Source: Octopus bimaculoides (lineage: Eukaryota). From it: a stretch of 55,509 bases of DNA. Each line of letters opens with the position of its first letter. The stretch's first letter is position 1. The stretch covers positions 138,653,487 to 138,708,995 of the forward strand of contig NC_068984.1 of NCBI RefSeq assembly GCF_001194135.2, written 5' to 3'. The notes below the pieces were generated by a model. The model was not told the origin of the DNA, did not search any database, and saw only the letters and a list, made by a program, of their open reading frames with translations. The position numbers and the translations under genes were made by a program. Shown in pieces: positions 1 to 55,509 of the stretch.

Positions 1-25169: not shown

Positions 25170-25366
25170 GGAGAATTTACGAAAAAAACAACAGACGAAG
25201 ACAGGTGGTGTAAACAACAAATGGATGTATTAGTTTAACGCTCGGGAATAGAGAAAGTCTTTGACGTTTCGAGCCTACGCTCTTCAACTGAAAGGAACAC
25301 AGAAAGAAATAAGGAGAGAAACAAGGAGAAAAAAAATATAAATGTAGTGGTCAGCGATCTATCATG
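25169..25366 (-). mobile_element. PLE-derived short repeat with hammerhead-like motif (25259-25295)
   Basis: Minus strand reads cttt CAGTTGAA GAG cgtagg CTC GAAAC GTC aaag. Confidence 0.55.
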
Positions 25367-25579
25367 CATGTATATATATATACATACATATATTTCCAGC
25401 ATGGAAGGTGGATGTTAAACGACGATGATGATGATATATAAATGCTCTTTATTTACTAGTTTTTTCCAGATATTTTTTTATGGTCAATTTTGAACACCAG
25501 TTGTTATATTTCTCAAGCATAAAGTGATTTTTCCCTTAAAAACCAAAGCATTTAGTGTTTTCCCTTTAAGATAATATTC

Positions 25580-25632
<53 letters not shown>

Positions 25633-26632
25633 CTCTCTCTCTTTCTCTCTCTCTCATTAAATAAGTTCGAGAAAATACCATTACATTGGCTTCTGTCTCA
25701 GCAGTATATTGAACTTATTGACTGAGAAATATTACTGATTTTTTGCCTTTGTTTTAATTTGCTGTATATCATACCATGTTTCTTCTTAACTTTTGAAGAC
25801 CATCAAAACTCACATCCCTTAGACACTGACAGAACTTCTCAAAGAGTATCATCAACAAGAGATACAACCAGTCCTCTAACCTATTCTATGTCTTCTGTGT
25901 GCCTTCATGAGCAAGGTTGTTATGGATGTGGTGGTATTTCATTGTTACAAATGCTAGTGCTACCCTACCTGTTGCAGTAGTTTGAAGATTTTTGAATCTT
26001 GAGTTACACTAGAAGAGTCTTGACTTGCACCAGACTTGGATTATATTGAGGAATGGTTGTGCTGGGTTAGCATCTCTACTCTCTTGTCTCTGATTTCCTG
26101 ATCCAGTAGGAAGACACTGCTAAGATTGTAGGTGCATATTTTGAGCTTTCCTTATGAAAAACTCCTTAAACGGTTTCTTTATTTTCACGCTGCATTAAGG
26201 CAACCACATTGTTTCACAGTTGTGGCTGTTTGGAGCTCTGCAATTGCTCCAGATCAATTATGAATGAATCAGTGATAAATGATTTGGGATCAGTGGTGAA
26301 TGAATCACTAATCCCAGAACAGTGGTGAACGAGTTACAGATAAATCATGTTGATGACACAAGATTTCTATGATACAGAGCTTGACCTTAACATTCCAAAA
26401 CTTGAATTACTAATATCAGAGTACCTTCTTACTCCCTTAAGGAGTAAAACAGAAATAAATACAGCTGGCACTAGGTTTCAGTGCAATCTTGTAGCTTGCC
26501 AGATCCTGTCAACACATCCAACCCATGCCAGCATAGAAAAAAAGACATAAAATGATAAGGATGATGATATATATATATATATATATATATAGGTGTGTGA
26601 GAGAGTTGGAATGTGAAAGCACATGGTTGGAT

Positions 26633-26963
26633 GTATAAAAAACAGAACTGAATGAAAAAAACTACAGAAAATTTGTATTATATGGTTAAAAAGTATATTA
26701 AAATCATTGTTAGGAAAATGACATAAAATTTTGTGTACAGTGACATTGTCTTGGGAGAAATAAACCAGTTTCATATTTTCTTTTTAAATTTTTAAAATTC
26801 CTTTATCGTTGTTGTGTCATGTATTCGTTATGGTGTGTACATCACACCATAACGAATGGATATCACTATATATAAAATTTATATCATTTTCCTAGCATGA
26901 CGATTTTAATGTTTTTTAACCATATAATACAAATCTTCTGTAGTTTTTTTCATTCTATTTTAT

Positions 26964-26968
<5 letters not shown>
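26633..26968. repeat. Fold-back element: about 100-bp inverted arms with a central perfect 15-bp hairpin
   Basis: Arms about 26633-26735 and 26868-26968; the ORF track shows FNHIIQIFCSFFHS on both strands. attcgttatggtgtg-tacat-cacaccataacgaat at 26823-26857. Confidence 0.85.
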
Positions 26969-27013
<45 letters not shown>

Positions 27014-27226
27014 TATATTTGTTTATATTGTATTTTATTTTCATTTGATTTTGTTTTACCATCTTTTTCTGTTATGTCTAATTGCTATTGTCATTTCTGT
27101 CTTTCTGTGTTAACTCTCGTTGAAAGATATTTCTCTACAACACTTCTCCCTTATAATTTTGTATATTTCTTGTTTTCACTCTGATCTGTATATTTTGCTA
27201 TGTTTAATTACTTTTGCACACTTTTC

Positions 27227-27281
<55 letters not shown>

Positions 27282-27436
27282 TCTGTTACAATTTTGCTTA
27301 AACATAGCAAAAGTAATAACCAGTTCTTAGAACTTAATTTACATGCATTTTAGAGTGTAGCATTAGGCAAATACAAAGCATAACATTAATTATTGAATGA
27401 CAAGGGAACAAACAAGAATCACATGATCAACTTCAT

Positions 27437-27488
27437 TAGCTTACAGCTGTTTCTGCTATAGCAATATACTATAGCTTCTTCAGAACCA
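27437..27488 (-). ncRNA. Type-I hammerhead ribozyme motif with intact core, antisense to MITF
   Basis: Minus strand: UGGUU CUGAAGA A GCUAUAG uauauug CUAUAGC A GAAA C AGCU GUA / AGCUA. 7-bp stem II, palindromic stem III ACAGCUGU, 5-bp stem I with two G-U pairs. Confidence 0.7.
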
Positions 27489-27500
27489 TTAACATGAAGT

Positions 27501-27537
<37 letters not shown>

Positions 27538-27547
27538 NNNNNNNNNN

Positions 27548-27583
<36 letters not shown>

Positions 27584-27871
27584 TCAATGGGTTTAAAGTC
27601 TGAAGAAATGCTGTAATGTTAAATGCTTTATGGACACCCAGCGTAACCCCATAAAGCTGCCATATCTATCGTTATCTATATACTCTACTGCATTATAACT
27701 TAGAATTTGCTTCTTTTTCAGATTTATAACTTATTAATGATTATATATATATATAGATTAAATAATCATAGTGATATTGCTAATCCAGCTATAATCCATT
27801 TGTAAACAGTTTAAATGTTTATCCATTTCATAGCATCTCATGAATTCTTTCGTTTTAAAACTATTTTCCAG

Positions 27872-28132
27872 GTCAAGACTCAACTTGAACATCCTACAAA
27901 ATACCATATTCAGCAGAAGCAAAACCAGCAAATTCAGCTGTTCTTACATGAAAAGCAAGTATCTGGATCCACAAGTGTTCCAGGAAATACACAGTCCATG
28001 CCCAATATGGTGGCACTTCAGGGTACCAATATTACCGATCAGAGTGACGTACTCCACACAGCCAGTGCTCCTTTGACTAACCCAGACAGTCCTTTACCTT
28101 TACCAGCTGTAGCAAATCCTGCTCCCACAGAT
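27872..28132 (+). CDS. MITF: MITF/TFE exon: conserved N-terminal domain ([25 protein letters not shown]...NPDSPL...PTD), 87 aa
   Basis: Matches MITF [25 protein letters not shown]; ttttccAG acceptor, GAT|GTGAGT donor, phase 0/0. Confidence 0.96.
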
Positions 28133-28179
28133 GTGAGTTTTTGTTTATTTATTTATGTTCTATGAATGCTAAATATATT

Positions 28180-28410
28180 TTAACCTTGTGGTATTTAAAT
28201 CGACCAGATCTGGCCTAAATATTTCACCTGTTCTTTTTTGTTCAAACTAACCAGATCTGGCCTCTTAAACCGGTCTTAAAAGGTCATTCTAAAAATAAAC
28301 AATTACACCATTGAAATCTCAAAGACATAAGATAATGCATAATTAATTCAAAATCACGTGAAGAAATAAACATTGCATATGATAAAGTAATCTCAGTACT
28401 AAAGGGTTAA
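28180..28410. mobile_element. piggyBac-type MITE family E, 47 nt downstream of the exon donor
   Basis: TTAA-CC...ACTAAAGGG-TTAA; internal sequence shared with copies at 31710 and 45944. Confidence 0.75.
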
Positions 28411-29066
28411 AACAAGTTATAAGAGAGCATTTATTGACATTAGTATGCATATATATATATATTAATATTATAATATAAATAAGGATGAGATCGATATTTA
28501 AAGGCGGTGCTCCAGCATGGCCGCAGTCAAATGACTGAAACAAGTAAAAGAGTAAAAGAGAAGGGTCAGTGGCAGGAAGAGCATTCAGCCATAACAAATA
28601 TTGCCTCGAATAAATGTCTTTCCAACCCATGCCAGCATCGAAAAACAGACACTAAACAAATGAAACATATTCTTGTACTTTGAAAAGGACAACTTTTACA
28701 CATACGACAAATGTGTGTATGTGTGTATGCATTGCTTCTCCAGAAGTCATATTTTTTGCTGAGGGCCAAGATTAAGATTAGGGGTTAAGCTTCCAACACT
28801 TCTGTACTGACATCTTGAGTATGTTAATCCCATTTCAGCTGCGGAATTTAATTTTCTTTTTAAGAAGTACTGTAATTAGCTATTCATTCGTAGTTGTGTG
28901 CATGAGCAGGGTGTTTATTTATTTATTTATATATTTATTTGTTTTGTTCTTTGTTGTCTCTGATTGGTCCATTTGAATATGTCTGTTAATTGGTGGGGAG
29001 GGGGGATTTCTTTTCATGTGGGAGTCTGAGATGACTGTTGAGTCGTTATTGTTATCTTTATATCTC

Positions 29067-29097
29067 CTTCTTCTTCTTCTTCTTCTTATTATTATTA

Positions 29098-29129
<32 letters not shown>

Positions 29130-29168
29130 CTTATTATTATTCTTATTATTATTCTTCTTCTTCTTCTT

Positions 29169-29243
<75 letters not shown>
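29067..29243. repeat. Compound (CTT)n/(ATT)n triplet microsatellite
   Basis: Direct reading; source of the poly-I/R/L/F ORFs. Confidence 0.95.
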
Positions 29244-29244
<1 letters not shown>

Positions 29245-31451
29245 TTAAGAGGGAAGTGGAATTGCAGTTGTTTATCACCTTAAGATTTTTTTAATTCAAT
29301 TCAATAGGTTGTGTCCTTTATAATTTCTTTTGACATCATGGTGGAAAGTGGAAGAGTACCTTAGGTCTAATGGGTGGTGGTGGGGAGAACTGCCGGATTG
29401 AAGAGTGTTCTATTGTTACACTAGAGACATTTAACTGTTGAATGCCATAAGAATAGAATGAAAGCAGATGTTGTATTCTATGTGTGTGTGAATGTATTCA
29501 TCTTGGATTATCTATCTGTGTATGTGGTGGGTGAATGTTTATGGTATTAAGACTACAGGAGTGGACTAAGCCTGCAGTAAATTGTTCAAAATTTCTGAGT
29601 GTTTAATGGAATAGATTAGGAAGTAGAATTAATAGTAATAATTGTAGATTCAGTGTAATCCAACTATAAGCATCTACAAATGAGAGGGCCTGTGTCCGTA
29701 TTATTAGATTTAATGGCAACACCAAAAGACATGTGACCAAATATTTTTCATTAAATATCTTTTCTATCATTTACGAAGGTTCATAGTTTACTACACAAAA
29801 GGAAAGGTTCTTTAAAATGATCAGCAGTGTATGTTACATGAGTTATTTTCTAGGCCTTGAATGCCATGAAAGATAGCTCAATAGAGAATTTCCCTCAATG
29901 CCAAGCCAGAATTCAAATAAAACAATACAGAAACCTTCTAGTATGTAATTAATTTATTCTCGGATATATTCCAATATAATGGCTATATCATGATATGGTT
30001 TAGTGCTTAGTTAAAACTTAGATTTGATAGCTCTTCATTACTTGTAAAGTCAGTATGCTTTCCTAAATAAATCTCAACCGCAGTGAAGTGAACATGTAAT
30101 GTACATGCCCAATTCCAGGTTCCCTTAACAAATTTTCATTGGTGATCTAGCAGTTGGCTCTTGGTCACATGGTGCACCAAAGAAGAAATACAAAGGACAC
30201 ACTCAAAACGACTTTAAATTAGTGTAACTTAGAACGGCCTACCTGGGAACATCTTGGCTCAAGGCCACCCACTGTGTTGTAGTGGTGTGTACTCTTGGAG
30301 TACAGAACTCAGAATCAGAAATGATTAGAGAACCTAAAGAGAGGAGGGCTGCAGGGAAGGCAAGAGCCCCACTGAGTTCTGATTTTGCTGTTACGTGTAA
30401 CCCATTGTAACCTTGGACTTTATGCCAACATTGGCTTAATAAGCCACCTCAGGACCCACAAAGTGCAAAGCTGGTAACCTGGTCATCTTCAGATACATGA
30501 AGGACATTTCATCATTAATAGGAAAAGAAATATATCAAATATGCTGAAAGTATCTNNNNNNNNNNGGGGGGGGTTACACTTAACGAAAAGAAGCATGGTC
30601 TTGAGAGCTAAGATTTCTGTATGAACTGCTTGTAGCCTTTGAAGAAATACAAGAATGCATTGAATTAATTGCACAGTTGTATGGCATCGTCAAATTAATA
30701 GAAGAAATATCAGCTCTGCATCTGTAATGTGTTGAATGCCTTCTTAAATAATGGTCTACTCAATCAGTGATTGAGATATACGTCTAATACATGGTATATC
30801 ATACAATTGTGTATATTCATTGATAGATAAAAGTATTAATCTGTGTGCAATACATTTACCATCGGTGGAGATGTTGAGAAGCTGAAAAATGTAGTTTGAG
30901 GAAGATTAAATTATTACTAAGAAAGGAATTAAATGTTTACAACATCTGGCTAGCTGTATTTACTAAGAGAACTCGGAATAGCTAATCATATTTGTATCAG
31001 CTGGCTTATTTGTCTGATAGCATAAATATTATGATGTTGGGGACTTGCTACTTAGTAAATATAGAAATTATGATTGAAGTATAGTCATTGGGGAAATAAC
31101 TGAAAACTTGATCAAAGAAGCTTAAATGTTTTAAAACAAGTTTTTAACTTAGAGATATTCAGATTATCTGTCCATTAAAGATATTACTATTGACATTAAT
31201 AAGTTTACTTTTCAGCAAATCAGAATAAATATTCATAAATGATGTATCAATTTTCTTTGTACATCAGTAAATAACATTATTTCCTATAATTTCTTCTTTG
31301 GTAGGTTGAGTATTTTTTTAATATTCAGATTTTTTACATAGACTTCCATAGTATTTTTTCTTTTTCCTTTCCGCATACCTTTTCCTATTTAAACGTGCCA
31401 TACCCAAAAAGACTTTCTGTATTTATTCTGAATTTAGAAAAATTGTATGTA

Positions 31452-31702
31452 CGGCTGGCTTGTGCGGGTGGCACATAAAAGACACCATTTCGAGCGTGGC
31501 CGTTTTCGTGCGGGTGACACGTAAAAGCACCCACTACACTCTCTGAGTGGTTGGCGTTAGGAAGGGCATCCAGCTGTAGAAACTCTGCCAAATCAGACTG
31601 GAGCCTGGTGTTGCCATCCGGTTTCACCAGTCCTCAGTCAAATCGTCCAACCCATGCTAGCATGGAAAGCGGACGTTAAACGATGATGATGATGATGATG
31701 AT
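31452..31702 (+). mobile_element. Young family C repeat with (GAT)n tail
   Basis: Nearly identical to the reverse copy at 23772-24010. Confidence 0.85.
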
Positions 31703-31709
31703 CTACACA

Positions 31710-31938
31710 TTAACCCTTTAGCATTCAAACCAGTCATATCCAGCCCAAATATTCTACCTGTTTTATGTTCAATCTAGCCAGATGCAGCCTCTTGCATCTG
31801 TCCGACAATATCATTCCTAAAGTGAAGAACCACATCACAAAAAATCTCACAGCTATGAGATAATACACAGCTAATCCAAAACAATATGGATAAATAGGTA
31901 TTAGATTTGACAGAATAATCTGAACACTAAAGGGTTAA
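31710..31938. mobile_element. piggyBac-type MITE family E
   Basis: TTAA-CCCTTTAGCATTC...AACACTAAAGGG-TTAA. Confidence 0.85.
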
Positions 31939-32270
31939 GGACTTCAGATCCCTCTTTTTCTCTTCATTTTCCATCCATTCAAGCATTTTTTGATAATGAG
32001 TCTCCAGTGCTCTTTGCTTGTTTAAAGACTTTGAAATTCATTCATTTTTTCTACTTATAAGAGGTAAAATTTATTCAAATTTCAAAAACGAGAAACAAAA
32101 GTTGGAGAAGAATAGAGCTACAAGAATAAATAAATAAATAAATGAAATAAAACACTACAATAAAAATATTTTTCATGTTAATTTAAATAATAGAAAGGAT
32201 TAAAATAAATGAAAAAAACAAAAATGAACAAATTTATCTGACAAGCCAATATATATATGCTTTGGACATC

Positions 32271-32681
32271 TTAACTCTCTAACATTCAGATTCTTTCAAA
32301 CATAATACTTATTTATTTACATCGTTTTGAATTAATCATGCTTTATCTCATGGCTTCATGATTTCGAATAATTTATTAGGGTAGGGGTGAGAGGCTGGTT
32401 CTAGCCAGATTGAACATAAAACGGACTGAATATTTTGGCTAGATATGGCCTGTTTATCCTTCTAGCATTTAATCCAGCCATAACCAGCTCAAATATTCTG
32501 CTTGTTTAATGTTAAAACTGGCCACATTCAGTCTGTCACACTTAACCTACAATATCATTCTAAAAATAAGCATCACATCATGAAAATCTCAATGCTACAA
32601 AATAATTCATGATTAATTCTAAACAATGTGAAAAAAATAAGCATTATATTTGATAAAATAATCTGAATACCAAAGGGTTAA
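32271..32681. mobile_element. Two family E MITEs fused head-to-head (junction about 32455)
   Basis: The left half is the reverse complement of the MITE body, the right half is forward; TTAA at both outer ends. Confidence 0.7.
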
Positions 32682-32915
32682 ATGGTGATGGGTTAAGCAT
32701 TCTTCTAAAGAACCATATTTCCTGCCACGTTGATAAGTTTTTTTTTTCACTCTATTATCTTGGAGGTAGCAAAACTATTCATTAACACTTTTGCTTTTAA
32801 AACTCAAATAAAATTTTACACTTAGAGCTGCAATATCTTAGCAATGCTGGTACTAAGAACTAATTCAATATAATGATTCCAAAATGTTAGTCCCAAACTG
32901 GGTAAAATATATATA

Positions 32916-33101
32916 GGGAGAATTAACGAAAAAACAACAGACGAAGACAGGTGGTGTAAACAACAAATGGATGTATTAGTATAACGCCCAGGAATAGAGA
33001 AAGTCCTTAACGTTTCGAGCCTATGCTCCTTCCACAGAAAGGAACACAGAAAGAAACAAGGAGAGAAAAAAAATATGTGTAGTGGTCAGCGATCTATCAT
33101 G
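32916..33101 (-). mobile_element. PLE-derived short repeat, third copy
   Basis: Near-identical to 25169-25366; minus strand ctttCTGTGGAAGGAGcataggCTCGAAACGTTaagg. Confidence 0.6.
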
Positions 33102-33156
33102 GCACTCCTTTATTCTATCATTTCCCTAATTTATACTCTTCACATTTTCCATATTT

Positions 33157-33212
33157 GTCTCCAATGATGAGATATCCCATATTTTGCAATATCCCAGAAA
33201 CAGCTGTCAGGC
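33157..33212 (+). ncRNA. Degenerate hammerhead motif (core CCAAUGA)
   Basis: GUCU CCAAUGA UGAGAUAU...AUAUCCCA GAAA C AGCU GUC / AGGC; same family as 42779-42826. Confidence 0.45.
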
Positions 33213-35028
33213 TTAAATTTTTTTAATAATAATAACGTATATGATTTGTGATGTTTGTCTTGCCCTAGCGTTTGTTGGTTGTCCTCTTTAGCAAAGATAT
33301 TCATTACTAAATGTTAACTACGCAATAAGAAGTAGTAATTTGAACTGGTTTTGGGCAATTTAAAATTTCATGGCAGAAATATGCGAATGTATTAAGTTGA
33401 AGTATTTGCTTACATTCATATATTTATGTGCTTTGGTTTTATGTGACCATAACAATTATTGTGTGTTGCGTATTTCCAAGAATTTAGAAATTATCATTTG
33501 GTAAAATATTTTTATTGCCATTAATAGAAAATAGCCTATTCTTTGACAATGAGTGATGGTTCAATTGTAGATCACGAGATTCGTTTTATGAATTAACCAA
33601 CTTTTGGTAATACAAGAGCAGTATGGTAATATTAAAATACCATCAATAGGTATTCTTTGCATTTAGATTCTTTGTATTTTGGTGACTCAGAATCCAAATA
33701 TTGTTAAATTTGAACTGTTTTTCTGTGTTTGAATAGAACAACACAGTAATGTGAGTATTACTTCACCTTGAAAGTTGAGTTCATAAGGAATAACAAAATC
33801 TTCGAAATAGAGTTAAATCTAAAAAATATTGCAAAAAAAAAAAAAAAAAGAAGAGAAACAACAAAGCATTTGAGAATCTTTGCTGTTTAAGTGCATTTAT
33901 ATTGTGGCATTAGGGGATACAAATAGAAGTTTCATTGAACATATGAGTTTAAATTCTTGTATTAATATAAGCATATAAAGAGTAACATTTTTGAGTTCAC
34001 TCAAGAAAACTGCCTATTGATACAGAGCAGAATTGGTATTTTAATTTAAAGTACAATATCTATTTATAGCTTTGTAATAGAATGTTGTTCCAATGAGGGA
34101 ACTGTTGATCTTTGATCACTAGCCCTTCTCTAAGGGTTTATTTAAATAAAAATGTTCTTGTGATAGACGAGTTCTAAATTTTGGTTAATTTTCAATGTAT
34201 GTTTGTGTCTCCTTGTCTGAACATTGAGTAATAGTTGTAAATGAGTGTCACTGTCATACAAGCGGTGTCATGCATTCATTTCCAACATTCTATAAAAAAA
34301 AATGTCTGACTATGGGGAATTATTAGCTTGCTTTGGAAACAGGCAAGGACTGACAGAAGAAAGGGCATCCAGCCATAGATTATTTGCCTCAATAAACTCC
34401 ATCTGACCCATGCAAGCATAGAAATATGAACATTAAAAATGATGATTACAATCTACATCAAGTGCCGCTGTGGTGGGGAACAAACACACACACATACAAT
34501 GAGCTTCCACACAGTTTCCATCTACCAAATTCACTCTTATACCATTGGTCAAAGACAGTACAGGACACTTGCCCAATGTGTCACACAGTTTTATTTTAAA
34601 TCTGGTGCTTATTCTATCGATCTCTTTTGCCAAACCAGTAAGTTACAGGGATGTAAACAAACCAGCACCAGTTGTCAAGTGGTGTTGCATACCTACATAC
34701 ATAGATGTATGTGTATCTTTTCAGCATGCTTTGTCTGCAAAACAGTAAAGGCCTTTTCCATTTTTTTCACTTCATCATATTTTAAACGATATACAGTTTT
34801 CTTCCACCAAATCCACTTACAAGACATTGATTGCCCAAGGGCAATAACAGAAGACATTTGCCCAAGGTACCATACAGTGGGACTGAACTTAAAACCATGT
34901 AGTTGCCAAGCAAGCTGCTTTACCTCAGTCATGCCTAGTAAAGAAATTATGAACAATATCTTAGAATATTGTTTTCATCTTCTTTATTTGCTTATTAATT
35001 CATTTATTTTATTGAACTTTATTTTTAG

Positions 35029-35133
35029 ATGGACAATATTTTTCCTGAAGGAATCAGTCTAGAATCTGTTGATGCTACTATAGATAATGACTTGAATCTT
35101 ATTGAGCCAACTCTTACACAATTAACATCAACG
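35029..35133 (+). CDS. MITF: MITF/TFE exon: acidic activation-domain region (MDNIFPEGISLESVDATIDNDLNLIEPTLTQLTST)
   Basis: Aligns to MITF [32 protein letters not shown]; tttttAG acceptor, ACG|GTAAGG donor, phase 0/0. Confidence 0.93.
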
Positions 35134-35189
35134 GTAAGGATCTATTCTTTCCTAAAACCTCTCTTGTATTCAGTAATCATTGTGTGTGC

Positions 35190-35229
<40 letters not shown>

Positions 35230-37187
35230 TCACCTATATATGTATTCTCTGTTTTTGTATTGAAGTATTCATAATGTCTCTTATATATGTCACTTTTAAA
35301 TCTTCATATTTCTTACCATATCTGTTTTTCATTTTCTACATTACATTTCAGAAAAAAAGTTATTTTGCACAAATAATTATCCTCCTGCTCCCCATCCCCT
35401 ACTAGCTACTGCTATATCTTTTTGTTGAAATAACTACACCCATTGATTACAAACTGGCTAATATTTCTGTTTCGCAATCTTACTGGCATTTTACATAAAT
35501 ATATGCACAGACAAAATAAGCACAAATGGCACAGTGAGGAATAAGAGATGGACAGATGGATAAAGTGAGTGATTACATTAAGCTGACAAAAATTTAGATA
35601 GTGATGGACAAAATGTAAACAAATACACACACACACACAAAATAATGAAGTTATGTACAGGGAATTGTATACTGAATAGATGAAAAAGAAAAGAAGTCAA
35701 CAGACATTTTGGGTGAACCCTTTATCAAACTAGAATAAGAAGCATGATGACAGAAAGGAAAGGAATGATACATCAAAAAAACACCTTTGTTTTATACATA
35801 TGTGTCCTTTTATGCATATGTATAAATTCAGGTGATGTGTAGTGTAGTGGGTTATTTGAAAATAATCATATTGGAATGTTATATAGCTTTTAGTTTACAT
35901 TTTAATTTATAAATTCGTTTAGTGGTTTATTGAAGCATCTTCATTATGGTATTGGTTCAATGAGTGTTTTTATCTTTCTTCTTTGATATGTATTGTTGTT
36001 TTGCTAAGAGATTTGCATTAAGTATTTTGCTTCCAAGACACCAATAGATGATTTTTATGTTATGTAGTATATCCATTGGAAGGCAGCCAAATGGAAGTAT
36101 ATGAATTAAATAAGCTAATAAGAAACTCTTGTTAGTTATATAGTACTCCAACTGCTTCTCAGAGGAGTTATGTAGATATGGCATCTTTTCACAACAATGT
36201 GACTGTATTGTGTGTGTGTGTGTGTATCTTCACATTGACACCACTTCAACAGTGATGTCTGTTTATATTCCACGTAAACAGTATATAGATAGAAAGGTAA
36301 ATAGATAGATTCATATAATTATATAATGTGATGTGAATTTAAATTGCATGAAAAGTTAACAATATTTAGAATTTCGTGAGTGTTCCTGTATAACCAATGA
36401 AAATTTGTGAGCAAGGCTCATTTTATAGTCTGAGCTTCACTTAGGTGGACTTTAAAATTGTGTAGGTCAACCTAATTTAACAGTCATTCCAGTAACTAAT
36501 ATAAAAATGCTGTTGAAAGACGATTATGAATACTAAAGATTACTAATGGAAGTTACACATTCTCTGAAGATTTGATGATGCAGTCAGCTTATAGAATTTC
36601 CTTATGTAACTGATGTATATTTATTGTCGATGAAATGTATGTAAGATGATGTAAACGAGTATTTTGCTTTGTTTTGCTTTATAATACATGCATACATACA
36701 TACATACATGCATACATACATACGTATGTGTGTGATGTAGGTGTATATGTTTGTATATACATATATATGTATATGTAAATTTGCATGTGTATATGTATAT
36801 ATGTGTGTGTGTGTGTTTATGTGTATATGTATGCATATATGTATACATTTATATGTATATATGCACACATACATACATATATACATGAGAGAAAGAGAGG
36901 GCATGCAAACATATAATTTATACATGTGTGTAAGTATGTGTTGATTATTATAGCAAATGGATGGCTATTTAGTTATAGTTGCCTTAATAATGAATGGTGT
37001 TTAAAGAAAAACAAAACAAAACAAAACCAAGTAAAACACATTGAAATATAAAGATATCTTAATTGTTTGTAGCTATTATAGTTTTCTGTTCTCAATGTAT
37101 TTTATTGTGTGCATATAGGTACGAATGCTCACAAACCTCTGTGTGCATACGTACATATGTATGTTTATCTATGTATATGTATGTATG

Positions 37188-37234
<47 letters not shown>

Positions 37235-38007
37235 TATGAATGTCAGAATATACACTCCAAAAGATGCAACAGAGGACAGCAGGTCCTCCCCAAGTAAATT
37301 CATAGCTGTCTACAGTATGTTGTAGTTAATTAATGCCTGTCGCCTCTTCTGGGTTGTCAACATAGCAATCTACTCTAAGTATGTTGCTGCTGCTGCTGCA
37401 TTAGTTAACTGATGGGGGTGAAGATGAGGGGGTTGAGAAGTGAGACAAGGAAGAAAGGTGGTGTCTTTTGTTATGGATTATGTTTTGTTATGTCTTCAAA
37501 TTTTCTTCAGTTTATCTCCGTTGGATGAAGTAGATTAGTAGGTGAAGGTGCCTATTTTATCAACACATTAAAATGCAACAACAACAGCAACAGCAACAGC
37601 AATAATGGTTATTAGAATGAAACAAGGTATCATGATAGGGAAAGAGAGAATGTCCACCTTTGTGTTTGGGAGCAGAAACATGTCAGTTATGTTAGCAAAT
37701 TAAACACTATGACCAGTATGTCAGAAAATGTCAGTTAGTTCAGAGAATATTTCCTCCAAATATCTATAAAAGTGGTTCTTTTATGCAACATTTCTAATAA
37801 CTACCTTTTGACAAGAAAAATAAATAATAAATTGTTTTGTGTGATACTTTGTTGAAATTCTCTTAAATTCCAGCAATCTTGTATACATATCTAGTAGTTA
37901 TGTTGATATGTTTGTTTTGTTCTCATTCCAGAGCATAATAAGGGACAACAAATAATTTTTTTTTTAAATAGACATTATGATAATAAATGCTACTCACAGA
38001 CAAACTC

Positions 38008-38048
<41 letters not shown>

Positions 38049-38301
38049 GCACACATACATACATACATACATATATGTTTGTGTATAAGTGTACACATAA
38101 TATTTGTAGTCAAGTAATTATTTGCACTTCATTATACTAACCATTAATGATTTCATTTTTAACTTATAATTCCATCTCAGAAATTAAAATGAAATCTAAA
38201 TTACTCTGAAATATTACTTCAAGATCTGAAATGCACACACACACACATTTCCATCTCAGAAGCAGAAAGCTAAGATTTAATGCAAACATAACAATCGATA
38301 T

Positions 38302-38352
<51 letters not shown>

Positions 38353-39039
38353 TAGATAGATAGATATTAAGTGAATAACTGAATTTCTTTTTATTTCTGT
38401 TTTTTCATATCTATCAGTATACGGTATTAAGTCTTTCATCTCTTTGGATCCTTTCTCATTCAATAGAATTATATTTGGAAAAAAAAATAATAATAATAAT
38501 AAATATATAAATAAAATTAGGTTCAACTAACTTAAGTGAATTATCATATCATTTGTTTATTTAATATTGATTTCTACTCCAACATTAAACATATTTCATT
38601 AAATATGTTTTGGCATTTTGTAGCACTATTATCAATCCAATTTATAATGTAGCTAAAGAATTATATTTTCTCCACATAGCTAGAAATTCCAGGGTTTCTT
38701 AGATGATAGGACTTCAACTGTTTCAGTAGAGAAGAGAAAAATATATGGAAAACAAAAATCAAATAAGAAAACCATATTCTTCTCTGTTCATTCTGAATTA
38801 ATTTGTCTTGTGTTTATTCCTGTGCTGACTGAAGACAATTGTCCATAGCAACAGGAATGCTCTTCAGCACGCTTACTAGAAAGTCTCAGGATTCAGAATT
38901 TTTTCTTCGTTGCCATAGTAACTAATTTTTATTCTAACCTTATTTATGTTCCACATTGTTGAATGCAGAGAGTTTGATGTTATAAAAATAGATAATTTCT
39001 TTTGCGCAGATATCAGGGTTTCTTTTTCTCTTCTAACCA

Positions 39040-39495
39040 CAGCTATAGTGCTGATCTCAGAAGCATATAAGCAGGTGGTTCTGTTAGAACTTTCTGTTCC
39101 ATGAGAGGACCACATTGAAGAGGCGCTGGTAGCACTGTGCCAAAGCAATGGGTGGAAAGCAAAATGTGAGCCCATCAAGGCAGGATGCAGAGGGATTGCA
39201 CACTAGGCTCTTTGCAGAGCTTACAGCATGCTTCACATTACAGGGGACAATAGGCAGAAAGCTATCAGATTGATTGTGGACATAGTAGAGATTGCTTCAA
39301 TGAGGCTGTGGACCAGGAGATGCAAGCTCTGGAAGGAGCAGTGCTACCAGAATATTGCTAACTGGACACAAGCTGGGGTTTGATCAATCCTGGCTTGGTC
39401 ATCCAGGTAACGGTGTGTCATGTTGAAAGATCTGAAATACTTAATAACCTTAGAAAACATCACTGATCATGTGTCCAGATGTATCATAGGATGAT
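39040..39495 (+). mobile_element. Decayed 3' end of a HERO-like restriction-endonuclease (RLE) non-LTR retrotransposon
   Basis: Frame reads IVLISEAYKQVVLLELSVP*EDHIEEA-LVALCQSNGWKAKCEPIKAGCRGIAH*ALCRAYSMLHITG...ASMRLW. The following 3'UTR (tgatcaatcctggcttggtcatccagg...aaacatcactgatcatgtgtcc) resembles HERO ends as remembered. Confidence 0.7.
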
Positions 39496-41198
39496 GTATA
39501 ATAAAACCTATATATCCTAAATAGTTGAATTTAGACTCAACTAAATCTGGGGTGGAGCATTCTGGTTACTTCAGTCAGTCTCTTGGATACATAGAGAATC
39601 TACCTACCTCTGTCACTCTTGAATACATTGAGAATCTATCTACCTAAATAATTCATATAAAATATCATATAACATATTTGAAGGCATAAAAAGACTCATG
39701 GACTTAACAAACACATCCTGATTTCAGCAACGTATTTTCAGGAAAAAATGTTTTTATTGCATTAAAGTATATAATAGGGGCCCAACTTCACATATAGGAC
39801 TTGGGGTGAATTTTTTTTTTTTTTGTTTTTTTGAGACATTTTCTTTGGAGGAAAAAAGTGCTTATGTTCCATCAAATACAATACTTTCAAAATTGTCCAA
39901 CCCAACAAAAAAAATCAGTAAAAAAAAATCTATGAATCTGCAATTTCTACTTGATTTTTCCTAATTCAAAGTATCTATCAATCACAGATTATCTATGTTA
40001 AGTTCAAATAATAGGGTATGGCAGTTTTAAAAAAATCTTGTTTTTTGTAAAGGTCTTATGTAAAGATTTTTTAAAATGTGATGGTTCTATTGGCAATTAA
40101 GCCACACTATAAACCCAGCAAAGAGCATTTGACCTACATTTACAAATCCCAACACCCTAATACATGCACTCTCATTACCTTGATATGAAAATTACAAATT
40201 AATTCATTTAAATATGTTTAAAATTCTTTTATCCATCAAATATATTTTCTCCAGTTTAGTTATAACCATGTTGGGACAGTAGTTTTTGTTTGTTTGTTTG
40301 TTGCATAATGTCTTTTCTTTCGTTAATAGCAATGACTGATCTACATTTCTTGTAGCAGCTTATAGATAGTTAACCTGGGTTGTTAGAAATAAATTTCTTC
40401 GAAACCCTTATCCAAAATTCTTCTCATAAATGTTCCTCATACACTAATATCCATAGCAACACACAAATTCACATAAAAAATCTTGCAGACCAAATACAAA
40501 AATGAAATGGAATATGTTTATTTTTATAAGTATTTTTAAAATTATAAATTTCTTCTACAACCATCATAACCCCGTACACTATTACAAAACATAAATAAAC
40601 TGTTTAATCTAGTTTATTATTTAAACAAAAATATAATGTAACACTTTTATTTCTAACATTCTGACTGCTGTTGTTATTTATTTATTATGTATCCTTATTT
40701 TATTAACACACTCTACCGCGTACATGTCAGTGTATGTAAGTGTTTGTTGAGCACATTACTTGTAACCTTAATAATAATGCTTAGCAAACAGCAACAATTA
40801 ACATTAAAGTTTCTTTTATATAATTCTTAAACAGTCATAGTAAAAAAAAAAAAAAAAAGATATTTCTCATCAACTTAAAGTTGATGTAAAAAGCTCTTAA
40901 GGTTAATAATATTAAAAAAAAATTTCATGTTGATTAGCAAATAACAAATTTTTAACAAAAAATTACTTCAAATGAACTAAAATATCTCAGCTTTTATTAT
41001 TGAATTATGCTCAAACTAAACAGCGTTGTTAATATTTATGATGAGTAATAAATAACATGTAAACATATTGCCTGAAGTTTCAAGGAGTGTTAAAATGGAA
41101 AGAAAACACTGCTGCCCTGATAAACTTCCTTTCTCAATCCATTCTAAGTTATAAGTATATTGGTATATTTAAAGGGTCATTCACATGTGATTAACAAT

Positions 41199-41283
41199 TG
41201 GGAAAATATGGATGCACACTTCATTGATTTTAACAAGGCATTCAACTCTCAGCCAGACACGAGAGTTTATAATAAGGTAAAAA
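41199..41283 (+). mobile_element. Remnant of a CR1/L2-type reverse transcriptase
   Basis: ENMDAHFIDFNKAFNSQPDTRVYNKV resembles the RT motif (V/I)D.IYLDF.KAFD.VPH.RL..KL. Confidence 0.5.
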
Positions 41284-41806
41284 TTATCTTTTGGATTGCT
41301 CCCTCTAATTCACTCTTCCCATATATTCTAAAAACTATCCTTAATAACTTTTCTCTCAATGATACAGAGCAGTATCTTTTATAAATATATATTATACTAA
41401 TAAATAACACACGATAGTAATTCTCTGGTAAATATCCAAGTAAGTTATTAAAAATGTTATTTCACTTTATTTATTTATATACTGTATAATATTAGAGATA
41501 TATGAAATAGATAAATGACTTTGGTTCTTAGAGTGAAGACTGTTTTTAGACCTAAGGTTTAGAATATGCAAATTAACATTGGAAATCTGAAGAATTTGAG
41601 AAAATTTGATTTAATACTTTAAACTAGAATTGGTGAAACTATTGCATTAAGCTAGAATTGAAGAATATTTTTGCAAATTCTTCTGGAATAAACCAATCAG
41701 AAATTAAAAAATGAGTTATGCTTCCACTATGAAGAAGTCATTAGGTTGATATTAATGACAATGAAATATTTATATTATCAGAATATCTCTGTTATACACC
41801 TACTGC

Positions 41807-41849
<43 letters not shown>

Positions 41850-41863
41850 GTCATCATCATCAA

Positions 41864-42054
41864 AGTGGCGAGTTGGCAGAATTGTTAGCACATCGGGCGA
41901 AATGCTAAGTCGTGTTTCATCTGCTGCTATGTTCTGAGTTCAAATTCCGACAAGGTCGACTTTGCCTTTCGTCCTTTTGGGGTCGATAAATTAAGTACCT
42001 AATTGACTGGCCTCTTTCTCCAAAATTTCAGGCCTTGTGCCTATAATAGAAAGG

Positions 42055-42060
<6 letters not shown>
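41864..42060 (+). mobile_element. SINE family B between (ATT)n tracts
   Basis: Matches family B; ends gaaaggattattatt. Confidence 0.8.
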
Positions 42061-42099
<39 letters not shown>

Positions 42100-42159
42100 G
42101 TTATTATTATTATTGTTATTTAGTACATTTGGTATACTAGTGTTTGTTTTTAAGGTTTA

Positions 42160-42556
42160 NNNNNNNNNNNNNNNNNNNNNNNNNNNNNNNNNNNNNNNNN
42201 NNNNNNNNNNNNNNNNNNNNNNNNNNNNNNNNNNNNNNNNNNNNNNNNNNNNNNNNNNNNNNNNNNNNNNNNNNNNNNNNNNNNNNNNNNNNNNNNNNNN
42301 NNNNNNNNNNNNNNNNNNNNNNNNNNNNNNNNNNNNNNNNNNNNNNNNNNNNNNNNNNNNNNNNNNNNNNNNNNNNNNNNNNNNNNNNNNNNNNNNNNNN
42401 NNNNNNNNNNNNNNNNNNNNNNNNNNNNNNNNNNNNNNNNNNNNNNNNNNNNNNNNNNNNNNNNNNNNNNNNNNNNNNNNNNNNNNNNNNNNNNNNNNNN
42501 NNNNNNNNNNNNNNNNNNNNNNNNNNNNNNNNNNNNNNNNNNNNNNNNNNNNNNNN
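42160..42556. other. Assembly gap (397 N)
   Basis: Run of N. Confidence 0.99.
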
Positions 42557-42651
42557 NTATATATATATAGATTCAGATGTATATGGTACTTGAGTTGAGG
42601 AACCAGAATTTAGTATGGTATTATCCATACAATTTTAAAATAATCACCTTA

Positions 42652-42716
<65 letters not shown>

Positions 42717-42778
42717 GGATTTTGTGATGAGATAAAGAACCAAGGCTGTGTATAATATAGAACATTTATAAATAGAAG

Positions 42779-42826
42779 GTCTTACAGCTGTTTCCAGGAT
42801 ATTTATTATATCCCTTCATCGGAGAC
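42779..42826 (-). ncRNA. Hammerhead motif with a single core variant (CCGAUGA)
   Basis: Minus strand: GUCU CCGAUGA A G GGAUAU aauaa AUAUCC UG GAAA C AGCU GUA / AGAC; perfect 4-bp stem I and 6-bp stem II. Confidence 0.6.
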
Positions 42827-43335
42827 GGTATGAGAGGATGGTTAAGCAATAGTTAGTTTACTTAAGATAGGAAACTGAGTGAATGTAGGGATATTGTATT
42901 TGTAAATATATATATATATATATATAATATATAGGTAGGTATATAGATATATAAAGAATAATGCTCTTTTTATCATTGAGAATACTGGATCGAATGCATC
43001 AGATTGCTAACATTCCTCCCCCCTCGAACCTCCATAACAAATTCAATGCTATTTAACTTCCTCTGTAATCTTGCTGGATATCTCAATTCACAGACATGCT
43101 TGGCTTACCTGCATGTTTCAAAGGAAAGTAAAATTCCACCCAACTTGCTGCTAATTCTCTCTAAATTCTCTTTCTCTCCCTGCAACTATACTTCGTTTAG
43201 TTGATCGTTTGCTATCCTGTAATGAGTCTAAATTAAACCTGAATCATTATTATTCTGTTGAGCTGCAGAACATTTTGCCTCTACATAAATATAAATATCT
43301 AAAAATGTCTGTCTCTGACTTTCTATTCTTTTTTT

Positions 43336-43375
<40 letters not shown>

Positions 43376-43410
43376 CTATACATCCATACACATATATATG
43401 TATATATATA

Positions 43411-43468
<58 letters not shown>

Positions 43469-44100
43469 CACATACACACATTTTCATATACACATATATA
43501 TATCTATTCACACACATATATACATAATCTTATCCATTCCAGCAACACTAACATACTGGCTGTGAGAATGCTTCTCTTGCATTTTGCAAAGAATGTATTT
43601 TTTTGGAGATGTGAGATTATTATTTTTCTTTATATTAATATTTTATTCCTTTATTTCTGCAGTAAAATGTTCTTTAATTATTCAAAAATTTCTTATAATT
43701 TTTTTTTTTCTATATCTTTGTTTCAAGATGAAAATGAAAAATTAAATGAAAAATAAAACAGTGAAAATTTCACAAGAAATCATTCTTTTCTGAAATATTC
43801 TATGCATGAAATGATGTTCTTTTCTTATTTTAACCATCTCCTCCCTCTTTATTATTATAGCGCCTTCAGCTGCCAAATGGTTCCTTTCAAAATTGTTCCT
43901 CTTGTGTCCTTTCTGGGTTCAAGCTTGTTTCTCTTCAAGCTCTATGAGTGATGTCTTCTTTAGTTCATCCACCATATCATTACCCCATCATCATTTTATT
44001 TATTTAATCAGTTCATCTCATAACATGGTTGTATATGGTTATGTTGATGAGTTTTATCCTTGCCGCTCATCAACTGTTTGATGCACAGAATTTGCTAACA

Positions 44101-44575
44101 GTCATGGCACTGTGTGGTAAGAAGCTTGCTTCTCAACCACATGGTTCCAGGTTCAGTCCCACTGCATATCACCTTGGGCAAGTGTCTTCCACTATAGCCT
44201 TGGAGCAACCAAAGCCTTGTGAGTGGATTTGGTAGGTGGAAACTGAAGGATTCCATTGTGTATATCTGTATGTATATATGTATGTATGTATGTGTGTGTT
44301 TGTGAATATGTACATGTATGTATGTGTGTGTGCTGTTGTCTCCTTGTCTTGACATCACATAATAGTTGTAAACAAGTATTACTGTCATACAAGCAGTGAC
44401 CTTCATTTTCAATCTACCATGAAAACATGTCTGACCATGAAGAATATTACCTTGTTTGGAAACAATGACAGGAAGGGCATCCAGCTGTAGGAAAATCTGT
44501 CTCCATAATTCTGTCTGACCCATGCAAGCATGGAAAAGTAGACATTACATGATGACGATGATGATGATGATGACG
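44101..44575 (+). mobile_element. SINE with family A head and family C-like (RTE-type) tail ending in (GAT)n
   Basis: Head as family A; tail acaggaagggcatccagctgtag...catgcaagcatggaaaag...gatgatgatg. Confidence 0.75.
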
Positions 44576-45943
44576 ATAATGTGTATAACTGTTATGCTAG
44601 AGCTCTGAATTTCCAAATGAAACCACTCCTGAAACATTTTAAAAGATATTAAAGTGTTGGCTTTATAGCAAAGAAAAGTACTCATAATGTTTAACATTTA
44701 CAATAAGTAGCTAATAAGATTTTTAAGATCAATACATGTGTCTTAAGGAATGGGAAAAAATCTGAAATTATGGGTGTTGTCTTTCTTGAAGTTCACATCA
44801 CCACCCTGTACACAAACGCACTGTGTGAATTTCCTCTAGTGTAATGTACTCTTGTACAATAAATGGCAACAAGTGAACTTAAAATTATTTCTTGACATAA
44901 AAAATAATATATTGTGCTGTTATTTGTTGGTGTGAATTATGGATATTATAAACCACCCACTACGCACATATATATATAATTGATCATCATCATCATCATT
45001 TGGAAACGTGGGTGTTTCATTCAGCATCCTTAAACAACCCCTATTCAGGGACCTTTTGAGCGGGATGGGCTACTCGGCCTGAAGAAAATTCTAACTGTGC
45101 CCCACCTGCGAGGTCATGCGCTGTTAATCTTGATATGAGATCACCGTGTCGCTCACATATGTTTTTAATGCATGTGCCTGGTGTACCCTCATCAAACGGG
45201 TTGTCATGATGGGTAAACTGGGCTTCATATATTTTACCCCAGTGTCACTTTCATGGTATGCACTGTTATTTCACTCAATAATAATAATAATAATAATAGT
45301 AATAATAAACACCACTCTTGACAGCTCTTTTCCATGCTTGCATGGATCAGACAGAATTTGTTGAAGAAGATTTTCTACAGCCAGGTGTCCATCTTGTGTC
45401 CAACCCTCACCTCTTTCCAAGGAAGGTAATATTTCCTCATGGCCAGATATGTTTTCCACAGAAGACTGAAAACTACATCGCCCGTATAACAGTGAGGCTC
45501 ATTTACAACCAAGACAACAGCAAACACACGCACACACACACATGCATGCATTCAACAGGTTTCTTTCAGTTTCTGGCTATCAAATCTTTGGGGCTGTAGT
45601 GTACACTACATGTAAACTGTTTTCTTACATGACTCTCTTGTGTTTCATTAAAGAATATATTTGATTGTTTCTGAAAGAAATATGCTTCAATAAGTTGATC
45701 CTTTTGTTTTTTGGGTTTTTTTCCAGTCATATTATTGCTTCTATACACTGTTGTTTAGAGAAGGCATGAATAACAGTAAAAAATTGATACGTTATCAACA
45801 ACAATTGAACTCTAACCTCAGATCTCACAATGTCATAACAATGTCATTAATTGTCAATTACCAGTTATGCTGCTTGATGTCACTAATTTAATACAATGTA
45901 GATTATAACAAAAGAACAGCTTAAATATTAGGAGAGAGTATCT

Positions 45944-46162
45944 TTAACCCTTTAGCATTTAAACCGGCCATATCCGGCCAAAAGTATTCTGCCTATTCTA
46001 TGTTCAAACTGGCCAGATCTGGTCTCTCACACAAACCCTACAATATCATTTTAAAAATTAACAGCTACCTCATCAAAATCTCATAGCTACATGATTACTT
46101 CAAAACAATGTGGATAAAAAAGCATTAATTATGGCAGAATAATGTGAACACTAAAGGGTTAA
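45944..46162. mobile_element. piggyBac-type MITE family E
   Basis: TTAA-CCCTTTAGCATTT...AACACTAAAGGG-TTAA. Confidence 0.85.
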
Positions 46163-46244
46163 AGATCCTGAGGTGAGACTCTTACAAATGAGGAAATTCT
46201 TAATAGGGTCATGACTACTGGCTGGCCACGTGTTCTGTCTTGCC

Positions 46245-46478
46245 CAGCGGTTCTCAACTGGGGCCCAAATAAGATTTCATTGTTAAAATTTATGCGCAGT
46301 AAATTGGTTATATTTCTACATTACACAAAATATTTTAATAATTTTTTTAATACAATTCCTAATAATATTTAATCATGAAAATATAATGGGAGTTTTTAGA
46401 CATCAAATGGGTATGGAAATTCTGAGTAAAATAAGATTCAAAGAGATCCGTAAATAAAAACATAGTAGAGAACCACTA
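46245..46478. mobile_element. hAT (Charlie/Buster-type) MITE
   Basis: TIRs CAGCGGTTCTCAAC / GTAGAGAACCACTA; flanking 8-mers gtcttgcc / gtctagct match at 6/8 and resemble the NTCTAGAN target. Confidence 0.7.
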
Positions 46479-46537
46479 GTCTAGCTTGTCGTTGGCACTG
46501 GAATACAGCCATGGTTTGGGTGCTATTTTATGGCAGG

Positions 46538-46700
46538 CATAAATGAGGCTGGCCAAGGATTACTTGGTGACAGACATTAGAAGATGACCTGAACAGAGTC
46601 AACGTTACATAGAATGGATGTGCAACAGCAGCAGCTGATCAAACCCAATGGAGGGAGTTTGTTGCCCAACATGCTGAGCAGTGCAGGAAGAGCTCAAGCT
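46538..46700 (+). mobile_element. RTE-clade LINE C-terminal remnant
   Basis: HK*GWPRITW*QTLEDDLNRVNVT*NGCATAAADQTQWREFVAQ corresponds to the RGRPR.TW...A.DR..WR motif; two stops are CGA-to-TGA changes. Confidence 0.65.
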
Positions 46701-48329
46701 CAGACTTATAACTAGGACATTCATGCGATGGAAACTTCTGGAAAATGACACAATTACTTTTTACAGAAAAATGTTTGTGCAGAATAGGAACTTTGTAAAG
46801 GAATTTGATAAATGCAAAATAATCAGTGATATGATAATGCAATTTTTAGATTATGTACTGAGTTATGGTTTGTATTTACTGTAAATATAGAATTTTAGAA
46901 ATATATGGCTTAGATTTCTTTGAAGAACGTTTATATCTAGTTTACTGTATTACTATGAGATCATAAAAGTAACCAAATATGGATAGCTGTATAAATTATC
47001 AGAGCAGTTCTTTCATAATTCGACATACCTCATCATTATTATTTTACATACACTTTCCAAGCTGACATGGCTTGATAGTCATTACTGCTCTTTTAGAAGT
47101 GTGTGTGTCTGTATATGTTTGTCCCAGTCACTACTGTTGGACAACTAGTGTTGGTTTGTTTATATCCGATATTAGTGGTTCAGCAAAAGAGTCAACAGAT
47201 TAAGTACCAAACTTAAAAGATAAGCACTTGGGTTAAAATTTGTTTGACTAAACCCTTTAAGGTGGTATCCCAGTATGGCCACAGTCTAATGGATGAAACA
47301 ACTAAAAGATAAACAATACAACTGTCAGACAATTCTCTCTGAATTCATGAATTGTCTTACCAAAGCATTCTGTACTGTCTGATCTGAAAGCTAATGTCTA
47401 AAAATAAATCTGAAACAAAATGTTCATCGTTAGAATTCTCTAAAACAATGTTAGAATTATATCATAATGAAATATAAATTGCTGTCTTTCTATAATTAAA
47501 TCCATTCATTGAAATATATAAATAAAGATAATTATCATAAGATTTTAATTGGGTCACATTACAATTAATTGATTCATTTAGTTGAATATGTACTTCACAG
47601 TAAAACCTCCAGAATTATAGAAATAATATCATTTAGATGTGGTACACAAATTTCATTTTTGTATTTAGCCTCTTTCTTTTAGTTTCTGAGATCAAATTCC
47701 ATATAGGTCAGCTTTCTCATTTATTCGTTTGGGTTTGATAAAATAAGGTATTGGGCAGAATGTGTGTGTGTGCATGCATTTCTCCATTTATGTCCCTGAA
47801 GCTTAGCAGCTCAACAAAAGTATCTGATAAAACAAGTACCAAACTTTGTTCAACTAAAATCCTTCAAAGTGGTGCCCCAGTATGGCCACAGTCAAATGAC
47901 TGAAACAAATAAATGGAGAACTTTGTCCAATTGTCTATTTATTGTGTTTGCTTTTTCACTCCATAATCTTGTCTCTTGTTTTCATCTTACTATTTTCCCC
48001 TTTTACATTCTGCTTTTCTGTTTATACATCTGTTCATGTTTCTTTCTTTCTCCTTCTAAATTTCTCTCCCACATCTTCTCTGATCTTCATCTCTATTTCA
48101 GCATCATTGAAAATTCTAATCACATGTACATGTTCCTTTACCATTGTTATTTAATCATTATAAATGTGTCTGTGTGTGAATATATATTTTCAAGGCAGAA
48201 TTCTGAAACTTGCCGTCTTATCTTCCACTCCAAACACAGAAGTTAACTGGTATGAAAGATAACCTAATTTTGTATGGCACAAGAAAAGTTTTCAACTGTT
48301 TTTGTTACTCTGTCCCTGCTTTTGATTGC

Positions 48330-48379
<50 letters not shown>

Positions 48380-48894
48380 ATAACAAAGAATGAATATAGC
48401 ACAACTTTGTAATTAGTTACAATTGTTTCTGTACCATTCCATTTTTAACCACATTGCATCAAAATGATTTTGAGTGAAAAGGTACCCAGACTGTTGTGAG
48501 GTCATTTTTTTTCTTTTGTAGCACCAGTGTTGTCTCATCCATGGCAACACTAAGGAATCTGGTCTTCCCTACACCTCTTTTCTGTACTGTTTCTACATGT
48601 TCATTCCTTTCTTTCTTACACAACTGAGAGGAGCCAGAGTGGGACTATGAAAAGATTAAAAGAAGAGATGAACCAGAGTGATAGGAGCAAGAGGATGATG
48701 GAAGAGAGGGAGTGAAAGAAAGAGAGGGTGTAATAAGCAGCTACATGATGTTGGTTGGTAAGGAGGTTGAATTAAAACAGCATGAGAATTGTAATGGCAA
48801 AGGGAGAAAGTATTAGGTGGCAGACAGATTGATAGGAGTATTAGAAGTAAAAAAGTGTGATGGATGTCAACAATAAGTGAAAGAGGAGGAAATG

Positions 48895-48928
<34 letters not shown>

Positions 48929-49486
48929 AATTAATGGCTTGCAATAGAGATGGGTGATAATAAGAAGGGTTTGCAAAGAGACGTTCAATGTGATACAATC
49001 CCTTGTTACACAACCAACATGATGGAAGAAGCTGAAGTGTTTTAGTGAGACACATCGGAGTCTATCTTGCTTGAGAAACTACATCTGCCTGCTTCTATGT
49101 ACTCTTATTTTTCTTCAAACATGTGTTTATCTCAACACATAGCTTTTTGCATGTCTCTATTTCTCTATAATAATAATAATAATGCTGCTTGTTTGATTTA
49201 ATATATAATCACAGAAATATGAATGTTTTTGATTTTCTTATATGTTTCTCAAAATATATATTTTAATGCATAAATATGTGTATTTAGGATAATGTTATGT
49301 ATTAAGGTTGTAAAAATTCATGTATACTATTAATTTGAAAGTTTATGTGTGTGTGTGTGTCTGTGTATACACTCATCCACATACCCATTTACCATTTACC
49401 TCAAATATATAGTTGTATATATATATATCCATCTATTGTTTTCATAATCGGTCATAATGTCTCGCGTTTAAGATGATTCCCATGCT

Positions 49487-49570
49487 TTCCCTGATGAGAA
49501 GGTTACAATTTTAATATCAAAGATCCCTATGGATCACACAGGTTGTAATCCTTTGAAACATATGTAGGAA
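49487..49570 (+). ncRNA. Type-I hammerhead ribozyme, intact catalytic core, sense to the MITF pre-mRNA
   Basis: UUCC CUGAUGA G-AAGG-UUACAAU [32-nt loop containing GAUCC-cuau-GGAUC] GUUGUAA-u-CCUU-U GAAA C AUAU GUA / GGAA. Predicted cleavage after 49566. Confidence 0.8.
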
Positions 49571-49770
49571 TAAAGTATGCAATTATAACATGCGTTTTCT
49601 CCATTCCTTAAATTCTTAAATATACTCAAATACCCAAAATTTCAAGGAGTTCCTGCCTTAAAAACAGGAACTAAACCACAGTTATTTTGTGTTCTTTGCT
49701 ACATTGGTTTCTATTAACCCATTTATTCTATCAGAAGAATTTTTATTCATTAAGATAGAAGAAATACACA

Positions 49771-49802
<32 letters not shown>

Positions 49803-50660
49803 ATGTGCACGTGTATATGTTATTTATATGTATATCTGTGTTTATGTGCATACATAGGTATATATAATCCCATTATGGTGACAAAGAATGAATTTAGCCC
49901 ATGTTTATTAGTAGTCATAATTGTTTTGACATCACTCCGTTTTTCTAATCATTGCACATAAATGATTTTATGAGAAAAGTTACTCAATATTTGTGGTTAA
50001 TTACATTGGAGTGGTACTTCATCAGGCTTGAATCAAAAGGTTCACTATAAGCATACATTCATTCACTCACATAAAGATATAAATATATTTTCAGAGAAAT
50101 AGGCATTTACATGGACACACACATAGTCAGCAGTTTAATTATCAAAATGACAGGGAAGTTGAAATCCTCATATCCTGATTTTGGTGAAGTTCCATTCTAT
50201 ATTTATCCAAAGAATATTTACCAAACTCAACTCATGGTCATATGAACCATTATTAGCATCAAGTTGAGCTTGCTTCGATTTGCTCAATATGCTACCTCTT
50301 TTTCATCTTGTATAGCATTTGGGAAGTCAATAGAGCAACATATTGTGTTCATAAAAAAAAAAATAGACGACAAAGGTTTTTTTCTGAACTTCTTAACCCA
50401 TGTACAACCATGTTGAGATGTTCATATGAAAGACATTTAAACACATTTATATATCTTAGCAAAGATATATCACTTCCAGTCAAAATGAACACTCAAACAC
50501 ACACTTCCACATGCATGCACACATATATATAACAAGTTTGTATTATATTTGGTGACACAATTGGACAACCCATTGTATGTTTTCAGAGTGTAAAATATTC
50601 ACAGTATATGTTTGTGTATAATGTTTGTATGTATAATTTGTTATCCTTCTCTATTTAAAG

Positions 50661-50835
50661 CTTCCTCAAACAAGTGTTCTGAACCTCTATGATCAACACA
50701 CAGAAAATAGCAAATCAATAACCTCTGTACCAAATGCTTTTCGGATTAAGGCAGCTGATCCACCACAATTCCTCAACGAGGATGAGGCTAGACAGTGGGC
50801 AAAAGACCGACAGAAAAAGGATAACCATAATTTGA
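50661..50835 (+). CDS. MITF: MITF/TFE exon: 14-3-3-site region plus start of basic region (LPQTSVLNLY...TSVP...EDEARQWAKDRQKKDNHNL)
   Basis: RQKKDNHN is the MiT signature; aaAG acceptor, A|GTAAGT donor, phase 0/1. Confidence 0.97.
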
Positions 50836-50907
50836 GTAAGTTGACGCTATTCATTAGATAATTACTATTTTTAAATCTCACAATGTGAGATATTCAGCAA
50901 CAGTACT

Positions 50908-51227
50908 TTGTAGTAAAGATCGTTTGCCAACATAACATGGCAGTCCTGGTTTAGGACTAATGTTGCTGTAATTTAGCCCCAAGAGACATTGTCTCCAGCT
51001 GGCTATACGACACGATCTGTGTCCTTATATTTTCGAACAAGGGAATCACAATATACAGATATTGTTTTGAGCTGAGTGGAGGTGCTAGATTCTCTTGTTC
51101 AAAAATATAAGGACACGGATTGTGTCATATAGCCAACTTGAGATGATGTCTCCTGAGGCTAAATTACAGCAACATTAGTCCTAAACCAGGACTGCCATGT
51201 TCTGTTGGCAAACAATCTTTACTACAA
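50908..51227. repeat. Fold-back/MITE-like element: 140-bp inverted arms with 40-bp spacer
   Basis: Arms 50908-51047 and 51088-51227 are about 90% complementary by manual alignment, mostly transitions. Confidence 0.9.
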
Positions 51228-52452
51228 CACTATTCATGTTTAAAATTCTGTCATGGCTCCTTTTTATTTTCATATGTACAAATTTGATTATAACCTGTTG
51301 TGCATTGGTCGGGCTGATGAATGTTGGTAAACCTATTATACACATTGTCTAAGGTCTGTTGGTCTACCTCTTATATAGTTGTCTAAGTACAGGTTCACAA
51401 AGGTGTTGTGTTATTGTCTGTGCCCTATCCAAAGTCCTTCTGCTTGATAAGGTTGATGATATGCCAGTCAGCAACCAAGTGAGCAATGTAAGAGCAGCTT
51501 ATCGATATGGAATACATTCTGTTATGTAGTATAGTTGTACAATAATAAACTATCTAGTAGTGAAAGCTTGTTGCATGTATTTTGCTATCTGGTTTTTACA
51601 GAAAATATTTTATAGAATTAGAACAACTCAACTGATCCTTGAGAGTAATTCATTGCTTGCAACAAACTTCAAAAATTTCTTTAATGTGCTGAGAGTTTCA
51701 GTTCTTTACATCCTTGATCCAGAAGTACCATGCTTTCACTAATTGTTTTGGCTGTCCACGTAGCCATAATTAGGGGCTAACACATCTCAGCTTTCACACC
51801 CTTTACTGAAAGGATTATCCAGGATGTGGCAGCTACAGAGACAGGAGCCTGCTATCTGTGTTTGCATGGATTGACCTATTTACAGATTACATCTTTTAGC
51901 TGTTCATGGCTTTACAGAATGGTGTTCATTGCTCAAGGATATATTCACCTGCTTACATAATTTATATAATTAATTAGCTTGCTGACCAGAATTCCTATTT
52001 CAAATTACATCAGTTCATATGTAGTGTCTACTTTCTGATAAATATTAACTTTGTTCAAAATTTATAATTCAAATTTTATTTATTATTATTATTAGGTAAT
52101 CACACAGAAACATATTAACATATGTTGCTTGAGAATCAAGAAATGACTATTCTGTTTCTAGATAAATCTTTATGTATTGATCTTGTCTATAAGACTGGAT
52201 GACAGGTGATATAATAACAACAGAGAACCAGAATAACTAGCTTAAAAATTTAGCTTCAGCTTTTTAGGTCTTTAGTTCAAACACTGACTATGGCTTTCCT
52301 TCCTCCAGCATTAATAAAATGTAAAACAATAATATGTTGGTCTTAATTCAGTTAATGCCATTTCTTATCTATTTCCTCAAAATTGCACTTGTGTCTAAAG
52401 ATAAATGAATATTAGGAACTGGTTTAAACAATTTATATTCTATTTTTTTCAG

Positions 52453-52528
52453 TTGAACGGAGAAGAAGGTTTAATATCAATGACAGAATTAAGGAACTTG
52501 GAACACTCCTACCCAAAAACAGTGACCC
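52453..52528 (+). CDS. MITF: MITF/TFE exon: basic region-helix 1-loop ([26 protein letters not shown])
   Basis: Near identity to MITF; ttttcAG acceptor, CC|GTAAGT donor, phase 1/2. Confidence 0.99.
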
Positions 52529-52818
52529 GTAAGTAAATTCTCACTGCATTTTATTGGAAAAATGCTAAAGTAAAGAAATTCATAAAATTGTTTGTCTAAA
52601 AGGAGGATTTTTCTAATGCAGAAAAAAATCTGACTCCTTGATCATTTGACTCAATTTTTTTTTTTTTTGGCTTCATTAAATTCCCTTGTTATTAGACTTA
52701 ATGATGGACACTAGTTGGTTGTTAGTATCAAATTGGTTAATTATCTTAGCAATAGTGCCAAATTTTATTATTGTTTTTTTTTTCTTTTGTAATTGATTTA
52801 ATCCTTCTGTTTCTGCAG

Positions 52819-52966
52819 TGACACCCGACAGAATAAAGGTTCCATTTTAAAGAATTCCGTGGACTATATTCGAAGACTTAGAAAAGATCAAGATAAAATG
52901 CACAACCTTGAAGAAAAAAATAGATTGTCAGAGACAAACAACAGAAAACTTATGCTAAGAGTACAG
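52819..52966 (+). CDS. MITF: MITF/TFE exon: helix 2 and leucine zipper (DTRQNKGSILKNSVDYIRRLRKDQDKMHNLEEKNRLSETNNRKLMLRVQ)
   Basis: Aligns to MITF [20 protein letters not shown]...LLLRIQ; ctgcAG acceptor, CAG|GTAAGT donor, phase 2/0. Confidence 0.99.
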
Positions 52967-53044
52967 GTAAGTTAAGATTTACAAAATGTTCTGAATTTGA
53001 TTTTTTTTTTTTTTGTTTTCATTATTTTGCATGGCATAGCCTGG

Positions 53045-53308
53045 TAGTCATTCTATCAGTCACTTTTGTTGAATCATTAAGTTACAGAAACATAAACAAA
53101 CCAACACTAGTTGACAGGTGGTGGGCAGGGAGACAAACTCGAAAGCACACACAAACACACACAATTTCCAACTACTAAATTCATTCACAAAGCATTGGTC
53201 AGCCTGGGGCTATAACAGAGGACATTTGCCCAAAATGCCACACTGTGGGATCGAACCTGAGAATGTGTGGTTGCAAAGCAAACTTCTTAACCACACAGCC
53301 ATGCCTGC
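53045..53308 (-). mobile_element. SINE family A filling most of the last intron
   Basis: Reverse head (ccacacagccatgcctgc) and body. Confidence 0.7.
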
Positions 53309-53396
53309 TGTTATAGAAATTGTGTTAATTATGATAATTGTATCAATATTAGTGATGTTAGTTTTCTCTGTATGATTGCCTTTTTTTCTTTTACAG

Positions 53397-53660
53397 CATT
53401 TGGAAATGTTGTGTAAGTCTCACGGAATATCAACAGGTCTCCCTAACGACAGCAGTAGCTTGGCAGTCTTTGCAGATCTTCTCACACCACCTTGTGGAAA
53501 ATCCGATACAGATTTGCTTTTGGACCAAGTCAATAATGGTTTTTCCTCTGTTGGTAGCAGTGCTATGGACGAAGACAGCTCACCTGTCAGCGGAGATCCC
53601 ATGATGTCATCAAATCCCGTCAGTCCATCAATGGATGAAGATGATGACGAACTCATGTAA
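53397..53660 (+). CDS. MITF: MITF/TFE terminal exon (HLEMLCKSHG...DEDSSPVSGDPMMSSNPVSPSMDEDDDELM*)
   Basis: Continues the zipper (MITF ELEMQARAHG) and carries the SPV..DP..SS C-terminal motif; ttttacAG acceptor, TAA stop. Confidence 0.96.
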   Translation, partial: HLEMLCKSHGISTGLPNDSSSLAVFADLLTPPCGKSDTDLLLDQVNNGFSSVGSSAMDEDSSPVSGDPMMSSNPVSPSMDEDDDELM

Positions 53661-54200
53661 AATCCTCACAGCAAAATTACGGAACATTTTGTAAAAATGA
53701 AAGAAAAAAAAAGATTTTTTAAATGTCAAAGAAAAGAATAAAGAAAGAATACCAAAAATATGACAAAAAAATAATAAAATAGAAATATAAGAAGCAAAAA
53801 GAAACACAGAACCAGAGACATTTCTTTTGCTTCTCTTCACTCTTTCTTTCTTTACTTCCTTTCCTTAAGTGGATTATTATAAAACAAAATGTCTTGACTG
53901 TAAAATACAATTGAAATTTATGGACATCATACTGAAAAAAATTCATGTTATTTTTGTTTCCAATATTGTACAAAATATTTCCAAATTTTCTGTCAACTTC
54001 TTTCAAAACATTATTTTATTGAATTTTTTTTTTTTTGAAAACAATTTTTTCCTTTCATATTTTTCAAATTTTTTTTTTTTAAAGAAAAAAAAAAATACTC
54101 CCCCTCCTCTCAAAAAAATGACTATTTCACAACTAACAGTTTGTATTCTTATCAAACTGTAAATGAGAGAAACACAACTTCATCAAATATACACACCACA
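53661..54200 (+). other. Probable MITF 3'UTR (end undefined); AATAAA near 53737 and 53773
   Basis: A/U-rich sequence directly after the stop codon; no transcript evidence. Confidence 0.45.
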
Positions 54201-55120
54201 ATCCCACGTTTGAAATTTCAAATGAACACACCCATCTTTACAAGAAAGAAATCGAACCATATATAAATCATGTTATGGACATAGGAGAGATTTTGTATTT
54301 ATTTCTGTGTTTTTGTATTTATATGTATGTATATGTGTGTGTTTATGCCTTTGTGTATATATATATATATATATATTCATAATATTTATATATAATAAAC
54401 ATATATATTGATATATACACACACACATATATATATATACACATGCACACATGTATATGGTCTCTATTTTAATCTGTTTCTCATTTTAAAATCCTTATTT
54501 CCATCTTCTTTCTTCTATTACTACTACTACTATTATTCCTGCTACTACTACAGTGTTATTCTTTTCAAGACCCTTGTAAGTGTTGCAGTGCACGCCACCA
54601 ATGATAACCACCAAAAACCCAAATCACTGACCATAAGCCAATTCAAACCTCATATTTTTTCTGTTATCATCAACATTTACCTGGCGATTTTTTATTTTAC
54701 CCATCTATCACTATGGCTACCCACCACCCCAGATCATACAATTTATACAAAAACAAAATAGAACAAACAGTTACTCTTCAAGAACTATGATGTCTACTTC
54801 TGAAGTAAGAATTTCAAGAAGGTTTTGATAATATGCTGTCACATGCAATCTACACTAATTCTTCACTATTTGGTCCTGCTGACATAGTTTCTCTAAACTA
54901 CAAAGAGTAGAAGATATACCATAATGTGTTGTGCTTGATATCATTTTATGATTTCTTTGAAAAATCATTGATGTCATTAAACCATATATGTATACTTATA
55001 AATTGAGGATATAATCATTTTAATGATTATATTAGTGGCTAGCATATAAAAACGACCATATCGGTAAAATTAATTTTTTAGTATATAATTATATACTTAA
55101 AAAATATGTATATCTATCTG

Positions 55121-55195
55121 TATGTATGCATGTTTTCCAGAAATATGTATGTATGTATGTTTTCCAGAAATATGTATATATGTATGTTTTCCAGA
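55121..55195. repeat. About 27-bp tandem repeat x3 (tatgtatgtatgttttccagaaa)
   Basis: Direct reading. Confidence 0.8.
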
Positions 55196-55408
55196 AGGTG
55201 ATAAATTCAAAAGAAGTTATCTCAGGCCATTTAAATTAAGTACCCAAAGATAGGCCTTAGAGTGAATAAAATATCTAATCTATAATTGTTATTCTAACTA
55301 AATATATTTTATCAGAATATGATTATGGATTATATATGCAAAACAGATACACATAGACAAATGCAGAGGTACATATTTACATTAGTGCATCTCTCTCTTT
55401 CTCTCTTC

Positions 55409-55440
<32 letters not shown>

Positions 55441-55466
55441 GTATACATACATATACATACATATAC

Positions 55467-55509
<43 letters not shown>

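What the first reader, a model, noticed from the sequence alone, without database searches (positions are those of the whole stretch)
49487..49570. Intact sense-strand hammerhead ribozyme inside the MITF intron, 1.1 kb before the DNA-binding exon
Seen: all invariant core nucleotides are present (CUGAUGA, GAAA, GUA cleavage triplet). Stem I is a perfect UUCC/GGAA. Stem II has about 12 pairs with one bulge and a nested GAUCC/GGAUC hairpin in its loop. Stem III is the palindrome ACAUAUGU. Known: minimal type-I hammerheads with palindromic stem III occur in Penelope-like elements and retrozymes and cleave as dimers; intronic self-cleaving ribozymes are known from amniote RECK and mammalian CPEB3. 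Inference: co-transcriptional cleavage of this 15.5-kb intron could tune MITF output or yield transcripts lacking the bHLH-ZIP. The long stem II is atypical, so activity in vivo is uncertain.
Basis: partly seen in the sequence, partly recalled or inferred. Interest (0 to 1): 0.85.

Follow-up and report, generated by a model that had tools for sequence, protein, structure and literature searches.

The report
Lone hammerhead ribozyme motif in MITF intron
A complete-looking hammerhead self-cleaving RNA motif does sit on the sense strand of a cephalopod MITF intron, but it is a lone, atypical copy of a kind that is very common in invertebrate genomes, and nothing found here shows that it cuts or regulates the gene.

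Summary
At 49487-49570 (+) the sequence reads UUCC|CUGAUGA|helix II|GAAA|CAUAUGU|A|GGAA, a type I hammerhead with every core nucleotide. Helix I has 4 bp. Helix II has 14 bp, one bulged U and a nested GAUCC/GGAUC hairpin. Helix III is 2 bp plus a palindromic AUAU loop. The gene context is also right: MiT/TFE (MITF) exons lie on the + strand, the intron is 15,527 nt, and the cleavage site is 1,095 nt before the exon that starts the basic region.

It is the only descriptor match in the window. In 342 Mb of shuffled sequence there were 112 basic matches, and none had a helix II this long.

Three caveats apply. The most conserved helix pair, 10.1-11.1, is G·U rather than G-C. No Rfam hammerhead model detects the motif, even at E<=10 on 99 nt. 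Only 0.4% of the predicted monomer ensemble leaves the core free.

There is no second copy or partner within 55 kb and no reverse transcriptase remnant nearby. The palindrome alone would dimerise at about 12 µM.

The best reading is a solo relic of a Penelope-like or retrozyme hammerhead that is functionally neutral. The regulatory idea is unsupported. Orthologous introns could not be obtained.

The parts
49487..49490 (+). Helix I, 5' strand (UUCC)
   Evidence: Pairs with GGAA at 49567-49570.
49491..49497 (+). Catalytic core C3-A9 (CUGAUGA)
   Evidence: Read directly. It is one of 26 CTGANGA sites in the window and the only one that completes a hammerhead.
49498..49554 (+). Helix II: 14 pairs (5 + bulged U49549 + 9) starting with G10.1.U11.1. 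The distal loop carries a nested hairpin, GAUCC 49522-49526 / GGAUC 49531-49535.
   Evidence: Predicted in every fold. Pairs were checked. A helix II this long was not reached in 342 Mb of shuffles.
49555..49557 (+). Catalytic core G12 A13 A14
   Evidence: Read directly.
49558..49565 (+). Helix III: palindrome ACAUAUGU (A15.1-U16.1 and C15.2-G16.2 plus an AUAU loop in a monomer; an 8-bp duplex in a dimer)
   Evidence: Forming the 2-bp hairpin costs +1.1 kcal/mol. The self-duplex is -7.0 kcal/mol.
49566..49566 (+). A17. The predicted cleavage is 3' of this base (GUA triplet).
   Evidence: Its position follows from the hammerhead numbering. No cleavage was demonstrated.
49567..49570 (+). Helix I, 3' strand (GGAA)
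49481..49579 (+). Possible extension of helix I (CAUGCUUU 49481-49488 with AAAGUAUG 49572-49579, in competition with the 4-bp register)
   Evidence: Present in the MFE and core-unpaired folds. It is not statistically remarkable: 6% of shuffles and 12% of genomic pairs are as stable.
49437..49774 (+). The 338-nt, 31% G+C segment that carries the motif. It lies between (TA)n microsatellites at 49416-49427 and 49775-49802 and is a candidate solo insertion unit.
   Evidence: The segment has no similarity to anything else in the window. Its fold z-score is -2.0. Its status as an insertion unit is inference.
35134..50660 (+). Host intron of the MiT/TFE (MITF) gene, 15,527 nt
   Evidence: tblastn with Acanthosepion pharaonis MITF, plus splice-site reading.
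50661..50835 (+). Downstream exon (LPQTSVLNLYDQ...DEARQWAKDRQKKDNHNL), the start of the basic region
   Evidence: The acceptor is ttaaag|C at 50660/50661 and the donor is A|gtaagt at 50835/50836.

Best explanation
This is a solo copy of a type I hammerhead of the retroelement kind, the sort carried by Penelope-like elements and non-LTR retrozymes. It lies by accident in the sense orientation inside a long MITF intron.

Shown: its anatomy is that of the class. [quoted passage not shown] Hammerheads of this class work when two copies pair through the palindrome.

Also shown: here there is only one copy, the helix that normally starts with G-C starts with G.U, and there is no sign of the loop-loop or pseudoknot contacts that make monomers fast.

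Inferred: in the MITF pre-mRNA it cleaves very poorly or not at all and has no effect on MITF expression. It is a neutral passenger, probably old. The U at 11.1 would be a decayed CpG, and no other copy or coding partner is left nearby.
For: - Full core and helices are present.
- The motif is far better than chance for one window.
- It matches published features of metazoan and PLE hammerheads: short helix I, enlarged helix II, a bulged nucleotide in helix II in the Drosophila-type variants, and a small palindromic helix III (PMC4209133). A 2-bp helix III plus tetraloop is typical of invertebrate hammerheads (PMC7229834).
- The carrier segment is 338 nt at 31% G+C. That falls within the 150-450 bp, low-GC range of non-LTR retrozyme units.
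- The segment lies between two (TA)n runs. Some PLE clades have an insertion bias for microsatellites, although the cited paper shows this for Naiad and Chlamys elements, which lack hammerheads.
- The window has CpG o/e of 0.29 and TpG/CpA of 1.31, so C11.1pG12 to U11.1pG12 is the expected decay (inference).
- Cephalopod genomes are known to hold hundreds of hammerheads and Penelope elements (PMC6962438).
- In Xenopus about 44% of retrozyme copies lie in introns.
- Against activity or function: no second hammerhead in 55.5 kb; dimer Kd about 12 uM; only 0.4% of the monomer ensemble leaves the core free; no loop 2-flank complementarity above chance; single minimal motifs are inactive in vitro; intron cleavage by a hammerhead did not impair splicing.
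Against: - No other member of a repeat family was found. Nothing in the window resembles the segment, although at least 70 other repeat pairs recur in the window.
- No protein-database ORF matches any of the segment's six frames.
- No RT or GIY-YIG remnant lies within about 4 kb upstream or 1 kb downstream of the motif.
- So a retroelement origin is inferred from architecture and priors, not shown.
- Helix II (14 bp plus a nested hairpin) is longer than the 6-8 bp described for PLE hammerheads.
- The conserved unpaired nucleotide between A9 and 10.1 and the G10.1-C11.1 pair of that class are absent.
- Rfam models do not score the motif.
- Invertebrate retrozyme hammerheads with a 2-bp helix III can cleave efficiently as monomers, so inactivity is not proven.
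Confidence: 0.62

Rival explanations
1. The motif is an active self-cleaving ribozyme as a monomer. It cuts the MITF intron co-transcriptionally, but with little or no selected consequence.
For: - The core is complete and the GUA site is a good substrate.
- Natural hammerheads tolerate even a U-U mismatch at 10.1-11.1 (PMC3088659).
- Invertebrate retrozyme hammerheads with a 2-bp helix III plus tetraloop cleave efficiently as single motifs (PMC7229834).
- Helix II is very stable.
Against: - Forming the 2-bp helix III costs +1.1 kcal/mol, and the core is sequestered in the MFE. The core-free fraction of the ensemble is 0.4%.
- Helix II is 14 bp, so the canonical loop 1-loop 2 contacts (helix II 4 bp, helix I 6 bp) cannot form.
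- No pseudoknot signal was found.
- PLE-type minimal motifs were inactive as monomers and weak as dimers.
Confidence: 0.15
2. It is a chance look-alike. An ordinary AT-rich intronic hairpin happens to be flanked by CUGAUGA and GAAA and by short complementary tetramers. It has no ribozyme ancestry.
For: - The specified information is modest: 6 + 4 core bases, a 4-bp helix I and a 2-bp helix III.
- Basic descriptor hits occur at about 0.018 per shuffled window, which would be hundreds per Gb-sized genome.
- Long hairpins are up to 4 times commoner in the real window than in random sequence.
- The helix I extension is not significant.
- Rfam does not see the motif.
- G.U sits at the most conserved pair.
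- No relatives were found.
Against: - No shuffle in 342 Mb combined a helix II of 14 pairs with the rest. Only 1 of 112 basic hits had 13 pairs, 4 of 112 had a fully palindromic helix III and 21 of 112 a compact one. The joint expectation is of order 0.01 to about 1 per genome.
- Cephalopod genomes hold hundreds or more genuine hammerheads.
- The palindromic loop 3 and the bulged helix II are features of real metazoan hammerheads that my descriptor did not require.
Confidence: 0.13
3. It is a selected, gene-specific intronic ribozyme, analogous to the amniote RECK/HH9, C10orf118/HH10 or mammalian CPEB3 ribozymes. On this reading it modulates MITF pre-mRNA processing upstream of the bHLH-ZIP exons.
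For: It is in the sense orientation, lies in a long intron just before the DNA-binding exons, and has a complete core. Conserved intronic hammerheads exist in amniotes (PMC3088659).
Against: - No match to the HH9 or HH10 models.
- The architecture is of the dimer-dependent retroelement type, not the stable monomer with a pseudoknot seen in the RECK and C10orf118 ribozymes.
- It is a lone copy.
- The motif is bounded by microsatellites, like an insertion.
- Hammerhead cleavage within an intron left splicing unaffected in the one in vivo test cited.
- Sense orientation has a 50% prior.
- Conservation is untested.
Confidence: 0.05
4. It is an intronic box C/D snoRNA. UGAUGA would be the C box and UUCC/GGAA the terminal stem.
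For: Weak sub-threshold Rfam hits to two C/D snoRNA families: Afu_328 at 15.7 bits (gathering score 70) and DdR12 at 14.1 bits.
Against: There is no CUGA D box before the 3' strand of the terminal stem. The scores are far below gathering. The position before UGAUGA is C, not a purine. The motif is 1.1 kb from the 3' splice site.
Confidence: 0.01

Closest known systems
Minimal and atypical type I hammerheads of Penelope-like elements (Cervera & de la Pena 2014, PMC4209133)
   Same: Type I topology and a full core. Short helix I (4 bp). Enlarged helix II with a bulged nucleotide, as in the Drosophila virilis-type variant. A small palindromic helix III that implies action as a dimer. Not captured by standard models.
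   Different: Helix II has 14 pairs plus a nested hairpin, against 6-8 bp. There is no unpaired nucleotide between A9 and 10.1. The 10.1-11.1 pair is G.U rather than the conserved G-C. The motif is not inside a recognisable pLTR or next to an RT/GIY-YIG ORF. It is a single copy in 55 kb.
Non-LTR retrozymes of metazoans (Cervera & de la Pena 2020, PMC7229834; bioRxiv 10.64898/2026.07.22.740005)
   Same: A low-GC unit of about 340 nt carrying one type I hammerhead whose helix III is 2 bp plus a tetraloop. 'Solo' monomer copies and intronic copies are described for this family.
   Different: There is no tandem repetition here. The canonical 4-bp helix II / 6-bp helix I loop-loop architecture is absent. 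No family consensus or other copy is available to show membership.
Conserved intronic hammerheads HH9 (RECK) and HH10 (C10orf118) of amniotes and mammals (Perreault et al. 2011, PMC3088659)
   Same: A sense-strand hammerhead inside an intron of a protein-coding gene.
   Different: Those ribozymes are monomer-active, are stabilised by tertiary or pseudoknot contacts, are conserved across orders and are recognised by their own Rfam models. None of this is met or shown here.
Newt / salamander satellite 2 and Schistosoma Sm-alpha hammerheads
   Same: Type I, with a weak palindromic helix III. The amphibian ones are efficient only as dimers.
   Different: Those occur in very large tandem arrays that supply the partner copy, and they keep the canonical loops 1 and 2.

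Membership tests
Hammerhead ribozyme (general consensus) | Core nucleotides C3 U4 G5 A6 N7 G8 A9, G12 A13 A14, A15.1-U16.1, and H17 at the cleavage site | tested here: met
   CUGAUGA 49491-49497, GAA 49555-49557, A49558-U49565, A49566.
Hammerhead ribozyme (general consensus) | Three helices around the core in the correct order (type I: helix I open) | tested here: met
   Helix I 4 bp, helix II 14 bp, helix III 2 bp (monomer) or 8 bp (dimer). All pairs verified.
Hammerhead ribozyme (general consensus) | G10.1-C11.1 pair, the most conserved pair after 15.1-16.1 | tested here: not met
   It is G49498.U49554, a wobble pair. The conservation is stated in PMC3088659 and PMC4209133. G10.1 itself is retained.
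Hammerhead ribozyme (general consensus) | Recognition by an Rfam hammerhead covariance model (Hammerhead_1, _3, _II, HH9, HH10) | tested here: not met
   No hit at gathering score. No hit at E<=10 in 301 nt, in 99 nt, or among the 150 best-scoring of 196 matches listed for the whole window.
Hammerhead ribozyme (general consensus) | Site-specific self-cleavage giving 2',3'-cyclic phosphate and 5'-OH ends | not testable with these tools
   This needs in vitro transcription or end mapping. The thermodynamic proxy gives a core-free ensemble fraction of 0.4%.
PLE-type minimal/atypical hammerhead | Short helix I (2-5 bp), enlarged helix II, and palindromic 15.2-16.2 / loop 3 | tested here: met
   4 bp, 14 bp, and C-G plus AUAU respectively, compared with the description.
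PLE-type minimal/atypical hammerhead | Conserved unpaired nucleotide between A9 and 10.1 | tested here: not met
   In the best register G49498 pairs with U49554. The alternative register with G bulged breaks helix II after 4 pairs (my reading).
PLE-type minimal/atypical hammerhead | Located in the pseudo-LTR of an element encoding RT + GIY-YIG, or close to a second copy (tandem or <50 kb) | tested here: not met
   There are no RT or endonuclease Pfam hits in the 10 open fragments tested between 45.3 and 50.5 kb. There is no second hammerhead in the window. Only about 49 kb upstream and 6 kb downstream are visible.
PLE-type minimal/atypical hammerhead | Member of a multi-copy consensus family in the same genome, with covariation | not testable with these tools
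   No cephalopod genome is in the searchable collections. The indirect attempts failed.
Non-LTR retrozyme | Tandem repeats of 150-450 bp, each with a type I hammerhead | tested here: not met
   A single 338-nt unit between (TA)n runs, with no repeat of it. Only a 'solo' copy would fit.
Conserved gene-embedded intronic hammerhead (HH9/HH10-like) | Conservation at the orthologous intron position across species | not testable with these tools
   The cuttlefish MITF locus is not on record. No genomic relatives were retrieved.
Conserved gene-embedded intronic hammerhead (HH9/HH10-like) | A stable monomeric fold with tertiary or pseudoknot stabilisation | tested here: not met
   Helix III is marginal at +1.1 kcal/mol. 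Loop 2-flank complementarity is not above chance: 26% of shuffles reach it.

The most novel reading that the evidence does not exclude
The motif is a lineage-specific, selectively maintained intronic hammerhead of the cephalopod MITF gene. In vivo it would cleave as a monomer stabilised by its unusually long helix II, or with a protein or RNA partner. It would control how much full-length bHLH-ZIP mRNA is made. This would be the first conserved gene-embedded hammerhead outside amniotes, and in a master regulator of pigment-cell and lysosomal programmes.
Probability: 0.04. Interest if true: 0.8.

Novelty: new member of a known kind. Interest (0 to 1): 0.22.

Why it matters
If it is only a solo retroelement hammerhead, it matters little. 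Such motifs number hundreds to more than a hundred thousand per genome in several animal genomes surveyed in the cited papers, and many lie in introns. It would add one atypical example, with a very long helix II and G.U at 10.1-11.1, that standard covariance models miss. That is a reminder that Rfam-based counts of hammerheads in cephalopod genomes are lower bounds.

It would matter much more if the motif proved conserved at this intron position and active. Gene-embedded hammerheads with a possible regulatory role are so far known only from amniotes, and MITF is a key developmental regulator.

Tried and rejected
1. Rfam at gathering score and at E<=10 on 55.5 kb, 301 nt and 99 nt. There was no hammerhead family. 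The whole-window list is microsatellite-driven miRNA noise.
2. Orthologous or paralogous DNA.
   - The look-up of encoding contigs for the cuttlefish MITF (P0002) and for the ORF just downstream of the motif: not on record.
   - A metagenome scan with the core plus the base of helix II: 5 unrelated chance hits, one of which looks like a repeat array.
   - A protein-database search with all six-frame peptides of the 330-nt segment: nothing.
   - A search with the exon-plus-flank peptide, meant to catch genomic ORFs of relatives: nothing.
Ten stop-free fragments gave no RT or GIY-YIG hits.
4. The helix I extension as extra evidence: rejected, because it is not significant.
5. A loop 2-flank pseudoknot: rejected, because it is not above chance.
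6. The box C/D snoRNA reading: rejected, because there is no D box.
7. tRNA-derived SINE context: ARAGORN finds no tRNA-like sequence in the window.
8. A full dimer energy evaluation with intermolecular helix III was not possible in nearest-neighbour notation, because the structure is pseudoknotted (64 crossing pairs). Only the isolated palindrome duplex was evaluated.

Full report
**What is there.** The stretch 49487-49570 on the + strand reads UUCC CUGAUGA G-AAGG...CCUU-U GAAA CAUAUGU A GGAA. In hammerhead numbering:
- Helix I is U49487-C49490 paired with G49567-A49570.
- C3-A9 is 49491-49497.
- Helix II runs from G10.1 (49498) to U11.1 (49554).
- G12-A14 is 49555-49557.
- Helix III is A15.1 (49558) to U16.1 (49565).
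- The cleavage-site nucleotide is A17 (49566).

Helix II has 14 pairs: 5, then a bulged U49549, then 9, three of them G.U. Its distal loop holds a 5-bp hairpin, GAUCC/GGAUC at 49522-49535. All pairs were verified by script. Helix III is the palindrome ACAUAUGU. In a monomer it is only A-U and C-G closing an AUAU loop. In a dimer it is an 8-bp intermolecular helix.

**Gene context.** The best protein relatives of the window's exons are a Logan transcript (82% identity) and MITF of the cuttlefish Acanthosepion pharaonis (80%), both with a bHLH Pfam domain. The window is therefore from a cephalopod. tblastn with the cuttlefish protein, plus reading of the splice sites, places exons on the + strand at about 27998-28160, 35029-35133, 50661-50835, 52453-52528, 52819-52966 and 53397-53660, the last including the stop. 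The motif lies in the 15,527-nt intron 35134-50660, in the sense orientation. It is 1,095 nt before the exon that encodes ...DEARQWAKDRQKKDNHNL, the start of the basic region.

**Is it more than chance?**
- A descriptor scan required CUGANGA, GAAA, helix I of at least 4 bp, helix II of at least 4 bp, A15.1-U16.1 with at least 2 pairs in helix III, and H17. It finds this site and no other on either strand.
- Of 400 dinucleotide-preserving shuffles, 9 had any hit and none was as good.
- In 6,274 shuffles (342 Mb of duplex DNA) there were 112 basic hits. Helix II lengths fell off roughly two-fold per added pair. One hit reached 13 pairs and none reached 14. 21 of 112 had a compact helix III and 4 of 112 a fully palindromic one.
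- The apparent extension of helix I (CAUGCUUU/AAAGUAUG) is not significant: 6% of shuffles and 12% of real genomic pairs are as stable.
- Long hairpins are at most about four-fold commoner in the real window than in random sequence, and most of the excess is microsatellite.
- Taken together, a look-alike of this quality is expected at about 1e-5 or less per window, and at very roughly 0.01 to 1 per cephalopod-sized genome. This extrapolation is mine.
- Cephalopod genomes contain at least hundreds of Rfam-detectable hammerheads: 235 Hammerhead_1 hits in the giant squid (PMC6962438). A true hammerhead ancestry is therefore much likelier than coincidence, but coincidence is not excluded. I give it about 0.13.

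**What argues for caution.**
- No Rfam 15 hammerhead model reports the site, at gathering thresholds or at E<=10 on 301 nt or on 99 nt.
- This is partly expected. The approximately 57-nt helix II is a large insertion relative to those models, and the Penelope-type minimal motifs were themselves found only with a dedicated descriptor. It is still a failed membership test.
- Thermodynamically, the monomer's MFE (-22.2 kcal/mol for 49481-49579) pairs CCUGAUG with CAU...AGG.
- The best core-free structure is -19.0 kcal/mol, and core-free structures make up 0.4% of the ensemble.
- Closing the 2-bp helix III costs +1.1 kcal/mol.
- In the 330-nt context the GAAAC-AUAUGU region prefers downstream partners.
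- Nearest-neighbour models ignore the tertiary core, so this is indicative only.

**What kind of hammerhead.** Cervera & de la Pena describe metazoan type I hammerheads as having a helix III of 1-2 bp capped by a 2-4-nt palindromic loop. This blocks efficient cleavage by a monomer and allows it in a dimer. [quoted passage not shown] The present motif fits that description closely. Three features do not fit: an even longer helix II, no unpaired base between A9 and 10.1, and G.U at 10.1-11.1.

The U at 11.1 precedes G12. The canonical C11.1-G12 is a CpG, and the window is strongly CpG-depleted (o/e 0.29) and TpG/CpA-enriched (1.31). The deviation is therefore what methyl-CpG decay of an old copy would produce. 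That is inference.

The motif sits in a 338-nt, 31% G+C segment bounded by (TA)n runs at 49416-49427 and 49775-49802. Non-LTR retrozyme units are 150-450 bp and of low GC. A microsatellite insertion bias is reported for some PLE clades, though the cited paper shows it for Naiad and Chlamys elements, which lack hammerheads. With 37 such TA runs in the window, the flanking pattern has a post-hoc chance of a few per cent, so it is suggestive and no more.

**What is missing for a retroelement assignment.**
- Self-comparison shows at least 70 repeat pairs of 120 nt or more in the window, from several interspersed families. None touches 49300-49900.
- Ten open fragments between 45.3 and 50.5 kb gave no reverse transcriptase or GIY-YIG hit.
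- Attempts to reach other cephalopod DNA all failed, because the searchable nucleotide collections hold no cephalopod genomes.
- Family membership is therefore inferred from architecture and from how hammerheads are distributed in animal genomes. It is not demonstrated.

**How it most likely works, or does not.**
- Hammerheads of this architecture need a partner copy. There is none within 49 kb upstream or 6 kb downstream.
- The isolated palindrome duplex is -7.0 kcal/mol, a Kd of about 12 uM. At nanomolar pre-mRNA levels less than 0.1% would be dimeric.
- Single minimal motifs showed no detectable cleavage, and dimeric constructs cleaved weakly and mostly at non-physiological Mg2+.
- The canonical loop 1-loop 2 contacts require a helix II of about 4 bp and cannot form here.
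- No alternative pseudoknot stands out.
- On the other side, invertebrate retrozyme hammerheads with a 2-bp helix III can be fast as monomers, and U-U at 10.1-11.1 is tolerated in nature. I therefore keep about 0.15 for 'active but inconsequential'.
- Even if it cleaves, a hammerhead placed in an intron left splicing efficiency unchanged in vivo. Only a much faster HDV ribozyme abolished splicing (Dye et al. 2006 and Bentley and co-workers, as summarised in PMC2995048).
- The proposed tuning of MITF output, or production of bHLH-ZIP-less products, therefore has no support here.

**Comparison and novelty.** Functionally and structurally, this is closest to the Penelope-like-element and retrozyme type I hammerheads. 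It is not like the conserved, monomer-active HH9 and HH10 ribozymes of amniote introns. If its ancestry is confirmed, it is a new and atypical member of a known kind. In Xenopus about 44% of retrozyme copies overlap introns, so an intronic copy is ordinary, and sense orientation is a coin flip. The interesting reading is a conserved cephalopod MITF ribozyme. The data here do not exclude it, because conservation could not be tested, but I put it at about 4%.

**Verdict.** The regulatory inference is unsupported. Interest is low to modest at 0.22. The decisive tests are a genome-wide copy search and an alignment of the orthologous intron, followed by a monomer/dimer cleavage assay.

Noticed in passing
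window 4296-4645, 23774-24125, 31455-31693, 19961-20103; also 8714-9282 vs 17891-18484, 9975-10220 vs 17901-18141, 17473-17713 vs 45067-45307: Several interspersed repeat families, 120-600 nt at 70-92% identity and in both orientations, recur 3-10 times within the MITF introns. Their spurious ORFs share peptides such as FYLFQSFDCGHAGAPPLVEQ and LQSDLAEFLQLDALPNANHSESVVG. ARAGORN finds no tRNA-like head.
   Followed up: partly
window 16244-16253, 17463-17472, 21329-21892, 27538-27547, 30556-30565, 42160-42557: Assembly gaps (runs of N). Two are large (564 and 398 nt) and both lie next to CA/TG or TA microsatellites. The window is therefore from a gapped draft scaffold, and the intron length of 15,527 nt includes one 398-nt gap of nominal size.
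   Followed up: no
whole window: CpG is strongly depleted (o/e 0.29) while GpC is at expectation (1.02) and TpG/CpA is in excess (1.31). This is consistent with germline methylation of this gene body.
   Followed up: partly
window 49649-49671: A perfect 7-bp hairpin, GUUCCUG-CCUUAAAAA-CAGGAAC, lies 80 nt downstream of the hammerhead, inside the same TA-bounded segment. It was picked up only as a weak terminator-like piece of a bacterial sRNA model. Its function is unknown, and it may be part of the same inserted unit.
   Followed up: no
window 6220-6400, 36680-36890, 43380-43480 and other microsatellites: CA/TA-rich microsatellites give many sub-threshold Rfam hits to repeat-derived miRNA families (mir-297, mir-466, mir-3149, mir-1277), up to 67.7 bits against a gathering score of 90. 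These are artefacts of low complexity, not miRNA genes.
   Followed up: no
P0002 (Acanthosepion pharaonis MITF), C-terminal ~55 residues: The public cuttlefish MITF model ends in low-complexity sequence (NFFSTSSFFFFFFLPFLSLSLSLSLSL...) in place of the conserved SSPVSGDPMMSSNPVSPSMDEDDDEL tail that is present in the window and in transcript P0001. It looks like a mis-annotated last exon that reads into a microsatellite.
   Followed up: no
L002 (metagenome contig Ga0124853_1113318) 1431-1494: The chance hit to the search pattern lies in what looks like a direct-repeat array: CTTTGAAACCCCGCCCTGATGA recurs at about 70-nt spacing, which is CRISPR-like. It is unrelated to the finding.
   Followed up: no
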